Notes under the pieces: generated by a model
Seen by the model: the letters and a program-made list of their open reading frames with translations, nothing else
The model's database searches: none
What the model was told of the DNA's origin: nothing
Part shown: in pieces, positions 1-64,000 of the stretch
How positions within the stretch are numbered: the stretch's first letter is position 1
Layout: each line of letters opens with the position of its first letter
NCBI GenBank assembly: GCA_023412915.1
Contig: JAEZRE010000014.1
Location: 156,164-220,163, forward strand
DNA: 64,000 nucleotides
DNA from: Bacillota bacterium
GTDB lineage: Bacteria; Bacillota; Clostridia; Acetivibrionales; DTU013
Reading direction: 5' to 3'
Translations under genes and position numbers: made by a program

Positions 1-138
1 TTTTAAAGTTGTGGATTTGCCTGCTCCGTTTCTGCCTATAAAGCCTGTAATTTTACCCTTTTCAAGGGAAAACGAAATGTTTCTCAGCTCAAATGCAGGG
101 TACTTCTTATACAGATTTTTAACTTCAAGTACGCTCAT
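1..138 (-). CDS. ABC transporter ATP-binding protein (first 46 codons only; gene runs off the left edge)
   Basis: Own reverse translation from the ATG at 138: MSVLEVKNLYKKYPAFELRNISFSLEKGKITGFIGRNGAGKSTTLK, which contains the Walker A motif GRNGAGKST. Confidence 0.8.
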   Translation of the reverse strand, partial: MSVLEVKNLYKKYPAFELRNISFSLEKGKITGFIGRNGAGKSTTLK

Positions 139-355
139 AGTTAATCATTCTCTCTTTGTTTATTGCTAAAAACTTCTTTGGGGATAACAAATAACCTTTT
201 TCACCGAAGAGGTATGAAATGTTTGGCTAATACAACTTATATTATATTGGGATATTTTATAAAGTCAAGATTTCGACCGGTGTATGGGGTCCGGAGGTCA
301 ATCAGCCTTCCACTTTCTTTATATGGACTTCGATAGCATTTATTTCAAAAAATCC

Positions 356-385
356 TTGCGGATTCTCAAGTTATTGTGTTAAAAT
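356..385 (+). promoter_or_regulatory. candidate sigma-A promoter of rpmB
   Basis: TTGCGG (356-361), 18-nt spacer, TAAAAT (380-385) preceded by TGT (extended -10 like). It lies ~50 nt upstream of the rpmB ATG. Confidence 0.4.
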
Positions 386-437
386 AGTTATTGCTTTGTG
401 GAATAATAAGCACCAATCTGAAGGAGGTGTGATATAG

Positions 438-626
438 ATGGCAAAATGCGATATTTGCAGCAAAGATACCGTATACGGCAACAATGTTAGCCACTCGGTC
501 AGAAGAACGAACAGATTCTGGAAGCCCAACGTAAAAAAGATCAGAATAGTAGAAAACGGCACTCCGAAGTCCGTTAACGTATGTTCAAGATGCCTGCGTT
601 CGAATAAGGTTACGAGAGCTGTTTGA
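438..626 (+). CDS. rpmB: 50S ribosomal protein L28
   Basis: 62 aa, MAKCDICSKDTVYGNNVSHSVRRTNRFWKPNVKK..., a typical L28 sequence and length. RBS GAAGGAGG lies 9 nt upstream. Confidence 0.95.
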   Translation: MAKCDICSKDTVYGNNVSHSVRRTNRFWKPNVKKIRIVENGTPKSVNVCSRCLRSNKVTRAV

Positions 627-675
627 TAATTTTTTATTTTAGATTTTGATATCGTGTCAATATCGAAGCGACATA

Positions 676-700
676 AAAAAGGCGTTTGAACGCTTTTTTT
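676..700 (+). terminator. weak intrinsic terminator after rpmB
   Basis: aaaa(g)gcg-tttgaa-cgctttt hairpin followed by a T7 run. Confidence 0.5.
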
Positions 701-890
701 ATGCCGCTTTGATTTTTCACGCCCGTTCAGCCCATTCTAAGTACTTTTTTAATCAGACTGCCGAAGAACTTCGGCATCTTGACTACCATGATCCTCATCG
801 ACGGATTCCCCCCTATCGTCTGATAATTACATACTATTCCTCCGGACGAATTTGGTGCATGGTCAAAAACAGTAATCATCACCTGGCTGA

Positions 891-1604
891 TTGACACATA
901 TATTTTATATTATGATGCATGTTTATATTGTGGGAAGCTTCAGAAAAAAACTTAAAAATTTGGCGCTGATCACGGCAGTATGGGCAATGCTGTTTATGCT
1001 GGGCTCTTGGTTCATAGACAATCTGCTGTTATTCAGCATTTCCGTGGATTCTTCGGCCGAATTTTCGTATCCCTATACAGTTGAGGTCGATGACATATGG
1101 ATAAACGATACTTATGCCGACGATCTCTCCATATCGGTTTTCTGCCCTTCCAAGCCGAAGACGCGCGAGTTCACGGATTATGAAGCGCTTGAAGGCAGCT
1201 TCAGCTTCAAGTATCCTTCCGCTTTTGCCATAAAACCTGCGAACTTTTCCGGCAGCGATATCCTTTTCCATGCGGACTTTCATGACAGGGAAGGCACAGC
1301 ACACGGTTTTGTGCAGGTTTGGAACCTGCCGGGCGAGCTCGGCGACTTCCTTAAAAAATCCTTGGAAACCTCCAATAACCAATATAAATTTTTCAATTCC
1401 GAAAAAGTTGAAATAAATGGTGTAAGCGGCTACCGATGGGATTATTCCGTGCTCACCGGCTCCGGATATTACAGGGGCGCGGAGGTCTTCCTGCAGCGTG
1501 ACGGACGCATGTACCGGTTAAGCTACTTTGTACCCGAAAAGAAGTGGGACCGGAAACAGGCGGAACTATTCGAAAAGATGATTAATTCGTTCAAAATAAA
1601 GTAA
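891..1604 (+). CDS. hypothetical membrane-anchored protein (start uncertain: TTG 891 or ATG 912/915)
   Basis: One N-terminal TM helix (LALITAVWAMLFMLGSWFIDNLLLF) followed by a ~180-aa soluble domain. No family recognised with confidence. Confidence 0.6.
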   Translation: MTHIFYIMMHVYIVGSFRKKLKNLALITAVWAMLFMLGSWFIDNLLLFSISVDSSAEFSYPYTVEVDDIWINDTYADDLSISVFCPSKPKTREFTDYEALEGSFSFKYPSAFAIKPANFSGSDILFHADFHDREGTAHGFVQVWNLPGELGDFLKKSLETSNNQYKFFNSEKVEINGVSGYRWDYSVLTGSGYYRGAEVFLQRDGRMYRLSYFVPEKKWDRKQAELFEKMINSFKIK

Positions 1605-1608
1605 GCTG

Positions 1609-3330
1609 TCATTCCAGAAGCTTTCTGGCAGTCATAACACAGTTGCGGCCGGCAGCCTTGGCGCCGTAAAGCGCGTCATCCGCAGTCCGAACCAGATCGT
1701 TCTCATTCAGTACGCATTCGTCGAAGGAGGATATGCCGAAGCTGGCTGTTACGGAAACGCTTATCAGGTTGTCCTGTATGATATGTTTTTCGATCAGCCT
1801 TCTCAATGCTTCGACCTTTTCGTAAGCTTCGCTGAGATTTGTCCTCGGCAGTAAAATAATGAACTCCTCTCCCCCGTAACGCGCCATCATGTCGTTTTTA
1901 CGCAGCGCAGCCTTTACTGCCTTGACGACCGAAGTCAGCACCATATCTCCGAACATGTGCCCATAATTGTCATTGAATCTCTTAAAATGATCTATATCGA
2001 AAATTACAAGGGAAAGAGGATAGTTGTCGTTTTTCGCATGGAGAAACTCAATTTCGAGCCTTTCCTGGAAATAATGCCTGTTATATATGTCCGTAAGGCC
2101 GTCTTTCCTTGCAAGCTCCCTCATCTCGTCATACAGCTCCGCGTTTTCCATGACAATGCCGACCTGCTGCGCTATGATGCTCAGGAGACGTACGTTTTCC
2201 TCGTCGAAGGCGTTGTTGTATTTGTGCTCGACGAGCACCAGACCGTACTTTCTCGAGCTAGTTATCAACGGCACACAAATAAGAGAGTTGATATCCCTGC
2301 CGCAAGTGAAGACATACTGCATGTAATCGACGTTATTCTCCAATATCGTTTTCCCGTTGTTCAAAGCGTCCATCAGTATGCCACTGTTTATATTGTCAGT
2401 TATCGTGGCAAGTTCGCTTATGTTTGTGATGTTCGTAGTGTGGACCTTCAGACGCCCGATATTTTCATCGTACAGTATTATCGTAGAGCAGCTTACTCCC
2501 ATAACGCCAAGTATTATATCATTGAGCCGTTTCAGCAGCTCCTTTATATCAAGTACTGAGCCTATCGCCTGGCTGATCTGGTGGAGTGTATAAAATTCGG
2601 CGATGCTTTTTGAAAGGTTTTTATTCGATTCTTCCAGTTTTCCTGCGCTTGAGGTCAGCCTATCGTACTCCTTCTTTATATCTTCCCAGGAGCTTTCAAG
2701 CTTGAGGCATTTTTCTTCCATCTGCTCCAGGTTGCTTACGTTTTTTATCTCGCATTCAATATTACACCTGTTAAGCTGGCTTAAAAAATGTACTGAAATG
2801 TAAAACAATATGTATATGGCGAGCAACCGGCTGAGCCCATAGCCCAAAGCGCCGTCCAAAGCCGCATTTCGAGTAAGCGGCTTTAAATTCGCAAGCAGCG
2901 ATATGGAAATATTTATTAAAAGAGAAACCGTCAGTAAAACATATCCTGCGCGTGCGCCCTTGACAAGAGTCGTTATCAGGATCGGTATGATTATGATAAA
3001 ATAGAACCAATCATTGATATTCGAAAAATTCGAAATAAATGAGACAATAAATAGGAATATCAGCTTGTCCGCATAATAGACCGCCCTGTTTTCCAGAAAT
3101 CCTTTCAGGAATATCCACCTGCGTGTGAAGCAGATCATTAGTGAAATGATAAAAACTGCGGTGATCCATAAAAGCGTAGTCTTCTCTTCAGTTGACTTGA
3201 CCAATGCCGTACTCTTGAGCAACTCATTTCCTGCCAAATATAGAAGCATCCCGGCCGTAAAAAACAGGAAGGATATTCTTATGTATACCAGTTCGTAACC
3301 CTGGTATTTGCTGTACACTTTCTTATCCAT
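1609..3330 (-). CDS. diguanylate cyclase: multi-TM N-terminus, coiled coil, GAF, GGDEF
   Basis: C-terminal RYGGEEF active-site motif with RKND (RxxD I-site) 5 residues upstream. GAF-like middle region and ~6 N-terminal TM helices. ATG at 3330 (TTG at 3333 is also in frame). Confidence 0.9.
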   Translation of the reverse strand: MDKKVYSKYQGYELVYIRISFLFFTAGMLLYLAGNELLKSTALVKSTEEKTTLLWITAVFIISLMICFTRRWIFLKGFLENRAVYYADKLIFLFIVSFISNFSNINDWFYFIIIIPILITTLVKGARAGYVLLTVSLLINISISLLANLKPLTRNAALDGALGYGLSRLLAIYILFYISVHFLSQLNRCNIECEIKNVSNLEQMEEKCLKLESSWEDIKKEYDRLTSSAGKLEESNKNLSKSIAEFYTLHQISQAIGSVLDIKELLKRLNDIILGVMGVSCSTIILYDENIGRLKVHTTNITNISELATITDNINSGILMDALNNGKTILENNVDYMQYVFTCGRDINSLICVPLITSSRKYGLVLVEHKYNNAFDEENVRLLSIIAQQVGIVMENAELYDEMRELARKDGLTDIYNRHYFQERLEIEFLHAKNDNYPLSLVIFDIDHFKRFNDNYGHMFGDMVLTSVVKAVKAALRKNDMMARYGGEEFIILLPRTNLSEAYEKVEALRRLIEKHIIQDNLISVSVTASFGISSFDECVLNENDLVRTADDALYGAKAAGRNCVMTARKLLE

Positions 3331-3351
3331 CAATTTCAGTAATTACGCCCC

Positions 3352-5658
3352 CTACTTTTTCCAATATATCTCGACTGTGTCTCCCGAACGGATATTATCC
3401 GTGAATGCGGCCTGCTGTCCGTTAAGTTTGAGAACTATTGTGCCCTGGGGTTTCGTCAGATCAAAATCTATGTGATTGAATATATCTACGAATATATACT
3501 GTGCTCTGTCATCATCAAGAATTACCCTCCGCCCGTTTACGCTAATCGTCACATCCGGGTGTGCCTTGCCGCCGGCATTTTTAACCGAAGTGTCGGGCAA
3601 GCTCCGCTCCTTCGCTTCAATTCCGGCCGAAGCCGCTGTTATAGGCGATTCCTCGGGCGTTTTTACAGGCGTTTCCTCGTCTTCATCCTGATAAAGTCCG
3701 GTAGCCGCAAAGTGTGAGAAAGGTTTGTCTTCCCCGGCAGCTGCAGCGAATATGGATGATTGAGGGTCTGCCGGTACGAAAGATACCTTAGCGACAGGAT
3801 GCAGCTCGGAACACTCTACCAAATCTTTGTCAGCAAGAATATAATCGTCATCTTCGTCCCTATCGTTAACTAAAATTTTATGAGTACTCCTTTCGAAGCC
3901 GGCCGCACCGAGGAGTTCGCCCAAAGTCCTCATCTGCGTTATCTGCACTACATCCCCGTCCTTTATAAGGGTCTCTCTGTCCGTCTGTCTGCCGTTGATG
4001 AATAACAGTGTGCTTATGTCGATAACATTGCCGTTCAATCTAACCTTACCCTCCGAGAAGGAAGAAACCAGTTCATATGCTGCAACAACCGCGTCTTTGC
4101 CGTCCTCGGCCGGAATCACCACTATGCTGTCGCCGTATGCGATAGGAGTATCGAGGCTGGACTGTTTTCCGTTCACATAGATCTCCGCAGCCTTGCCGAA
4201 CTGGCCGCGGACATGACGCACCTCCCCGTTGACGGAGAAGGTCATCCCCTTTCCGGATCTGCCTATCAGATTTCCCGCGTCATAACCGAACAATATCAGA
4301 GCGTCGGCAACTGTAAGCTTCTTTGAATTGAACAGCCTGATTTTTTTATCGTTGACCGTAACCGAAAGGAAATCCTTGCCACCGTACATCTGCGCAGTGA
4401 CGGCAATGCCGTAGGGAGTGATCGATTCGGGGCCTGAAAGCTTCTTATCGTTGAATTTTATATCCCTTATAACGTCCCTGCCTCTTACTACGACCCTGTC
4501 CTCTACCAATCCCAGTTGCTGCGAGAGCATTTCGGGAAGACCCGGAATGCGGCTTCCCCCGCCTACCAGAAATACGGCGTTTGGCGCTTTGCGATTGAAC
4601 TCGAGTATTTTCTGCGAAATGGTCGACGCAAGCTGCGAAACAGTATCCTCTATGGATTTGTAAACCTCCGCCGCAGACACGGTCTGCTTTTTTTTGAGTA
4701 TGTCGGTGAAGGTTATGTTATCCCTGCTCGTCGACAGAGCTATTTTTATTTTTTCTCCCGTATTGAAATCCACAAGGTAATTCTGAGAAATTTTCTCAGT
4801 AATTTCATCGCCCGCCACAGGCACCATTGCATAGGCGATAACGCTGCCGTCCCTGGTAAGCGCGATGTCCGATGTGCCCGCGCCTATGTCGACAAGCGCC
4901 AGGTTGAGCAGCCTCAGGTCTGCCGGTATAGTCACGTTTATCGCAGCGATAGGTTCCAGCGTAAGGCTCGAAACTTCGAGCCCGATCTTGCCCATTACTG
5001 TATAAAGGCTGTCGACGACGATTATCGGCAGGAACGTAGCCAGTATATCGGCTCCCACATTTTTGCCCTTATGCCCGATAAGCTTCGATATTACATAATT
5101 ATTCAGATAATAGTTGATGACGCTGTAGCCGACACAATAAAACTGTGTCTTGTCCTCGCCGTCCATCTCTTCGTCGAGTATCATCTGAGCACGCTGTATG
5201 CCTTCTATCTCCAGGCTGCTTACCAGATCGGCGTCTATCTCGCGCCCTGCTTCTAGATTTTTTTCGACTTTGACCTGACAGGTCTTGAGAACCCTTCCTG
5301 CAGCCGCTATGGCAACTCTCTTTAGCTTTATGCCGAGTCTTGCCTCCAGCTTCTGCCTTACGTCAGCCGCCGCCTGCGCAACCTGTTCTATATCATGTAT
5401 CTGGCCGTCCAACATGGCTCTGTTCTTGTGTTCGGTTATTTCGGTGGCGAGGATTCTGAAGCAGTTTTCCTCCTGCACACCGACTACTCCGACGACAGTT
5501 CTTGTTCCTATATCCAGAGCAAATACGAGTTCTTCCTGGGATATACCGGATAACAGCCCGTCAGGCTGCTTTTCTTTTTTGGCAAGGCTTATCACTCTGC
5601 TGGTCTTTTTGTCGCTCTTTTCGGTTTTTTTCAGCTTGTTTCCGGTATTTTTGTTCAT
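3352..5658 (-). CDS. FtsA/actin-like ATPase family protein with long repeat-containing C-terminal extension
   Basis: Actin-fold phosphate motifs LDIGTRTVVGVVG, LVDIGAGTSDIAL and FLVGGGSRIPG. K-rich N-terminus. The C-terminal ~340 aa carry 8 copies of a hydrophobic-x-hydrophobic-N-[GD] motif. RBS AAGGGG. Confidence 0.75.
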   Translation of the reverse strand: MNKNTGNKLKKTEKSDKKTSRVISLAKKEKQPDGLLSGISQEELVFALDIGTRTVVGVVGVQEENCFRILATEITEHKNRAMLDGQIHDIEQVAQAAADVRQKLEARLGIKLKRVAIAAAGRVLKTCQVKVEKNLEAGREIDADLVSSLEIEGIQRAQMILDEEMDGEDKTQFYCVGYSVINYYLNNYVISKLIGHKGKNVGADILATFLPIIVVDSLYTVMGKIGLEVSSLTLEPIAAINVTIPADLRLLNLALVDIGAGTSDIALTRDGSVIAYAMVPVAGDEITEKISQNYLVDFNTGEKIKIALSTSRDNITFTDILKKKQTVSAAEVYKSIEDTVSQLASTISQKILEFNRKAPNAVFLVGGGSRIPGLPEMLSQQLGLVEDRVVVRGRDVIRDIKFNDKKLSGPESITPYGIAVTAQMYGGKDFLSVTVNDKKIRLFNSKKLTVADALILFGYDAGNLIGRSGKGMTFSVNGEVRHVRGQFGKAAEIYVNGKQSSLDTPIAYGDSIVVIPAEDGKDAVVAAYELVSSFSEGKVRLNGNVIDISTLLFINGRQTDRETLIKDGDVVQITQMRTLGELLGAAGFERSTHKILVNDRDEDDDYILADKDLVECSELHPVAKVSFVPADPQSSIFAAAAGEDKPFSHFAATGLYQDEDEETPVKTPEESPITAASAGIEAKERSLPDTSVKNAGGKAHPDVTISVNGRRVILDDDRAQYIFVDIFNHIDFDLTKPQGTIVLKLNGQQAAFTDNIRSGDTVEIYWKK

Positions 5659-5829
5659 AGCCGATACCCCTTGATATTGACATAACGTTTAAACCTTTAT
5701 TTATTCGACAATAAAAGTCAAAAATCCTTCTATATATCTGGAAAGGTATAACGTAATTTCCGAAGATATATCGCAATAGGTATTAAAGGATGTCGGATTG
5801 GGTTCCGGATGGGAATCCGGGTCGGGTTC

Positions 5830-6465
5830 TTACTTCTGTCCCGACCCGAATCTGCAGTGCGGTAATATCGGGCAATCACCGCACTTCGGTTTTCTGGCGT
5901 CGCAAAGCGCGCGCCCGTGAAAAACAAGCTGGTGGCAGAAGCTGCCCCATTTTTCGGCAGGAAGCAGCTTCATGAGGTCATACTCTATTTTTTCCGGGTC
6001 TTCATTATCGGTAAGGCCCATCCTGTTGGTCAAACGCTTGGCATGGGTGTCTATCACGACGCCCGGAACTCCGAAGCTGTCGTTGAGGATGAGATTGGCC
6101 GTTTTCCTCCCCACCCCGGGCAGCTTCAGCAAATCCTCGATATTTGACGGGACATTCCCGCCGTAATCGGAAATTATCATTCTGCAAGCAGCGATTATAT
6201 TCTTTGCCTTGTTGTGATAGAAGCCCGTCGATCTGATATCCTGTTCGAGCTCTTCCAGGTCGGCATTCGCAAAATCCTGCACACTTTTGTACTTCCTGAA
6301 CAGATCCTTGGTAACAATATTCACCCTTGCATCGGTGCATTGTGCCGCCAGCTGAGTGGCTACCATCAGCTGGAGCGGGTCCTTGTATTCTAGCGAGCAG
6401 GCTGCCTCGGGATACATTTCCTGAAGCAGCTCCGCAATTTTCAGCGTTTTTTGCTTTTTTGTCAT
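5830..6465 (-). CDS. nth: endonuclease III (DNA glycosylase/AP lyase)
   Basis: HhH-GPD region LPGVGRKTANLIL and Fe-S cluster loop CDARKPKCGDCPILPHC (C-x6-C-x2-C-x5-C). Confidence 0.92.
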   Translation of the reverse strand: MTKKQKTLKIAELLQEMYPEAACSLEYKDPLQLMVATQLAAQCTDARVNIVTKDLFRKYKSVQDFANADLEELEQDIRSTGFYHNKAKNIIAACRMIISDYGGNVPSNIEDLLKLPGVGRKTANLILNDSFGVPGVVIDTHAKRLTNRMGLTDNEDPEKIEYDLMKLLPAEKWGSFCHQLVFHGRALCDARKPKCGDCPILPHCRFGSGQK

Positions 6466-7931
6466 TTTCCCGCCTTCTTTCCAATGGCGTGCAGATAAAG
6501 CTCTTCATATTTTTTCGCCGACCTGTTCCATGAAAAATCGGTCTGCAACGCCCTTAGGATTAATTTATCCCAATCCTCCGGTTTTTCATGATATATCTTC
6601 AAAGCTCTTCTGACGGCGTCAAGCATTTCATCGGAGGAGAAATTATCGAAGGAAAAACCATTTCCTTTCCCGTTATCGCTGTCATAATCGGTCACCGTCT
6701 CGGCAAGCCCGCCGGTCGCCCTGACGATCGGGATCGTCCCGTATCTCAGGCTGATTAACTGTCCAAGTCCGCAGGGTTCAAAACGCGAGGGCATGAGAAA
6801 CATATCGCTGCCCGCATATATCCTCTGCGCCAATGCTCCGTTGAAGCCGATATATACCGCGATCTTGCCCGGAAAATCATTTGCTATGCGTCTGAACTGA
6901 TCCTGGTAATAATCGTCGCCCGTTCCGAGCAGTACGAATTGAATATCCTGTGAAAGAATATCGCCGATCTTTTCGATCAGCAGATTCAGGCCTTTCTGAC
7001 CGGACAGCCTCGATATCAGCCCGATCATGGGTACATCGCCTACAGGAAGACCCATTTCCGCCTGCAGGGCATATTTATTTTCCTTTTTATCTTTAAAATT
7101 GGACGGACCGAAATTACGGGCTATCGATTTGTCCGTCTGCGGATCGAATTCGTCATAATTTAAACCGTTCAATATTCCGAACAGGTCCCCCGAGCGTTTT
7201 CCAAGCAGCCCGTCGAGGCGCTCACCGTACTGCGGCGTCTGTATCTCACGGGCATATACCTCGCTGACCGTATTGATTATATCGGAATAGACGAGGCCTG
7301 TTTTCATAAAGTTGAACATACCGTAGAATTCGGCCTTTTCAGGAGTAAAAACGTCATACCCCACGTTCAGCAGCCTTACGGCGTAGCTTGAAAAATTGCC
7401 CTGATATTCGAGATTGTGTATCGTGAAAATCGTAGCTATGGAGCTGTAAAATTCTTCGGAAGCATATTGCTCCTTCAGCAGCATGCAAACAGGACCCGTA
7501 TGCCAGTCGTTACAGTGTATGATGTCGGGCTTGAAGCCTATCCTCGGGAGCATATCCAATACTGCCCTGCAGAAAAACGCAAAGCGGTCTGCGTCGTCGA
7601 AATGCCCGTAAATACCGTCCCTGTCAAAATACTTGTAGCTGTCGGCAAAATAGACGGTCAGTTTCTTGTTTCTTGCGCCCGCCTTGTACGGAACTTCGGT
7701 CTTCCTTATAATGCAGGTCTCGCTCCAGTTGTCGAGCTGTATCGGAAAATCCGCCACATATTCGAAATCACCTTTTATCTGGCGGTATCTGGGCATTACG
7801 GCTCTTACGTCATGCCCCTGCGCCGCAAGCGCTTTCGGCAGCGAACCCGCTACGTCGGCAAGCCCGCCGGTCTTCGCAAAAGGGGACATTTCTGCAGATA
7901 CAAACAGTATTTTCAGTTTCTTTTCGCTCAT
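6462..7931 (-). CDS. glgA: glycogen synthase (ADP-glucose type)
   Basis: N-terminal KILFVSAEMSPFAKTGGLADVAGSLPKAL signature, 489 aa, GT5-like. It overlaps the nth start by 4 nt. Confidence 0.93.
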   Translation of the reverse strand: MSEKKLKILFVSAEMSPFAKTGGLADVAGSLPKALAAQGHDVRAVMPRYRQIKGDFEYVADFPIQLDNWSETCIIRKTEVPYKAGARNKKLTVYFADSYKYFDRDGIYGHFDDADRFAFFCRAVLDMLPRIGFKPDIIHCNDWHTGPVCMLLKEQYASEEFYSSIATIFTIHNLEYQGNFSSYAVRLLNVGYDVFTPEKAEFYGMFNFMKTGLVYSDIINTVSEVYAREIQTPQYGERLDGLLGKRSGDLFGILNGLNYDEFDPQTDKSIARNFGPSNFKDKKENKYALQAEMGLPVGDVPMIGLISRLSGQKGLNLLIEKIGDILSQDIQFVLLGTGDDYYQDQFRRIANDFPGKIAVYIGFNGALAQRIYAGSDMFLMPSRFEPCGLGQLISLRYGTIPIVRATGGLAETVTDYDSDNGKGNGFSFDNFSSDEMLDAVRRALKIYHEKPEDWDKLILRALQTDFSWNRSAKKYEELYLHAIGKKAGK

Positions 7932-7967
7932 TTGAACCTCCGGTAAGTTTGGTGGTCATATAAAAAT

Positions 7968-7996
7968 ATTATATGCCACAAATATACCTTAATCAA
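7968..7996 (-). promoter_or_regulatory. sigma-A promoter of glgA-nth
   Basis: Minus strand reads TTGATT (7996-7991), 17-nt spacer, TATAAT (7973-7968). It lies ~35 nt upstream of the glgA ATG. Confidence 0.6.
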
Positions 7997-8116
7997 CAGA
8001 ACCGGAATCAACAGAAGCAGCCCGATAAACCTGTCAATTTGGTCCGGCTTCGACGCAGCAACCAAGACATGGAAAAGGCGCCATCCGACTCGATGACGCC
8101 TTTATGCAGTCAAACC

Positions 8117-11100
8117 TTACGCGAAATAGCGTATTCCTGCTTCGAACAAAAGCTGATCCTTGTTTCCCGGGACGTTTATGCAAACGTTGCTTCCCTTTCT
8201 CTCCGAATGACCCATTTTGCCCAATACTCTTCCGTCGGGGCTTGTTATGCCCTCAATGGCATACATCGAACCGTTCGGATTGTATCTGATATCGTAAGTT
8301 GCTTTCCCGTCGAGGTCTACGTACTGTGTTGCGATCTGTCCGTTCGCGGCGAGTTTTGCTATTGCGGCCTCCGGGGCGACGAACCTGCCCTCGCCGTGCG
8401 ATACCGCGATTGTATGCATATCCCCGACTTTTACGTTATTGAACCAGGGCGACTTGTTGGAAGCTATCCTTGTCCGGACCATGCACGAAACATGTCTGCC
8501 TATCGAATTGAATGTCAGCGTAGGGCTTTCCGCATCCATTTCCCTTATCTCGCCGTAAGGCAGCAGACCGAGCTTGACCAGCGCCTGGAAACCGTTGCAG
8601 ATGCCCAGTATCAGTCCGTCCCGTTTAAGCAGCATGTCCATGACGGCTTCCTTGATGTACGGGTTCCTGAACACGGTTGCAATGAATTTTCCGGAGCCCT
8701 CCGGTTCGTCTCCCGCGCTGAATCCGCCTGGGAACATGATGATCCGGCTTTCGGATATCCTCTGTCTCATGGCCTGTATAGTCTCGTTGATACTTTCAGG
8801 CGTCAGGTTCTTTACGATGAACGTATCTGCGGTACTGCCCGCATTTTCGAAAGCTTTTGCAGAATCATACTCGCAATTGGTCCCCGGGAATACCGGAATG
8901 AATACTCTCGGTTTAGCCGTCTGTATCCGGGACATATTCTTTGCTGTACAAGCCTTTGCATTATTGTCGCCTGTTTCTTTATAAAAATCGTAGGTTACGG
9001 CTCTGCCGCTTTCAGCTTCCGTCTTTGTCGGGAAAATGCGTTCGAGCGGCTTCATCCAGTTTTCCACCATGTCTTCTAGCTCGAGCGTGACGCTGTCCTG
9101 CTTTGAGCCAGGTTTTGATTCCTGCTTGCCTGCTGAAAGACAGGCATCCTGCATATCGTCTTTTACTATTGTGACGGCGGGCCTTTCCATGGTATTACCG
9201 ATAATTGCGAACGGCAGCCTGCCGAAGAGGCTTTGTACGTCTTCTGCCGCATCTAGTTCGAGTATGATCGAGCCGTAATCGGGAGCAAAAAGGTCCAAAC
9301 CGTCCGCTTTTATCTCCACTCCAATCATGTTGCCGAAGCACATCCTGCTTACGGCTCCCGCTATTCCGCCTTCCCGGACGGTACCGGCCGCTAGTATTTT
9401 ATCCGCTTTAGCCAGCTGATGCACCTTTACGAATATGCTATCGAGCTGTTCAAAATCCGGCAATTCGTTATTATCTCTCACCAGTTTGAGCATTACAACC
9501 TGGCTGCCGGGCTTTTTGAATTCCGAAGACAGGGTCTTGCCGGCATCGGAAACTGCCACCGCGAAAGCAACAAGCGTCGGCGGGACATTCAGGTCCCTGA
9601 AGGTGCCCGACATGCTGTCCTTGCCGCCGATTGCAGCTATCTTGAGCTTCATCTGCGCATAATAAGCTCCCAGCAAAGCGCTGAAAGGTTTACCCCATCT
9701 GGAGGGTTCCTTTCCCGGCTTTTCGAAATATTCCTGCAGAGTCAGTCTCGCAGTTCTGTAATCGCCACCCAACGCAGCTATTTTGGCAGCCGCCTCTACA
9801 ATCGCATAAATTGCACCGTGGAACGGGCTCCACTTCGCGATAGCAGGGTTGAAACCGAATGACATGAGCGTGCAGGTGTCGGTATCGCCCTTAAGCACCG
9901 GCAGCTTTGCGGCCATACCTTCAGCCGGGCTCAGCTGATATTTGCCTCCGAACGGCATAAGGACAGTTCCCGCCCCTATCGTGCTGTCGAAACGTTCAAC
10001 AAGCCCCTTCTGGCCGCACAGTTCGAGCTTCTGCAAATCCTCCAGCCATTTGGCTGCAATTTCGTTCAATTCTGCCGATTCATTCGAAGCTGCTGCAGTT
10101 CCAGCCTTGCTCGACGTTAAAGCTGCACTCGAAGTTGGACTTGCACTTGAAGTTAGAGTTGAACTCGAAGCTAGAGTAGTACTCGAAGTTGAAGTTGAAC
10201 TCGAAGCTGACGCCGAAGCTGCTTTTTTACCAGTTCTCCTCCTGAAGTAATTTCCCTCTTCGTCCGGTTCTTTCACTTCTATATCTATGTTTTGCTTTAC
10301 ACCGTTCGTATCGAGGAATTCCCTGCTCAAGTCGACAATGACCTTTCCGCGCCATGTCATCCTGAGCCTGCCCGTATCCGTCACCACTGCCACCTGCGTA
10401 GCTTCCAGGTTTTCCTGTGCGGCTGCGGCGATGAACCTCTCCTCGTCTTCCTTTGTCACCACGACGGCCATTCTCTCCTGCGATTCGGATATTGCAAGCT
10501 CCGTCCCGTCCAAGCCCTCATATTTTTTAGGCACCTTGTCGAGATCTATGTCGAGCCCTTCTGCGAGCTCGCCTATTGCTACGGATACCCCGCCTGCGCC
10601 GAAGTCATTGCACCTTTTTATCATCCTGCTGACGGTCTCGTTCCTGAAAAGCCTTTGAATCTTTCTTTCCGTCGGAGGATTGCCCTTCTGCACCTCCGCC
10701 CCGCAGGTCAAAAGTGATTTTTCGTCATGCTCCTTGGATGAGCCCGTGGCTCCGCCGCAGCCGTCGCGTCCGGTCCTGCCGCCCAAAAGTATTATTACGT
10801 CACCGGGCTTGGGCTCCTCCCTTACCACGTTCCTCTTTGGCGCAGCGCCTATAACCGCGCCTATTTCCATACGCTTCGCGACATAGCCTTCATCGTAAAT
10901 CTCGGCTACCTGGCCCGTAGCGAGCCCTATCTGGTTACCGTACGAGCTGTAGCCTGCAGCGGCGCCTGTGGTGATCTTCCTTTGGGGAAGCTTGCCCGCC
11001 AACGTATCTGCGACCTTCGTTCTGGGATCGCCGCTTCCCGTGACCCTCATTGCCTGGTAGACATAGGAACGTCCGGACAGCGGATCGCGTATCGCGCCGC

Positions 11101-12142
11101 CGAGGCAGGTCGCAGCGCCGCCGAACGGCTCTATTTCAGTAGGGTGATTGTGGGTCTCGTTTTTGAACATTACGAGCCAATCCTCCGGTTTGCCGTCGAT
11201 ATTGGCCTTCACTACGATGCTGCAGGCGTTTATCTCATCCGAAGCATCGAGGTCGTCGAGCTTTCCGCGCTTTTTAAGTTCCTTCATCGCGATAGTTGCC
11301 ATGTCCATCAGGCAAACGTCTTTTTCCCTGTCTCCATAGACATATTTTCTCGACTCGAAATATTTAGCGTAAACATCCTTTATCAATCCGTTATATTGAC
11401 CGTCTTCAAATTTAACGTCATTTATATTCGTCAGAAAAGTCGTATGTCTGCAATGATCGGACCAGTAGGTATCTATCATCCTTATCTCGGTGATCGTCGG
11501 GTCCCTGTGTTCCTTATCGTTGAAATACCGCCTGCAGAATTCCAGATCTTCCGCGGACATTGCCATGCCGAGTTCGTTTTGAAGCAAGGCTATTTCATCA
11601 GCGGTCTTGCCGCAAAAGCCCTTCATTGTTGAAACATCCCCGGGGTAGTCGAGCTCGACGTCCAGTGTTTCCGGCTTGTCCATCGAGGCCTCATGGCTTT
11701 CTACGGGGTTTATGCAATACGCCTTTATCCTTTCGAATTCTTCAGCAGTTATGCCGCCTTCAAGCACGATCAGCTTTGCAGCTTTGCAGCGCGGCCTTAC
11801 TCCGAGTGTCAGGAACTGAATACACTGTGACGCGGAATCGGCTCTCTGGTCATATTGCCCCGGCAGGTACTCTATCGCAAATACTTTTTCGTTTTCGGCA
11901 AGCTTCAGTGTTTCTTCATATATATTGTCAACCGGGGGTTCCGAGAAAATGACGCAGCGCGAAGCGCTGTATTCCTCATCCGTTATGTCCGATATGTCAT
12001 ACCGGTTTATGATCCTGACGCCGCTCAGGCCTTTAATACCGAGGTTTCCCCTAAGGTCCCTGAAAAGGCCCTGCGCTTCGACGTCGTAACCTTTCATCTT
12101 TTCTGCGAACACGCGTCTTACCTTATTTCTCTGCCCACTCAT
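8117..12142 (-). CDS. purL: phosphoribosylformylglycinamidine (FGAM) synthase, single-chain type with C-terminal glutaminase
   Basis: 1341 aa with two AIR-synthase-related halves (NHPTEIEPFGGAATCLGG, ERFDSTIGAGTVLMPFGGK) and the C-terminal GATase motif LGICNGFQAL. It carries an S/T/A-rich insert (see repeat 10110-10217). Confidence 0.95.
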   Translation of the reverse strand: MSGQRNKVRRVFAEKMKGYDVEAQGLFRDLRGNLGIKGLSGVRIINRYDISDITDEEYSASRCVIFSEPPVDNIYEETLKLAENEKVFAIEYLPGQYDQRADSASQCIQFLTLGVRPRCKAAKLIVLEGGITAEEFERIKAYCINPVESHEASMDKPETLDVELDYPGDVSTMKGFCGKTADEIALLQNELGMAMSAEDLEFCRRYFNDKEHRDPTITEIRMIDTYWSDHCRHTTFLTNINDVKFEDGQYNGLIKDVYAKYFESRKYVYGDREKDVCLMDMATIAMKELKKRGKLDDLDASDEINACSIVVKANIDGKPEDWLVMFKNETHNHPTEIEPFGGAATCLGGAIRDPLSGRSYVYQAMRVTGSGDPRTKVADTLAGKLPQRKITTGAAAGYSSYGNQIGLATGQVAEIYDEGYVAKRMEIGAVIGAAPKRNVVREEPKPGDVIILLGGRTGRDGCGGATGSSKEHDEKSLLTCGAEVQKGNPPTERKIQRLFRNETVSRMIKRCNDFGAGGVSVAIGELAEGLDIDLDKVPKKYEGLDGTELAISESQERMAVVVTKEDEERFIAAAAQENLEATQVAVVTDTGRLRMTWRGKVIVDLSREFLDTNGVKQNIDIEVKEPDEEGNYFRRRTGKKAASASASSSTSTSSTTLASSSTLTSSASPTSSAALTSSKAGTAAASNESAELNEIAAKWLEDLQKLELCGQKGLVERFDSTIGAGTVLMPFGGKYQLSPAEGMAAKLPVLKGDTDTCTLMSFGFNPAIAKWSPFHGAIYAIVEAAAKIAALGGDYRTARLTLQEYFEKPGKEPSRWGKPFSALLGAYYAQMKLKIAAIGGKDSMSGTFRDLNVPPTLVAFAVAVSDAGKTLSSEFKKPGSQVVMLKLVRDNNELPDFEQLDSIFVKVHQLAKADKILAAGTVREGGIAGAVSRMCFGNMIGVEIKADGLDLFAPDYGSIILELDAAEDVQSLFGRLPFAIIGNTMERPAVTIVKDDMQDACLSAGKQESKPGSKQDSVTLELEDMVENWMKPLERIFPTKTEAESGRAVTYDFYKETGDNNAKACTAKNMSRIQTAKPRVFIPVFPGTNCEYDSAKAFENAGSTADTFIVKNLTPESINETIQAMRQRISESRIIMFPGGFSAGDEPEGSGKFIATVFRNPYIKEAVMDMLLKRDGLILGICNGFQALVKLGLLPYGEIREMDAESPTLTFNSIGRHVSCMVRTRIASNKSPWFNNVKVGDMHTIAVSHGEGRFVAPEAAIAKLAANGQIATQYVDLDGKATYDIRYNPNGSMYAIEGITSPDGRVLGKMGHSERKGSNVCINVPGNKDQLLFEAGIRYFA
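10110..10217. repeat. 6 tandem copies of an 18-bp unit (ctcgaagttgaagttgaa-like) inside purL
   Basis: Unit starts at 10110, 10128, 10146, 10164, 10182 and 10200. On the minus strand it is in frame and encodes AASASASSSTSTSSTTLASSSTLTSSASPTSSAALTSS. Confidence 0.85.
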
Positions 12143-12261
12143 GCTATATACCTCAAATCCGGCTCGCGGCCATTTATTTCAGCTTTGTTATATTTACATT
12201 ATACACACTATTAATATATAATTAAAATTAATATATTTAATACATTTTATTAGGTGTGCTT

Positions 12262-13152
12262 ATGGATATCAATTTCGAGCATTACAAGGTATTTTATAAC
12301 GTCGCCAAGCTGGGCAGCTTCTCCGCCGCGGCAAAGGAGCTTTTCATATCGCAGTCCGCCGTTAGTCAGTCGATAAAGACTCTCGAGGAGCAGACGGGCA
12401 GCGTGTTGTTTTCGCGCGGGCCAAGGAGCGTCAAGCTCACCGCCGTCGGCGAAATGCTTTTCAGCCATGTCGAGCAGGCATATAACCTGATAAGGGCAGC
12501 CGAAAGCAAAATTCGTGAAATGCAGTCCTTCGGCCTCGGCGAGATAAAAATAGGCGTCGGCGATACCATACTACGCTTTTTACTTATTCCCTTCCTACAA
12601 AAGTTTATTAAGAAATACCCCAAAATAAAGCTGCAGATAATCAACAGGACCTCCTCCGGTATTATAGAATCGTTGAAATCGGGAGCCGTGGATCTTGGCA
12701 TTGTGACGCTTCCCGTTGAGGACAAGGATGTTGAAACCCTGGAATTCCGCACTGTCGAGGATATATTTGTCGCTTCCGGCCGTTTCGCAGAACTAAAAAA
12801 CAAATCCATAGCCTCGCAGGAATTATCGCGGCTGCCGCTGCTGCTCCTACAGAAGGACAGCCTGACGCGCAGGAATCTTGACGCTTTTTTCGCATCAAAA
12901 GGCTTGAACATCGTTCCCGAAATAGAGCTCGAAAGCATGGAGCTGCTTATCGAATTGGCCAAAATCGGGCTCGGCATAGCGTACGTACTAAAGGAAAGCG
13001 CTGACTCACTCGTTTCCGAAGGCGAGCTCTTCATCCTTAAAACTGAAGACCGGATGCCCGTCAGGAAGCTCGGGCTCGCAAAGCTGAAAAACGTGCCTCT
13101 GTCCCCCGCTGCCGATCTGTTCCTTTCCGAACTTGGTAATGTACAAATATAA
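12262..13152 (+). CDS. LysR-family transcriptional regulator
   Basis: N-terminal HTH FYNVAKLGSFSAAAKELFISQSAVSQSIKTLEEQTG plus a LysR substrate-binding domain. ATG at 12262 follows RBS TAGGTG (GTG 12256 is also in frame). Divergent from purL. Confidence 0.9.
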   Translation: MDINFEHYKVFYNVAKLGSFSAAAKELFISQSAVSQSIKTLEEQTGSVLFSRGPRSVKLTAVGEMLFSHVEQAYNLIRAAESKIREMQSFGLGEIKIGVGDTILRFLLIPFLQKFIKKYPKIKLQIINRTSSGIIESLKSGAVDLGIVTLPVEDKDVETLEFRTVEDIFVASGRFAELKNKSIASQELSRLPLLLLQKDSLTRRNLDAFFASKGLNIVPEIELESMELLIELAKIGLGIAYVLKESADSLVSEGELFILKTEDRMPVRKLGLAKLKNVPLSPAADLFLSELGNVQI

Positions 13153-13312
13153 AAACATTAATTTTTTTTACGGTTTCTTGACCAACACTGATATCAAGCA
13201 TCTACTTTGTTTATTTCATATTATCTTTATGTTATGATTTATCCGTAAACACAACTTTTGGGCATTTTTAAGAGGTTGTGTTTTAATTTACCGCATGGAA
13301 GGGATGGTATAT

Positions 13313-13867
13313 ATGTCGGACCAGATCAGACAAATAGCCGCAAGGATCAGAGACCTGCGCGATATTGCAGGCCTGTCCATAGAAACCTTGGCAGGCGAAC
13401 TCGGTATCACGGCTGAAGAATACAGGGAATTTGAAGGCGGAGAGGTTGACATACCCATAGGTTTCCTTTATGAACTGGCCAACAGGTTCCACGTCGAATT
13501 GACCGCAATATTGACAGGCGAGGATCCCAGACTCCATACCTACTGCCTTGTGAGGAAAAACAAGGGCGTGAACGTCGACCGCAAAAATCCGTACAAGTAC
13601 CAAAGTCTTGCGTACAATTTCATAAATAAAAAATCCGAGCCGTTCATGGTCACCGTGGAACCCGAAGCCGACGACGTCCCGATCCACCTCAACAACCACC
13701 CTGGACAGGAATTCAACTATGTTATGGAAGGCACGCTGATGATTTACCTTGACGGACATCAGCTCATACTGAACGAAGGAGATTCCCTCTATTTCGATTC
13801 CGGCTGCAACCACGGCATGAAGGCAGTCGGCGGTAAGCTGGCCAGGTTCCTCGCAATTATATTCTGA
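13313..13867 (+). CDS. XRE-family HTH plus cupin-domain transcriptional regulator
   Basis: HTH IRDLRDIAGLSIETLAGELGITAEEYREFE and a C-terminal cupin (HPGQEFNYVMEGTLMIYLDG...GDSLYFDS). RBS GGAAGGGA lies 8 nt upstream of ATG 13313. Confidence 0.85.
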   Translation: MSDQIRQIAARIRDLRDIAGLSIETLAGELGITAEEYREFEGGEVDIPIGFLYELANRFHVELTAILTGEDPRLHTYCLVRKNKGVNVDRKNPYKYQSLAYNFINKKSEPFMVTVEPEADDVPIHLNNHPGQEFNYVMEGTLMIYLDGHQLILNEGDSLYFDSGCNHGMKAVGGKLARFLAIIF

Positions 13868-13954
13868 TACACAGCTTGCTTTTTTAATTACTACTGTTTG
13901 AATGGCTTCAAAGTATATTTGCAACATTATTTTTAAAGACAGGGGTTTTTTATT

Positions 13955-15607
13955 ATGTTGGAAAAGTTTCTGAATAAACATGATTTCAAATCATACGACG
14001 ATTTCTTTGAAAATTACAGCGTAAGCACGCCGGATAATTTCAACTACGCATATGACGTGGTCGACGCGATCGCCGCCAAAACGCCTGAAACAAGAGCTAT
14101 GGTGTGGTGCGATGACAAGGGCGCGGAGGCGGTCTTCAATTTCGACCAGCTGAAGCGTTACAGCAACAAGGCTGCCAACTTCTTCAAGGGACTCGGTATC
14201 AAAAAAGGCGATCCGGTAATGCTGATACTCAAAAGACGCTACGAGTTCTGGTTCTGCCTGCTGGGGCTTCATAAGCTGGGCGCCGTCTGCATACCTGCCA
14301 CCCATCTGCTCACGAAAAAGGATATCGTCTACAGGTGCAACGCCGCGGACATCAAAATGATCGTATCCGTTGCTGACAATGAAGTTATAAAGCATGCGGA
14401 GGAAGCCATGCCCGACTCACCCTCACTCAAGTTCCGGGCCATAGTCGACGGTTCGCATGAAGGCTGGATCGATTTTGAAAGCGAACTCGAAAAAGCCTCG
14501 GATATATTTGAAAGGCCCACGGGCGGCGAGGATACCAAAAACAGCGATATGATGCTGCTGTACTTCACTTCCGGTACAACCGGCATGCCCAAGATGGTAC
14601 AGCACAATTTCACCTACCCTCTCGGCCATATACTGACCGCAAAATACTGGCAGAACGTGCTTGACGGCGGCCTTCACCTCACTGTCGCAGATACCGGCTG
14701 GGCCAAGGCTATGTGGGGCAAGATCTACGGGCAGTGGATAGGCGGTTCGGCCATATTCGTATATGATTATGATAAATTCGTTCCCAAGGAATTGCTCGAC
14801 GTCATAGTCAAGCACAAGGTGACTTCCTTCTGCGCACCGCCTACGATATACAGATTCTTCATCAAGGAAGACCTGTCCAAATTTGACTTAAGCAGTCTCA
14901 AGCACTGCTCGATCGCTGGCGAACCGCTGAATCCGGAGGTCTACAACCAGTTCCTCAAGGCAACGGGCATGAAACTCATGGAAGGCTACGGACAGACAGA
15001 GCTCACAATAACGCTCGCCACCTTCCCCTGGATGGAACCGAAGCCCGGCTCAATGGGCAAGCCTGCCCCGGGTTACGACATCGATCTCCTCGATGAAAAC
15101 GGCAACTCCTGCGATGTCGGCGAAGAGGGCCAAATCGTTATCCATACCGACAAGCACAAGCCTTATGGCATGTTTGACGGCTATTACAGGGATCCCGACC
15201 TCACGCGCAAGGTCTGGCACGACGATATCTACTATACGGGCGACATGGCCTGGAAGGACGAAGACGGCTATTTCTGGTTTGTTGGCAGGGCTGACGACCT
15301 GATCAAAAGCTCGGGCTACAGGATCGGACCCTTCGAAGTCGAAAGCGCCTTACTTGAGCACCCCGCAGTGTTGGAATGCGCGATAACAGCCGTTCCTGAC
15401 CCCGACAGGGGCCAGATCGTCAAGGCTACGGTCGTGCTGGCAAAGAATTACGTCGCAAGCGACAATCTGGTAAAGGAGCTTCAGGACCACGTAAAAAAGG
15501 TCACCGCGCCTTATAAATACCCGAGGCTCATAGAGTTCGTAAACGAGCTTCCGAAAACGATCAGCGGCAAGATCAGAAGGGTTGAAATCCGCGAGCACGA
15601 CGAATAA
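13955..15607 (+). CDS. AMP-forming acyl-CoA synthetase/ligase (medium-chain/acetyl-CoA synthetase-like)
   Basis: AMP-binding motifs [40 protein letters not shown] and SGKIRR. Confidence 0.9.
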
Positions 15608-15621
15608 AGCTTAATTTCAAA

Positions 15622-15654
15622 AGAGCAGATGCCTGTAAAAGACATCTGCTCTTT
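15622..15654 (+). terminator. hairpin after the acyl-CoA synthetase gene
   Basis: 10-bp perfect stem agagcagatg / catctgctct with an 11-nt loop. The T tract is short, so the call is only moderate. Confidence 0.5.
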
Positions 15655-15809
15655 ACATTCCATCACAAATTACGTCTTCATAACCGGCAATTTCAGCCCG
15701 GTTTCCGGGAATGCCGATCCGGCTTTCTTGAATGCCGGCTTTTAAGTACAGACTTTCAAAAGCGCTTAAACATTTGATTGAAAACAGTAATTTACTTGTT
15801 CAGCCGGTC

Positions 15810-16676
15810 TTACCTCAGCATATCGGCCGCCTTTACACCCGGATGATGATACTTGATTCCTTCAGCCCTGCTCCAATGGCGTATCGCGCCTGACGGGCAC
15901 CACTCGTCGCATGCAAAGCACATTTCGCATCTGTGTTGAAATAACGGCTTCTTATCGACTATCCTGATATTGCTCACAGGACACACCTTTGCACACATAC
16001 CGCAGCCGATGCATTTATCATTAAGGCTGATGCTTTTATCCGTTAACGGCACCAATTCGGAATATTCCAGTTTCGAATCCTCCGGTTCCTTTGCTTTTTC
16101 CTTAAGGGCTTTTATTACCGCCGGCCGCATCAATTTGTACAGCGGCGTCATAATCAGAATAAAGAAATTCTTTATTAATCCATACCGGGTACCTTTTTTG
16201 CTTAATATGCGATTACATATATCCTCGACTTTAGCTGTAGCTGATTTTATTATCAAGTCCTGATCTCTGACAATGGGAATCGGTATATGGTCGTAATCCA
16301 GGTTGTTCATCGGGAGCCTTACTGAATACTCCTCTTTCAGCGCTCCGCCACAGGACCTTATTATCCGTCTCAGTCTTTTAAGCGGCGCGAGCGCATTGAC
16401 ACACTCATACCCGCCGCAGGTGCAAACGGCAAAAATATCCAGCGTTCCGATATTGGATATTTTTCTTACGAATCTCTCCACTAAAAGGGGTACACCCGAT
16501 AACGGAGCAAGGTATGACGGAAAAACGATCCCTATGCTATCGGAATCAATATGTATTCGATCCATATCCATTACTTTAGGAATGGATATCAATTCCGCAT
16601 TTATTTTATTTGCGATATCTCTTGCCACGACGTATGAATTGCCCGTTGCCGAGAAATAAAATATTTTTGTACTCAT
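15810..16676 (-). CDS. flavodoxin-like domain plus 2x[4Fe-4S] ferredoxin domain protein (EFR1-like)
   Basis: N-terminal KIFYFSATGNSYVVARDIA (flavodoxin-like). C-terminal cysteine clusters CIGCGMCAKVCP and CEMCFACDEWCP. Confidence 0.75.
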   Translation of the reverse strand: MSTKIFYFSATGNSYVVARDIANKINAELISIPKVMDMDRIHIDSDSIGIVFPSYLAPLSGVPLLVERFVRKISNIGTLDIFAVCTCGGYECVNALAPLKRLRRIIRSCGGALKEEYSVRLPMNNLDYDHIPIPIVRDQDLIIKSATAKVEDICNRILSKKGTRYGLIKNFFILIMTPLYKLMRPAVIKALKEKAKEPEDSKLEYSELVPLTDKSISLNDKCIGCGMCAKVCPVSNIRIVDKKPLFQHRCEMCFACDEWCPSGAIRHWSRAEGIKYHHPGVKAADMLR

Positions 16677-16747
16677 CGCCCCACCTGAATAACCGATAAT
16701 AAATTTTCATCTGTATAAGCTAAATTATACTGATGTTTTATCGTAAC

Positions 16748-17350
16748 CTAGCATTGAGCCCCCTCCGCAATATCATTTTTGAAAAAAGCTTTTTTCAATA
16801 CTGCATAAGTTGATTTTATAATTATATTCAATATTAAATAGATGATAATTGCTATAACCAAAGCGAGAATATCACTGGTAGAATTCATTATAACAACTGC
16901 ACTTCTGAGTAAATCCACAAAAGCTATCACACTAAGCAGCGTTGAATATTTTATCAGTCTGCCGAATTCGAGAATGAATACAAGTACCAAAACTTTCAAC
17001 TTATTTGGATAGTCTATTGGCTTTTGGAATGCGTCGGCATGAGCATTACCAAGGCTTGCAATGTGTGCAATTGAATTCAACGTCAGTACGATAATCGCTG
17101 TCGCATAAGTGGCAAAATTAAAGCGAGGTACGATTAACGGTAATGCATAAAAGAAAAAAAACAACTGCGCCAAAAGAGGTATTCCTTCAAACAACTCGAT
17201 ATATGCTGTAGACAACATCCTTACTATTTTTGCTCCCGATCTCTTTCCCCAAAAAACCAATGCACCTGGAAAAGCTGCGATGATAATTGAAATTAACGAT
17301 ATCATTAAAGTAGCCAACAATCCTTTAAGCAGTACAGGAAAATATTCCAT
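16748..17350 (-). CDS. polar amino-acid ABC transporter permease homologue, orphan and divergent
   Basis: STAYIELFEGIPLLAQLFFFFYALP matches the HisM/GlnP-type signature (ELFRGTPLLVQLF..YGLP). The region where the EAA coupling loop is expected is shortened and unrecognisable. No ATPase or binding-protein gene is adjacent. Confidence 0.7.
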   Translation of the reverse strand: MEYFPVLLKGLLATLMISLISIIIAAFPGALVFWGKRSGAKIVRMLSTAYIELFEGIPLLAQLFFFFYALPLIVPRFNFATYATAIIVLTLNSIAHIASLGNAHADAFQKPIDYPNKLKVLVLVFILEFGRLIKYSTLLSVIAFVDLLRSAVVIMNSTSDILALVIAIIIYLILNIIIKSTYAVLKKAFFKNDIAEGAQC

Positions 17351-17416
17351 GTTTCTACCCCCTATTACCCTACGTTAGTGAAACCATAAACTATGCGTTA
17401 TGTTTAACACCTTTCA

Positions 17417-17743
17417 TTATGACGCAGTGTACAAAGTCAATGTGATAAGTATAAATAGTAAGGATACTCCCCCTGTAAAAACAATCGAAATAATTGATAA
17501 TACTTTGATTCTATTTTTCTTGCACACATCAATTATTCCTAGAACTAAAGATGAGATTCCCAATAGTATTGATATCAAGCCCAGAATACTTTTTATGTTT
17601 TGATCTACAGTCATTTCTGATGCTTGAATAAAAGAGCTAAGCATCATCATTCCTATTATCCCCAGACAAAAACAAAAAGAAATGATACTTAAAACGGATA
17701 TCTTTTTGGCTGTTACAGGATTACTCCGAGTTTCCGGTTCCAT
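17417..17743 (-). CDS. small hypothetical membrane protein (3 predicted TM helices)
   Basis: 108 aa and very hydrophobic. RBS AAAGGGGA lies 7 nt upstream of the ATG. It sits in an AT-rich segment. Confidence 0.55.
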   Translation of the reverse strand: MEPETRSNPVTAKKISVLSIISFCFCLGIIGMMMLSSFIQASEMTVDQNIKSILGLISILLGISSLVLGIIDVCKKNRIKVLSIISIVFTGGVSLLFILITLTLYTAS

Positions 17744-17854
17744 TATGTTATCCCCTTTATCTTTTATGTCCCAATTTTAATGTTATATTATGGTAACATA
17801 TGTGTCAAGAAGTTAACGCTATGGTCAAATATAAACATTTATGAGCCACGCATA

Positions 17855-17890
17855 TAAAAAAAACCTGCAGCGATTATGCCGCAGGTTTTT
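17855..17890 (-). terminator. intrinsic terminator of htpG (A-run/T-run on both sides, potentially bidirectional)
   Basis: aacctgc...gcaggtt stem flanked by A8 (plus strand 17855-17863) and T5. Confidence 0.7.
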
Positions 17891-17937
17891 GAAGAACCTT
17901 AGCTAATTAAGTTATGCATTACACTTCCCAGCCGCTT

Positions 17938-19875
17938 CTACCCTTCGAGCTCAGCCAGCTTGCCGAGCAGCATGTTGCTTCTGTCAATGAAGCTTGCCAT
18001 GGCCTCGGGTTCGAGCTGTTTGTGGCTCATCATCGCAAGGTCGTAAACATGGCGGCAAATGAGCGTAACGTCGTCCTTCTTGCTGTCGTTGCCGGAAAGC
18101 CTTGCTACTGCCTGTATCAACGAATTGCTCCTGTTCAGCACGAGCGTTTGCTCATCCTGGAACATGTTGCCGAAGTCCATGCCGTTCATGCCGTACATCC
18201 TGCTCATTTCCTGCATCCTTCTCGAATACTCGGAAAGCAGGATGATGCCCGGTGTTGACGACGCTTTCAGCGCCTCCACCTGTATCTTCAGCTTGTCGTT
18301 GCCGACAGCTTCCCTGAATACGGTCTCGAGCTTTTTGGTCAGATCCTCGTCGGCCGTGCCGGCTTCCGTATCCTTCATGCTGTCCGAAAGATCGGAATCA
18401 ATGCGTGTGAATTTCACGCCGCTTTCTTTCATCTCCAGGAACTGTATGAAGTGATTATCTATCATGGTGTTCAATATCACGGCTTCCATGCCCTGGTCCC
18501 TGAACAGCCTGATATACTGGGACTGCTGCTTTTCATCCGTAACGTAGAACACCTTGTCCTTGTGCTTTTCCTTGTTCCGTTCAAGATATTCCTTGAGAGT
18601 TACATATTCGCCGTTGGTTGTCTTGAATATCACTATGTCCTTTACTTTTTCGAAGAATTTCTCCTCGCGGATACAGCCGTATTTCACGAAGGGGTTGATA
18701 TCGTCCCAGTATTTATTGTAATTTTCCCTTTCGTTCTCGAAGATCGCCGTAAGCTTGTCCGCAACCTTCTTTGTGATGTGGGCCGAGATCTTCGAAACAT
18801 AACCGTCGTTCTGCAGGAAGCTCCTCGAAACGTTCAGCGGCAGATCCGGGCAGTCGATGACGCCCTTCAGCAGCATGAGGAATTCAGGGATGACTTCCTT
18901 TATATTATCAGCAACGAATACCTGATTGTAGTAGAGCTTGATCTGTCCTTCTATTGTCTCGAACTCATGCTTGAGCTTCGGGAAAAAGAGTATTCCCTTG
19001 AGGTTGAAAGGATAATCCATGTTAAGGTGTATCCAGAACAGAGGATCGTTGAAATCGTGGAATACTTTTTTATAGAATTCCTTGTATTCGTCGTCTGTGC
19101 AATCCTTAGGCGCCTTTAACCAGAGCGGATGTGTGTCGTTTATCGGTTTTGGCTGCTCTTCTTTTTGTTCAGCTCCGTCGCCTGCGGCATCGGCTCCCGC
19201 ATCGGTTTTGTCCGCTTCTTCCTTCTTCTCTTCTTTCTTTGCCGCGTCTTCCACAAATATTTCAACGGGCATGAAAGAGCAATATTTCTCGAGTATGTCC
19301 CTCATTTTGTAATAATCGAGGAATTCGAGAGAATCTTCGGAAAGGTAAAGCGTGATGGTCGAACCTCTTTCAGAACGGTCCGAGTCGTCCATCTCGAATT
19401 CCGTGCCGCCAGTACTCAGCCACCTTACGGCTTCAGCTCCGGGCTGCCAGGATAACGTGTCTATCGTTACCTTTTCGGAAACCATGAACGCCGAATAGAA
19501 GCCAAGTCCGAAGTGACCTATGATCTGGCTGCTTTCGTCCGCTTTGTCCTTGTATTTTTCGAGAAAATCGACCGCGCCGGAAAACGCTATCTGGTTGATG
19601 TATTTTTTGACTTCGTCGCCCGTCATTCCAATACCGTTGTCAACGATGCGGATGGTCTTGTCGTCCTTGTTCACTATGACCTTGAGATAATATTTTTCGT
19701 TTGCGGGCAGCTCGGCTTCTCCCATTGAAACGAGCTTCTTCATTTTAATGATAGCGTCGTTTGCGTTTGAAACCATTTCACGGATGAAAATATCCTTCTC
19801 CGAATACAGCCATTTTTTTATGATAGGCAAAATGTTTTCGGTGTTGATTGAAATATTCCCATTCTCATGTGACAT
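17938..19875 (-). CDS. htpG: molecular chaperone HtpG (Hsp90)
   Basis: N-terminal ATPase signature WLYSEKDIFIREMVSNANDAIIKM and GHFGLGFYSAFMV. Start set at the ATG (MSHENG) 6 nt after GGGAGGA; the upstream in-frame ATGs have no spacing to the RBS. Confidence 0.95.
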   Translation of the reverse strand: MSHENGNISINTENILPIIKKWLYSEKDIFIREMVSNANDAIIKMKKLVSMGEAELPANEKYYLKVIVNKDDKTIRIVDNGIGMTGDEVKKYINQIAFSGAVDFLEKYKDKADESSQIIGHFGLGFYSAFMVSEKVTIDTLSWQPGAEAVRWLSTGGTEFEMDDSDRSERGSTITLYLSEDSLEFLDYYKMRDILEKYCSFMPVEIFVEDAAKKEEKKEEADKTDAGADAAGDGAEQKEEQPKPINDTHPLWLKAPKDCTDDEYKEFYKKVFHDFNDPLFWIHLNMDYPFNLKGILFFPKLKHEFETIEGQIKLYYNQVFVADNIKEVIPEFLMLLKGVIDCPDLPLNVSRSFLQNDGYVSKISAHITKKVADKLTAIFENERENYNKYWDDINPFVKYGCIREEKFFEKVKDIVIFKTTNGEYVTLKEYLERNKEKHKDKVFYVTDEKQQSQYIRLFRDQGMEAVILNTMIDNHFIQFLEMKESGVKFTRIDSDLSDSMKDTEAGTADEDLTKKLETVFREAVGNDKLKIQVEALKASSTPGIILLSEYSRRMQEMSRMYGMNGMDFGNMFQDEQTLVLNRSNSLIQAVARLSGNDSKKDDVTLICRHVYDLAMMSHKQLEPEAMASFIDRSNMLLGKLAELEG

Positions 19876-19924
19876 GTCCATTCCTCCCTGATAAACAATT
19901 CTGTACAACTTAATGCCAATATTT

Positions 19925-19954
19925 ATATTACAACTCGAATTCCAGCATTGTCAA
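19925..19954 (-). promoter_or_regulatory. candidate sigma-A promoter of htpG
   Basis: Minus strand reads TTGACA (19954-19949), 18-nt spacer, TAATAT (19930-19925). Confidence 0.5.
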
Positions 19955-19961
19955 GAAAAAA

Positions 19962-19988
19962 TTAGCACTCTCTCAGTGGGAGTGCTAA
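19962..19988. promoter_or_regulatory. CIRCE operator (HrcA binding site)
   Basis: TTAGCACTC-tctcagtgg-GAGTGCTAA is a perfect match to the CIRCE consensus TTAGCACTC-N9-GAGTGCTAA. It lies 7 nt upstream of the htpG -35 box. Confidence 0.85.
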
Positions 19989-20018
19989 TAATGTATGAAG
20001 GGTAATAAATTCTTGAAT

Positions 20019-20417
20019 TTAATTGAGCTTAAGTATTATGATATGCCTGTCCTGCCTGACAGATATCCTGCTGAATATCTTTTTAAGCGTTTCCCTGAGC
20101 TCTGGGTCAGGCTCGAGGAATTTCAAGCCATATTCGTATTCGTTCACTTCCGAGCCAACCATGTGGACAATGCAGCCTTGGAGGCAGTATTCGGAATCCC
20201 CGAGCTTCAAAACCGCTTCCAGTATAATGGAGTTGTCCGCCGGCAGCTTCAGCGAGGTAACGAACCTGAGCCCTCCGGGACTGATATCTAGTATCCTTAC
20301 CCTTGCGGCGTTCGAAAAAACACGCCTGTTTCCTATCCGCACGATACTGATAGTACCGAAAAGCGGATTCTCGGGTTTAATCCTGAAAAATTTTCTCGAA
20401 TATTTCTTAATATTCAT
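20019..20417 (-). CDS. stand-alone PilZ-domain protein (c-di-GMP receptor)
   Basis: Canonical RxxxR (RKFFR) and DxSxxG (DISPGG) motifs about 30 residues apart. 132 aa. Confidence 0.85.
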   Translation of the reverse strand: MNIKKYSRKFFRIKPENPLFGTISIVRIGNRRVFSNAARVRILDISPGGLRFVTSLKLPADNSIILEAVLKLGDSEYCLQGCIVHMVGSEVNEYEYGLKFLEPDPELRETLKKIFSRISVRQDRHIIILKLN

Positions 20418-20466
20418 TCAATCACCTGCAGCAGGCTTATTCGGGCTCGCCTGCAGCAGTTTTATA

Positions 20467-21300
20467 TTACCATATATTTACATTGCCTTCAATATATTTC
20501 TCCAACAATTTGTCATACTCGCGCCTGACCGCGGAAACAACAGGATTGGCTGAGGAATTATACGTTCTGCCGTCTATTGTACTTATAGGAAGGACTTTAA
20601 TGGAGGTCCCGGATAGAAAAGCTCCACTGATATCCTTCAACTCGTCGGCAGCGATAAATTGCTCCTTTACGTCGAAGCCGGCGTTGTTGCAGGCTTCAAA
20701 AACGTATTTACGCGTAATGCCTTTTAGCACCGCGTCTCCGGGCGCCGTATATATTGCGTTGTTTTTGACAAAGAAAGCATTCGATTTGCTGCCTTCGGTT
20801 ATCATGCCCCTGTCATTTACCAGCAGCACCTCGAAAAACCCGCCTTCGGCCAGCTTTTCATTGACGGCGTCCTTGTAGCTTTTGTTAAGAATTTTTGCAT
20901 TCGGATTTTTACGCTCTATCCTGATAAGTCCGGTTTTTACGCCCGCATCGGCTTCCTGCTCCGAAGGATAATAACTGCGGCTGAGGTATGCCACCTGCTG
21001 CTGACTGCCATCCGTATCGGATACGACTATCTTGACATTGCATACTTTCATATTGTTGGCCGACAACAGCTTCTTTATATTGTCCGCAAGCTGTTCACGG
21101 GTCATTTGCAGCGGGTTGCCTATAGCCTTGAAGGTACCCTTCATACGTTCATAATGATCTTCGAAAAAAAGCGGCACTCCATCTATTATACGAATCACCT
21201 CATAGGCTGACCTGCCCGAGGTACTGTCTGCATAAACCGGTTCCGACGCGCTTTTTACTTCGCCGTTGTAAATATAAAATTGTCCCGCGTTGTCTTCCAT
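20467..21300 (-). CDS. class IV (fold-type IV) PLP aminotransferase (branched-chain / D-amino-acid / ADC-lyase family)
   Basis: 277 aa with TEGSKSNAFFV and GITRKYV-type motifs typical of the family. Subfamily is not resolvable by eye. Confidence 0.85.
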   Translation of the reverse strand: MEDNAGQFYIYNGEVKSASEPVYADSTSGRSAYEVIRIIDGVPLFFEDHYERMKGTFKAIGNPLQMTREQLADNIKKLLSANNMKVCNVKIVVSDTDGSQQQVAYLSRSYYPSEQEADAGVKTGLIRIERKNPNAKILNKSYKDAVNEKLAEGGFFEVLLVNDRGMITEGSKSNAFFVKNNAIYTAPGDAVLKGITRKYVFEACNNAGFDVKEQFIAADELKDISGAFLSGTSIKVLPISTIDGRTYNSSANPVVSAVRREYDKLLEKYIEGNVNIW

Positions 21301-21333
21301 ACAGCAATCATCCCTTTGCTATTTATTCACTCG

Positions 21334-21362
21334 ATTATACCAGTTTAGCAGCTATTGTTCAA
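21334..21362 (-). promoter_or_regulatory. sigma-A promoter of the class IV aminotransferase gene
   Basis: Minus strand reads TTGAAC, 17-nt spacer, TGG-TATAAT (extended -10). Confidence 0.6.
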
Positions 21363-21399
21363 ATTGGCATGATTTAATAAAACCAAAGCAATGTGGGTC

Positions 21400-22491
21400 T
21401 CAGTATAAAGCCTTGATATCCTTCCGGTATTTTGCGATATCCTTCGAATTTTTCTTCTCGGCCATCCTTATGCTTTGATTGTGCTTGCTTTCGATGAAGC
21501 GCAGCTCCTTTTTCAGCTTTCTATAGCTCTCGAGGCGTACTGCAGGCAGCAGACCGCTCCTTACCGCAGCCAGCACAGCGCAGCCGGGTTCGTTTTCGTG
21601 ACTGCAATCCCTGAACCGGCATGAACCTCCGAGGCTCTCAACATCCTCGAAGGCACCTTGGAGGCCGCTATCGCTTTCCCAAAGCTGAAGCTCACGCATA
21701 CCGGGCGTGTCGATAATCATCCCTGCGTCCGGCAGCCTTACAAGATTCCGGTAGGTAGTGGTATGCCTGCCCCTGGAATCGTCCTCCCTGATTTCTCCCG
21801 TATCCATGATGGTTTCACCCGCAAGCAGGTTCGTCAGAGTCGATTTGCCGACTCCCGACGATCCGAGTATTGCGACTGTGCTGCCTACGCCAAGATACCG
21901 GCGCAACGCATCGGTCCCCTCGCCTGTTACCGCGCTTGCGGCAACTATGGGAACACCGAACGTTATCGCTTCGACTTCCCTGATTTTTTCCTCCGCGTCC
22001 TCGCTCAGATCCTTCTTGCTCAATACTATCACAGGCGCGGCGCCGCTTTCCCAGGCCATCGTAAGATACCTTTCCAGGCGTCGCAGGTTGAAATCCCTGT
22101 TGAGTGAATTTACTATAAAAACGTAATCAAAGTTTGCCGCAACTATCTGTTCCTGAACGACTGCGCCTGCAACCTTCCTTGAAAACCTGCTTTTCCTCGG
22201 CAGCAGCGCATGTATTACAGCACGGCCTTCCCGGGGCATCAGTTCCGCCGCCACCCAGTCGCCCACCGTCGGGTACGAATCGTAACCTGACGCCAGATGC
22301 CTGAATCTTCCCGAGACCTCTCCATGGATCTCCCCGGATTCGGAAATAAGCTTATACGAGCCTTTTTGCTCTTGAAGGACCCTGGCAGGCCTTTGCCCTT
22401 CTCCGCTTACTCCCGCGAATGCCTCCGCCCAGTAGTCGTTCCAGCCGTATTCATCCAGATTAATTGTTATTTCGCTTAATTTATCGTTCAT
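21400..22491 (-). CDS. rsgA: ribosome small-subunit-dependent GTPase A
   Basis: G1 motif GSSGVGKSTLTNLL, DTPGMRE, and C-terminal zinc knuckle CRFRDCSHENEPGCAV. Confidence 0.93.
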   Translation of the reverse strand: MNDKLSEITINLDEYGWNDYWAEAFAGVSGEGQRPARVLQEQKGSYKLISESGEIHGEVSGRFRHLASGYDSYPTVGDWVAAELMPREGRAVIHALLPRKSRFSRKVAGAVVQEQIVAANFDYVFIVNSLNRDFNLRRLERYLTMAWESGAAPVIVLSKKDLSEDAEEKIREVEAITFGVPIVAASAVTGEGTDALRRYLGVGSTVAILGSSGVGKSTLTNLLAGETIMDTGEIREDDSRGRHTTTYRNLVRLPDAGMIIDTPGMRELQLWESDSGLQGAFEDVESLGGSCRFRDCSHENEPGCAVLAAVRSGLLPAVRLESYRKLKKELRFIESKHNQSIRMAEKKNSKDIAKYRKDIKALY

Positions 22492-22529
22492 TCTACCATC
22501 CTTTATTTTATCTGAATTTACTAATCATT

Positions 22530-22700
22530 TTTCTTTGCCGGCTTTTACCGGCTATACTGCCTTAGCAGACTTTGCCGCTTTACTAATTGCCGGCTATACT
22601 GGCTACACCAGCTACACCAGTTACACCAGCTTTGCTGACATAACCGACTTAACGTGCTTTGCCGGCTTCTCCGGCCTTCCTGCTTTGTCTGCTGTCCGCT
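22530..22700. repeat. intergenic cluster of CTTTGCCGG(C)-core short repeats plus 3 x 9-bp ctacaccag tandem
   Basis: ctttgccggc at 22533 and 22657, ctttgccgc at 22570, aattgccggc at 22585. ctacaccag/ctacaccag/ttacaccag at 22603-22629. Confidence 0.6.
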
Positions 22701-22716
22701 CCAATCAACGCCGGTC

Positions 22717-23001
22717 TCAGTCCAACGCCAGAAGTACCCTTCTGGTATTGAGTACCTTGCGTATGCTGTCTTCCGACAGGTGATACATGTCCATCAGTTC
22801 CTGCACGCTGGCGCCTTCTTCATAAGCCCGACAGATATCGGTGTTTCTGGCCCTTATCATCAGCCTTGTGCCGTTAACGGCGCCCCAACCGGCCCTGTTG
22901 TTTTCCTGCCTCGGTATATAAAGCAGCTCGCCCTGTACATAATTCTGCAGCTGCTCCAGCAATGTTTTGGGTAGTACGTCCTTTCCATTGATATATTTCA
23001 T
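22717..23001 (-). CDS. small HTH protein, Mor/CD3324-like putative transcriptional regulator
   Basis: 94 aa. MKYINGKDVLPKTLLEQLQNYVQGELLYIPRQ... with a C-terminal HTH-like ASVQELMDMYHLSEDSIRKVL. Family assignment is from memory of similar clostridial proteins. RBS GGGAGG. Confidence 0.6.
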   Translation of the reverse strand: MKYINGKDVLPKTLLEQLQNYVQGELLYIPRQENNRAGWGAVNGTRLMIRARNTDICRAYEEGASVQELMDMYHLSEDSIRKVLNTRRVLLALD

Positions 23002-23041
23002 ATATGCCTCCCGATTTAACTAAGTAAACAATTCATTGCAA

Positions 23042-23078
23042 CAAAAAACTCCACGAGGCAAGCAACCTTCGTGGAGTT
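23042..23078 (-). terminator. intrinsic terminator located 41 nt upstream of the Mor-like gene ATG
   Basis: Minus strand reads aactccacgaagg-ttgcttg-cctcgtggagtt followed by TTTTTT (11-12 bp stem with one bulge). Confidence 0.75.
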
Positions 23079-23340
23079 CATATGGGCATAAAAAAAGCAC
23101 GATAACCGCTACCATGCCATTTTGTCCATTACATTCATTTTTGGTCAAAGGTTATTTCCTGTTAGGTCTGCCGATGAATACGAATATAAACCCGTTAACA
23201 CAGGTCATAGCGATAAAAAAACCCTCGCGGTATCCATCAGCCTATATTCAGTTATACGACTTCCACCTCAACAACCAATGCAAAATTATAAACCGTCACA
23301 AAAACAACTCCTTTCGCCAAAATTGAGTATTACATATTTT

Positions 23341-23370
23341 ATTATAGAACAGTTAACTTCTTACAGTCAA
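23341..23370 (-). promoter_or_regulatory. sigma-A promoter firing towards the Mor-like gene (start of a ~330-nt leader or ~290-nt sRNA)
   Basis: Minus strand reads TTGACT (23370-23365), 18-nt spacer, TATAAT (23346-23341). Confidence 0.6.
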
Positions 23371-23518
23371 GTACCGAATTAGCAGAAAGAATTATTATAT
23401 TAATTCTTTCCGCTATTCTGCTTAATGACTGAGTGATTATACTGCCGATCATTTCCTTAAGCTTTTTGAAATCTCAGACGCTGCGCTCGAGGTCTGCATG
23501 TTTGTATTTCGTGGGGCT

Positions 23519-24241
23519 TCATGGCTGCGTGATTACGCGGCCTACCAGTTCCTCAAGCTCATTGAAATCCCTGACTCTGCGCTCGAGCTCGGTGTGTTTG
23601 CCGTAACGGTCGAGGCATATCGTGTACATCCCCAGCTCTGCGGGCTTGACGTAGTCGTTGATATAATCGTCGCCTACGAAGATGACCTGTTCGGGCTCGA
23701 CTCCGGCCAGTTGCAGCGCCTTGCCGTAAATAGCGGGATGCGGCTTCACAACGCCTTCCTCGACCGACGTCACGACAAATTCGAATCGGTCTTCAATCCC
23801 GGTCAGTTCGAGCAGTTCCTGTATGCCTCCCATCACCATGAAGTTTGAAACGACGCCCAGTTTGAGGAGTTTGCCCAGTTTCGGAAGAACGGCCCGAACA
23901 TCCTCCCGCAGGTAACATACGGATTTGTAATTCTTCCAATAATTATCCCGAAGCCTTTCCGCGGTGGCTTCCATCCTTCCGTAACCAAGCTCCGGCAGGC
24001 TTAATTCGACGAGTTTAAGAAAGCGAAGTTTCATTTCATAGTCGGCGAACTCGGGCAGCTGAGCTGCAAGCTCCTGCCTGGATAGCATATAATACCGAAA
24101 AAACGTATCGAAGTCCTCCCAGAGTTCCTCGACGCCGGAGCCTTCGAAGGCCCAGGCGGCGTAATCCCTCCGGGTTGGCAGTACGTGCAGGTCTACAAGG
24201 GTTTCCATACAGTCGAAAAATATATATTTGAAAATACTCAT
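23519..24241 (-). CDS. HAD-superfamily hydrolase
   Basis: Motif I IFFDCMETLVD (nucleophile Asp; second position is not Asp, as in dehalogenase-like members). C-terminal FVGDDYINDY (motif IV). Confidence 0.85.
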   Translation of the reverse strand: MSIFKYIFFDCMETLVDLHVLPTRRDYAAWAFEGSGVEELWEDFDTFFRYYMLSRQELAAQLPEFADYEMKLRFLKLVELSLPELGYGRMEATAERLRDNYWKNYKSVCYLREDVRAVLPKLGKLLKLGVVSNFMVMGGIQELLELTGIEDRFEFVVTSVEEGVVKPHPAIYGKALQLAGVEPEQVIFVGDDYINDYVKPAELGMYTICLDRYGKHTELERRVRDFNELEELVGRVITQP

Positions 24242-24344
24242 CTGCTGGTTCCTTTCGGTCTATCCATAAATTTCACATACTGCCTTGCCGTCGCCCGTTG
24301 CGTGCATTATAATGATTTGGTACATAACCTTTAGGAGGGCGATT

Positions 24345-24545
24345 ATGGGTACGGTCAAGGACTTTAAAAACATAACAAACTGGGACGAGCTGTTCGATAT
24401 GACGAACGAATACCTCACCTTCCTGCTGGAGCAGCATCAGATAACTCACGAGCTTGTTATCAAAACGACTTACGATATAATTAAAAACGCAGGCTACAAC
24501 TATTCCATTGATGACATCGAAAAGGAATATTACAGCGGGTTTTAA
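24345..24545 (+). CDS. small hypothetical protein (66 aa)
   Basis: ATG 24345 is preceded by AGGAGGG with good spacing. No family recognised. Confidence 0.45.
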   Translation: MGTVKDFKNITNWDELFDMTNEYLTFLLEQHQITHELVIKTTYDIIKNAGYNYSIDDIEKEYYSGF

Positions 24546-24605
24546 CGGAAAAAGCAGCGGCCGGCGCCGCGGTTCTCATTTACCCGGAGCCTGTTTACGC
24601 GGATC

Positions 24606-24839
24606 TTACTTGCCCGGAGTATAACCCGGCTTCTTGTATATCGTTTCAGGCTTACCTATAATATCGGGCTCGTAAACCTCTTTATTCCATTTCTCCGGCT
24701 CGAATTCCTCTATTGCGATCGACACTGAACTCTCGTTCGCCGAAAGGCTTTCAGTGATAGCCTTTGTGACCTTTTCAACCATATCCTTTTTCATTTCCTC
24801 GCTTCTGCCCTTGTACATTTTTACAATAACGTGCGGCAT
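24606..24839 (-). CDS. 4-oxalocrotonate tautomerase family enzyme
   Basis: Starts MPHVIVKMYKGRSEEMKKDMVEKVTKAITESL (catalytic Pro1 after Met removal). RBS AGGAGG lies 8 nt upstream of this ATG. Confidence 0.85.
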   Translation of the reverse strand: MPHVIVKMYKGRSEEMKKDMVEKVTKAITESLSANESSVSIAIEEFEPEKWNKEVYEPDIIGKPETIYKKPGYTPGK

Positions 24840-25020
24840 GTAAATTACCTCCTGGTATATTTGAAACAATTATACCATTACCTTGCGAGCAAATAAATAA
24901 AGAGCTTTAGTTAAGGTATTTTACTGACATATGATGTGCACATAACACGCGATTCATTAATAATGGTCACGCTCTTTTGCAGCAGACACTACACAGCTTG
25001 TTGAAGATAGCTAAGCAAAT

Positions 25021-25053
25021 TTCTTAAACTTGAAATTTTCTTAAACATGAAAT
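25021..25053. repeat. direct repeat 2 x 16 bp (ttcttaaacWtgaaat, period 17) upstream of the LuxR-type gene
   Basis: 25021-25036 ttcttaaacttgaaat and 25038-25053 ttcttaaacatgaaat. The repeat ends 26 nt before ATG 25079. Confidence 0.7.
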
Positions 25054-25078
25054 ACAATTAGAAAAAAATGCAAGAGGA

Positions 25079-26743
25079 ATGGTCCTGAATTACATCAGTG
25101 TACGGGAAGCTGCAGTTAAATGGGGTATAACAAGCCCGATGGTCAATTATCACTGCGTAGCCGAACGAATCGAAGGCGCACAGAAGATCGGCAATATGTG
25201 GATCATGCCGAAGAATGCGGTAATACCTGCCGATAGGCGGCGTAAGAGACAGATAAGCCAACCATCGTGCGAAAGAGGTGACAACGTGACTGATAACAGA
25301 GTGAATCAGCGTACAACACTGATAATCAATAACCGCCGATTATCCGTCATTGTCTTTTCCCTGTTTTTTTCCTGGCTACTGGCCTTCCCCTTCGAAGGAC
25401 GGATTTTATACTCACTCGCGGACTACAACAACGTCTCGGCCAATTCGTTTGTTTTCGGAACAATGGCCGCTCATTTTGCCGGGCTGCTTGTCTGCGGCTT
25501 CTTTGTCAAAAACATGCGAACAGCCAAAAGGCTAATGCTGTTTTCCATCGCATTTTGCATCTTAGCGTCCGGCGTGTTTTTCCGCCCACCCTCCTATCTG
25601 TGGACAGGAGCACTGCTTTCGGCGGCATTTTTGGTCGGCTGCTGCGTGGCGGCATGGGGTTTTTATTTCAAAAATTGTACACCGAAGGACGTTCGCATCA
25701 ACACCATGGCTGACGGCCTCATCTGCTCAAACATCCTGATGATTGCACTTAATATGGCAGCCATTCATATTTCCCCGCACGTCGGTTTAGCTTTTTCCAT
25801 GTTGATACTGGGGGCGGCGTTTTTATTCGCACTTTGGCTCCCCAAAGAGGAAGTGCCGGAAGACTCTCCGTCTTCTCAACAGGGGGAAATTTATGTCAGT
25901 AAAGCCGGTCCTCTCACTTTTCTGTGCCTGTTTATCATGGTTATCACCATCAATTCGGGCCTCATGTATCAGGTGCAGGGTCCAGCTTTCGCCCACCTGG
26001 AATGGCTGACAAGCTTTTATTGGGCCACACCATATATCGTAGCCCTGTTCATTATGCGGAATCTGCCCCGAAAAATAAACCGGGCATATATCCTCTACAT
26101 AGCTATTGCCATGATTGGCTTTTCCTTTATTGCCTTTCTGTCCCTTGACCGCTCATGGGCAAGCTACCTTGTGGTCAACACTCTGATGCTGGGGGCCTGT
26201 GGCGTGTACGACCTGTTTTGGTGGAGCATCCTGGGCGAAATGCTGGAGTTGGACAAAAATCCCGCCCGAATCATGGGAGTCGGCCTCTCGGCGAATGTCC
26301 TGGGTGTTCTGCTGGGTGGACTCATTGGAAACGCGATTAATGTCGCGGACGGAAAAAGCTATAATTCCACTTTGCTGGCGTTTGGCGTAGTGTGCTTAAC
26401 TCTTGTCCTGCTTCCCCCCTTGCATGCACGGCTGACTACCCTGCTCAAAAATCATTTCTATTTAACTGTAATTACCGAAATGTCGACCCAGGAACAAACC
26501 CGGCTGATTTGTGAGTTTAATATAATGGAGAAGCTCACCGGACGCGAAGGTGAAATCGCCGCTTTGCTCATCAAGGGCAAGACCTATCGGATGATTGCCG
26601 GCGAGTTGCATGTGAGCGAAAACACTGTAAAAACGCATGTGAAAAACATTTATTCCAAAGCCGGAGTTCAAAGTAGGACGGAGCTGATGAATCTGCTTCT
26701 GGATATACACATCCCGTCCACGGAATCCGGCGCCCCACGATGA
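25079..26743 (+). CDS. membrane-embedded one-component regulator: N-terminal HTH, ~12 TM helices, C-terminal LuxR/FixJ HTH
   Basis: N-terminus ISVREAAVKWGITSPMVNYHCVAERIEGAQKIGNMWIMPKNA (excisionase/MerR-like HTH). About 12 hydrophobic helices in a 6+6 arrangement. C-terminus LTGREGEIAALLIKGKTYRMIAGELHVSENTVKTHVKNIYSKAGV (LuxR HTH). Confidence 0.85.
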   Translation: MVLNYISVREAAVKWGITSPMVNYHCVAERIEGAQKIGNMWIMPKNAVIPADRRRKRQISQPSCERGDNVTDNRVNQRTTLIINNRRLSVIVFSLFFSWLLAFPFEGRILYSLADYNNVSANSFVFGTMAAHFAGLLVCGFFVKNMRTAKRLMLFSIAFCILASGVFFRPPSYLWTGALLSAAFLVGCCVAAWGFYFKNCTPKDVRINTMADGLICSNILMIALNMAAIHISPHVGLAFSMLILGAAFLFALWLPKEEVPEDSPSSQQGEIYVSKAGPLTFLCLFIMVITINSGLMYQVQGPAFAHLEWLTSFYWATPYIVALFIMRNLPRKINRAYILYIAIAMIGFSFIAFLSLDRSWASYLVVNTLMLGACGVYDLFWWSILGEMLELDKNPARIMGVGLSANVLGVLLGGLIGNAINVADGKSYNSTLLAFGVVCLTLVLLPPLHARLTTLLKNHFYLTVITEMSTQEQTRLICEFNIMEKLTGREGEIAALLIKGKTYRMIAGELHVSENTVKTHVKNIYSKAGVQSRTELMNLLLDIHIPSTESGAPR

Positions 26744-26760
26744 ATAATGGATTTCCAGGT

Positions 26761-26790
26761 CCCTCACCTAAAAAGGTGAGGGGCCTTTTT
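26761..26790 (+). terminator. intrinsic terminator after the LuxR-type gene
   Basis: ccctcacc-taaaaa-ggtgaggg followed by gccTTTTT. Confidence 0.8.
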
Positions 26791-26876
26791 ATATGAGCTC
26801 ACCCGCTTTGGTGACGCAAACACAGCCCTGCCTTTTGTAAAATGAAGAAAATACACCCGTTGAAAGAGGAATTCAT

Positions 26877-27398
26877 TTGAAAAAAATTGCGTGGTACAAA
26901 CGGTTATGTTTACGTGCCTGTGTCGCATGTGCGGTCACTTTGGCGGCGTTGCTGATCTGGCAGCCGTCACATTGGAAATGGTATGTGATTGCGCTTCTTT
27001 CAACAGGGCTTGTTGCTGTGTCCCTTTTCTTGACTCTGCGCAAAAAACTCATAGCCGCATTGCTGATTGTCGAGAATCAGATTCTGCATATTCAGCCTGC
27101 CGTCTTTAGTGAGCGTGGCGGAAAGAAGGAAATCGAAGTTCATCCCTGCGAAACCGTAGAGATGTTTGTTTCCTGCTTCGGCATCCTTCTGGGCGCCAAA
27201 ATCATTAAATTCAACCAGGAGGACATCCGGCTGAAGGCTGTTGAAATCGGGCGGGACTATCTCTCTATCGACTATGGTACGGACACGGACATCCGGAATA
27301 TACGGCTGATCCATGCCAGACCCGACAACGCCATTCTTGCGGACATTATTGACAAGTTTCGTTATGAAACCGGAATTACTCCGATTATTACGGAATAG
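26877..27398 (+). CDS. hypothetical 2-TM membrane protein with a ~110-aa soluble C-terminal domain (TTG start)
   Basis: TM helices CVACAVTLAALLIW and WYVIALLSTGLVAVSLFLTL. RBS AAAGAGGA lies upstream of TTG 26877. No family recognised. Confidence 0.6.
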   Translation: MKKIAWYKRLCLRACVACAVTLAALLIWQPSHWKWYVIALLSTGLVAVSLFLTLRKKLIAALLIVENQILHIQPAVFSERGGKKEIEVHPCETVEMFVSCFGILLGAKIIKFNQEDIRLKAVEIGRDYLSIDYGTDTDIRNIRLIHARPDNAILADIIDKFRYETGITPIITE

Positions 27399-27501
27399 AG
27401 CTGCAAATACACATTGTGTGGCATTTTCAAGGAACAGCCCTTTGAAATAAGAGTGTGAGATAGGCATATAAAAGAATTCATGATAAAGAGAGGTTTTAGG
27501 A

Positions 27502-29784
27502 ATGAATAGCAAAAAAACTCTATGCGGCTTGCTTATTATGTCAATACTCCTGTCCTTGACCGGCGTACTTACCGGTTGCGGGAAAGCAAATAACCTTGAA
27601 AAGAAGCCCGAAACATCGGCAATTGTGGCCGAGGGTCTACTAAACGCCGATAATCTTACCCTTTCGCACCAGGGCTTGAGCATGAGCATAAGCCCGGTCA
27701 CATTCAGTTCGGACGTTGAGGCAAAAATCGCAAAAGTCTCTGACGCGCCGGCTCTCGACGGTGACAGTGATATTAAGCTTGAGGTCTACGACTTCTCGCT
27801 TTCGGGACCCGGCATACCATCGGGCGTGATCGAGCTGATGATACCCTTAAAGCTTGCTGCCGGCACGCTTCCAGGCGCGGCGTACCTTAACGAAGATAGC
27901 GGTAAATGGGAGCCGGTTTCATTTAGATACGACAGCTCCGCCGAGGCGGTGGTGATAACAACAGATCACCTTTCCAAATACGGCGTATTCTCCATAAGCG
28001 GCGAAGGTGAGCGCAAAGCTCGCATTCAGTTTTTGGGACTTGGGGGTGCATCCGGCAACGAAAATTTTGTGGCTGCTGTTGAAGAATACGCATCTGGTGG
28101 CGTACCGGCTTCCAAGTGCGTTGAGATCGGTGCCGGGGCCGTGGGTGACGCTCTGCAGCTAAACGGAGACATCCTTGGAAATACCGCGCAGAGCGCCGGT
28201 TATTTAGCCTATGGCGATGATGTGATGGCTACTCTCGGAGATCATCTTGGCAGCATCGGTTTGATGGTCTCAGTAGTCCAGATCGGCGTCAACATCGCGG
28301 ACGGCAAAATCCACGAAGCCCTGGTCGGAAGCATGAAAACAGCTTGGACCTACATAATGGGCAAAGCAGCCTCAAAACTGAGCAGTTCGGTGATGTCGGC
28401 AAGTATGGCGGCCGTTGCAATTGTGGACTACTCCATTAACAAATTCGGTACAGAAGCTCTGGAGGGCCGGGCGAGTATCTACCGCGACGCCTATTCGATT
28501 TATTACCAAAAGGGCGAGGCCGGTTACCGTTCTCCGACAGACTGGTATAACAATCTCTATCCCCTATTCTCCTCAGGCAACTTAAGCGAAAGTGAGTTAA
28601 AGGCCGAGATAGACCGGATGGTCACAGCGCACTGCGAGGAATTTTGGGGCGGCGGGAACAAGGATGGCGTGGATGCCTATGTAGATGAGGCACGAAAAAA
28701 AATGGCCTGGACCGGAGGCCAAGCCGGCTTAAACGACACGGTTCGCAATGAAATCAGCGCTGAACGCCGGGCCATCGTTTACAACGATATCTTACCCGTC
28801 GTGTTTAGCCAGATCGCTAAAAAACTAAATCTCGAAAATGAAAAAAAACTGCTCGCCGAATATCAGAAACTCTCCGCTTATATGAACACGCCCATTTCTT
28901 TCACCCTGACCGACATGCAAAAGAGCTATGTCGGCTATACCGTACGCTTTGCGCCTTTAAACGGCAGAGCAAAAGCAGAAGACTGGACGGGAACGATCAA
29001 CGATAGCGGTCTGGCCAGGACAACATTTACCCTATACGGCCATATGTATGCCGGAGCACCCCATACCCTTGAGATTTATGAGCCCGGCACAAATCCAGAC
29101 GGAGGCGCCCCTGTCAAGACTGTTACCTTTAAAGTGACACCCCCGAATGTAAACGTCATTATTGATGATGCTCCCCCGGCAAAACCGGAGCAAAGCGACA
29201 ACTCCTCCAAACCGCAGACTGAACAGGCTGGGCAGCAGCCCGCAGGTAAAAAATACGCTTGGGTGCTGGTGGATACGGTTACAAACGATGCAAAAGATGA
29301 CATAGATCATATGAACAGCGGCGGCGTGTATCAGGCGACTGCCTCAGCCTTGCCGGGCAGTTACACATACTCGCAAAAATATATCGGAGAAACCGACACT
29401 TATCCCGACCCTGATCAGATAAACGGAGAGAGCTATGCCATGAAGCTTGACTTCTCGGTTCCGCCCACGGTGATACAAGGCGGTGAAACGGTAACGCTAA
29501 GCTTTAACCTGGCTTTCACGGAGCAAAATGTCTCCTATTTTGACGGAAATGGAAGCTGCCGGGCTGATATAGATTCGGCGCGCTTTGTCAACAAGGCCGG
29601 CAAAAGCTCATTTGAAATCTACTGTTCGGCAAAGTATAGTCAGAAGAATGTACTGTCCGTCAGCGACACCCTCACTGCAACGGCGCCCTCCGGCGGTTCG
29701 GAAGGAGGTCGCATCGAGATCTGGACTGGCGGACCGAGCGGAAAGCTTGGCACGACGTATGTGTATGAATGGCGTGCACAATGA
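27502..29784 (+). CDS. large hypothetical lipoprotein (760 aa)
   Basis: Signal peptide plus lipobox LLSLTGVLTGC. Central hydrophobic Gly/Ala/Ser-rich helical stretch, a P/Q/S-rich linker (PPAKPEQSDNSSKPQTEQAGQQP), and a C-terminal beta-rich region. RBS AGAGAGG. Confidence 0.8.
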   Translation: MNSKKTLCGLLIMSILLSLTGVLTGCGKANNLEKKPETSAIVAEGLLNADNLTLSHQGLSMSISPVTFSSDVEAKIAKVSDAPALDGDSDIKLEVYDFSLSGPGIPSGVIELMIPLKLAAGTLPGAAYLNEDSGKWEPVSFRYDSSAEAVVITTDHLSKYGVFSISGEGERKARIQFLGLGGASGNENFVAAVEEYASGGVPASKCVEIGAGAVGDALQLNGDILGNTAQSAGYLAYGDDVMATLGDHLGSIGLMVSVVQIGVNIADGKIHEALVGSMKTAWTYIMGKAASKLSSSVMSASMAAVAIVDYSINKFGTEALEGRASIYRDAYSIYYQKGEAGYRSPTDWYNNLYPLFSSGNLSESELKAEIDRMVTAHCEEFWGGGNKDGVDAYVDEARKKMAWTGGQAGLNDTVRNEISAERRAIVYNDILPVVFSQIAKKLNLENEKKLLAEYQKLSAYMNTPISFTLTDMQKSYVGYTVRFAPLNGRAKAEDWTGTINDSGLARTTFTLYGHMYAGAPHTLEIYEPGTNPDGGAPVKTVTFKVTPPNVNVIIDDAPPAKPEQSDNSSKPQTEQAGQQPAGKKYAWVLVDTVTNDAKDDIDHMNSGGVYQATASALPGSYTYSQKYIGETDTYPDPDQINGESYAMKLDFSVPPTVIQGGETVTLSFNLAFTEQNVSYFDGNGSCRADIDSARFVNKAGKSSFEIYCSAKYSQKNVLSVSDTLTATAPSGGSEGGRIEIWTGGPSGKLGTTYVYEWRAQ

Positions 29785-30395
29785 ATGGCGCCACGAATAA
29801 AAGTTTGACAGGCATCGGCATGGCGCGGATCATACGCTGGCAAACCAGCGTGCCGATTTTCAAGAACCCCGTCATCCTGCGGCAGCTTACTATTGCCTTG
29901 GGCATACCGCTTGGGCTGGTCGCCCTCATCATCGGGCTTAGCCCGGGCAAAGGCACGGACACCCTGTACGCACTCGTTCTGATCGTGGCATGGCTTGTGC
30001 TGGCATGGCTATTTATAATGGCGGTTTACCGGGGCAAATATGAAGCAGAGTTCGTGCTTGACAGCAAAGGTGCCCTCTGCCGTACACAAGCTGAACAGAA
30101 AAAAAAGAACCGGGTAATCAACACACTGAATGTCATACTAGGCCTGCTTACCGGCAAACCTGCCGTCGCCGGCGTGGGGTTGCTGGCACAGTCACGGCAG
30201 AAGGTTCTTATCCGATGGAATCGTATTAGAAAGATAAAATACAAGCCCAAAAGTCACACCATCCTGCTGTACGGTGGCTGGACGGAGCAGATCGCACTGT
30301 TCTGCACACAAGATAACTACGCGCTGGTGGAGAAATTTGTCCTTCAGAAAATCCATCGGATGGATGAGGTGAACCGGAATCTGAAGAAATTATGA
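29781..30395 (+). CDS. hypothetical 2-TM membrane protein, translationally coupled to the lipoprotein gene
   Basis: ATG 29781 overlaps the upstream TGA (ATGA). TM helices LTIALGIPLGLVALIIGL and LYALVLIVAWLVLAWLFIMAV. Confidence 0.65.
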   Translation: MNGATNKSLTGIGMARIIRWQTSVPIFKNPVILRQLTIALGIPLGLVALIIGLSPGKGTDTLYALVLIVAWLVLAWLFIMAVYRGKYEAEFVLDSKGALCRTQAEQKKKNRVINTLNVILGLLTGKPAVAGVGLLAQSRQKVLIRWNRIRKIKYKPKSHTILLYGGWTEQIALFCTQDNYALVEKFVLQKIHRMDEVNRNLKKL

Positions 30396-30554
30396 AGTAC
30401 TGAATGGACTCTTGATGCTCCCGATATAGTTAGCGTAGACTTGTTCAAAATCTTATCTATCTGCGATTCTCTTTTCGGCAGTCTTGATTTCATGCTTGCA
30501 TTTTTCGTCTCCTGCCTTGTTCTCGGTCTTGGCGAAAGCTCTGTTACCAGTCAA

Positions 30555-30592
30555 ATAACAAAACCCTGCAAGCTTTAAGCTTGCAGGGTTTT
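30555..30592 (-). terminator. intrinsic terminator downstream of tRNA-Thr
   Basis: ccctgcaagc / gcttgcaggg perfect stem. The minus strand continues with TTTTGTT. Confidence 0.75.
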
Positions 30593-30595
30593 GTT

Positions 30596-30671
30596 TGGAG
30601 CCAACTGCCGGATTCGAACCGGCGACCTGCGCATTACGAATGCGCTGCTCTACCAACTGAGCCAAGTTGGC
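30596..30671 (-). tRNA. tRNA-Thr (anticodon CGT), CCA encoded
   Basis: Hand-folded cloverleaf: acceptor gccaact/agttggc, anticodon stem gcgca/tgcgc with loop ttCGTaa, T-arm gccgg-ttcgaat-ccggc. 76 nt. Confidence 0.95.
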
Positions 30672-30692
30672 GTTTATAATTGCGCAAAAAGA

Positions 30693-30721
30693 ATTATACT
30701 CTATAACTCGGAAAAACACAA
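30693..30721 (-). promoter_or_regulatory. sigma-A promoter of tRNA-Thr
   Basis: Minus strand reads TTGTGT, 17-nt spacer, TATAAT. It lies ~20 nt upstream of the mature 5' end. Confidence 0.6.
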
Positions 30722-30800
30722 GAGTTCTTCTTAAATCTTGCATTATAAGATTTTACTATTTTTAAGTTTGCGTGCAAGCTTCAGGCGCACGACCTTTCCT

Positions 30801-30922
30801 GCAGCCGTTCACTCGCCCAGCAGTCATCCTGAAATGACTGTCGCTTCTCGCTTCACCTTTTTTCCGCAGCCGTTCACCCGCCCAGCAGCCGCCTTGAAAT
30901 CTCAGCCGCTTCGTGCTTGACC
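30801..30922. repeat. tandem ~65-bp duplication; the second copy is the 3' end of mtaD
   Basis: 30801-30857 vs 30866-30922: 44 of 57 positions identical by hand alignment. Both copies are flanked by (c)tttcct-like sequence. Confidence 0.7.
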
Positions 30923-32184
30923 CTTTCCTCGTCGATCGTCTTCAGCTCGCGATGCTCCATCAATATATTACCGTCGACAATCACCGTATCGACGTCGCTT
31001 CCCTGCGCCGAATATACGACCGCCGAAAACGGGTCGTTCATCGGGATGAGATGCGGCTTGTCCGTGTCGAGCAATATCATGTCGGCTTTCATTCCAGCCC
31101 TTATAACGCCTGTCTCATTGCCGAAGCCTATAGCGCGCGCACCATTGACGGTCGCCATCATGAAAGCCTGACGTGCGCTCACAAGTTCTGGATTCTGCGC
31201 TGCGCCTTTATGTATAAGCGCTGCTAGATGCATTTCTTCAAACATGTTCAGGTTGTTGTTGCTGGCGGCTCCGTCGGTGCCCAACGCAACATTCACCCCG
31301 GCCTTCTGCATTTCAGGCACGGGCGAGATCCCGCTGCCGAGCTTTAAATTGCTTGTGGGGTTGTGCGCCGCGTTAACGCCGTACTTTTTAAGCATGGCGA
31401 TATCTTCATCCGAAATATGCACAAGATGCGCTCCTATGACAGGAACGTCAAATATGCCTGTATCGGCGCATATTTCAACAGGCGACTTGCTGTACTTCTC
31501 AAAGCTGTCCTTCCGCTCCTTTGCTGTTTCGAGCAAATGTATATGAATGCCTGTGCCAAGCCTTTTAGCCAGGTCTGACGCGCCTCTGAGCGAGGCCTGA
31601 TCGAACAGGTAGGTCGAATGCACCTCAATGTAGACTTTAATCCTGCCGTTGGAAGAACCGTGCCACTTCCGGTAATACTCCTCGCACTCTTCGAAAACAT
31701 CGACTGCCTTGAGTTCTCCATCTGAATGGAATTCCACCGGGCTTCTTGAAAGATTCGCCCTTATTCCCGACTCCGAGATAGCCTTGGCTGTCGAATCCAT
31801 ATGCAGATACATATCCGCCAATGCCGTCGTACCGCTTTTGATCATCTCAGCCGCGCCCAGACTGGTTCCCCAGTATATATCCTCGTCGGTGAGCCGGTCT
31901 TCCATCGGGAATATTTTATTGAACAGCCATTCGTGCAGCGGAAGATCGTCGGCCGCATTCCGCATGAGTGTCATCGCGCAATGCGTATGGGCATTCGCAA
32001 AGCCTGGCATGGCAAGTCTGTGCCTGCCGCTGATCCTTTTGCCGGGCTTGAAATCTTCCGGGGCACGACCGGAAGGCACAATGAACGAAATCCTTCCATC
32101 GGCTATTCCCATATCGGCATTCTTTATGAATTCGGTCGCCGGGTCTGCAGTTAATATATCGATGCCTTCAATCAGTATATTCAT
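30874..32184 (-). CDS. mtaD: amidohydrolase, 5-methylthioadenosine/S-adenosylhomocysteine deaminase type
   Basis: MNILIEGIDILT... with metal-binding FANAHTHCAMTLMR and the MtaD/Tm0936-like overall pattern. ATG 32184 lies 6 nt after AGGAGA (the ORF extends to 32229 but without an RBS). Confidence 0.85.
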   Translation of the reverse strand: MNILIEGIDILTADPATEFIKNADMGIADGRISFIVPSGRAPEDFKPGKRISGRHRLAMPGFANAHTHCAMTLMRNAADDLPLHEWLFNKIFPMEDRLTDEDIYWGTSLGAAEMIKSGTTALADMYLHMDSTAKAISESGIRANLSRSPVEFHSDGELKAVDVFEECEEYYRKWHGSSNGRIKVYIEVHSTYLFDQASLRGASDLAKRLGTGIHIHLLETAKERKDSFEKYSKSPVEICADTGIFDVPVIGAHLVHISDEDIAMLKKYGVNAAHNPTSNLKLGSGISPVPEMQKAGVNVALGTDGAASNNNLNMFEEMHLAALIHKGAAQNPELVSARQAFMMATVNGARAIGFGNETGVIRAGMKADMILLDTDKPHLIPMNDPFSAVVYSAQGSDVDTVIVDGNILMEHRELKTIDEERVKHEAAEISRRLLGG

Positions 32185-32286
32185 TCGATTTCTCCTGGTT
32201 TTCATACTGGCAAAACCGCCCCCGGTCAAAATGACAGGGGGCAGTTAATATGCCAGGTTAATGCGCGTTCCGATTCAAAATTATTA

Positions 32287-33549
32287 TCAGGTTCCACTCT
32301 CCCAGGAGGACAGGTATTTCTCCTGTTCTTCCGTGAGGACGTCTATCGAAACGGCCATGGATTCGAGCTTCAGCTTCGCTATTTCATGGTCGAGCTCGCC
32401 CGGCAGCAGGTAAACCTTTTTGTCCATGCTTTTATTGTTCTTGACGATATATTCCGCGCCCAGCGCCTGGTTTGCGAAGCTCATGTCCATAACCACGGCA
32501 GGGTGTCCTTCGGCGGCGGCGAGATTGAGCAGCCTGCCCTCTGCCAGCAGGAACAGCTTACGCCCATCCTTCATAGTGTACTCTTCAACAAAATCACGTA
32601 CCGTCCTCTTTGAAGCCGACAGCTTCTCGATCGCGCCTATGTTTATCTCATCGTTGAAGTGGCCGGAATTTGCTATTACCACGCCGTCCTTCGCAAGCTT
32701 GATATGCTTTTCGTCAACTACGTTCAGATCGCCCGTTACGGTAATGATGATGTCGGCGAAGCTCATTGCGTCTTCGAGCTTCATTACCCTGAAGCCTTCC
32801 ATTACGGCTTCTATAGCTTTGATGTGATCGACTTCGGTAACGGTGACATTTGCGCCCATGCCCTTCGCCCTCATCGCCAGCCCTTTTCCGCACCAGCCGT
32901 AGCCGCAGACTACTAAATTCTTACCCGCAAGCAGTATGTTTGTGGCTCTCTGCAGGCCGTCGAGCGTGCTCTGGCCTGTTCCGTAACGGTTGTCGAAAAG
33001 GTGCTTGGTTTCCGACTCGTTGACAGCGATGATCGGAATACGCAGCGCTCCGTCCTTTTCCATGCTCTTTAGGCGGATAACGCCTGTAGTGGTTTCCTCG
33101 GTCCCCCCTATTACGTTTTTCAGGTGGGTTTCAGCGTAATCCTTGTGGAGAAGCCCGACAAGATCACAGCCGTCGTCCTGGGTCATATCCGGACCGTGTT
33201 CGATTGCAGCCAGAAGGTGCTTGTAGTAAGTATCCCTGTCCTCGCCCTTCCTGGCGAAAACTGAAATACCGTAATCCTCAACGAGCGAAGCCGCTACGTC
33301 ATCCTGTGTCGAAAGCGGATTTGAAGCGCAGAGCACGATATCCGCTCCGCCTGCCTTCAAGGTTCGCATGAGATTTGCCGTTTCGGTTGTAACGTGCAGG
33401 CAGCAGCTCATTTTTATTCCGGCAAGCGGTTTTTCCTTTTCAAATCTTTCTCTGATCATTTTCAAAACGGGCATCTGGTTGTCCGCCCATTCGATCCTCA
33501 ATTTGCCCCTCGGCGCTAAAGCATTGTCCTTGATATCGCATTTTACCAT
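32287..33549 (-). CDS. ahcY: adenosylhomocysteinase (SAH hydrolase) family
   Basis: 420 aa with NAD-binding GYGWCGKGLAMRAKGMGANVTVTEVD, TTTGV and HFNDEI motifs typical of AhcY. Confidence 0.93.
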   Translation of the reverse strand: MVKCDIKDNALAPRGKLRIEWADNQMPVLKMIRERFEKEKPLAGIKMSCCLHVTTETANLMRTLKAGGADIVLCASNPLSTQDDVAASLVEDYGISVFARKGEDRDTYYKHLLAAIEHGPDMTQDDGCDLVGLLHKDYAETHLKNVIGGTEETTTGVIRLKSMEKDGALRIPIIAVNESETKHLFDNRYGTGQSTLDGLQRATNILLAGKNLVVCGYGWCGKGLAMRAKGMGANVTVTEVDHIKAIEAVMEGFRVMKLEDAMSFADIIITVTGDLNVVDEKHIKLAKDGVVIANSGHFNDEINIGAIEKLSASKRTVRDFVEEYTMKDGRKLFLLAEGRLLNLAAAEGHPAVVMDMSFANQALGAEYIVKNNKSMDKKVYLLPGELDHEIAKLKLESMAVSIDVLTEEQEKYLSSWESGT

Positions 33550-33672
33550 AGGTATTACCCTCCCGATTTTTTTATATCTATTCTCAGATTCTGTTCCGAT
33601 TCGTACTTTATTTGTTCCTTGGCCTGATTGTCAGCGTTTACTGTATTATTAGATTACCCCGTTCAATAAGTT

Positions 33673-34473
33673 TTATTTTTCGGCGACCAGTATGAATATG
33701 CCGTCGTCTCCTTTTTTAGATGTTGCCTTCTTACCGACCGTATCTATCTGTACATTTTTGAAACCGGATTTTACGAACCATTCCTTGACCGTATTATGTG
33801 AAAAGCCCTGCCAGACGTCATGCATCCTCTCCTTGAACTCGATGTTGCCGTGTTCCTTCAGATCTGCAAGAAACACCCTCCCGCCCGGCTTCAATACCCT
33901 GTACATCTCTCTTACCGCCAGTATTGGTTCTTCGATGTGATGCAGGAACATGTTCGAACAGACGAGATCCGTGCTTTCCTCCGCGAGCGGAAGATCACAG
34001 CCGTCGCCCTCGACTGTCCTTATGTTTGACAAACCTTCCTGCGCGGCTTTTTTATTCAGCTCCTTGAGCATTTCACCCGATATATCCACGGCAATAACCT
34101 TTTTAACCTTGGGTGAAACGGCCCGCGAAAGATAACCGTCGCCTGCACCAAGGTCCGCCAGAGTTATGCCGGCGTTCAGCAGTCCTGTTCCGAGCAGTCT
34201 GCCTATCACCGCCTCATCGTAAAAATCCCCGCGCATGTTCTCCCATTCGGGCGCAACACTGTCGAAAAACTCCCTGGAATCGCTGTCGCTGGAGGAATAC
34301 TGCATTGAATCCCCCGATGAGAGCCACTGTATGAGCGCTTGCCTGCTAAAACGCCATTCCCTGCCTATTTTTCTTGCAGGGACCTTTTCTTCCTTAAGCA
34401 GCTTTATGAACGTCTTTATGCTGACGTTGAACAGTTCTGCGGCCTCTTCCATATTGAGTATTTCTTTTTCCAT
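33673..34473 (-). CDS. excisionase-type HTH domain fused to a class I SAM-dependent methyltransferase
   Basis: N-terminus LNMEEAAELFNVSIKTFIKLLKEEKVPARKIGREWRFSRQAL. Methyltransferase motif I LADLGAGDGYLS, post-I VIAVDIS, and FLHHIEEP. Confidence 0.85.
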   Translation of the reverse strand: MEKEILNMEEAAELFNVSIKTFIKLLKEEKVPARKIGREWRFSRQALIQWLSSGDSMQYSSSDSDSREFFDSVAPEWENMRGDFYDEAVIGRLLGTGLLNAGITLADLGAGDGYLSRAVSPKVKKVIAVDISGEMLKELNKKAAQEGLSNIRTVEGDGCDLPLAEESTDLVCSNMFLHHIEEPILAVREMYRVLKPGGRVFLADLKEHGNIEFKERMHDVWQGFSHNTVKEWFVKSGFKNVQIDTVGKKATSKKGDDGIFILVAEK

Positions 34474-34601
34474 GGCAGATTTCTCCCTTTCTTTTATTAT
34501 TTTACCTCAACAGGTCATCATTATCAACATCCATTTTCATTTATATTCATTGCATATACATCTTTTTTATATTTAAATTCACCAATGAAACATGGAACAT
34601 G

Positions 34602-34691
34602 GGGACGGTTCTTTGACGAAATGCAGGGACGGTTCTTTTGTTTCGTTTTGCCTGCGAGGAAAACGAAACAAAAGAACCGTCCCTGCGTTTC
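34602..34691. repeat. 32-bp near-perfect inverted repeat (hairpin) plus a third, direct partial copy of the arm
   Basis: 34618-34649 pairs with 34660-34691 (one T/G mismatch), with the 10-nt loop gcctgcgagg. gggacggttcttt also occurs at 34602-34614. Confidence 0.9.
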
Positions 34692-34704
34692 AATATGAAA
34701 TTTA

Positions 34705-34733
34705 TTGATTAAATAACTTTTATAGTTGATAAT
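34705..34733 (+). promoter_or_regulatory. candidate sigma-A promoter of the deoC operon
   Basis: TTGATT (34705-34710), 17-nt spacer, GATAAT (34728-34733). It begins 14 nt downstream of the hairpin. Confidence 0.55.
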
Positions 34734-34775
34734 AAATAATGAAGAAAAAATTACTAGGAATGAGGGGCTGATAAA

Positions 34776-35441
34776 ATGGATGTCAGAAAAATACTGGCGG
34801 CTGTCGATCACACGCTACTCGCTCAAACAGCCGGCTGGGAACAGATAAGACAGATCTGCGACGAAGGTATCGAATACGGAACGGCTTCTGTTTGCATTCC
34901 GCCTTCCTTTGTGAAAAGAGCAAAGGAATATGCTGGAGAAAAGCTTGCAATATGCACGGTTATAGGCTTTCCAAACGGATATTCCACTACGGCGGCAAAG
35001 GTCTGCGAGACCAGGGACGCCATAGCAAACGGAGCCGATGAGATCGATATGGTCATCAACCTTGGCGACCTGAAGGATAAACGCTACGATGTTGTTTTAA
35101 ATGAGATAAAAAGCATCAAATCGGCCTGCGGCGGCAAGTTGCTGAAGGTTATCATCGAAACCTGCCTCCTGACCGACGATGAAAAAATAAAAATGTGTCA
35201 GATAGTAACCGAAGCAGGCGCAGACTTCATAAAAACATCGACAGGCTTTTCGACCGCCGGGGCAAATGAAGCAGATCTCAGGCTCTTTGCGGCAAATGTC
35301 GGCGAGGGTGTCAGGATAAAAGCCGCCGGCGGAATAAAGAGTCTCGAAACCGCAGAGCTTTTTATGGAGATCGGAGCATCAAGACTGGGTACCAGTTCAG
35401 TTATAAAACTTATTAAAAATAAAGAAGTTCAGGGATATTAA
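34776..35441 (+). CDS. deoC: deoxyribose-phosphate aldolase
   Basis: [25 protein letters not shown] and the FIKTSTGF (Schiff-base Lys) pattern. 221 aa. RBS GAGGGG. Confidence 0.93.
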
Positions 35442-35467
35442 TATAAAGATAAAAGGAGATTTTAATT

Positions 35468-36175
35468 ATGCCTATTCCAACACCACATATATCAGCTGAC
35501 AAGAATGATTTTGCCAAAACCGTACTTATGCCCGGCGATCCGCTTCGTTCGAAATATATCGCCGAAACCTACCTTGATTCGCCCGTGCTGGTTAATAATA
35601 TACGCGGAATTCAGGGTTATACCGGGACATACAAGGGCAAGAAGGTCTCGGTAATGGCAAGCGGCATGGGCATGCCGTCGATGGGCATCTATTCGTATGA
35701 GCTTTTCAACTTCTACGATGTCGATAACATCATACGTATCGGCAGCGCAGGAGCAATCCACCCCGATCTGAAACTGCGCGACATCGTTATCGGCCTCGGC
35801 GCCTGCACGAATTCGAGCTACGCCGCCCAGTACCGGCTGCCCGGCACGTTCGCCCCGATTGCCAGCTTTAACCTTGCTTTGAAGGCTTATGAAACTGCAA
35901 AGCGTATGGGTATCACGTTGAAGATGGGCAATGTCTACTCGAGCGACACGTTCTACGACGATTCGCTGAGTCTGGGCGAATGGCAGAAAATGAACGTACT
36001 TGCCGTTGAGATGGAATCCGCGGCTTTGTATATGAACGCGGCAAGAGCCGGCAAAAACGCGCTTTGCATCTGCACCATTTCCGATTGCCCGCTTACGGGC
36101 GGTGAAGAATGCTCCGCCGAGGAAAGACAGCTGACCTTCACCCAGATGATGGAGATCGCTCTTGAAATAGCTTAG
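35468..36175 (+). CDS. deoD: purine nucleoside phosphorylase, DeoD (hexameric) type
   Basis: PTPHISADKNDFAKTVLMPGDPLRSKYIAETYL...YTGTYKGKKVSVMASGMGMPS closely parallels E. coli DeoD. RBS AAAGGAG. Confidence 0.95.
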   Translation: MPIPTPHISADKNDFAKTVLMPGDPLRSKYIAETYLDSPVLVNNIRGIQGYTGTYKGKKVSVMASGMGMPSMGIYSYELFNFYDVDNIIRIGSAGAIHPDLKLRDIVIGLGACTNSSYAAQYRLPGTFAPIASFNLALKAYETAKRMGITLKMGNVYSSDTFYDDSLSLGEWQKMNVLAVEMESAALYMNAARAGKNALCICTISDCPLTGGEECSAEERQLTFTQMMEIALEIA

Positions 36176-36181
36176 AGTAGT

Positions 36182-36283
36182 ATGTTTAGCGCCCTTGAGG
36201 CGCGGATTTCATCTAAACCATTCATAAGGCAGAATGTTTAGCGCCTTCAGGCGCGGATTTCATTTAAAACATTCAAAGGATGA
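36182..36283. repeat. tandem duplication (~52-bp unit, 2 copies), each with a small GC hairpin, between deoD and deoB
   Basis: atgtttagcgcccttgaggcgcggatttcatctaaaccattcataagg vs atgtttagcgcc-ttcaggcgcggatttcatttaaaacattcaaagg. Hairpins are gcgcc-N4/5-ggcgc. The second copy supplies the deoB RBS. Confidence 0.8.
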
Positions 36284-36288
36284 TGAAA

Positions 36289-37944
36289 ATGGGAGTTAAA
36301 AGAGTTTTTCTGATAGTACTCGACAGCTTCGGTATAGGAGAACTGCCCGACGCCGGACTATACGGCGATGTGGGCAGCAACACGCTCAACGCCGTTGCGG
36401 CGAGTGAGAAGTTTAACACACCCAACCTTGCAAGACTCGGACTTTTCAATATCGACGGAGTTAACTGCAGAGAACCGTATAAAAACCCGATCGGCGCTTT
36501 TGCCCGCATGTCGGAACGTTCGAAGGGCAAGGATACGACAATCGGACATTGGGAAATCTCAGGCATCGTATCGGATCGTCCCCTTCCGACCTATCCCCAC
36601 GGCTTCCCCCAGGATGTCCTGGATAAGTTTACCGAGGCAACAGGCAGGAAGGTTTTATGCAACAAGCCCTATTCCGGAACGGATGTAATTAGGGACTACG
36701 GAAGGGAACATGTGGAGACGGGCGCCCTCATAGTATACACGTCCGCGGACAGCGTATTCCAGATTGCAGCCCACGAGGAGGTCGTTCCACTTGAAAAGCT
36801 GTATGAATATTGTCAGACAGCGCGAAACATACTAACCGGCGAACATGGTGTCGGCAGGGTCATTGCGCGCCCGTTCACCGGAACGTATCCCGATTTCAAA
36901 AGGACCTCGAACAGGCATGATTTTTCCATCGAGCCTCCCCGCCCCACCATGCTCGATTATCTGAAAGCCGGCGGTTATGAGGTCATTGCCGTTGGAAAGA
37001 TAAATGACATCTTTTCCGGCAAAGGGGTATCTCAAAGTATAAAGTCCGCCAATAACAGCGAAGGTATGGCCCGTACAATGGAGCTGCTGGACCGGGATTT
37101 CAACGGTATCTGCTTTACGAACCTTGTCGATTTCGATATGCTCTACGGCCACCGGAACGACGTCGAAGGCTACGCGGCGGCGCTGACCGCTTTCGATATC
37201 TGGCTCGAAGGCTTTATGGAAAAGCTGCATAAGGATGACGTCCTCATAATTACGGCCGATCACGGCTGTGACCCAGCTACGGAAAGCACCGACCATTCCA
37301 GGGAGTACACCCCCCTGCTTGTATACGGCGACGCTGTCGCGCCTGCCGTCAATGCCGGTACCAGGAGCTGCTTCAGCGATATATCGGCTACCATACTCGA
37401 CATGTTTGGAGCATATGGACTTTCGGACGGTCAAAGCATGCTGCCCTTGATAATGAAGCAGCCGGCCGCGACCGATTCGCAGGCATTCGCCGGAACTGAC
37501 GCGAAAGCGTCCGACCGGATAGATATACAAAAACTTGTTGCTTTGGCTTTCGAGGCCAAAAGCAGGTCGTATTCCCCCTATTCTAATTTCGCAGTGGGAG
37601 CTGCTTTGCTTACGAAAAGCGGAAAGGTATATCTTGGCTGCAACATTGAAAACGCGGCCTATACTCCCACCAATTGCGCCGAAAGGACGGCCTTCTTCAA
37701 GGCAGTGTCGGAAGGCGAACGTGAATTTGAAGCAATAGCAATTGCCGCAGGCCCAACGGACGGAAGAGCCTACGACAAATTCTGCACTCCTTGCGGCGTA
37801 TGCCGCCAGGTTATGATGGAATTCTGCGATCCGGATACTTTCGAGATAACTATTTCGAAAAGCCTGAATGACCATAGGACATATACTTTGAAGGACCTGC
37901 TCCCCTACGGTTTCGGGCCTTTGGATATGAAGCCTGACGTCTGA
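36289..37944 (+). CDS. deoB: phosphopentomutase fused to cytidine deaminase (DeoB-Cdd bifunctional ORF)
   Basis: N-terminal ~390 aa: VFLIVLDSFGIGELPDA...ITADHGCDP (DeoB metalloenzyme motifs). A ~25-aa linker follows. C-terminal ~135 aa: YSPYSNFAVGAALL...CAERTAFFKA...CTPCGVCRQVMMEF (CAE / PCGxCRQ zinc motifs of tetrameric-type Cdd). One uninterrupted frame; ATG 36289 follows AAAGGA (ATG 36280/36283 also in frame). Confidence 0.9.
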   Translation: MGVKRVFLIVLDSFGIGELPDAGLYGDVGSNTLNAVAASEKFNTPNLARLGLFNIDGVNCREPYKNPIGAFARMSERSKGKDTTIGHWEISGIVSDRPLPTYPHGFPQDVLDKFTEATGRKVLCNKPYSGTDVIRDYGREHVETGALIVYTSADSVFQIAAHEEVVPLEKLYEYCQTARNILTGEHGVGRVIARPFTGTYPDFKRTSNRHDFSIEPPRPTMLDYLKAGGYEVIAVGKINDIFSGKGVSQSIKSANNSEGMARTMELLDRDFNGICFTNLVDFDMLYGHRNDVEGYAAALTAFDIWLEGFMEKLHKDDVLIITADHGCDPATESTDHSREYTPLLVYGDAVAPAVNAGTRSCFSDISATILDMFGAYGLSDGQSMLPLIMKQPAATDSQAFAGTDAKASDRIDIQKLVALAFEAKSRSYSPYSNFAVGAALLTKSGKVYLGCNIENAAYTPTNCAERTAFFKAVSEGEREFEAIAIAAGPTDGRAYDKFCTPCGVCRQVMMEFCDPDTFEITISKSLNDHRTYTLKDLLPYGFGPLDMKPDV

Positions 37945-37950
37945 CGGGCT

Positions 37951-38062
37951 TTGCCGGACGATAGGCAGGCTACTGCCGGACGTCCGACAAGCTTTGGCCG
38001 GACGACCGATGTGTCTTGGCCGGCATCGTGCAAGCGTCTGGCCGTATTGGAGTCGGCTTCAC
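37951..38062. repeat. 5 tandem, exactly 22-bp-phased repeats with a GCCGGACG core
   Basis: Core starts at 37953, 37975, 37997, 38019 and 38041. The conserved (ct)ttgGCCGGACG core is followed by ~13 variable nt. Confidence 0.85.
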
Positions 38063-38181
38063 ACAAGGATCCAGTGCTTTTTTGCCGGATGCCGCATAAA
38101 CATCGCTTGTGTCCGGCATCAAACAGGTTATTTCATATACCGCCTGGCAAAGCTGTCAGGCAGATTGGGATGGTGAGCCAA

Positions 38182-39504
38182 ATGAGGATGTATGATATCA
38201 TAGCCAAAAAGAAGTTCGGTCTGGAGCTCGAGAGCAACGAGATCGAGTTCGCCGTGACTGGCTTTGTAAAGGGTGAGATACCCGATTATCAAATGGCTGC
38301 TCTTTTGATGGCCATATATTTCAAAGGCATGTCCAACAGAGAAACCGTGACGCTGACCGGTTGCATGGCGCATTCGGGTGATATGGTCGACCTTTCGGAC
38401 ATCGAAGGCGTCAAGGTCGACAAGCACAGCACGGGCGGTGTCGGAGACAAGACGACCCTCGTTGTGGCGCCCGTTGTTGCCGCATGCGGTGCAATAATAG
38501 CAAAAATGTCCGGCAGAGGGCTCGGACATACCGGAGGTACCGTTGACAAGCTCGAAGCCATCCCGGGCTTCAATGTCTCGGTATCAAGAGAAGAGTTCAT
38601 CGCCATCGCTAAAAGAACCGGGCTTTGCGTTGTCGGACAGACGGGCAATCTCGCTCCCGCAGACAAGAAAATATACGCGCTGCGAGACGTAACGGCAACC
38701 GTCGACTGCGTTCCTCTCATAGCGTCGAGTATCATGAGCAAGAAGCTGGCTGCCGGAGCGGACTGCATACTGCTTGACGTCAAGACTGGCAGCGGCGCGT
38801 TTATGAAAACCGTCGAGGATTCCATAGAGCTCGCAAAAGTAATGGTCGGCATTGGCTGGGGCGCCGGCAGGAAATGCGCTGCGCTCGTGACAGATATGGA
38901 CATACCGCTCGGGTCTGCCATAGGCAACTCGCTTGAAGTAATTGAAGCTGTCGATACCCTGAAAGGAAAAGGTCCGAAGGATTTTACCGACTGCTGTATC
39001 GAGCTTTCCGCAAATTTGCTCGAGCTCGCGGGCAAAGGAAATATTACCCGATGCACGGAAATGGTCCATACTGCTATAGACAGTGGCGCAGCCCTGGAAA
39101 AATTCTGTGAGATGGTCGAGGCACAGGGCGGCGATTCGCACGTTATAAGAGACACTTCCCTGTTTGGTACCGCCCCGGTCATACACGAAGTTAAAGCTCC
39201 GTTCACCGGCTACATTTCCGCCATGGATACCGAAGCCATAGGCGTTTCTTCCGTAATGCTCGGCGCGGGCCGTGAAAAAAAGGACAGCCCTGTAGATTAC
39301 CTGGCCGGAATAATGCTCAGGAAGAAAACCGGTGACATGGTAAAAAAGGGCGATACGCTGGCTGTGCTCCACACCTCGAATGAGGCCCTGGTCAAAAACG
39401 CGCAGGAGCATTTCCTGTCGGCTATCAGCGTATCTGAATCGAAACCTGAACAAAGACCGCTGATCTATGCGAAAATTGAAAGGAAAAAAGTCGCAATATA
39501 CTGA
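38182..39504 (+). CDS. pdp: pyrimidine-nucleoside (thymidine) phosphorylase
   Basis: MRMYDIIAKKKFGLELESNEIEFAVTGFVKGEIPDYQMAALLMAIYFKGM, KHSTGGVGDKT, SGRGLGHTGGTVDKLE. 440 aa when started at ATG 38182 (the track ORF from TTG 37951 adds 77 non-homologous residues). Confidence 0.93.
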   Translation: MRMYDIIAKKKFGLELESNEIEFAVTGFVKGEIPDYQMAALLMAIYFKGMSNRETVTLTGCMAHSGDMVDLSDIEGVKVDKHSTGGVGDKTTLVVAPVVAACGAIIAKMSGRGLGHTGGTVDKLEAIPGFNVSVSREEFIAIAKRTGLCVVGQTGNLAPADKKIYALRDVTATVDCVPLIASSIMSKKLAAGADCILLDVKTGSGAFMKTVEDSIELAKVMVGIGWGAGRKCAALVTDMDIPLGSAIGNSLEVIEAVDTLKGKGPKDFTDCCIELSANLLELAGKGNITRCTEMVHTAIDSGAALEKFCEMVEAQGGDSHVIRDTSLFGTAPVIHEVKAPFTGYISAMDTEAIGVSSVMLGAGREKKDSPVDYLAGIMLRKKTGDMVKKGDTLAVLHTSNEALVKNAQEHFLSAISVSESKPEQRPLIYAKIERKKVAIY

Positions 39505-39551
39505 AATATCAGCCATTATACATACATTGCATAAAATTAGTGGGTAGGTAG

Positions 39552-39579
39552 TTGTATTTCCGATTAGGCGTGTTAAAAT
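39552..39579 (+). promoter_or_regulatory. candidate internal sigma-A promoter of the nucleoside ABC importer genes
   Basis: TTGTAT, 16-nt spacer, TGT-TAAAAT (the same gtgttaaaat -10 context as the rpmB candidate). Confidence 0.45.
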
Positions 39580-39630
39580 ATATTTGGTGGACATATTCCA
39601 ATTACAAAAATAAACAGGAGGAACTATTTT

Positions 39631-40770
39631 ATGAAGAGAATTGCGGCACTCGTATTGGCTCTTGCACTGATAACGACCCTGTTCGCAGGCTGCGGAACGG
39701 CAGCTTCAAAAGGCTTCGAAATCGCACTGATTACCGACAAGGGCAACATCGACGACAAATCCTTTAACCAGGGCGCCTGGGAAGGTGTAGTCGCATTTGC
39801 CGACACAAACAAGATCTCCCATAAGTATTACAAACCCGAAGAGGCATCAGATGCCGGCTACCTTGCAGCTATCGATCTGGCTGTCACCGGCGGTGCAAAG
39901 ATTATCGTAACACCCGGTTATCTTTTTGAGGTTCCGGTTTATGAAGCACAGACCAAGTATCCCAATGTCAAGTTCATTCTGCTGGATGGAGCTCCTCACA
40001 CAGCCGATTATGCAAAATATGAGACCAAAAGCAACGTAGCAAGCGTAATGTACGCTGAAGAGCAGCCCGGCTACCTTGCCGGCTATGCCGCGGTTCAGGA
40101 TGGATACACGAAGCTCGGTTTCATGGGCGGTATGGCAGTTCCTGCTGTTCAGGCATATGGCTACGGTTATTTGCAGGGTGCTGAAGCTGCCGCTGCAAAG
40201 CTGGGCCTCGGAGACGGTTCCATCTCCGTCACTTACCACTACACGGGTGATTTCGCGGAAACCGATACAAACAAGGCTACTGCAAAGACAATGTACCAGG
40301 AAGGTACCGAAGTTATATTCGCTTGCGGCGGCTCAGTCGGAAAGAGTGTCATGGCAGCTGCTACCGAAGCAGGCAAAAAGGTTATAGGCGTTGACGTTGA
40401 CCAGAGATATGACAGCGATACAGTCATCACTTCAGCAATGAAGGGTCTTGGAATCTCCGTACAGGATGTCCTCAAGGCAATCTACAAGGATAAGACCTGG
40501 GATACCTACGCTGGCAAAACCACTACCTTCAGTGCGGCAAACGACGGTATCGGCCTTCCCACTATCGTTTTGGGCGATGCCAAAGGCAATGCCTTCGACA
40601 GGTTCAAGAAGTTCGCCAAGGCTGATTACGACTCATTGTACAAGACTCTTGCAGACGGTTCCGTAAAACCGATCAGAACGATCAAGGTAGCTGCGGAGAA
40701 CGGTTATGCAACGGCAGAAGAACTCGTTTCCGGCCTCAGCCTCAAAAAGGTGGCTGTTACAGTAAGATAA
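39631..40770 (+). CDS. BMP-family (PnrA/Med-like) ABC transporter substrate-binding lipoprotein, probable nucleoside binding
   Basis: Lipobox LFAGCG. KSFNQGAWEGV and the PGYLFE pattern of basic membrane protein family binders. RBS AGGAGG. Confidence 0.9.
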   Translation: MKRIAALVLALALITTLFAGCGTAASKGFEIALITDKGNIDDKSFNQGAWEGVVAFADTNKISHKYYKPEEASDAGYLAAIDLAVTGGAKIIVTPGYLFEVPVYEAQTKYPNVKFILLDGAPHTADYAKYETKSNVASVMYAEEQPGYLAGYAAVQDGYTKLGFMGGMAVPAVQAYGYGYLQGAEAAAAKLGLGDGSISVTYHYTGDFAETDTNKATAKTMYQEGTEVIFACGGSVGKSVMAAATEAGKKVIGVDVDQRYDSDTVITSAMKGLGISVQDVLKAIYKDKTWDTYAGKTTTFSAANDGIGLPTIVLGDAKGNAFDRFKKFAKADYDSLYKTLADGSVKPIRTIKVAAENGYATAEELVSGLSLKKVAVTVR

Positions 40771-40785
40771 TAAAGCAAAACATGG

Positions 40786-40813
40786 GGGGAAAGGCATCTG
40801 TCTTTCCCCTTTT
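40786..40813 (+). terminator. intrinsic terminator/attenuator after the binding-protein gene
   Basis: ggggaaag-gcatctgt-ctttcccc followed by TTTT. Confidence 0.75.
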
Positions 40814-40850
40814 ATGTATTATCATATCAATTCTTTGAGAAGAGGGTTAT

Positions 40851-42401
40851 ATGGAAGATTATATTATTGAAATGCTTCATATAACAAAAGAATTTCCGGG
40901 CATCATAGCCAATGACGATATCACCCTGAAGTTGAGAAAAGGTGAGATTCATGCCCTTCTGGGCGAAAACGGCGCCGGAAAATCAACGCTTATGAGTGTT
41001 CTCTTCGGCCTGTATCAGGCTGAAAAGGGTGAGATCAGAATGAACGGAAAGGCAGTTAAGATCAATAACCCCAACGACGCCAATGCTCTGGGCATCGGTA
41101 TGGTGCACCAGCACTTCAAGCTTGTAGAAATCTTTACTGTCCTTGAAAATATCATTTTAGGCGTCGAACCTAACAAAATGGGCTTCCTTCTGAGGAAAAA
41201 AGCCCGCGAAAAAATAATGCAGCTAAGTGGGCAATACGGGCTCAAGGTAGACCCCGACGCCCTGATAGAGAATATTTCGGTCGGCATGCAGCAGCGCGTA
41301 GAGATATTGAAAATGCTGTATCGTGAAAATGATATACTCATTTTCGACGAGCCTACCGCCGTTCTTACCCCTCAGGAAATCGACGAACTTATGGAGATCA
41401 TGCGGGGCTTCGCAAAAGAAGGCAAATCCATACTTTTCATAACACACAAATTAAACGAGATCATTGCAGTTGCCGATCGCTGCACAGTATTGCGCAAGGG
41501 TAAACTGATAGGCACTGTAGATATAAAGGATACCACGAAGGAAGAGCTGTCCAGGATGATGGTGGGGCGCGACGTACTCCTGAAGGTGGACAAAACGGAT
41601 TCCAAACCTGATAATGTAGTGCTATCCGTAAGAAATGTCACCGTACCCTCCAAAACTCACAGGAACAATGCGGTCAAAAATGTTTCCTTTGACGTAAGAG
41701 CCGGAGAGATAGTATGTCTCGCAGGTATCGACGGAAACGGCCAATCCGAGTTCATCCAGGGGCTGACCGGTCTTGAAAAAATGAGCGGCGGAAGGATAAC
41801 GCTCTGCGGCAGGGATATAACGAAGGCGTCGATACGCTCGCGTTCCAAAACGGGAATGAGCCATATTCCGGAGGACCGCCAGAAGCATGGCCTCATTCTG
41901 GATTATACGCTGGAGCAGAATCTTGTTCTGCAGCGCTATTGGCAGCCTGATTTTCAAAGCCATAGCTTCATCAAAAACCGTGAGGTGCGGTCTTATGCTG
42001 AAAAACTCATAGAGCAGTATGACGTCCGCAGCGGACAGGGGCCTGTCACAACCGTTCGCAGCATGTCGGGCGGCAACCAGCAGAAGGCTATACTTGCCCG
42101 TGAAATTGACAAGGAGCATGAGCTGCTGATAGCTGTTCAACCTACCAGAGGCCTTGACGTGGGGGCGATCGAATATATCCACAAGCAGCTCGTCGCTAGG
42201 CGCGACGCCGGCAAAGCCGTTTTACTGATGTCCCTCGAACTCGAGGAGGTCATGAATGTGAGCGACCGTATCCTTGTCATGTATGAGGGCGAAATAGTCG
42301 GCGAGTTCGATCCCAAGACAGTCACCGTACAGGAGCTCGGCCTTTACATGTCGGGCGCAAAACGTCAGATGGCAAAGGAGATTGAACATGCAGTCATTTG
42401 A
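40851..42401 (+). CDS. ABC transporter ATP-binding protein, duplicated ATPase (sugar/nucleoside importer type)
   Basis: Walker A GENGAGKST, signature VGMQQRVEILK and Walker B ILIFDEPT. The degenerate second half carries SGGNQQKAILARE. Confidence 0.93.
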   Translation: MEDYIIEMLHITKEFPGIIANDDITLKLRKGEIHALLGENGAGKSTLMSVLFGLYQAEKGEIRMNGKAVKINNPNDANALGIGMVHQHFKLVEIFTVLENIILGVEPNKMGFLLRKKAREKIMQLSGQYGLKVDPDALIENISVGMQQRVEILKMLYRENDILIFDEPTAVLTPQEIDELMEIMRGFAKEGKSILFITHKLNEIIAVADRCTVLRKGKLIGTVDIKDTTKEELSRMMVGRDVLLKVDKTDSKPDNVVLSVRNVTVPSKTHRNNAVKNVSFDVRAGEIVCLAGIDGNGQSEFIQGLTGLEKMSGGRITLCGRDITKASIRSRSKTGMSHIPEDRQKHGLILDYTLEQNLVLQRYWQPDFQSHSFIKNREVRSYAEKLIEQYDVRSGQGPVTTVRSMSGGNQQKAILAREIDKEHELLIAVQPTRGLDVGAIEYIHKQLVARRDAGKAVLLMSLELEEVMNVSDRILVMYEGEIVGEFDPKTVTVQELGLYMSGAKRQMAKEIEHAVI

Positions 42402-43479
42402 TTTCAAGAGAGTTACCAAAAGCAAAGGCTTTTCGGCATTTACGGCGGCATTGCTCGCCATATTCCTGGGCCTCGTTTTCGGGTTCATAATAATGCTTGC
42501 CGCAAGCCCCGACAATTCCCTGCCCGGCTTTCAAATGGTGTTGTTAGGCGGAATGGGACGGCTTGGAGACGTATTCTATTTCGCGACACCCATTCTGATG
42601 ACCGGTCTGGCTGTGGGCTTTGCCTTTAAAATGGGCCTGTTCAACATTGGAGCATCCGGACAGTATACAATGGGCATGTTCTTCGCCCTCTATGTCGGAT
42701 TCATGTGGGATCTCCCCTCCGGCTTACGCTGGGTGGTCGCAATAGCTGCCGGCATGCTCGGCGGTTTGCTCTGGGGGCTGATACCCGGTATATTCAAGGC
42801 GCTGCTCAATGTGAATGAGGTTATCACCTCGATCATGTTCAACTACATCGGCATGTACCTGGTGGATATGTGGATACAGGGAAATGCCGTCATGTATGTC
42901 CCAACCAAGACAAGGACCGCCTATCTCCCCGATTCGGCACAGCTGCCCTCCCTTGGGATCCCGAATTCGAGTGTGAACATTTCCATCATTATTGCTGTTG
43001 CCATCGCAATCATACTGTATATCGTACTGAATAAGACGACCTTCGGCTACGAACTGAAGGCTACAGGCTATAACAAGCATGCGAGCGCATATGCCGGCAT
43101 GAACGGCAAGCGCAACATCATACTGACCATGGCAATAGCTGGCGCCATGGCGGGCTTCGGCGGCGCCTTCGCCATACTGGCGCCTTCCACGATCGCCGGC
43201 AGCAGCATGACCTATGAACCGATCAACGTTATCGCTGCAAACGGCTTCAACGGTATCGCAGTAGCCCTGCTCGGCAATTCGAGCCCGCTCGGTATCATCT
43301 TCTCCGCCCTGTTCGTGTCCTACATCCAGCGGGGCGGCACGCTTGCCAGCCTGTTTGGCTTCAAGCCGGAGATCATAGACGTCGTTATCGCGGTTATAAT
43401 CTACTTTTCGGCCTTTGCCATGTTTATGAATTCAGTGGTCGTAAGACTGTTCAAGAAGCACAAAAAGGAGGAGGTGTAA
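42388..43479 (+). CDS. ABC transporter permease (BMP-associated, NupP/RnsC-like)
   Basis: About 9 TM helices. ATG 42388 lies 7 nt after AAAGGAG and overlaps the ATPase gene end. Confidence 0.88.
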   Translation: MQSFDFKRVTKSKGFSAFTAALLAIFLGLVFGFIIMLAASPDNSLPGFQMVLLGGMGRLGDVFYFATPILMTGLAVGFAFKMGLFNIGASGQYTMGMFFALYVGFMWDLPSGLRWVVAIAAGMLGGLLWGLIPGIFKALLNVNEVITSIMFNYIGMYLVDMWIQGNAVMYVPTKTRTAYLPDSAQLPSLGIPNSSVNISIIIAVAIAIILYIVLNKTTFGYELKATGYNKHASAYAGMNGKRNIILTMAIAGAMAGFGGAFAILAPSTIAGSSMTYEPINVIAANGFNGIAVALLGNSSPLGIIFSALFVSYIQRGGTLASLFGFKPEIIDVVIAVIIYFSAFAMFMNSVVVRLFKKHKKEEV

Positions 43480-43482
43480 GCT

Positions 43483-44448
43483 ATGGATACATTGTATTAT
43501 CTGATTCAAAATACACTTCCGGTTGCCATTCCCCTGCTTCTGGTGGCGCTTGGCGGTATGTTCAGCGAACGCAGCGGCGTCGTTAACATAGCTCTCGAAG
43601 GCATCATGCTATTTGGAGCGTTTTTCGGCTGCCTGTTCGTTTACTATATCAAAGGCGCTCCGATGGATCCGCAGATAGTATTGCTTCTGGCCATGGCGGT
43701 TGCCGCGGTTTCCGGACTTCTTTACTCCATGCTGCTTTCATTTGCCGCCGTTAATATGAAGGCAGACCAGACTATTACCGGAACTGCCTTGAATATGCTG
43801 ATCCCTGCTGTGATCCTTCTGTTTGCAAAGATGTTTTTCAGTAGCGACGGTATCACGACGGACATGAGCTTCTATATTAAAAAAGTAGCGGGGCTCGGCG
43901 ATATACCGGTGCTCGGCAAACTGTTCTTCCAGAACACCTATCTTACGGTTTATATAGGGATACTTTTCCTCATTATATCGACTGTTATTTTCTACAAAAC
44001 CAAGTTCGGGCTGCGCCTGCGTTCCTGCGGCGAACATCCCCATGCGGCCGATTCCGTCGGAATAAATGTCTACGTCATGCGCCATGCAGGTGTCGGCATT
44101 TCAGGCGTTCTTGGAGGTATCGGAGGCTTCTTCTACGCGGTCGGCATCATGAACAGCAATATCAACGGCCACACGGGAGTCGCAGGCTTCGGCTTCCTTG
44201 CATTGGCCGTAATGATATTCGGTCAGTGGAAGCCGTTGAAGATACTGCTGGCAGCGCTGTTCTTCGCATTCCTGCGCACGCTGGCGTACTCGATATCGCT
44301 CATACCCTTCCTCGATGCGTTGAAAATAGACCAGACCTATTACAAGATGCTGCCCTATCTGGCGACGATGGTCGTCCTCGCATTCACCTCGAAGAAGTCG
44401 AGAGCGCCTAAAGCCGAAGGCATTCCGTACGACATGAGCCAGAGGTAG
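43483..44448 (+). CDS. ABC transporter permease (BMP-associated, NupQ/RnsD-like)
   Basis: Polytopic membrane protein. RBS AAGGAGGAGG. Starts 3 nt after the preceding permease stop. Confidence 0.88.
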   Translation: MDTLYYLIQNTLPVAIPLLLVALGGMFSERSGVVNIALEGIMLFGAFFGCLFVYYIKGAPMDPQIVLLLAMAVAAVSGLLYSMLLSFAAVNMKADQTITGTALNMLIPAVILLFAKMFFSSDGITTDMSFYIKKVAGLGDIPVLGKLFFQNTYLTVYIGILFLIISTVIFYKTKFGLRLRSCGEHPHAADSVGINVYVMRHAGVGISGVLGGIGGFFYAVGIMNSNINGHTGVAGFGFLALAVMIFGQWKPLKILLAALFFAFLRTLAYSISLIPFLDALKIDQTYYKMLPYLATMVVLAFTSKKSRAPKAEGIPYDMSQR

Positions 44449-44473
44449 TTATTTGTTGCACCGTTGACAAGGA

Positions 44474-44524
44474 CAAAAACAAGAGCCGTTAATTGCTTTA
44501 ACTTAAAGCAGTTGACGGCTCTTG
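44474..44524 (-). terminator. long hairpin; T-run on the minus strand, so it terminates the HD-domain gene and may also stop the ABC operon
   Basis: caagagccgttaattgctttaa / ttaaagcagttgacggctcttg (22 bp, 2 mismatches). The minus strand continues with TTTTTG. Confidence 0.65.
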
Positions 44525-44571
44525 TTGAAAAACCTGCTTTATTACTCTCAGGCAGCAATGGACTAATACCC

Positions 44572-45069
44572 TCAAAAACTGCATCCAAGCTCCTCCAGCG
44601 CCTTCTGACACCTTTCAAATGCTACTCCGCTCGTTTCCACTGCATTCAGGTATCTATCCACGCAATCGACGTCCTTCAGCAATTCAGCCAGTTTGTTTTC
44701 CGAATATTCAATTTTGTTGCTATGTACTCTGACAGCCTCTATAAAAGAATCCTCTTCCTCCCCGCTAATCAAAAGTCCGGGTTCGACACTCATATTGTAC
44801 CTGTTCACAGCGTCCCGGATATAGGGTTCTGCTCTCTCTCCATGTCCTTCATGCCTGCCGGACATTACGACGGCAATATCATGGAATGTTGCCGTAAGCG
44901 AGGCCAATTCGGGATCGATATTTCTTTTGACAGCCAACAGCTTTGCCAACTGTGCGCTTGTGTACATGTGCATTACATTCCATTCAATTGGCAGGTCCCT
45001 GTTTTCATTATTCAGTTCTTTCCATTCATTAAAAAGCATGGCTTGTAAATGACAGACCCTGCCAAACAT
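44572..45069 (-). CDS. HD-domain protein (putative metal-dependent phosphohydrolase)
   Basis: H...HD pattern (MHMYTSAQLAKLLA...TATFHDIAVV). ATG 45069 lies 8 nt after AAAGGAG. Confidence 0.7.
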   Translation of the reverse strand: MFGRVCHLQAMLFNEWKELNNENRDLPIEWNVMHMYTSAQLAKLLAVKRNIDPELASLTATFHDIAVVMSGRHEGHGERAEPYIRDAVNRYNMSVEPGLLISGEEEDSFIEAVRVHSNKIEYSENKLAELLKDVDCVDRYLNAVETSGVAFERCQKALEELGCSF

Positions 45070-45091
45070 GGGCAACACTCCTTTATCAGCT

Positions 45092-45766
45092 TCACAGCCC
45101 CATAAGATATGAGCGTTTTTCTCTGTCCAATTTTTCTATCGCGTATCTGAAGGCGACTCTTGGAATGCTGCTATGATTTTGGGCGAGATAATCGATTACG
45201 CCTTTCTCGTCTGCTTTTGAAAGTATTTTGAGCATCCAGCCGTAACCTTTTAACACCAGATCGTTTTCATCGTTCATGAGTCTGTCGGAAATATCGAACG
45301 GCAGCAGGCCGGCATAATCTTTCCTGGCAATGGATGGTATGAGAATAACAGCAGCTGCTCTTCTTACCCAGAAATCATCATCCTTCGTCCATTCCAAGAC
45401 ATTTGCAAAAAGCTCTTTATATTTCATCAGCAATTTCCCGAAGGCGTGTGTGCAAAAGTCGTCGCAATCTCCCCAACCCCGCACGTATTTTTTAAGCCAT
45501 GAATAGAAAATGGGATAAGTATCCCGGGAGTATTGGCTGCTTGACCTGTCGGCCCAATCATATGCAATGACACCGGCTTCCCAGCTATGTTTGTCCAGTA
45601 AAGCTTCACACAGCGTCAGTACATTGTCTATGCTCTTATCGGGGAGTGTCCTGAAAAGCCCGGCGGATAATTTACGTATATCCCCCGTTTTTACATGAGT
45701 TCCTACGGGCTTATTTACATTCAGGGCAGCGATTTCAATTCCGGCACGTCCAATAATATCGTACAT
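45092..45766 (-). CDS. DNA alkylation repair enzyme-like HEAT-repeat protein (AlkD/AlkC-like family)
   Basis: 224 aa. DDFWVRRAAAVILIP and the KGYGWMLK pattern recalled from the DNA alkylation repair family. RBS AGGAGA. Confidence 0.7.
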   Translation of the reverse strand: MYDIIGRAGIEIAALNVNKPVGTHVKTGDIRKLSAGLFRTLPDKSIDNVLTLCEALLDKHSWEAGVIAYDWADRSSSQYSRDTYPIFYSWLKKYVRGWGDCDDFCTHAFGKLLMKYKELFANVLEWTKDDDFWVRRAAAVILIPSIARKDYAGLLPFDISDRLMNDENDLVLKGYGWMLKILSKADEKGVIDYLAQNHSSIPRVAFRYAIEKLDREKRSYLMGL

Positions 45767-45785
45767 CGAACTCTCCTGTTATGCT

Positions 45786-46421
45786 TCACAGATACCTTCC
45801 GGGATCATTCAGCAGCTCCTGCATCCGGTTGAAGTAATTTCCGACTTGCATACCGTCGACAATGGCGTGGTGTGCCTGTACAGAAAGCGGCAGCTGCATT
45901 TTACCGTTTTCTTCGAAGAATTTGCCCCACGATATCCTCGGAATGCTGTCGACAGGCTTCATATTAATAGGGTGGGTAATGCCTGTGAACGAGACCCAGG
46001 GGATGCTGGTAATATACAAAAGGTCGTCACGTTCGGGGTCATCCGCAAGTCCGGAGCTTTTTTTAGCTTTTTCGATCAACTCCGACGTATTGGTCCTGAA
46101 GGCGCGGAAATCATCAGCAAAAGGCGCCGTACAGTAATTGAAGACTTCGTTGTCAGTCATCACAGTAAACGAAGGACTGACCGTCTCATGCTCAACGACA
46201 CTTTCCCCTCGTATCCTGTACCTGAATTCTTTTATGCCGTTTGCCGTTTTGGAGGCAAAGAACAGCATCGAGATGAAAAACGGCAATCCATTAGTTTTAA
46301 TATGTCTGTATGCTTGCGTTATATCGAGGTTGGCGCAGATATTGAAGTGCGGATAGTCGAATTGTCTGAAATAATTAAAATGGTCTCTTCTGTTCCAATT
46401 TTGTGTGTCGATATATTTCAT
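45786..46421 (-). CDS. cat: type A chloramphenicol O-acetyltransferase family protein
   Basis: 211 aa. MKYIDTQNWNRRDHFNYF..., ITSIPWVSFTG, and the catalytic-His region LSVQAHHAIVDGMQVG (compare HHAVCDG). Confidence 0.88.
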   Translation of the reverse strand: MKYIDTQNWNRRDHFNYFRQFDYPHFNICANLDITQAYRHIKTNGLPFFISMLFFASKTANGIKEFRYRIRGESVVEHETVSPSFTVMTDNEVFNYCTAPFADDFRAFRTNTSELIEKAKKSSGLADDPERDDLLYITSIPWVSFTGITHPINMKPVDSIPRISWGKFFEENGKMQLPLSVQAHHAIVDGMQVGNYFNRMQELLNDPGRYL

Positions 46422-46436
46422 TACACATCACCGTTC

Positions 46437-46473
46437 CTTAAAAAGTGGCCGGCTCCAGTTACACAGGCCGGCT
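46437..46473 (-). terminator. hairpin overlapping the punA stop codon, T-run on the minus strand
   Basis: ggccggc-N12-ggccggc stem. The minus strand continues cacTTTTT. Confidence 0.5.
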
Positions 46474-47286
46474 TTCCACGATACCCTTCACCAGCGTTAC
46501 GAAGCTCTTCTCCGCTTTTTTAGCCGTAATCAGGACCTCGTCATGCTTGATAGGCTCGTCAAGCACGCCCGCAGCCATATTTGTGATGCATGAGATCCCA
46601 AGCACCTTTATGTCCGCGTGCCTTGCAACAATTACCTCGGGCACGGTCGACATTCCAACGGCATCGGCTCCAAGCACCTTTAACGCTCTTATTTCGGCAG
46701 GCGTTTCAAACATTGGCCCCTGAGCAAAAGCATATACGCCTTCTCTCACCGGTATCCCCTCTCTGGCGGCAGCCCTTTTAGCCGCAGCTATCAAGCCGGC
46801 GTCATAGACCTTGCACATATCGGGAAATCTGGGGCCAAGCTCTTCAAGGTTCCTGCCTCTCAGCGGCGATGGAGCAAAAAAGCTGATATGGTCTGTTATA
46901 AGCATCAGATCGCCCGGTACGAACCCCGGGTTTATGCCCCCGGCCGCATTGGTTACAATAAGCTGCGAAATCCCCAGCAGTTTGAATACCCTTATATGGA
47001 ATACTACCTGATCCATCTCATAACCTTCGTAAAAATGGAAACGCCCTTTCATGACAAGTACGCGTTTTCCTCCAAGCGTACCACACACAAGCTTTCCCGC
47101 ATGGCCTTCGACAGTGGTCCGCGGAAATCCCGGGATATCTTTGTAATCTATCTCGGTCGCCTCTTCCAGAAAGTCAACCAGCGGCCCCAGACCTGTGCCA
47201 AGTATTATGCCTGTCAGCGGATTGCCTGTGATCCTGGAGCCTATATAGTCCGCCGCCGATTTGTATTTTTCCATGTAGTCCTGCAT
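46459..47286 (-). CDS. punA: purine nucleoside phosphorylase, trimeric PNP (PunA/DeoD-II) type
   Basis: AADYIGSRITGNPLTGIILGTGLG, GRFHFYEGY and VGMSTVPEV motifs. RBS AAGGAG. Confidence 0.92.
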   Translation of the reverse strand: MQDYMEKYKSAADYIGSRITGNPLTGIILGTGLGPLVDFLEEATEIDYKDIPGFPRTTVEGHAGKLVCGTLGGKRVLVMKGRFHFYEGYEMDQVVFHIRVFKLLGISQLIVTNAAGGINPGFVPGDLMLITDHISFFAPSPLRGRNLEELGPRFPDMCKVYDAGLIAAAKRAAAREGIPVREGVYAFAQGPMFETPAEIRALKVLGADAVGMSTVPEVIVARHADIKVLGISCITNMAAGVLDEPIKHDEVLITAKKAEKSFVTLVKGIVESRPV

Positions 47287-47408
47287 ATCCGCCGCTCCTT
47301 GAATTTACTTAATTCTGTTTTATCCGATCCGGTACCTGAAACACCCGATTGTACCGTATTGAACTGGACCTGCCTCGGAGCTGTCAAGCTCCGGCTGCCG
47401 TTATCGTC

Positions 47409-48419
47409 CTAATATACTTCAGCGTCCCAGGAGCCTTTATCTATCTGTATCTGAGAAACCTTGCCATCCTCCAGCACCACTGTGAACAAGTCATAGCCGT
47501 TGTAACTGTAGCCCAATACTCCGTCTTCGTTGCTGGACGGCTCTCCATACAATTCCTTGAGCTTTGCCGCGCTGTCTCCCGTTTTCAGTCCCCTGGGCGT
47601 TGCATAATCGGAGCTTGTGACATTCATCGAGTATACTCTGTCATCGACGATGTATATCTGGGTGCTGTCTGCAAAAAACAATGTCTTCGCATTCAGTCCT
47701 TCCTGATTGTCGGCCTCCTCCTGGTCGGGCTTCTTCCCCATTGCCTGCACTAATTCGTCATATGTCATATCAAGCTTGATTTTACCCAACTGAAGATCGT
47801 CGGGGGTTACCTTGTTTTCATCGGCAAGACTTTTTCCATAGCTTTCCCTGGTGGTTCTGACGCTCGAGGCGATATTCGATAGTATAGCCTCGTTCTCTTT
47901 TTTCCATTCTTGAGCATTATTGGCGTCGATGTGCAGAATTATGTAGCTGTCACCGTCAATCCGCACATAATAAGCTTCGTTGTCTGTTACCTTTATCTGC
48001 TTGCCTATCCAGCCGTCACGGTATGTAAATTCTTCTACGGTACCGCCGGCGCCTGCAAGTGAACTGTAAAATTCGTCTTCGGAACCTTTCATCATTTCAC
48101 CGTAAATCTTGATTTTGACATTTTCGTTTCCCGGCAGGATATCATACGCAGAGCCGTCTTCGGAATTATCCTCCACCTTCCAGCCGGAGGGTATATCGAA
48201 CCAGAAATCGAATATTTCGTTATTGACTGTTTTATAATCGGGATCGAAGGCAGGATAAAAGTTGATCTCGCCGCCATTGGAGCCGGAAGCGGCTGAATCC
48301 GCACCGGACGTTTCCCCCGACGAAGCCCCCGTCGAAGCCGTGGTTCCATTGAGACCGGCGGCCGAGCAGCCGGACAGCAGCAGAGATATGGTCAAAAATA
48401 TGAGTACTAACTTTTTCAT
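47409..48419 (-). CDS. hypothetical lipoprotein
   Basis: Signal peptide plus lipobox LLLSGCSAAG and an S/G/T-rich linker. No family recognised. RBS GTGAGGT. Confidence 0.75.
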   Translation of the reverse strand: MKKLVLIFLTISLLLSGCSAAGLNGTTASTGASSGETSGADSAASGSNGGEINFYPAFDPDYKTVNNEIFDFWFDIPSGWKVEDNSEDGSAYDILPGNENVKIKIYGEMMKGSEDEFYSSLAGAGGTVEEFTYRDGWIGKQIKVTDNEAYYVRIDGDSYIILHIDANNAQEWKKENEAILSNIASSVRTTRESYGKSLADENKVTPDDLQLGKIKLDMTYDELVQAMGKKPDQEEADNQEGLNAKTLFFADSTQIYIVDDRVYSMNVTSSDYATPRGLKTGDSAAKLKELYGEPSSNEDGVLGYSYNGYDLFTVVLEDGKVSQIQIDKGSWDAEVY

Positions 48420-48538
48420 TGGTAAAACCTCACTTATTACTGATAATTGCCAGCATATTTATTATTTTACCATAAATGATTATATCGTGATAGTAAAGTA
48501 TATCGGTTACAAATATGTTAAAACGCGGTTGAGCCGCT

Positions 48539-49390
48539 TTAGCGCAGTATAATGTCAACGCCCCTTGTATGTATGTATTCGGATGGGCTGACACCCTCGT
48601 GTTTTTTAAACATCCGGCTGAAATAATATATGTCGTTGAAGCCTACCAGCCGGGAGGTATCGGTGACACTGTAACCATCCTTCAGGAGATTTTTCGCTCT
48701 GTTTATACGGATCTCTATCAGGTAGTCTATCGGAGACCTGCCGGTAACGCTCCTGAAAATGCTGCCCAGGTAGGACGGGCTCACACGCGCATACTCCGCC
48801 AGTTCCCCGAGAGTCATGTTTTTAGAATAGTTTTCAGTCATATATCCAATGACGGTTTCGACCTTCCCTGCATTTGAATAGCTGAATTGGTTCCGCTCGG
48901 TGAATTTGAACAGCAACACCAGTATTTCCGTCAATATGGCTCTTTCCCGGACATCGGTCCTGACTCTGGCAGCTAACGCCGATTTGGTCAATTCTGAAAA
49001 CAGATCATACAGCTTCAGCAGCAGCAGGCTGTCCGTGATCTTCTGCCAGAAAGAAAACGGAAGGGAATAGTCGGGCAATTTCCATACCTTGTCAATATAC
49101 TCCGGGCAGGTATATTGAAAATCTATAGCATAACATTTTACAGGTTCATCGGGATAGGTGACTGCATGCCTTATATCTCCCGGTTTGTAATACATTAGGT
49201 CTCCCCTGCCTGCGATAAACCTGCTCTCATTGCAGCGGAACTCAGCCTTCCCGTCATACAGCAGCATCAGATTATGCGTTTGCATCCTGCTGTCCAGCTT
49301 CCATGCGGGAGTTGCGATACGATCTATCGCATACTTCAGTTCGGGGAAAATGTTATATATACCGTTATTATCTGATTCCAAAAGGATCAC
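48539..49390 (-). CDS. AraC-family transcriptional regulator (cupin-like sensor plus AraC HTH)
   Basis: C-terminal TLGELAEYARVSPSYLGSIFRSVTG...IYYFSRMFKKHEGVSPSEY. GTG start at 49390, uncertain. Confidence 0.88.
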   Translation of the reverse strand: MILLESDNNGIYNIFPELKYAIDRIATPAWKLDSRMQTHNLMLLYDGKAEFRCNESRFIAGRGDLMYYKPGDIRHAVTYPDEPVKCYAIDFQYTCPEYIDKVWKLPDYSLPFSFWQKITDSLLLLKLYDLFSELTKSALAARVRTDVRERAILTEILVLLFKFTERNQFSYSNAGKVETVIGYMTENYSKNMTLGELAEYARVSPSYLGSIFRSVTGRSPIDYLIEIRINRAKNLLKDGYSVTDTSRLVGFNDIYYFSRMFKKHEGVSPSEYIHTRGVDIILR

Positions 49391-49609
49391 CTCGAAAAAT
49401 CACATAGTACAAATGATATTATATACCTGCGAAATCCGGAATAAAACACGTAAACCGCAGTATTTACAAATGATTAACAAACATTTCCCCCACGGATCAG
49501 GCTTTGTGGAATTATCGTCAGATTGTACAAATATAATCAGATACTCCATGGAATTATTATGAAATATCGCTTATGCTTAAAGAAAATTGCGTTCACGGAA
49601 GGTGATAAA

Positions 49610-50764
49610 ATGATAAGAGTTGCCGTTGTCGGTACGGGTGGTATTTCGCAGAGCCATATTGCCGGATATCTCGCATTCCCGGAAAGGTGCAGAATCGTCG
49701 CGCTGGTCGATATCTTTCCTGAAAAAGCCCAGGAGAAGAAGGAAAAATTCAAGCTGGCAGACGCAGAGGTTTACGACGATCATCTTAAGATCCTGGGAAG
49801 AGAGGACATCGATTTGATAGATGTCTGCACTCCCCCCTACGTTCACGCCGAAATAGCCATCAACAGTCTGAATGCCGGAAAGAACGTTTTAATAGAAAAG
49901 CCTATGGCCGCGTCGCTCGAAGAATGCGACAAGGTGCTTGAAGCAGCCGAAAAGAGCGGAAAACTTCTTTCGGTGGTTGCACAGAACCGCTACAGGACAG
50001 GTTACATGAAGCTTAAAAAAACGCTGGACTCCGGCCTGGCAGGCGACATCGTTCATGCGCAGGCGGATTCGTTCTGGTGGAGAGGCCACAGCTATTACGA
50101 CCTGTGGTGGAGAGGCACCTGGGAAAAGGAAGGCGGAGGCTGTACATTGAACCACGCCGTCCACCATATCGACATGATGCTTTGGATGATGGGCAAGCCT
50201 GAGGAAGTCCAGGCAATCATGAGCAATACCTCACACGACAACGCCGAAGTCGAGGACCTTTCGATCGCCCTCCTGAAATACAGGAACGGCGCTCTGGGTC
50301 AGATAACAAGCTCCGTTGTACACCACGGAGAAGAACAGCAGGTAGTGTTCCAGGGGAAGAAAGCAAGGATCTCCGCACCCTGGAAGGTATACGCCTCCAA
50401 ATCCAAGAGCAACGGTTTCCCCGAGAGGAACCCCGAACTTGAAAAAGAAATCGACGATTTATATAATTCACTTCCTGAGCAAAAATACGATAACCACACC
50501 CCTTTGATCGACGATGTACTGCACGCGCTCGAGACAGGCGGCAAGCCGCTGATATCGGGCGAGGACGGCAGGAATACGGTTGAGCTGATCACGGCGATAT
50601 ACGAGTCGTCTGTCAGCAGGAAGCCCGTTAAGCTTCCGCTTGCCAAGGAGGATCCCTTCTATACAGTGAGAGGTATACAGGCCGGCGTTCCGCATTTCTA
50701 TGAGAAGACGGCAAGCGTAGAGAATTTCGGCGATGAAAATATAACGATGGGAAGAAAACTTTAG
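49610..50764 (+). CDS. Gfo/Idh/MocA-family NAD(P)-dependent oxidoreductase
   Basis: MIRVAVVGTGGISQSH Rossmann start and EKPMA motif. ATG 49610 follows GGAAGGTGA (the track ORF starts 29 codons earlier without an RBS). Confidence 0.88.
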   Translation: MIRVAVVGTGGISQSHIAGYLAFPERCRIVALVDIFPEKAQEKKEKFKLADAEVYDDHLKILGREDIDLIDVCTPPYVHAEIAINSLNAGKNVLIEKPMAASLEECDKVLEAAEKSGKLLSVVAQNRYRTGYMKLKKTLDSGLAGDIVHAQADSFWWRGHSYYDLWWRGTWEKEGGGCTLNHAVHHIDMMLWMMGKPEEVQAIMSNTSHDNAEVEDLSIALLKYRNGALGQITSSVVHHGEEQQVVFQGKKARISAPWKVYASKSKSNGFPERNPELEKEIDDLYNSLPEQKYDNHTPLIDDVLHALETGGKPLISGEDGRNTVELITAIYESSVSRKPVKLPLAKEDPFYTVRGIQAGVPHFYEKTASVENFGDENITMGRKL

Positions 50765-50782
50765 TCTCAAGGAGGTTTGACA

Positions 50783-51853
50783 ATGTCCAAGGAAAACGGA
50801 ATGTTCTATGTACCTGAAGGTAAACCGAACAAGGTAGTAAATGAAGGAGAATTCATTTTTTCAGCGGTAAGGCTCGACCACGGGCATATATACGGCATGA
50901 GCAAGGGACTCATAGAGGCAGGCGGACAACTCAAGTGGGTCTATGATCCTGATCCGGAAAAGGTCAAAAAATTCTGCGAGGCTTTCCCGGAGGCCAAGGT
51001 GGCAAGGAGCGAGGACGAAGTATTCCTCGATTCCTCCGTCCATATGGTGGCCGGCGCTGCCATAACCTCCGAGCGCTGCGCTCTGGGCCTTCGCGCCATG
51101 GACGCCGGAAAGGATTACTTTACCGACAAGGCTCCCCTGACCACGCTCGAACAGCTTGAGCAGGCAAAGGCCAAAGTACGCGACACAGGCAAGAAATATG
51201 CCGTCTATTACAGTGAAAGACTGCACGTCGAGAGCGCTGTCTTCGCGGGCCAGCTTATAGAACAGGACGCCATCGGAAGAGTAGTTCAGGTCATAGGCAT
51301 GGGCCCTCACCGCCACGGGAAAAACAGGCCCGACTGGTTCTACGAAACAAAGCAATTCGGCGGTATTCTCTGCGATATAGGAAGCCACCAGATAGAGCAG
51401 TTCCTTTTCTATACGGGCGCAAAGGACGCGACCGTACAGTTCTCGAGGATTGCAAATTACAACAATAAGCAGCATCCTAACTTCCAGGACTTCGGCGATG
51501 CCTCGCTGGTCGCTGACAACGGCGCAACGAACTATTTCCGTGTAGACTGGTTCACTCCCGACGCCCTCGAATCCTGGGGCGACGGCAGGCTGTTCATACT
51601 GGGAACGAAGGGCTTCATTGAAGTGAGAAAGAGCCTCGACATAGCTCGCGATCCCGACGGAGACCAGGTATATCTCGCAAACAACGAGCAGGTCGTACAT
51701 ATACCAGTCAAAGGCAAGGTCGGATATCCTTACTTTGGGCAGCTCATACTCGACTGCCTCAACAGGACCGAAAACGCCATGACTCAGGAGCACACGTTCA
51801 AGGCTGCCGAATTGTCTGTTAAGGCCCAGCTGATGGCAGTAAAGCTGGAATAG
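50783..51853 (+). CDS. Gfo/Idh/MocA-like oxidoreductase (divergent N-terminus)
   Basis: Family-like layout and C-terminal alpha/beta domain. The glycine-rich loop is not canonical. ATG 50783 lies 7 nt after AAGGAGG. Confidence 0.65.
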   Translation: MSKENGMFYVPEGKPNKVVNEGEFIFSAVRLDHGHIYGMSKGLIEAGGQLKWVYDPDPEKVKKFCEAFPEAKVARSEDEVFLDSSVHMVAGAAITSERCALGLRAMDAGKDYFTDKAPLTTLEQLEQAKAKVRDTGKKYAVYYSERLHVESAVFAGQLIEQDAIGRVVQVIGMGPHRHGKNRPDWFYETKQFGGILCDIGSHQIEQFLFYTGAKDATVQFSRIANYNNKQHPNFQDFGDASLVADNGATNYFRVDWFTPDALESWGDGRLFILGTKGFIEVRKSLDIARDPDGDQVYLANNEQVVHIPVKGKVGYPYFGQLILDCLNRTENAMTQEHTFKAAELSVKAQLMAVKLE

Positions 51854-51965
51854 GCTTGACTGATAACATTCACAATATTACCCTTCGGAAAGAGCTGTCG
51901 GTTACCGCGACGGCTCTTTCCTATTCCACGGGATCATTTGCGACAATCTCCGGCAATGAATCAAC

Positions 51966-52000
51966 AAAAAAAAGAAACAGGATGAATTCCTGTTCCTTTT
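51966..52000 (-). terminator. intrinsic terminator downstream of tRNA-Val (may also stop the convergent oxidoreductase operon)
   Basis: aacagg-atgaatt-cctgtt stem. A8 on the plus side gives T8 on the minus strand; cctttt follows on the plus side. Confidence 0.6.
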
Positions 52001-52009
52001 CCTATAAGC

Positions 52010-52084
52010 TGGTGCGGAATACTGGATTCGAACCAGTGACTTCTACCGTGTGAAGGTAGCACTCTCCCGCTGAGTTAATCCCGC
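52010..52084 (-). tRNA. tRNA-Val (anticodon CAC), CCA encoded
   Basis: Hand-folded: acceptor gcgggat/attccgc, D-arm actc/gagt, anticodon stem ctacc/ggtag with loop ttCACac, T-arm actgg-ttcgaat-ccagt. 75 nt. Confidence 0.95.
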
Positions 52085-52104
52085 TTGTTTTTACTTGTGT
52101 ATTT

Positions 52105-52133
52105 ATTATACGGCTTACCCTTGGGTTAGTCAA
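52105..52133 (-). promoter_or_regulatory. sigma-A promoter of tRNA-Val
   Basis: Minus strand reads TTGACT, 17-nt spacer, TATAAT. It lies ~20 nt upstream of the tRNA 5' end. Confidence 0.7.
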
Positions 52134-52229
52134 CCCACTTTGTCCGCAATTTACTGCAGTCCCCGTCAATTTCATAAGCGGACTGCAACGGGCGCTGTTC
52201 CTCAAGGCTTTAACCGGCATATCTCGCCG

Positions 52230-53627
52230 TTACGAATTGATCAGCACAATCTTTTTCTGCTCGTCGCACAATATGGTCCTTTTCCTGTCTTCAACCCTCG
52301 TATTGAGCATGACCCTACCCTCCCACAGGTCTACAAGGTGCTTTAAGGTCTCATTCGCATACTGCAGCTCAAGATCCCTGCCGTCGTGGAGATGCTCGAG
52401 TAAAAGTGTCCGATCCTGCTGATTCCAGTCCACCACGCGTATGACAGGCATATTTCCCAGGCCCGACGTTTCCGCTATTGTATCGCGTATCTTCATCCAG
52501 CCTTCCTCGTCGGCAACTTCGGAGACTATATATTCGTTACCGTCCTTTTCATATTCGTAAAGATTGAGTTCGCTGCAAAGCTCCTTTGTCAGGTATCGCC
52601 TGATAAAGGAACCATCCCTTTCAAGCTCGCGGACTTCAAATATTTTTTTCGGGTTGTCGGGGTTGTTCTTCTCAATGCTTTCAAATAGCTTGAAACCCAG
52701 GAAATATGGATTGATACTACCCTCGAACGGCTTTATCACCTGGTTGTGCCGTCTCAAAAATTCGAAAAACAGCTGCTGCGGCAGCTCCAGCCTGTTCAGT
52801 AGCTTATAATGCCAATAGCTGGCCCATCCCTCATTCATTATCTTCGTCTCGATCTGAGGTATGAAATACAGCGTTTCTTCGCGGATAATACCGATTATAT
52901 CCTTTTCCCATTCGCTTAGCCTGCCGTAAGTACCTACAAAATTCAACAGATCCTCTTCGGGTTCGGGCGGTATTTTCCTCAATTCCTGTTCGGGTATTTC
53001 GGTATGGCTTGGCGGGCAAAGCAGCGGGAAATCGTTTTCATGTCCGGTGTCCCTGCTTTTGAGCCTCTTTATCGTTTCTTCATAATCCAACCTGCGTGCC
53101 CCTATCGTTCTTGCGCACTGGTAGCGCAATGCGTGGGCGGCGTCTATCACCTTTTCCACCCTGGAATAGCCGATACTTGGGTCGCTTATATATTCGCGTA
53201 TCCGGGCCGCGTGGTTCTTGAACATTTCAACGGTATAATCCGCTTTCGTGCCGGTTTTGAACAAGCGGTTATTCCTGAAGAAATCGTTATGCCCGTATAC
53301 GTGGGCCATTGTAAGTATCTGCAGCAGAAGCGAATTGTCTTTCATCAGGTAGGCGACGCAGGGATTTGAGTTGATCACCATTTCATACGGCAGTCCGGTC
53401 AGATTGTACTTGTTCAACGTGCGTATGCGCTCGTATGCTTTGCCGAAACTCCAGTGCGGGTAATGCGAAGGCATTCCTGCGTAGGCTTCATATGCGGTCA
53501 TGTCCTCGTAGCTTACCAGTTCGAATTCCTGGTTATAACACTCGAGGCCCGATTCTCTCACCAATTCCTCTATCCTGTAGTTCCACTGCTCAAGTTCCTT
53601 GATACTGTAATCAGACAATAGTTTCAC
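52230..53627 (-). CDS. spoVR: SpoVR-family protein (stage V sporulation protein R-like)
   Basis: 465 aa. SHYPHWSFGKAYE, MAHVYGHNDFFRNN and NEGWASYWH motifs. Last gene of the prkA-yhbH-spoVR arrangement. GTG start. Confidence 0.92.
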   Translation of the reverse strand: MKLLSDYSIKELEQWNYRIEELVRESGLECYNQEFELVSYEDMTAYEAYAGMPSHYPHWSFGKAYERIRTLNKYNLTGLPYEMVINSNPCVAYLMKDNSLLLQILTMAHVYGHNDFFRNNRLFKTGTKADYTVEMFKNHAARIREYISDPSIGYSRVEKVIDAAHALRYQCARTIGARRLDYEETIKRLKSRDTGHENDFPLLCPPSHTEIPEQELRKIPPEPEEDLLNFVGTYGRLSEWEKDIIGIIREETLYFIPQIETKIMNEGWASYWHYKLLNRLELPQQLFFEFLRRHNQVIKPFEGSINPYFLGFKLFESIEKNNPDNPKKIFEVRELERDGSFIRRYLTKELCSELNLYEYEKDGNEYIVSEVADEEGWMKIRDTIAETSGLGNMPVIRVVDWNQQDRTLLLEHLHDGRDLELQYANETLKHLVDLWEGRVMLNTRVEDRKRTILCDEQKKIVLINS

Positions 53628-53642
53628 CAGCCCCCCTCTATC

Positions 53643-55019
53643 TCAGGCTTTTTCACCGTCTTTTTCAAGCAGCCGCTTCAGACCGGTAACGATGTCATCC
53701 TTTCTTGACATCGTTACAATAATAAAATTATTGCTTGATATGTTTTTAATAAATTCAGATTTGACCGTACTTCCAGCAAAATAATATCCCGGGACGATCT
53801 CCCCGTAGCCGAAAAGATTGCAAACTTCGCACAGCTTGAGCGCCAGTTCGACGGCTTTTTTATTGTCTTCGGTCCAGTTATCGCCGTCGCTGCAGTGGAA
53901 GGCGTATATATTCCAGTTTTTCGGATTGTAACGTTGCTCTATGATCTCCAGCGCTTTTTCATAACCGCTGCTGATATATGTTCCGCCCGACTCGCCCTTG
54001 TGGAAAAACTCCACCTCCCCGACCTCCCTGGCCGTGGTCGTATGTGCTATGAAAACCACTTCTACATTCGAATACTTGAGCCTCAGGAACTGGTACAGCA
54101 GAAAATAAAAACTCCTGGCCATATATTTCTTGGTCTGGTCCATGGAACCGGAAACATCCATAATACAGAGCACAACTGCATTGAAATCCTTTTTATGCGT
54201 CTCTTTCAGCCTGCGATAGCGCAAATCGTCCTCCATGAACGGAAATCGCTCATTATCATAGCCGTTCCGAGTGCCAGTGGTATAGGAGCCTCCCGCTTCA
54301 TCGCGCATGTCTGCCGGCGACACATCCCCATTGTCCTTCAAAGGCAGGTGCTCCGACGGCATTCTGCCCTTCGACAGATCTCCTACCGCCATACCGTCTC
54401 TCGAAAGGCCTGCGTCCGGTATATTATCCTTCGACAGGTCTCCCGCCGGCATACCGTCCCCCGGCAGGCCTTCTTCCGCTTCCGTGTTCCTCTTGTAGGC
54501 CTGCTTCCTTTTTATTTTTTCGATAACGGTTCTTCTCTTGGCAAGTCTGGGCGGAATCCCTTTCCTTTGATAGCCTAGCTTTCTGAAGCCGTTATCCGCC
54601 TCTATCTCCGATATCCTCTTTCTGTCCAGATCGGGCAGATCCAGGTCGTCGAAAAGGTAATTGACCAGCTCTTCGACTGTTATTTCGGTCTCATAAATAT
54701 CTTCGCCTTCCTGATCACCCGCGCCTCCATGCCCGAAATTCTTGCCTTCGGCGTCTTCTCCTACGACGTCACCTCTTTTTTCATCTCCGTCCCCCGTTGC
54801 CGCACCTTTGGCATTTTTACCGAAAACAAAGCTGTATTCCTTTATCCCTCTAACGGGTATCTTTATTTTTTTGCTGCCGCTCTGGCCGATTATGCTTTCC
54901 TCCGATATGATGCTGCCGATATTCTTTTTTATCGACTCCTCAACCAGTTCCTTATGCCTGCGCCTGTCTTCGGAGGAGCGCTCCTTGCCTCCCGGATCGT
55001 AATCCCTGAAAATCGCCAT
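53643..55019 (-). CDS. yhbH: YhbH/DUF444-family sporulation protein
   Basis: N-terminal DRRRHKELVEESIKKNIG, then a VWA-like CIMDVSGSM...FHCSDGDNW. It contains a 20-aa duplicated insert. Confidence 0.92.
   Translation of the reverse strand: MAIFRDYDPGGKERSSEDRRRHKELVEESIKKNIGSIISEESIIGQSGSKKIKIPVRGIKEYSFVFGKNAKGAATGDGDEKRGDVVGEDAEGKNFGHGGAGDQEGEDIYETEITVEELVNYLFDDLDLPDLDRKRISEIEADNGFRKLGYQRKGIPPRLAKRRTVIEKIKRKQAYKRNTEAEEGLPGDGMPAGDLSKDNIPDAGLSRDGMAVGDLSKGRMPSEHLPLKDNGDVSPADMRDEAGGSYTTGTRNGYDNERFPFMEDDLRYRRLKETHKKDFNAVVLCIMDVSGSMDQTKKYMARSFYFLLYQFLRLKYSNVEVVFIAHTTTAREVGEVEFFHKGESGGTYISSGYEKALEIIEQRYNPKNWNIYAFHCSDGDNWTEDNKKAVELALKLCEVCNLFGYGEIVPGYYFAGSTVKSEFIKNISSNNFIIVTMSRKDDIVTGLKRLLEKDGEKA
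54361..54480. repeat. 2 x 60-bp tandem duplication inside yhbH (each unit made of two related 30-bp halves)
   Basis: 54361-54420 vs 54421-54480. Encodes GLPGDGMPAGDLSKDNIPDA / GLSRDGMAVGDLSKGRMPSE on the minus strand. Confidence 0.8.
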
Positions 55020-55031
55020 TTTATCCTCCGC

Positions 55032-56957
55032 TCAATCCTTCCACAGATTATTGGCACCGTATTTGAGGATCACGTTGCAGCAGTGGTCACAGTAGCCATT
55101 CCTTTTCATTTCCTCGACCATTGCGTTATATTTCCTGTCCTGCTCCTCGTCCCTTACCTTTGCCTTGGTAATGATCCTACTCAATTCCTTCACCGAAGTC
55201 GTGAGCTTCTTCTCTATAGCCTCCTTCAGAGGCTCGTAGCTGTCGTAATCGAGTTTTCCGCCATTGCGCAGCACAAAGAACATATATGCGGTAACATCGC
55301 TCCTGAAGCCTTTGGCGGAGGACTCCGTTATTCCGATCTGCTCTTCTATCGAACGCATGAAACGCTCGTCGGGTTCGAGCTCTTCTCCCGTGTTGGGATC
55401 CTTCAGCCTCGTCTTGTTAATAAACGCCTCGGCATGGTCGAGATAATTGTTGAACAGACTTTCGGCCTGTTCCCTGTATCCATAGATAAAGGCCTTGGTG
55501 ACCTCTTTCTCGAGTATCCTGTTATATTCCTTCTTTATTGAATCCTGCACGAATCTGATATATTTGCTCTTCTCCTCATCGCTGACAGGAAGCTCCTTCA
55601 CGGACTTTATTATCATTTCCATGACCGATATGGGGTTGATACAGTCGTGTTCGGACTCGGACAATGCCATATCGAGGGCTTTCATTATAAAACGGGTGGA
55701 AATGCCCGACATGCCCTCGCGCGAATTCTCCTCCCGCAGCTCCATGATGTCTATCTTCCGTGTCAGGCCTTTCTCAACTATTTCTTCGCCGTTGTAAATC
55801 TTGAGCTTGGTCATCAGGTCGACCTTCGAAGAAGGCGCAAGCCTTGTCAGTATTGCGAACATCGAAGCCACCTCGATGGTGTGCGGGGCTATGTGAGCTT
55901 TGAACATACTCTTTCTGAGTATTTTTTCATATATCTTCATTTCTTCGTTTAGTTCAAGGCAATACGGTATCTCAATCTTTACAATCCTGTCCAGTATCGC
56001 TTCGTTTGTGTGATCGGATTTGAATTTGTTCCATTCGGCCTCGTTCGAGTGAGCCAGGATGACGCCGTCGAAATAGATCATGGAGCCTTTGCCCGGGGAT
56101 GGTATCGATTTTTCCTGCGTCGCTGTTATCATCGTATGGAGATACTCGGTCTCATTTTTGAAAACCTCGATAAACTCCACTATTCCCCTGTTTCCCACGT
56201 TAAACGCGCCATTGAGCGACAACACCCTGGGATCGTCTTCCGGATACAGGTCTATCCGCGAAATGTCCACACTGCCGGTCAATACGCTGGTATCCTGGTT
56301 GTTCGGGTCGACCGGCGGCACGACGCCTATACCCTTTCGCGACCTGATAGAGAAACCGGTGGTTTCTACAGGAAACCGCTCATACTCACCGTTGTATTCA
56401 TTCTTAAGCCTGAACCTGCAGATCGGGCATAGATCGCCTTCTATCCTGACGCCGAGTATCTCTTCGAATTCCTTCCTCAAATGTTTCGGTACGAGGTGTA
56501 GAGGCTCCTCCCTCATGGGACACCCTTTCAGGGCGTATACCTCCGGGCTTCCCTCAAGGGCTTTTTTGAGCGCCTCCATAAGGGAAGACTTTCCCGAGCC
56601 CACCGGCCCAACCAGATAAAGGACCTGTCTGGACTCCTCGCCCGCCATTGCTGCCGAATGGAAATATCTCACGATACTCATTATTGTTTTGTCTATTCCG
56701 TAAAAATCGCCGAAAAAATTATACCTGCGTATCACATCGTTACCATAGATCCTTCGCAGCCTCGGGTGTTCGTCCGTTTTGACGATCTCCACTCCCGCTT
56801 CGGAAATCAGGTCATACAGCCGTTGGTGCGAAAACATCGCCAGACGCGGATCCTTCCTTACCAGTTCCGCATAATCGAGAAACGTACCGACAAAATGGCT
56901 TCTTACCCTCTCCTGCCTATCCTTTTTTATGATACCGGAAATATCACTTTCAACCAT
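55032..56957 (-). CDS. prkA: PrkA-family serine protein kinase (AAA-type)
   Basis: 641 aa. Walker A LYLVGPVGSGKSSL and the conserved PrkA C-terminal region. Confidence 0.95.
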   Translation of the reverse strand: MVESDISGIIKKDRQERVRSHFVGTFLDYAELVRKDPRLAMFSHQRLYDLISEAGVEIVKTDEHPRLRRIYGNDVIRRYNFFGDFYGIDKTIMSIVRYFHSAAMAGEESRQVLYLVGPVGSGKSSLMEALKKALEGSPEVYALKGCPMREEPLHLVPKHLRKEFEEILGVRIEGDLCPICRFRLKNEYNGEYERFPVETTGFSIRSRKGIGVVPPVDPNNQDTSVLTGSVDISRIDLYPEDDPRVLSLNGAFNVGNRGIVEFIEVFKNETEYLHTMITATQEKSIPSPGKGSMIYFDGVILAHSNEAEWNKFKSDHTNEAILDRIVKIEIPYCLELNEEMKIYEKILRKSMFKAHIAPHTIEVASMFAILTRLAPSSKVDLMTKLKIYNGEEIVEKGLTRKIDIMELREENSREGMSGISTRFIMKALDMALSESEHDCINPISVMEMIIKSVKELPVSDEEKSKYIRFVQDSIKKEYNRILEKEVTKAFIYGYREQAESLFNNYLDHAEAFINKTRLKDPNTGEELEPDERFMRSIEEQIGITESSAKGFRSDVTAYMFFVLRNGGKLDYDSYEPLKEAIEKKLTTSVKELSRIITKAKVRDEEQDRKYNAMVEEMKRNGYCDHCCNVILKYGANNLWKD

Positions 56958-57179
56958 ACTGCCTGCCTCCTTGTCCTGTGAAACATACCGGTTTGGCGTT
57001 TTCGGCGCATATGCGCCATAGTAAATTATATTAGCAGGGCTTTGCTAAAATGCCACAGGACGTATATGGTAAGGTATGGCAATAAGGTATCAAGTGTGAT
57101 TTTTTAGTATCCAGTATTTACATACGGTGGACATAACGTCAGGATGATATAATAGAATATGAACCTGGAGGCTGATGCG

Positions 57180-59015
57180 ATGCCTTATAAAAAACCTGTA
57201 AGATACATCTCCGGCTTGGTTGCGGGGTTTCTACTGTTTATTGCATTATTGGCGGTACAGCTGAATAGTGTTATTTTCAATGCCGGTTTCCAGCAAGCGG
57301 CTATAGACAGATTAAATATTTACGAACGTTTAGTAGCCGCACCAGTCATGTTCTCAGCAAAAAGCGGAGATATACCTTTTGAGGCTGCTGTTAAAAATTC
57401 GATCACGCCCGATCTATTGAACAAGAACGTAAAATCTCTTATCGACGGTCTAATAGATTTTGTCAGCGGACGGTCGCGCAATCTCCCTGATCTCTATATC
57501 TCAGGCGCCGACAAGTTGAGTATTGCGACGTCCGCAGGGGTTACGCCCGCGGCTGTTGAAAAAATAAACCTGCAGTTGATTATGATGTTTTCCAGCGAAC
57601 AGAATTTTAATGACATTTTATCAGTTGTGAGCCTGATACAGTTCATTCTTGCCTACCTTCCGCCGTTTTCCCTGCTGCTGTGCGCCGCTGTGGCCGCGGC
57701 GGCTTCAGTCAAACGCCCGTCCGAAATTCCTGGCTGGATGCGCACCTCGGTATTGACCTTTTTTATACTATGCTGGCTGTCTGCCTGGCTGATCGATTCG
57801 ATCCCCTGGTTGATACCATTTGAAAGGTTTTCATGGTTACCGGGGTCCGATGTGACAGGAATACTCTTTGATTATATACATTATTGCTCCGGCGGTATCT
57901 CCGCAGGCATACTTTTATCAGGCCTGCTCCTGCCTGCGGGAATATGGTTTGCCTTCTATCTATGCAATCGCCTTAACGAACGCAATGAAACCGTCAGTCT
58001 GATAACTTCTTCATCACACCGCAATCGGGGTGGACTTAGGCATAAATCCGGCTTGATGCCGGACCAGGGCAGCTCGATGCCTGTCCTGGATCGTTCGATG
58101 CCGGTTTGGGGCAGCTCGTCGGCGGCAAAGGCCAGCTCGTTACCGGTCCGGATCAACACGACGTCGACCAAGGCTTGTACAATACCGGGCCGGGGCAGCT
58201 CGACGCCGGTCCGTACACATTTTATACCGGTTCGGACTCGGTTTACATCTGCCCGGAACAGGACTATACCGTTGTTGCTCGCAGTAACAGCTATTTACTC
58301 CCTGTTGGCCTATGCGCTTGTCAGCAATACAGACAGCCTGTTTCACAAAAGAAACCTTGCACATGCTGTTTCCTACATAATGGGAAACCTGAGCTACAAC
58401 AGATATACGGATGCAAGAAATGAAGATGTTTGCCTTCTGAATGTAAAGGTGGTGAGTGAGAATGACAAAACACCGGTGCAAAATATGCCGATGGTGATGT
58501 ATCCTCTTGATTCCAGTTCTGCCGGCAAGGCATCAGGCGATAAGAGAGTTGCTCTCCAAAAAACAGATGAGAACGGCTCCGGCTCTTTTTTACTGTCTAA
58601 AGGCGAATTCAGACTTGAACTTTATTCTTCGGACTCATCAGGCTACGATTACCAGGCTGTACCTGCGCCGCTTTCATATAATCTAAGCCTTTCGTCGCCC
58701 GGAAGAACCGATCTTACTGTTACACTCGGCAGTGCTGCCGGAACAGCCGGCAACGACGGCTCTGTAAGCAATACAGGTACAGCGGTCAATCCAGGCAGTT
58801 CAACCACAGCAAGCGAATCGTCTAAAGCAAGCGACTCCGATAAATCAGGCAACGCCAATAATCCAACCGACTCCGGTAAATCAAACAACGCCAATAATTC
58901 GACCGGTACCGGCAATTCAACCGTTGCCGGCAGTTCAAGCGACCCAGGCGTTACCAGTGTTCCTGTCATACCACGTTTAAAGATCGTAGATGCCTCAATG
59001 CAATACATGCCGTAA
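57180..59015 (+). CDS. hypothetical polytopic membrane protein with heptapeptide-repeat linker and S/T/N-rich C-terminus
   Basis: Several TM helices in the first ~270 aa, then ~11 x 7-aa repeats (SMPVLDR-like), a further TM, and a beta-rich segment (LLNVKVVSENDKTPV...ENGSGSFLLSKGEFRLELY). ATG 57180 lies 9 nt after GGAGG. Confidence 0.7.
   Translation: MPYKKPVRYISGLVAGFLLFIALLAVQLNSVIFNAGFQQAAIDRLNIYERLVAAPVMFSAKSGDIPFEAAVKNSITPDLLNKNVKSLIDGLIDFVSGRSRNLPDLYISGADKLSIATSAGVTPAAVEKINLQLIMMFSSEQNFNDILSVVSLIQFILAYLPPFSLLLCAAVAAAASVKRPSEIPGWMRTSVLTFFILCWLSAWLIDSIPWLIPFERFSWLPGSDVTGILFDYIHYCSGGISAGILLSGLLLPAGIWFAFYLCNRLNERNETVSLITSSSHRNRGGLRHKSGLMPDQGSSMPVLDRSMPVWGSSSAAKASSLPVRINTTSTKACTIPGRGSSTPVRTHFIPVRTRFTSARNRTIPLLLAVTAIYSLLAYALVSNTDSLFHKRNLAHAVSYIMGNLSYNRYTDARNEDVCLLNVKVVSENDKTPVQNMPMVMYPLDSSSAGKASGDKRVALQKTDENGSGSFLLSKGEFRLELYSSDSSGYDYQAVPAPLSYNLSLSSPGRTDLTVTLGSAAGTAGNDGSVSNTGTAVNPGSSTTASESSKASDSDKSGNANNPTDSGKSNNANNSTGTGNSTVAGSSSDPGVTSVPVIPRLKIVDASMQYMP
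58050..58280. repeat. about 11 tandem degenerate 21-bp units (in frame) inside the membrane-protein gene
   Basis: t(g/a)ccgg(t/a)-type cores at 58057, 58078, 58099, 58119, 58141, 58164, 58183, 58204, 58225, 58250 and 58267. Peptide units: LMPDQGS SMPVLDR SMPVWGS ... FIPVRTR. Confidence 0.75.
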
Positions 59016-59135
59016 TATCAGGCAGCTATGCAAACGGTTTTATATGCGACAAATTCACTGTCCCTCTGTCCCATCCTGATATGCGAATTCATCTGGAACA
59101 AAGTCCCTCTCCCTCTGTTCCACCCCGGTCCCATA

Positions 59136-59163
59136 TAAAAAGCTGCCCGTTTCAGGCAGCTTT
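59136..59163 (-). terminator. intrinsic terminator of the trpB-like gene
   Basis: Minus strand reads aaagctgcc-tgaaacg-ggcagcttt followed by TTTAT. Confidence 0.7.
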
Positions 59164-59211
59164 CATAATACTTTCACCTATTCTGTTTCAGTTTGATTTA
59201 CCCGTCCTTGC

Positions 59212-60576
59212 TTATTTTATATTCGGCAGATTGGCAATACTCTTTCTGACATCCTCTTTCGAATAGTCCACGTCGATCATATTTCCGCTGAAATAGAGGT
59301 CGTACGAAGACATATCGAAATATCCGTGTCCGCTCAGGTTGAAGAGTATAACCTTAGATTCGCCCGCTTCCTTGTATTTCAAAGCCTCGTCAATGGCGGC
59401 CCTGATGGCGTGGGAGGATTCCGGCGCCGGTACTATGCCTTCTGTACGTGCAAATAGGACTCCTGCGTCGAAGACCGACTTCTGGCCATACGACTGAGCT
59501 TCGATGATACCATCATGATAAAGCTGGCTTACGATGGCGGAATCGCCGTGATATCTCAACCCGCCCGCATGGATGCCCTCCGGTGTGAAATCATGGCCGA
59601 GGGTATACATCTTTGTAATAGGAGCAACCTTGGCAGTGTCGCCGTAATCATAAGCGAATACGCCTTTGGTAAGTGTGGGGCAGGCAGAAGGTTCCACTGC
59701 AACAGCTCTGACCCTGGCTCCGTCGAATTTATCCTTGATGAATGGGAATGAAATGCCTGAGAAGTTAGAACCACCGCCGCAGCAGGCAAAAATTACATCG
59801 GGGTATTCATCTATTTTCTGCATCTGAAGTTTTGCTTCCTGACCAATTATGGTCTGGTGGAGGCATACATGGTTCAGAACACTTCCGAGTGCGTAGTTGG
59901 TATCGTCGTGTGTCGCCGCATCCTCAACTGCCTCGCTGATGGCTATTCCAAGGCTTCCTGTCGAATCAGGGTCCCTTTCAAGTATCATCCTGCCCGAACT
60001 TGTCAGAGTGCTTGGGCTTGAATTGACAGTCGCTCCAAAGGTTTGCATGAATGAGCGCCTGTAGGGCTTTTGCTGATAGCTTACCTTGACCATGTAAACG
60101 GTGCAATCCATGCCAAAATGACTGCAGGCCATGCTCAGAGCACTTCCCCACTGCCCCGCTCCCGTTTCGGTCGCAAGACGCTTGATGCCGGCTTTTTTAT
60201 TGTAGTAAGCCTGCGCAAGCGCAGAATTCAGTTTATGGCTTCCTGTGGCGTTTACGCCCTCATACTTGTAATATATCCTCGCGGGTGTATCCAGCGCTTT
60301 CTCAAGGTTCCTTGCCCTGAACAGAGGCGTAGGCCGCCATTGCCTGTACATGTCCCTGACTTCGTCAGGTATTTCGATATATCTCTCCGCAGACATTTCC
60401 TGGGCTATAAGCGCATCAGGAAAAATGGCCTTCATTTCCTCAGGCTTCAGTGCTTCGCTTGTAAAAGGGCTGAAATACGGGGCGGGCTTGTTCGGCATGT
60501 CGGCAACAATATTGTACCAATGCCTCGGGATCTCGGATTCTTCCAATAGAACTTTAACGACATCATTTCTGCTCAT
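59212..60576 (-). CDS. TrpB-like PLP-dependent enzyme (tryptophan synthase beta chain, TrpB2 type)
   Basis: IPRHWYNIVADMPNKPAPYFSP N-terminus typical of TrpB2. GSHKLNSA (PLP Lys) and CCGGGSNFSG. There is no trpA or other trp genes nearby. Confidence 0.9.
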   Translation of the reverse strand: MSRNDVVKVLLEESEIPRHWYNIVADMPNKPAPYFSPFTSEALKPEEMKAIFPDALIAQEMSAERYIEIPDEVRDMYRQWRPTPLFRARNLEKALDTPARIYYKYEGVNATGSHKLNSALAQAYYNKKAGIKRLATETGAGQWGSALSMACSHFGMDCTVYMVKVSYQQKPYRRSFMQTFGATVNSSPSTLTSSGRMILERDPDSTGSLGIAISEAVEDAATHDDTNYALGSVLNHVCLHQTIIGQEAKLQMQKIDEYPDVIFACCGGGSNFSGISFPFIKDKFDGARVRAVAVEPSACPTLTKGVFAYDYGDTAKVAPITKMYTLGHDFTPEGIHAGGLRYHGDSAIVSQLYHDGIIEAQSYGQKSVFDAGVLFARTEGIVPAPESSHAIRAAIDEALKYKEAGESKVILFNLSGHGYFDMSSYDLYFSGNMIDVDYSKEDVRKSIANLPNIK

Positions 60577-60734
60577 GATTCTCAACTCTCCTCATCTTAT
60601 CTATTCTGACCTGTTCTAATCTCTTTTTAATATATTATAATATTATTTAATCATTTGCAAGTAAATAATGGCAGTTATCAAGCGGATATATTCATATTTA
60701 TCAGGTTACCTTCGTCCTTCATTCAACCCGCCTG

Positions 60735-62018
60735 TCAATTGCCGGTCTCACCGTTGTCCGCTTCATTATCTCCGGTTTTGACGGTATCGTTCCCATTCCC
60801 GCCTGACTTATCCTTTTTCGTACCATAGCGCTTGATACTCAGGTCGACGCCTTTTGAACGCGCGAACCCGATCATATCGTTCAGCATGGCTTCATTTGCG
60901 TCGGACAGTTTGTTTTGCGGAATAACGAGCAATACTTCCCTGCTTTTAATAGATTCATTCTTTATAACTATCCCTTCGTTGCCCCAGGGTTTTTCCTGCC
61001 CCTTGTATTTGGCGAGCTCGTTTATATAGCCCTTTAACGTCTTCTCGGCATTATCGCCGGTTTGATAGCCCGCTGCCGTAAGATCCATGCTTTTAATCAT
61101 TACCGCCTTCCCATTTTTAAATGCCGAGATGACCGGAAAGCTGTCCGGCAGGTTCGCACCAAACAGCCTTCTTATTTTGAGCCCGCGCTGAAAATTGCTC
61201 AGAGACCAAATATCCTCCGTATCATCCCTGGACGAGCCATCCAGGACTCCGCTGCTGTCATCTCCGCCAAGCCATGCCTTTGCCCGCGATCGCTGCACTA
61301 TTTCAAGATCGGGCATGAAGCTTAGGGGCAGGATCAGATTGACTCTGTACTTTACTACTATATCTATATATTCCTCACTGTCCGCTAAAAACGAAGAGCC
61401 GCTGAAATCAAGTCCCCCAAAGCCATTTTCGATATTGAGTACTTTGAGTCTCTGATCGACATTCTCCATACTGCCGGTCACCAGATACTTTTTCATATAA
61501 AGCTTCACAACAGGCGTAAAAAGCTGTGTCTTGGCGTCATTGACATAACCGGCGGCTATATAACAGGCAATGGCCTTTAGCTCGTCCAAAGGATCGGCTG
61601 CCGCAGCATCGGCCTGCTCGAGCAGCTTCTTGAAATTATCTCCGGCTTTGTCAAGCGCGTCGATACCGTCCGTCAAGCTTCCCGAGTCCTGCCCTGCGCC
61701 TGCTCCAACCGAGCTCAAAGAATCATAGCTTTCAAAGACGCTGTTTATCTGGTTTTTGAACAGCTCCGACCTGTTATTGATATTATCGCGTACCGTATCA
61801 TGAATATCTCTGATCCCGCTGATGTGGTAAACATAACCTGCGGACGCTATTTCGGATGCGGTCTCATCAAGCGCATGCTGGATCAGTTCGTAAGTGCATA
61901 CCGTTTTTACAAGGAAAAGGATCGTGAAAAAGGCACATAAAAGGACAGGCATCACCAAAGCCGCTTCTACGGTCAAAGCGCCTTTCCTTTCCTTTAGCTT
62001 CGATTTCTCCGCGGCCAT
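60735..62018 (-). CDS. TadE/TadG-like (Flp-pilus pseudopilin-like) protein with ~350-aa C-terminal extension
   Basis: N-terminus ERKGALTVEAALVMPVLLCAFFTILFLV is the TadE-like signature. The remainder is of unknown function, ending in a G/N/D-rich tail. RBS AGGAGG overlaps the end of the upstream gene. Confidence 0.65.
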   Translation of the reverse strand: MAAEKSKLKERKGALTVEAALVMPVLLCAFFTILFLVKTVCTYELIQHALDETASEIASAGYVYHISGIRDIHDTVRDNINNRSELFKNQINSVFESYDSLSSVGAGAGQDSGSLTDGIDALDKAGDNFKKLLEQADAAAADPLDELKAIACYIAAGYVNDAKTQLFTPVVKLYMKKYLVTGSMENVDQRLKVLNIENGFGGLDFSGSSFLADSEEYIDIVVKYRVNLILPLSFMPDLEIVQRSRAKAWLGGDDSSGVLDGSSRDDTEDIWSLSNFQRGLKIRRLFGANLPDSFPVISAFKNGKAVMIKSMDLTAAGYQTGDNAEKTLKGYINELAKYKGQEKPWGNEGIVIKNESIKSREVLLVIPQNKLSDANEAMLNDMIGFARSKGVDLSIKRYGTKKDKSGGNGNDTVKTGDNEADNGETGN

Positions 62019-62029
62019 CGTAATTCCTC

Positions 62030-64000
62030 CTAATACCCTTCGTATACAAGCACCTTGAAGAGATATCTTCCGTCGGCAGTCTTCAGCGTTTTACTGATAA
62101 ATGGGCGCGTAATGAACAGGTACTTCATCGATACTTCGGCCTCCACGCGCACGTACGTCGAACTGTCCGCCATCCTGAAACCGCCGCTGCTTTTTTCGAG
62201 GTTAAGCTGTATCAGGTCTTCGATCCTGTCTAGCTTTTTATCCTCGTCCACTGTGAGCAGGAATAGTCTTAAATAATCATGATAATTGAAATACAGCCGT
62301 TTATCGGTATTGGGCACGGTTTGTGCAGGAATGCCAATGTCAAGCTTCCAGTCGCCTTTCATTTTGTAGATCGGGACCGATTCGCCCTGCATCAGGTCAG
62401 TAAGATCTATTATTGCCTCGCCCATGCCCCAGCCGCACATTATAAGGTTCGACAGTATGGGTATGCCGGCCCCTCCGGTCCACCAACCTGCGACTGCCGT
62501 GGCAACGCCGGTTGCCATCGATTTCTTTTTGGGGTCGGTATATACATGGAGCGTATCGAGCCCGAACCTGACAAGCAGCACCTCACCTTTCGTCAATATG
62601 CCGTTGAGCTTTTGCGAGGGCTGCCCATGCAGTACATACTCGACTTCACCGTCATAAAAGGTGTCGGTTTTACTTTTCTCTGTTCCGTGAAGATTCGTAT
62701 CCTTTTCAGTCCTACTCCCGCTCCTCAATTCTGGAACGGCGTTTTTGAAGCTGCCCATTATGTATTCATTTATATAGATATTATCCCTTAAGGCTTTAAG
62801 GTCGTCGCCCATCCTTCTTCCGATGTCCGAGACAAAACCGAGCACATTTTCCTGGAACATTCCGTCCTCGTCATAAAGATCCGCTTCATCACCGACATTC
62901 TCCAGGCTCCCGCCGTATTCCACCGAGCCCTCTGAGGCCTCCGGAGCTGTGCTGTCTTTCTCACTTAGTCCAAGCAACTCCTCATCTTCCTTATCGAAAT
63001 TCGGAGTCGGTTTTTTGGTAACCGATGGAAGGTCGTTTCTTAGTATCCCGGCTGTTTCATAATTGACATCCTGCAGGAGCTTCTCGGAAATGAATTTCTT
63101 TACGGCATCCGCCTTACCTTCTCTTGGATCTTCCTTATTTCCTTCTTTAACCGGCCTTGAATAATCATATGCAACCCTGCAATAACCTTTTATCGTATCG
63201 AGCAAGCCGGAGGGCAGGCTTACATTGCCTATATATCCCGCCCCTTGTCTGGCGGAATCAAGCTGTGATGCCACATCCTTCAGGAGCGAACTGTTGGATC
63301 TCACGTTTTCAAGTATTTCCGCCGCCTTCTGTCCGTCCAGTATCAATTGCTTGAGCCCATCCAGCTCACTCTGCGTCTGATCCCTGAAATCGGCGGAAAA
63401 AGCCCCGGCTTCACCGGTAAAGTTTTCGCTGAGATATCCTTCGAGGCCCTTTATGGCTTCCTGCGCTTTCCTGCCCTTCTCCGCTATTGCTTCCACCTCT
63501 TTGACCGCGTCCTCGTTTTTCCCTATAAAGTCCTGTGTCAGTGAATAGCGCAATTCATCAAACACGCTGCTCATGTCGTCCTCAGTATCGTCAATGGTGT
63601 CTTCGAGCGACGAACGTTCGTCCATCAGACTGCTCAGCGCGCTTTCCAGCGAATCGAGTTCGCTGCCGGAATCCGTTCCGGAGCTGCCGTCCGGGGAGCC
63701 TGCATCTCCGGTACCGCTTCCCGTTGCATTCCCTCCGCTTCCTCCCGTCTCCGACCCTGAATTGCCGCTTTCCGAGGCGGTGCTTTCCAGTTGTGATATC
63801 TGAGACTCAAGCTCACTGATACTGCTATCTACCGAACTCAGGCTTTCCTTTGCCGATGCCAGGGCTTCCTTAAGCGAATTGAAGCTTTTGAAGGCCGACT
63901 CCCAGCTGCCGTTCATATTGAAGCCGTTTATGAACTTCTCCGCACTGCTTCCCAAGCCGTCGACCAGCTTCTTCAGCTTCTGCTGCGACTTATCCATCCT
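62030..64000 (-). CDS. large Tad-locus accessory protein (DUF5702-like C-terminus); probably 5'-truncated by the window edge
   Basis: C-terminal NYHDYLRLFLLTVDEDKKLDRIEDLIQLNLEKSSGGFRMAD resembles, from memory, the family found beside TadE-like genes in Clostridia. The N-terminal part is coiled-coil and S/G/D/E-rich. ATG at 63997, but the frame stays open to 64000. Confidence 0.55.
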   Translation of the reverse strand, partial: RMDKSQQKLKKLVDGLGSSAEKFINGFNMNGSWESAFKSFNSLKEALASAKESLSSVDSSISELESQISQLESTASESGNSGSETGGSGGNATGSGTGDAGSPDGSSGTDSGSELDSLESALSSLMDERSSLEDTIDDTEDDMSSVFDELRYSLTQDFIGKNEDAVKEVEAIAEKGRKAQEAIKGLEGYLSENFTGEAGAFSADFRDQTQSELDGLKQLILDGQKAAEILENVRSNSSLLKDVASQLDSARQGAGYIGNVSLPSGLLDTIKGYCRVAYDYSRPVKEGNKEDPREGKADAVKKFISEKLLQDVNYETAGILRNDLPSVTKKPTPNFDKEDEELLGLSEKDSTAPEASEGSVEYGGSLENVGDEADLYDEDGMFQENVLGFVSDIGRRMGDDLKALRDNIYINEYIMGSFKNAVPELRSGSRTEKDTNLHGTEKSKTDTFYDGEVEYVLHGQPSQKLNGILTKGEVLLVRFGLDTLHVYTDPKKKSMATGVATAVAGWWTGGAGIPILSNLIMCGWGMGEAIIDLTDLMQGESVPIYKMKGDWKLDIGIPAQTVPNTDKRLYFNYHDYLRLFLLTVDEDKKLDRIEDLIQLNLEKSSGGFRMADSSTYVRVEAEVSMKYLFITRPFISKTLKTADGRYLFKVLVYEGY

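Follow-up and report, generated by a model that had tools for sequence, protein, structure and literature searches.

A conserved leader before CD3324-family regulator genes that may act as a ribosome-dependent transcription attenuator

What occupies the long interval between two neighbouring genes when that interval seems to encode no protein of its own? The question is raised by a locus in the 64,000-nucleotide stretch of DNA that we analysed (the window), where 517 nt separate the stop codon of a HAD gene (23519) from the ATG of a small regulator gene (23001). This gap and all features of the gap and leader described below are read on the minus strand. An earlier note had put the gap at about 520 bp and had seen no convincing coding sequence in it, and this description holds. 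A Pfam search of the mechanically extracted open reading frames (ORFs) in the gap gave no match. In even the closest relatives a 96-98-aa antisense ORF is no longer intact, and none of the other longer ORFs (42 aa in sense orientation across the two terminators described below, 86 aa antisense, and 36 aa) matches Pfam or stays open in relatives. A duplicate of the end of the HAD gene, since decayed, accounts for the 36-aa ORF.

The gene that follows the gap (23001-22717; 22717..23012 with its ribosome-binding site GGGAGG at 23012-23007) encodes a 94-aa helix-turn-helix protein that had been described as Mor/CD3324-like. The CD3324 half of that name stands: the protein scores 109 bits against the NCBIfam model NF040785 (cut-off 65) and covers model positions 1-82 of 82. 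The Mor half does not, because the score against Pfam Mor (PF08765) is 23.9 bits, just below the gathering cut-off of 24.9, with an alignment confined to the C-terminal helix-turn-helix region. On these profile scores the gene is a member of the CD3324 family and lies outside Mor. The sole confident part of a structure model of the regulator is a generic C-terminal LuxR/GerE-like helix-turn-helix domain, and a fold search with the model returned no significant structural neighbour. CD3324 proteins are widespread small helix-turn-helix proteins of spore-forming Firmicutes without known function, and a literature search on these proteins, their locus tags, leaders or attenuators found nothing specific.

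We collected related loci by a profile scan for the regulator with one genome per species. The scan gave 80 loci: 64 are mostly from Paenibacillus, and 16 belong to uncultured Clostridia, known as metagenome-assembled genomes that are Hungateiclostridiaceae-like or unclassified Bacillota. An exact copy of the window locus was found on a 619-kb metagenome scaffold. Gene order is conserved in the Clostridia group and runs tautomerase, HAD, gap, regulator, (RsgA), class IV aminotransferase, PilZ. With the closest relatives set aside, the HAD proteins are only 48-66% and the PilZ proteins only 36-63% identical, yet the gap itself aligns across the group with 68-93% identity over about 370 nt.

Transcription of the leader probably begins near 23334, a position placed from that of a sigma-70-type promoter, TTGACT-18-TATAAT (23341..23370). 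This site, already recognized as near-consensus, matches 11/12 consensus positions and is the top-scoring site of a 2-kb scan. An alignment of 17 orthologous leaders shows no variation in its TATAAT, and TTGAC(T/G)G is conserved as well. The promoter is preceded by a 26-nt palindrome with a central TATA, GAAAGAAT-N10-ATTCTTTC (about 23385..23411), that ends 14 nt upstream of the -35 box and has its sole perfect copy in the window here. It recurs in 59 of 106 related loci from Clostridia and Paenibacillus, as one copy per locus upstream of the promoter, with half-sites and 10-nt spacing kept. Because of this upstream position the palindrome would not be transcribed from the leader promoter. This pattern fits a DNA operator, and the palindrome is a candidate binding site for a dimeric protein, which may be the regulator itself.

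At its other end the leader carries two terminator-like hairpins. The GC-rich hairpin AACTCCACGAAGG/CCTCGTGGAGTT followed by U6 (T2, 23043..23078; -23.6 kcal/mol in the minimum free energy (MFE) fold) had been noticed before, and it is real, with its end 41 nt before the regulator ATG and the GGGAGG site placed as described. It had been taken as the only terminator, however, whereas a more conserved one, T1 (23090..23118), lies 12 nt further upstream. T1 was found by a terminator scan and consists of GGCAUGGUAG-CGG-UUAUCGUGCU followed by U7, with 10 pairs and a 3-nt loop; T2 is missed by a simple scan of this type because of a bulge in its stem. In each case a stable stem-loop stands directly before a U tract, so that both are predicted intrinsic (Rho-independent) terminators, and from their sequences both would be expected to terminate transcription. 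T1 (23118-23090) is one of three features that the earlier note did not contain, the others being the palindrome and the pyrimidine-rich element at 23156-23139 that is described below.

The two hairpins are conserved in different ways. T1 is present in all Clostridia-type leaders, where it is invariant save for 1-4 loop bases, and its counterpart before the regulator in Paenibacillus is GGCACGAU-loop-AUCGUG with U8, in which G-U pairs become Watson-Crick pairs. The stem sequence GGCAYGRU/AUCGUG is conserved in two bacterial classes, with a variable loop length and almost no covariation. One Paenibacillus group even keeps the T1 hairpin without a U tract. Conservation of the stem beyond the need of a plain terminator, together with this group, hints at a trans-acting factor. 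A role of T1 as a DNA operator was rejected, as the spacing of its half-sites varies from 2 to 10 nt. Of the 25 distinct Clostridia-type leaders 17 have T2, whose stem shows compensatory changes (CCACGAAGG/CCUCGUGG, CCGCCAAGG/CCUGGCGG and CCAUAAAGG/CUUUAUGG); one subclade and Paenibacillus lack it.

A promoter scan found no promoter-like site between T2 and the regulator ATG. Two weak 9/12 promoter-like sites at or before T1 are not conserved, and a putative internal promoter within T1 (TGGACA-18-TATCGT, 9/12) was discarded since its -35 part is not conserved. Because no promoter-like site lies downstream of T2, whose end is 41 nt before the ATG, the regulator would have to be transcribed by read-through of T1 and T2.

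Between promoter and terminators the leader is strongly structured. Folding of the 299-nt leader gives a z-score of -4.45, and none of 200 shuffles is as stable. Membership in a known riboswitch class is not supported: a scan of the whole window with Rfam 15 at gathering score gave two tRNAs only, the best hit within 22900-23560 at E up to 10 was a plant microRNA model at 23 bits (cut-off 100), and the 16 related loci gave nothing.

The leader contains a long irregular hairpin, H_A (GCUGAUGGAUAC ... GUAUUCAUCGGC, 23170..23241), whose base starts 10 nt after the stop codon of a small ORF and whose apical hairpin is variable. H_A is predicted in 25/25 distinct Clostridia-type leaders when each is folded alone, starting 8-10 nt after the stop codon, and its arms differ among lineages (GCUGAUGGAUAC/GUAUUCAUCGGC, GCUGAGGGAUGUA/UGCAUUCGUUCAGC, GGAAAAUG/CAUUUUCC and GGACAAAUAUAU/GAUAUCUUUUGUC). 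We built a covariance model that spans the region from the stop motif to T1. The model has a single match in the window (23090-23254, 121 bits) and matches every Clostridia-type locus at one site per locus with 69-144 bits. In the resulting alignment 84% of the cells are paired, against 36-50% when the partners are slid; 14 pairs differ at both positions, where the slid controls have 5-10; and the covariation score is 0.19, against 0.05-0.07. What is conserved in H_A is the shape and not the sequence, with an apical part that varies in length, and H_A is absent from Paenibacillus leaders.

The small ORF that ends before H_A was one of two placed in the leader by the earlier note, and both are present where it put them. 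The one with the GTG start at 23299 is conserved. Its Shine-Dalgarno (SD) site, GAAAGGAG (23308..23315), lies 8 nt before the GTG, and the ORF (23252..23299), recognized from this SD site and an open frame, has 15 codons plus TAA and encodes MTVYNFALVVEVEVV. The second, starting at ATG 23208, had been offered as a possible small membrane peptide, but the three closest relatives (L001-L003) lack this ATG and the segment forms the apical hairpin on the covarying stem of H_A, so that this proposal was dropped.

An SD site stands before the small ORF in all lineages. In 93/107 sequences (63 distinct) an SD site and a start codon, mostly 8-10 nt apart, come with a frame that stays open for 11-28 codons. 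The frame is open in 63/63 distinct sequences, whereas the other two frames are free of stops in 4/63 and 19/63. In one Paenibacillus group the ORF has 18, 19, 20, 21 or 23 codons with the same C-terminus, and indels therefore come as whole codons. The peptide sequence is not conserved, with lineages differing widely, and the body of the ORF has no excess of variation at third codon positions. Because of this lack of a third-position excess, the case for translation is one of frame maintenance. Judged by its sequence the ORF is coding-competent, and it is probably translated.

Comparison of the ORFs revealed a second constraint close to their ends. An SD-like GAGGUG lies inside the window ORF (23264..23269) such that GAGGU ends exactly 10 nt before the stop codon, and GAGGT followed by 10 nt and a stop is present in 45/63 distinct ORFs. 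The Glu codon at this motif is GAG in 45/45 cases, while elsewhere in these ORFs GAA is used 15 times and GAG 3 times, and the third base of the Val codon within the motif varies. Because the Glu codon is always GAG while the Val third base varies, the constraint acts on the RNA sequence, and the recurrent Glu-Val, three residues and stop is a by-product of the RNA motif. In one locus (L088) a 4-nt deletion is accompanied by use of the motif's TGA in place of TAA, which keeps the GAGGU-to-stop spacing, and in an AT-rich one (L092) GAGGUG is retained out of frame. The stop codon itself belongs to a motif, UAACUGAAUA (23245..23254), that is conserved in Clostridia and Paenibacillus and provides stops in two or three reading frames; which of TAA, TGA or TAG ends the ORF within it differs by lineage. 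An analysis of amino-acid codon clustering found no residue consistently enriched in the leader ORFs. Attenuation in response to an amino acid, for which the downstream class IV aminotransferase had suggested valine or the branched-chain amino acids, was rejected for want of any consistent codon enrichment.

The last element of the leader is the pyrimidine-rich sequence AAUAACCUUUGACCAAAA (23139..23156), within which AUAACCUU is invariant. It is complementary both to the SD region of the leader ORF and to the upper part of T1 (UGGU ... GGUUAU), and we refer to it as the anti-SD element. In the MFE fold of the window sequence the leader SD pairs with the downstream CCUUU element, and pairing between SD and element recurs in the MFE folds of four sequence families, each time with different sequences (AAAGG..UUUUGG/CCAAAA..CCUUU, GGUGAA/UUCACC, GGGAGAUGG/CCAUCCCCC and GACG/CGUC). 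In Paenibacillus this duplex has a predicted energy of -12 to -15 kcal/mol, which few shuffles reach, and always lies 38-50 nt before T1. The alternative duplex between element and T1 has -7.5 to -11.9 kcal/mol in Clostridia-type leaders, compared with about -6 for shuffles, and is the MFE structure at one locus (L090); in two Paenibacillus groups the complementarity between element and T1 is no better than in shuffles. A pairing of GAGGU with the anti-SD element, proposed by RNAalifold, was set aside, the duplex being no better than those of shuffles.

We also modelled the competition between these pairings in the window sequence. T1 forms in every fold, whether the RNA is free or a ribosome is masked on the SD, the late codons or the stop. 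The candidate antiterminator can be imposed only at a cost of 8 kcal/mol when the SD is masked and 13 kcal/mol when it is free; by these models it is less stable than T1 in the window sequence. A wider antiterminator search, with T1 arms and ribosome footprints masked and duplexes computed against all upstream sequence, gave no partner common to all lineages.

The elements stay together across the relatives. In the gaps of the Clostridia group their order is kept as palindrome, TTGAC(T/G)G ... TATAAT, GAAAGGAG with a start codon, the short ORF, its ending UAACUGAAUA, the long hairpin, GGAAUAACCUUU and T1. The promoter, SD site and small ORF, stop motif, hairpin, anti-SD element and T1 are kept before the regulators of 16 genome and 17 metagenome loci. 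The association also emerges when the search starts from the other end: a search of the metagenome collection with nothing but the T1 sequence gave 19 loci, in 17 of which a CD3324-type gene lies 90-410 nt downstream. The remaining two are one AT-rich contig from two samples, a decayed locus in which the leader stands directly before a truncated rsgA-like ORF. A phage origin of the unit was rejected, since in the viral collection only ordinary gene-end terminators resemble T1.

Paenibacillus has a shorter leader of the same kind in a different gene neighbourhood. Its parts are an SD site with a small ORF ending in AACUGAAUA, a pyrimidine-rich element and the T1 counterpart. As this kind of leader precedes the regulator there too, the link between them must be old and extend beyond shared synteny. 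Paenibacillus also has a second, similar unit of small ORF and terminator with its own promoter and no obvious switch.

In summary, all the leader elements are present and conserved, H_A covaries, and the anti-SD element is complementary to both the SD region and T1. On the evidence of its sequence the leader is real and strongly conserved; it is in no Rfam family and is apparently undescribed. The layout of promoter, structured leader and terminator had been taken in the earlier note for a cis-acting attenuation unit, and it has proved to be conserved, with covariation in H_A and T2 and no promoter-like site between the terminators and the ATG. That note had listed leader-peptide attenuation only as a secondary option, yet this is the option that fits best, given the GTG 23299 ORF and its strong SD site kept in every lineage. 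We propose that the leader is a cis-acting, ribosome-dependent transcription attenuator of the CD3324-family regulator, and we put the probability of this reading at about 0.5.

The attenuator would work as follows. The near-consensus promoter, probably modulated through the upstream palindrome, would produce a 5' leader of about 330 nt that first encodes the 15-codon ORF with its strong SD site. With no ribosome on the ORF, the anti-SD element would pair with the SD region, and T1 and then T2 would form, ending transcription ahead of the regulator. If a ribosome sat on the SD site or the ORF, or were held at the stop codon, the element would be free to pair with the upper part of T1 (UGGU ... 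GGUUAU), T1 would be weakened and transcription would read through. Holding at the stop is suggested by the combination of GAGGU upstream, the multi-frame stop motif and the stable hairpin downstream: a terminating ribosome would be held between GAGGU, 10 nt before the stop codon, and the hairpin that begins 10 nt after it. Such a ribosome would be too far away to block T1 directly, because the distance from stop codon to T1 is 136 nt in the window and 50-70 nt in Paenibacillus. What the leader would sense is ribosome occupancy of the small ORF, and hence translation status, and no specific amino acid. That the switch between SD, element and T1 operates in this way is what we infer from the complementarities described above. 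Against the attenuator model stand the formation of T1 in every modelled state of the window sequence, the failure of the searches to give a T1 partner common to all lineages and the unusual conservation of the T1 stem, and the model gives no account of read-through at T2.

A more far-reaching form of the proposal is that the leader represents an undescribed class of translation-status sensor, common to Clostridia and Paenibacillaceae, in which the ORF has no other role than to keep a ribosome on its stop codon, between GAGGU and the hairpin, SD and T1 compete for a single anti-SD element, and ribosome availability or the speed of termination and recycling sets the expression of an orphan family of small transcription factors. 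We advance this generalization tentatively and consider it rather improbable as it stands.

The same elements could also serve other ends. If the unit from promoter to T1 or T2 were a gene of its own, its product would be an abundant RNA of about 245-290 nt, possibly with a dual function, in that it would encode a tiny peptide and present, in AACCUUU or UCACCU, an exposed anti-SD-like seed for base pairing to SD sites in other mRNAs, and the regulator would be co-transcribed at a low level by leakage. The strong promoter of its own, the two terminators, the prediction of T1 in all modelled states and the second Paenibacillus unit, with its own promoter and no obvious switch, are all in keeping with such an RNA, as is the conserved single-stranded pyrimidine motif, which resembles the seeds of SD-targeting small RNAs. 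In the folds, however, this motif is paired with the RNA's own SD, and the sequence of the peptide is not conserved. The regulator, moreover, has no promoter-like site downstream of T2. Although promoter and terminators are those expected of an independent small-RNA gene, the unit is found only before CD3324-type genes, always directly upstream and in the same orientation (17/19 motif-first loci, the rest being the one decayed locus), and we judge an independent RNA unlikely. Should the two terminators simply damp a strong promoter to give constant low regulator levels, with the small ORF and hairpin stabilizing the 5' end of the RNA, no conditional control would be needed at all. Ribosome-bound SD elements do protect mRNA 5' ends in Bacillus, and T1 is thermodynamically dominant in all modelled states. 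The complementarity of SD and anti-SD, the fixed spacing from GAGGU to stop and the complementarity of element and T1 are nonetheless more elaborate than damping would need, which makes this explanation very improbable.

It is also conceivable that a trans-acting protein or small ligand recognizes T1 and single-stranded motifs (UAACUGAAUA and GGAAUAACC) and modulates termination, which would make the leader riboswitch-like or a protein-dependent antiterminator and leave the small ORF an accessory part. A plain terminator would not usually have a stem conserved in two classes with almost no covariation, the U tract is missing from the T1 hairpin of one lineage, and our searches found no robust RNA-only antiterminator. 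A ligand-binding pocket is not what H_A looks like, being conserved in shape only, variable in apical length and absent in Paenibacillus, and no Rfam family matches the leader. Recognition of T1 by a factor would, in addition, leave the SD site, start codon, open frame and fixed distance from GAGGU to stop unexplained. We therefore regard control by such a factor or ligand as a doubtful alternative to the ribosome-dependent attenuator.

With its operator-like palindrome, promoter, mini-ORF, covarying hairpin, anti-SD element and sequence-invariant terminator, the CD3324 leader, which precedes these genes in two bacterial classes, is among the most elaborate conserved leaders that we have traced, and it is a well-delimited candidate for RNA-family curation. 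If the attenuator reading is true, the leader would add a new ribosome-sensing design to the known attenuators and provide a handle on the timing of CD3324 regulators.

Among known systems, ribosome-mediated leader-peptide transcription attenuators come closest to the CD3324 leader. Examples are the Listeria ilv leader Rli60 (PMC5864092) and, among the attenuator leaders of antibiotic-responsive genes, that of Listeria hflXr (PMC6310831). The CD3324 leader shares with these and with the trp, his and ilv leaders of enterobacteria the succession of promoter, short ORF, structured leader and intrinsic terminator before the gene, and in all of them ribosome position on the ORF is proposed to choose between RNA pairings. 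Specifically, it has an SD site with a maintained short ORF, a terminator before the gene with no conserved promoter between ORF and gene, and conserved structure. Unlike the trp, his and ilv leaders, it has no run of regulatory codons or consistent amino-acid bias, and its proposed sensor is the ORF's own SD region together with the SD-like motif before the stop, not internal codons. It further departs from known attenuators in having two tandem terminators and an antiterminator that is only a candidate, and in that the regulated gene encodes a small transcription factor and not a biosynthetic or resistance protein.

The likeness to riboswitches and the cis-regulatory leaders of Rfam lies in the long structured 5' leader and the conserved terminator directly before the controlled gene. 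In contrast to riboswitches, the CD3324 leader has no Rfam match and contains a conserved ORF; of its large hairpin only the shape is conserved, and Paenibacillus does without it. Staphylococcus RNAIII and Bacillus SR1 are examples of dual-function small RNAs, which encode a peptide and regulate by base pairing. Like these, the CD3324 unit combines a strong promoter, a highly structured RNA ending at a terminator, a tiny ORF and pyrimidine motifs complementary to SD sites, but its cis linkage to a single gene family is strict, and its pyrimidine motif pairs with its own SD.

Recoding cassettes such as those for -1 frameshifting in dnaX and +1 frameshifting in prfB have an upstream SD-like stimulator and a downstream hairpin. 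The CD3324 leader ORF ends in the same order of SD-like motif, about 10 nt, decoding site, about 8-10 nt and stable hairpin. In this case, however, a stop codon occupies the decoding site, and the other frames have stops as well. Because no extended product is possible in any frame, the arrangement in the CD3324 leader would hold the ribosome and not recode.

The leader of the gene for the CD3324-family regulator carries a terminator-like hairpin, T1 (23118-23090, minus strand), ahead of its GC-rich terminator, T2. Four related loci from the Paenibacillus chitinolyticus group (L027, L033, L039 and L047) retain the T1 hairpin as GGCACGATACCTATCGTG, about 150 nt 5′ of the regulator, with GTATATCTTTCC following it where the U tract would be expected. 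The persistence of the hairpin without its U tract in this group suggests that T1 has a role beyond intrinsic termination. In the window, the segment directly 3′ of the T1 U tract, AUGCCCAU (23082-23089), is complementary to AAAUGGCAU (23112-23122), which comprises the 5′ flank and the lower 5′ arm of T1. Like pairings are found in relatives, namely AAAUAGCAU/AUGUCUAUUU in L010, AAUGGG/CCCAUU in L016 and GGAAUAA/UUAUUCC in Paenibacillus. The helix formed by the sequence after the U tract would take the place of T1's lower half in transcripts that read through.

The leader also occurs apart from the CD3324 gene. L092 and L099 are a single AT-rich metagenome contig, on which the complete leader (small ORF, long hairpin, T1 and T2) lies directly 5′ of a 76-amino-acid ORF whose match to RsgA is confined to the N-terminal domain, and the CD3324 gene is absent. 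GAGGUG is kept there, yet not in the reading frame of the small ORF.

Paenibacillus loci (L085, 5400-6000, and others, L017-L080) have about 1 kb of non-coding DNA 5′ of the regulator, organized as two tandem units. Unit 1 consists, in order, of a palindrome, a promoter, an ORF of 10-11 codons and a terminator; in one example of the ORF, encoding MITKPEVVSA, the stop codon falls inside the loop of a covarying hairpin. Unit 2 comprises a promoter, a second small ORF, an anti-SD element (able to pair with the Shine-Dalgarno (SD) region of the small ORF) and then T1. It is followed by a third small ORF that overlaps the SD site and start codon of the regulator.

Repeats are present on both sides of the window's regulator gene. 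On the upstream side, the HAD gene (stop at 23519) is followed directly by a decayed tandem copy of its final ~85 nt (23420-23600; 96-nt unit, 1.9 copies and 77% matches in Tandem Repeats Finder), and a mechanically called 36-amino-acid ORF (23342-23452, minus strand) is a remnant of the C terminus of this copy. Short degenerate tandem repeats, GCTACACCA (3.3 copies) and TTTACCGGCT (2 copies), fill the spacer between the regulator and rsgA (225 nt; 22534-22700). Distant relatives have low-complexity repeat tracts resembling these spacer repeats beside the regulator gene, among them ~340 nt between T2 and the regulator in L095, and ~200 nt flanking the gene in the Paenibacillus locus L085 (4930-5140).

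Downstream of the regulator, the window encodes an RsgA-type GTPase, a class IV aminotransferase and a PilZ-domain protein (20019-22491, minus strand). The aminotransferase and PilZ genes are found at this position in nearly all Clostridia-type loci, and RsgA in only some. In Paenibacillus, the genes 3′ of the regulator instead encode GGACT, a response regulator and a GGDEF protein. A c-di-GMP-related gene is thus present in each of the two neighbourhoods.

Follow-up and report, generated by a model that had tools for sequence, protein, structure and literature searches.

Introduction

Microbial Autoproteolysis INducing (MAIN) domains, with Bacillus subtilis YfkN as the prototype, are bacterial counterparts of the GAIN domains of adhesion GPCRs (Brogan and Rudner, May 2026; bioRxiv 10.64898/2026.05.12.724683). 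Experiments on several MAIN domains demonstrated autoproteolysis at an HX(S/T) motif, after which the fragments stay together, and nearly all of the domains tested cleaved (Brogan and Rudner, 2026). The published order, which is the preprint's architectural generalisation and not a fold-level criterion, runs from a signal peptide through enzymatic or adhesion domains and the MAIN domain to a sortase, SLH or wall anchor at the C terminus, with the N-terminal part being shed; neither lipoproteins nor N-terminally anchored proteins are mentioned in the main text of the preprint, which is also silent on operon context (Brogan and Rudner, 2026). Its discussion draws a parallel with the RsgI SEAL anti-sigma factors of Clostridia, which are autoproteolytic, sense force at the cell surface, and are tied to transcription (Brogan and Rudner, 2026). 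On the regulatory side, the 12-TM LuxR activators DadR, HcdR, and CadR were described in Eggerthella lenta (Dong et al., 2022; PMC9734109).

Here we analyzed a block of four co-directional genes, A to D, in a 64-kb stretch of DNA from a member of the Bacillota (the window). A sequence-only reading had put this block forward as a candidate for an undescribed four-gene envelope system. We found instead that it is a shortened version of a larger envelope gene cluster that is conserved in Clostridia, and that lipoprotein C has a MAIN-like domain and is probably self-cleaving.

Results

Layout and conservation of the block

The four ORFs, the terminator after A, the lipobox of C, and the ATGA overlap between C and D were all confirmed at the locus as earlier described, as was the neighboring tRNA-Thr gene, which forms the downstream boundary (Table 1). 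B, C, and D had also been described as lying outside recognizable families, and searches of Pfam, NCBIfam, PADLOC, and PHROGs returned no curated family for any of the three; with the PADLOC defence-system models they gave 0 matches, while A matched through its HTH only.

Table 1. Coordinates of genes, domains, and putative regulatory elements in the window.
Feature	Position	Strand	Evidence
Promoter-like site TTGAAA-17-TACAAT upstream of A	25030..25058	+	predicted by consensus scan, 10/12 matches
Gene A, 554-aa membrane-embedded LuxR-type regulator with fused N-terminal HTH	25079..26743	+	
N-terminal HTH_17/HTH_59-like module of A, residues 1-56	25079..25246	+	
GerE/LuxR DNA-binding HTH of A, residues 485-538	26531..26692	+	Pfam PF00196, E 4e-15, 55.6 bits
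Intrinsic terminator of A; stem core 26764-26779 is palindrome copy 1, TCACCTAAAAAGGTGA	26757..26786	+	stem + T-run; exact palindrome match
Palindrome copy 2, TCACCCGCTTTGGTGA, putative operator of A at the B promoter	26799..26814	+	
-10-like TAAAAT of putative B-C-D promoter	26838..26843	+	read from sequence, putative
Shine-Dalgarno AGAGGA before B	26865-26870	+	read from sequence
Gene B, 173 aa, 2 TM helices and ~110-aa cytoplasmic β-rich domain	26877..27398	+	
Gene C, 760-aa lipoprotein, lipobox L-T-G-C26	27502..29784	+	ORF
MAIN/GAIN_B/ZU5-like β-sandwich of C, residues ~37-168	27610..28005	+	AF2 model + Foldseek
H156-L157-S158 of C, predicted cis-autoproteolysis site, cut between L157 and S158	27967..27975	+	
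Conserved α-helical module of C, residues ~180-462	28039..28887	+	
Conserved β-domain of C, residues ~463-556	28888..29169	+	pLDDT about 85-91; present in 178/224 family members
Variable C-terminal β-rich region of C, residues ~585-760, past P/Q/S linker	29254..29781	+	
Gene D, 204 aa from ATG overlapping the stop of C, 2 TM helices and conserved cytoplasmic domain	29781..30395	+	
tRNA-Thr(CGU), downstream boundary of the block	30596..30671	-	ARAGORN; Rfam tRNA 72.3 bits

The full cluster order among relatives is H-A-B-(E)-(F)-C/C2-D-G, of which the window holds the most reduced version, with the extra genes E, F, and G absent. The same succession of A, B, C, and D orthologues recurs in related Oscillospiraceae-like genomes (loci L007/L023, L008, L022, L063, and L134), a recurrence for which the sequence-only reading had proposed a gene-neighborhood check; gene sizes and order also fit at L135, where neighbors were judged without sequence comparison. 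No gene separates B from C in the window, and the content of this interval varies elsewhere: two genes of 305 and 91 aa in L134, E and F in L007 and L016, F alone in L022, and a FecR-domain protein with three small genes in L135. In 24/29 loci, A is found no more than 4 kb upstream of B, which makes B a constant neighbor of A-type regulators, and a C-type gene occurs within 9 kb downstream in only 4 of 26 B loci. C itself stands alone, with no A, B, or D nearby, in 36 of the 40 genome loci that carry a relative of it. Because C occurs on its own in the majority of genomes, it can function without the other three genes, and it is a facultative, occasional passenger of the A-B cluster. Where C or C2 does sit in an A-B cluster, D is also found downstream (4/4 loci checked), directly after C in L007, L008, L016, L022, and L134 and behind one intervening Zn-ribbon gene in L004. 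A distant C homologue from the Eubacteriaceae (L054; 34% identity) has an A-like regulator directly upstream.

Gene A and the A-B intergenic region

The architecture of A is that of the known 12-TM LuxR regulators. Its residues 88–450 hold ~10–12 hydrophobic helices (Kyte-Doolittle scan; at least 10 distinct segments), which include a weak Pfam match to MFS_1 at residues 283–445, and several NarL/FixJ-type NCBIfam matches coincide with its GerE stretch. Two assemblies call the identical 554-aa ORF, and orthologues with 72–83% identity are located upstream of B in relatives. Of the earlier description of A as a double-HTH 12-TM regulator followed by a terminator, the C-terminal HTH, the helices, and the terminator stem all stood, while the N-terminal HTH scored weakly (HTH_59, E 0.041; excisionase PHROG, 2e-5) and is separate or absent in relatives. 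This module is 54% identical (tblastn) to a 69-aa protein of locus L016 that itself matches HTH_59 at 4.3e-5 and HTH_17 at 5.2e-4; in relatives it forms a separate gene of 63–69 aa, "H", with distinct reading frames in L016 and L018, and it is missing from L007, L008, and L022.

The likeness of A to DadR, HcdR, and CadR is one of architecture: in both cases ~10–12 TM helices precede a C-terminal LuxR/GerE HTH, and the gene adjoins its presumed targets. In contrast to those regulators, A comes from a Clostridia-like member of the Bacillota and not from the Coriobacteriia, its neighbors are envelope proteins rather than catechol-metabolizing enzymes, and it has the fused HTH_17/59 module and the constant 2-TM partner B.

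The terminator downstream of A has a 13-bp stem with 8 GC pairs, followed by a T-run. The palindrome TCACC-N6-GGTGA occurs between A and B in two identical copies 35 bp apart, and no other exact copy was found in the window. Twin copies spaced 34–35 bp apart were present 3' of A in 16 of 39 distinct intergenic regions of relatives, vs. 13 of 7800 shuffles. The palindromes lie directly 3' of A-type genes in 13 loci, are absent from 473 kb of stand-alone C loci, and change their half-sites in step between both copies in divergent loci. The hexamer TAAAAT is likewise kept in the intergenic regions of relatives, and the center of palindrome 2 falls ~43 bp upstream of the putative B start site. This conserved twin palindrome at an activator-like position suggests that the two copies could be the operator of A in front of a B-C-D promoter. 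The binder could instead be the small H protein or another factor. The promoter elements of the block, including that of A, which would lie ~20 nt 5' of the ATG at 25079, are consensus-level guesses. Palindrome 1 equally serves as a perfectly ordinary terminator.

Lipoprotein C

C is predicted to be secreted and surface-anchored by its signal peptide with lipobox LTGC, in agreement with its earlier description as a 760-aa lipoprotein. We found 80 close homologues, and Cys26 is kept in at least 90% of 74 homologues. The AF2 model of its N-terminal domain (pLDDT 86.6) matched the GAIN domain of BAI3 in Foldseek (4dlo_B; E 1.1e-3, probability 1.0, TM 0.57), which was also the top match of the full-length model, along with ankyrin ZU5 entries (4d8o, 6m3p, and 3ud2; TM 0.54–0.60), at modest E-values of 1e-3 to 1e-2. 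Given that HMM searches with a profile of this domain retrieved nothing in PDB sequences or Pfam, the link to MAIN domains rests on the fold, the motif, and the table of the preprint.

In the predicted structure, the HLS motif is located in the turn that joins the last two strands, 149–154 and 159–166. The motif T-D-H-[L/F]-S-K-Y-G (TDH[L/F]SKYGVF) is invariant across the 74 homologues, with H156 and S158 in 74/74 and L or F at position 157 in 74/74, and it is retained by Zn-ribbon paralogues at 30% identity. In the wider family, H[L/F]S is found in 216 of 224 members, down to about 20–30% identity, while flanking positions vary. We take the local DHLSKYG of C to resemble the HFSKYG of Nup98. 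WP_128425374, which is 54% identical to C over residues 3–554, is in the MAIN representative set of Table S3 of the preprint, where a GAIN-fold "ZU5" domain is placed first; entries of that table were found by PSI-BLAST seeded with the MAIN domain of YfkN (bioRxiv 10.64898/2026.05.12.724683). Given an invariant motif in the turn of a GAIN/ZU5 fold and a homologue of this identity in the MAIN dataset, C probably cleaves itself between L157 and S158, as judged from sequence and model.

Downstream of the predicted cut, the helical module follows the MAIN-like domain in 203/224 family members. It includes Gly/Ala/Ser-rich hydrophobic helices at residues 248–266 and 295–311, and its pLDDT is about 30 for residues 270–321 and 70–90 elsewhere. 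No Pfam relative of the module was found (E ≤ 10, a chance NifU_N match aside) and nothing relevant among PDB sequences, and the full-length Foldseek search gave no significant match for it. The C-terminal region is conserved in the close subclade only; query coverage elsewhere falls to about 70%, and some homologues carry PKD or other domains in its place. By regex and hydropathy, 110 of the 224 family proteins were assigned a lipobox-type anchor and 23 a Zn-ribbon with a TM helix, and in 29 members whose N-terminal part is a long enzyme or adhesin region it is ambiguous which fragment carries the anchor. C has no sortase, SLH, or wall-binding Pfam domain.

With MAIN proteins, C shares the GAIN_B/ZU5-type β-sandwich, an H-hydrophobic-S motif in the turn that leads into the last strand, and its secreted, envelope-anchored state. 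In C the published order is reversed: the anchor is a lipobox N-terminal of the domain, which starts about 11 residues past the lipidated Cys, and the predicted cut is followed by about 600 residues. Further differences are that paralogues of C are anchored by a Zn-ribbon and a TM helix and that the C domain almost always precedes one particular helical module. Eukaryotic GAIN (adhesion GPCR, PKD1) and ZU5/UPA domains (PIDD, NLRP1 FIIND, Nup98-type HFS) resemble C in their β-sandwich and in placing a cleavage-type H-[L/F]-S motif at a β-turn, with a last strand that stays tethered. C differs from eukaryotic GAIN proteins in lacking both the helical GAIN_A N-terminal of the sandwich and a 7TM domain, and it is bacterial and extracytoplasmic; the profile searches of PDB sequences and Pfam detected no sequence similarity to eukaryotic GAIN or ZU5 domains. 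The resemblance to RsgI is a conceptual parallel, namely an autoproteolytic β-turn domain at the surface that is encoded beside a dedicated transcription regulator; however, the fold is SEA-like in RsgI and GAIN/ZU5-like in C, sensor and anti-sigma factor are one chain in RsgI, whereas any physical link of C to A is conjectural, and only a minority of C genes have a regulator of this kind beside them.

Membrane proteins B and D

All 370 B homologues are about 173 aa long. Public gene calls of the B locus differ (137 aa in the ENA scaffold, 173 aa in Logan), and since 31 compared homologues are conserved from residue 1 onward, the TTG start of the 173-aa form holds. B had no Pfam match, no match in a PDB profile search, and no bPH/PH profile match.

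D has at least 288 homologues with 60–76% identity, and other genomes carry it in the absence of C, usually with the 140-aa gene G behind it. An alternative start at ATG 29820 (M14), 35 nt past the stop of C, would give 191 aa. Given that most homologues are 186–190 aa long with starts aligned to M14, and that D begins 9–32 nt past C in relatives, the ATGA may not be the real start of D, and the overlap, from which a stoichiometric C-D partnership had been read, is not conserved. As to the bacterial PH-like fold that the sequence-only reading had suggested for B and D, D gave a PH-like FERM_C match below threshold (E 0.026, 15.4 bits; cut-off 23), and a profile search against PDB was empty. 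The shared architecture once proposed for B and D survives as a gross 2-TM layout and not as homology: BLASTP found no match between them and hhalign gave a probability of 2%, so that by sequence comparison the two are unrelated.

Discussion

We hold with moderate confidence that the block is a reduced envelope cluster in which A regulates B-C-D via the twin palindromes, C is a self-cleaving surface lipoprotein, and B and D are unrelated membrane proteins. A would be a one-component, membrane-embedded transcription factor whose own transcript stops at the hairpin, and its dimers would bind the twin sites and activate the B-C-D operon upon a membrane or small-molecule signal. C would then be exported and lipid-anchored at Cys26, and its MAIN-like domain would cut the chain via His156 and Ser158. 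The lipid-anchored N-terminal piece of ~13 kDa would still retain the C-terminal piece of ~65 kDa after the cut, because strand 159–166 of the latter would remain inserted in the sandwich. The C-terminal piece, with helical module, β-domain, and variable tail, would be displayed at the surface, and it could be shed once force or unfolding extracts the strand. B would be the companion of the regulator, and D, elsewhere paired with G, a separate conserved membrane component; any contact of either with C is conjectural.

That the genes are only loosely juxtaposed is a possible, though rather doubtful, alternative. Here, A, B, and the palindromes would form a cassette driving any downstream envelope genes, with C interchangeable, D(-G) independent, and neither a B-C-D complex nor a stoichiometric C-D partnership. 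The variable gene content between B and C, the scarcity of C-type genes downstream of B, the many C loci without A, B, or D, the occurrence of D-G without C, and the lack of conservation of the ATGA overlap are all consistent with this account. However, D accompanies C or C2 in every A-B cluster locus checked, and the distant homologue of L054 again has an A-like regulator directly upstream, which argues against this account. Concerning C, its N-domain could be a non-cleaving ZU5/GAIN-like spacer in which HLS is kept for folding, so that C stays a single lipid-anchored chain. Some ZU5 domains, such as those of ankyrin, are non-cleaving, and ankyrin entries are among the structural matches, which have modest E-values; cleavage in the C family is itself a prediction. 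We nevertheless regard this spacer as improbable, given that His and Ser are retained nearly throughout the family while their flanks vary, that the motif occupies exactly the β-turn that GAIN and MAIN domains use, and that cleavage was the rule among the MAIN domains tested (bioRxiv 10.64898/2026.05.12.724683).

The sequence-only reading had also allowed for a membrane-active module and proposed a comparison of the hydrophobic segment of C with pore-forming and toxin families. In such a scenario, C would be a pore-forming toxin or bacteriocin-like protein with B and D as immunity or export partners, as might be suggested by the Gly/Ala/Ser-rich hydrophobic helical hairpin at residues 248–311, the small 2-TM genes that flank C, and the toxin domains of some MAIN proteins (bioRxiv 10.64898/2026.05.12.724683). 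Against this, the helical module matched no pore former in Pfam, PDB-sequence, or Foldseek searches, the equivalent helices of distant members bear charged and polar residues, and the hydropathy of the C helices is about 1.5, vs. 2.1 to 2.9 for the TM helices of B and D and the signal peptide of C. Moreover, most C genes have no nearby B or D and would therefore lack immunity, D is 60–80% identical across families and found without C, unlike an immunity gene, and PADLOC was empty for B, C, and D. A pore former is therefore very unlikely.

Returning to the reduced cluster with a self-cleaving C, MAIN-like self-cleavage is already known, and the N-terminal lipid anchor and the putative regulated-operon setting are what sets C apart. 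A further and highly speculative idea is that C-type proteins act as force-sensitive tethers that link the membrane, through the lipid anchor, to the wall or an external surface, through the variable C-terminal β domains. Dissociation of the cleaved MAIN-like domain would then uncover the last strand or release the conserved helical module, an event that the neighboring 2-TM proteins and the 12-TM LuxR regulator would sense. If this were true, the cluster would represent a bacterial counterpart of the tethered-agonist signaling of adhesion GPCRs, with MAIN cleavage coupled to transcription and not to shedding alone.

Fold of Protein C and Its Relation to MAIN Proteins

The 760-aa lipoprotein C, third gene of the block, is predicted to carry a MAIN-like domain (Microbial Autoproteolysis INducing, a bacterial GAIN/ZU5-like domain with Bacillus subtilis YfkN as prototype) behind its N-terminal membrane anchor. 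An AlphaFold2 model of full-length C built from 74 sequences (pLDDT 70.9) comprised a confident β-sandwich (residues 39–166, pLDDT about 90), a helical region (189–461) in which residues 270–321 were poorly predicted, a confident β-domain (464–554), and a less confident β-rich tail. Foldseek against the PDB placed the BAI3 GAIN domain first for the full-length model (4dlo_B, probability 1.0) and again for a separate model of residues 37–178 (pLDDT 86.6; E 1.1e-3, TM 0.57), where the ankyrin ZU5 domains 4d8o, 6m3p, and 3ud2 followed (TM 0.54–0.60, probability 0.98–1.0). The turn joining the last two strands of the sandwich holds the motif T154-D-H156-[L/F]-S158-K-Y160-G-V-F163, which was invariant or nearly so across all 74 C homologues and was kept, at 30% identity, in C2 paralogues, C homologues with a zinc ribbon and a TM anchor. 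Together, the modeled fold and this motif are a GAIN/ZU5-type cis-autoproteolysis signature.

MAIN domains, described in May 2026, combine this fold with an HX(S/T) motif, and YfkN and several other MAIN proteins are cut between X and S/T while the fragments stay associated (Brogan and Rudner, 2026; bioRxiv 10.64898/2026.05.12.724683). Virtually all of them run from a signal peptide through enzymatic or adhesion domains and MAIN to a C-terminal wall anchor, and MAIN is presented as shedding the N-terminal enzymes or adhesins off that anchor; the main text mentions no lipoproteins, and no signaling has so far been linked to the anchored fragment (Brogan and Rudner, 2026). Unlike these published proteins, C has its anchor (Cys26) at the N-terminus and the MAIN-like domain first, with ~600 residues after the predicted cut. 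Table S3 of that study, derived by PSI-BLAST seeded with the YfkN MAIN domain, lists Gudongella oleilytica WP_128425374 with a GAIN-fold domain (“ZU5”) first (Brogan and Rudner, 2026), and this protein shares 54% identity with C over residues 3–554. C probably falls into an already described family, and Table S3 includes a close homologue. Since a profile HMM of the C N-domain gave no meaningful match among all PDB sequences, and the separate C domains gave nothing in Pfam at E ≤ 10, the case for membership rests on the predicted fold, the motif, and the Table S3 entry. A second G. oleilytica protein in that table, WP_128425018, likewise opens with the GAIN-fold domain and then has DPAM assignments of helical type (Brogan and Rudner, 2026), so a single Gudongella genome may encode paralogous N-anchored MAIN proteins.

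The Wider C-Type Family

Searching the domain profile against 1.84 billion representatives returned 478 cluster representatives at E ≤ 1e-3, the best 150 of which were pooled with the 80 close homologues of C, none of them named, to give 224 classified proteins. H[L/F]S was present in 216 of these, and in 203 the same helical module as in C came directly after the MAIN-like domain. The N-terminal context varied. A lipobox-like start was seen in 110 proteins and a short signal or TM segment in 56; 23 had zinc ribbon(s) plus TM, and 29 had a long ectodomain, including Inhibitor_I69 with Peptidase_C10 and BspA-type LRR, a CAP domain, and Cu_amine_oxidN1. Given these module counts and contexts, the conserved unit of the family is the MAIN-like domain with the helical module and the β-domain, preceded by a variable N-terminus. 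Among eight profile matches scanned against Pfam there was no YfkN-type protein, and this search gave no direct sequence bridge to YfkN; Table S3 supplied the bridge. Three long proteins (P0350, P0424, and P0425; 1400–1850 aa) join Inhibitor_I69, a streptopain-like Peptidase_C10, and BspA-type LRR to the MAIN-like domain and the helical module; Bacteroidota proteins of matching architecture (Alkalitalea, Anaerophaga) appear in Table S3 (Brogan and Rudner, 2026).

The helical module had no relative in Pfam (E ≤ 10) or, by profile HMM, among PDB sequences. Its two hydrophobic helices in C reach a hydropathy of about 1.5, versus 2.1–2.9 for clear TM helices (in B, the C signal peptide, and D), and in distant family members the corresponding helices contain charged residues. 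On these two grounds, constitutive TM helices were considered unlikely, and we regard the pair as the probable core of a soluble bundle.

Gene Organization of the Locus

The sequence-only reading had described four co-directional ORFs with a terminator, a tRNA-Thr gene, and TM and lipoprotein features, all of which were present as described (see table).

Features of the locus in window coordinates, and additional cluster genes of relatives
Feature	Position	Strand	Description
A	25079–26743	+	554 aa, LuxR-type regulator; ORF table
Terminator	26757–26786		13-bp stem
Palindrome copy 1	26764–26779		inside A terminator stem
Palindrome copy 2	26799–26814		
TAAAAT hexamer	26838–26843		conserved
B	26877–27398	+	173 aa, TTG start, 2-TM protein; ORF table
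C	27502–29784	+	760 aa, lipoprotein; ORF table
D	ATG at 29781	+	204 aa from that ATG, 2-TM protein; ORF table
tRNA-Thr	30596–30671	-	also found by Rfam
H			63–69 aa, HTH_17/HTH_59 protein; cluster member in relatives
E			about 550 aa; cluster member in relatives
F			227 aa, N-terminal zinc ribbon; cluster member in relatives
C2			816–839 aa, C homologue (34–38% identity); zinc ribbon and TM helix anchor replacing lipobox
G			about 140 aa; cluster member in relatives, after D

By hydropathy, A has at least ten TM segments, B has two, D has two plus a weaker third hydrophobic stretch, and C has a lipoprotein signal peptide (LTGC26). The D start codon does overlap the TGA of C within CAATGAATGG, but the translational coupling read from this ATGA is doubtful and not conserved, given that 28 aligned D homologues begin at M14 (ATG 29820, 35 nt past the C stop) and that relatives leave 9–32 nt between the C stop and the D start. 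B and D, which bracket the lipoprotein, are unrelated: BLASTP found nothing between them and hhalign gave a probability of 2%, so that paralogues flanking C were rejected. B, C, and D matched no curated family, with nothing above threshold and only sub-threshold noise (TgpA_N, Borrelia_P13, DUF1345, TcpE, FERM_C) in Pfam, NCBIfam, PADLOC, and PHROGs; profile HMMs of B and D likewise gave no meaningful match among all PDB sequences.

Conservation of B from residue 1 backs its TTG start. One public gene call of this locus (ENA scaffold, L020; P0204) uses an internal start and makes B only 137 aa long, against 173 aa in the Logan call (L021). The ~370 B homologues are 173 aa long and conserved from residue 1, several with a non-ATG start codon, and the shorter call probably truncates B. 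An Rfam scan of 24400–31000 returned tRNA alone, and therefore no riboswitch or leader. A horizontally acquired island was rejected, as the GC content of 0.46–0.53 resembles the flanks and the ORFs listed for 22000–33500 include no integrase.

The flanks of the block had no synteny to the cluster flanks in relatives. A 94-aa ORF (22717–23001, minus strand) with a weak CENP-B_N-type HTH match, probably a small DNA-binding protein, lies ahead of the block, with the RsgA GTPase and HAD hydrolase genes on either side. Past the tRNA, 30874–33549 (minus strand) encodes an amidohydrolase (451 aa, Amidohydro_1/3) and an S-adenosylhomocysteine hydrolase (420 aa), ordinary housekeeping genes of the methyl-cycle salvage type. 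A 266-aa gene at ~33673–34473 (minus strand; L020 gene table) fuses HTH_17 to a SAM-dependent methyltransferase domain and is a second HTH_17 fusion near the HTH_17-like module fused to A.

Cluster Composition and Linkage in Relatives

The four genes do co-occur elsewhere, but the block is not a closed four-gene system: relatives' neighborhoods and tblastn with all components revealed a larger cluster (H, A, B, E, F, C or C2, D, and G, as listed) whose linkage differs sharply between gene pairs. The window holds the most reduced version seen, with E, F, and G absent and H fused in frame to A; tblastn found no pseudogene remnants of E, F, or G. Larger versions occur even in the nearest relatives: where C is 89% identical (L134), B and C are separated by two additional genes and D is followed by G, and where C is 80% identical (L022), the order is A-B-F-C-D-G. 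FecR domains are sensor or anti-sigma-type domains, and one such protein of 489 aa (L135:2652–4121; also L136), with three small genes, replaces E and F in the B–C gap of a relative whose C is 72% identical. Cargo genes in this gap vary greatly.

A lay within 4 kb upstream of B at 24 of 29 B loci, while C or C2 occurred within 9 kb downstream at only 4 of 26, compared with 16 for F, 10 for G, and 9 each for D and E. D-G pairs were also found without C, and the families of B (370 homologues) and D (at least 288) are both larger and more conserved than that of C. Conversely, among 40 genome loci with a C relative, A, B, or D were neighbors only in the close subclade (L022, L023, L024) and at L054. 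Loci with C alone belong to Proteocatella, Gudongella, Sedimentibacter, Peptococcaceae, Anaerolineaceae, Bacteroidaceae/Prevotella, Oceanirhabdus, and others, and distant C genes have only unrelated neighbors. What emerges is an A-B cassette, a D(-G) pair, and C as facultative cargo. At L054 (8238–9635 and 10043–11587), a Eubacteriaceae MAG, an A-like regulator (35% identity) directly precedes a distant C homologue (34%), with no B or D detected; this pairing looks like an independent or ancient association.

Regulator A and the Twin Palindrome

In A, the GerE/LuxR HTH scored clearly (E 4e-15), whereas an MFS-like match was weak. In architecture, the level at which they were compared, it resembles the 12-TM LuxR activators DadR, HcdR, and CadR of Eggerthella lenta (PMC9734109), and it is a member of this known regulator class.

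Aligning the A-B intergenic regions of relatives revealed a palindrome, TCACC-N6-GGTGA, contained in the terminator stem of A and repeated 34–35 bp downstream. These two copies were the only exact matches in the 64-kb window; with one mismatch allowed there were 5 sites versus 0.86 expected, the other three elsewhere. Of 39 distinct A-B spacers, 16 held this 5-nt-arm palindrome twice, versus 13 of 7800 shuffles; it stood directly behind A-type genes in 13 inspected loci, and 473 kb of stand-alone C loci held none. In divergent loci the half-sites change in step in both copies (TCACA, TCAGT, CTATAC, CTACCC). We read the twin palindromes as a putative operator for A; binding by H is less likely, since H is missing from several loci that retain them. 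Copy 1 would then serve as both A terminator and operator, and copy 2, centered ~31 bp upstream of the TAAAAT hexamer, would fall near −43 of a plausible start site, an activator-like position. Some relatives have further exact copies downstream within the cluster (L018:10187–10202; L073:11159, 11534, and 13593), and in L018 one extra copy falls where a metallo-β-lactamase-fold gene ends, shortly before the gene of a second GerE regulator. This points to more than one promoter under the control of A in a cluster.

Discussion

Beyond the observed gene order and its conservation, the fold, the motif, and the palindromes, we propose that A binds the twin palindromes and thereby activates B-C-D. 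C probably cleaves itself between L157 and S158, whereupon the lipid-anchored N-terminal fragment would retain the C-terminal fragment via strand 159–166, and force could shed the latter. Linkage suggests that B acts with A and that D, which pairs with G in other genomes, is a membrane component of its own.

A rival reading, which the linkage statistics support well, has C riding as an independent passenger in a generic operon under A-B control. In a further reading, which gene adjacency suggests and which we consider highly improbable, B, D, and A would sense dissociation of the MAIN-like domain and link it to transcription. A toxin role for C, with B and D as immunity proteins, finds little support. 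Within C itself, the MAIN-like domain might be a non-cleaving ZU5-like spacer; its model does match ankyrin ZU5 domains, and the predicted cleavage motif is nearly invariant, and we judge such a spacer unlikely.

Four features are not described so far: an architecture “inverted” by N-terminal anchoring, the helical module as a constant part, the setting in an operon, and the putative twin operator embedded in a terminator. Through this locus, the 12-TM LuxR class, studied so far in Coriobacteriia, also extends to Bacillota and gains a candidate DNA site. Should C merely act as other MAIN proteins do and A prove an ordinary activator, the result would be a useful annotation for several hypothetical-protein families and no surprise. 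The locus points to a sizeable MAIN subfamily of another layout, about half of the 224 proteins examined being lipoproteins, in which the domain sits beside an N-terminal membrane anchor and is joined to one conserved, uncharacterized helical module. In some Clostridia, the C-type gene is part of a predicted operon that follows the gene of a membrane-embedded LuxR regulator and has a recognizable putative twin operator, making this a tractable case for asking whether N-anchored MAIN proteins cleave and release their C-terminal part, what the helical module does, and whether MAIN cleavage is ever coupled to gene regulation.
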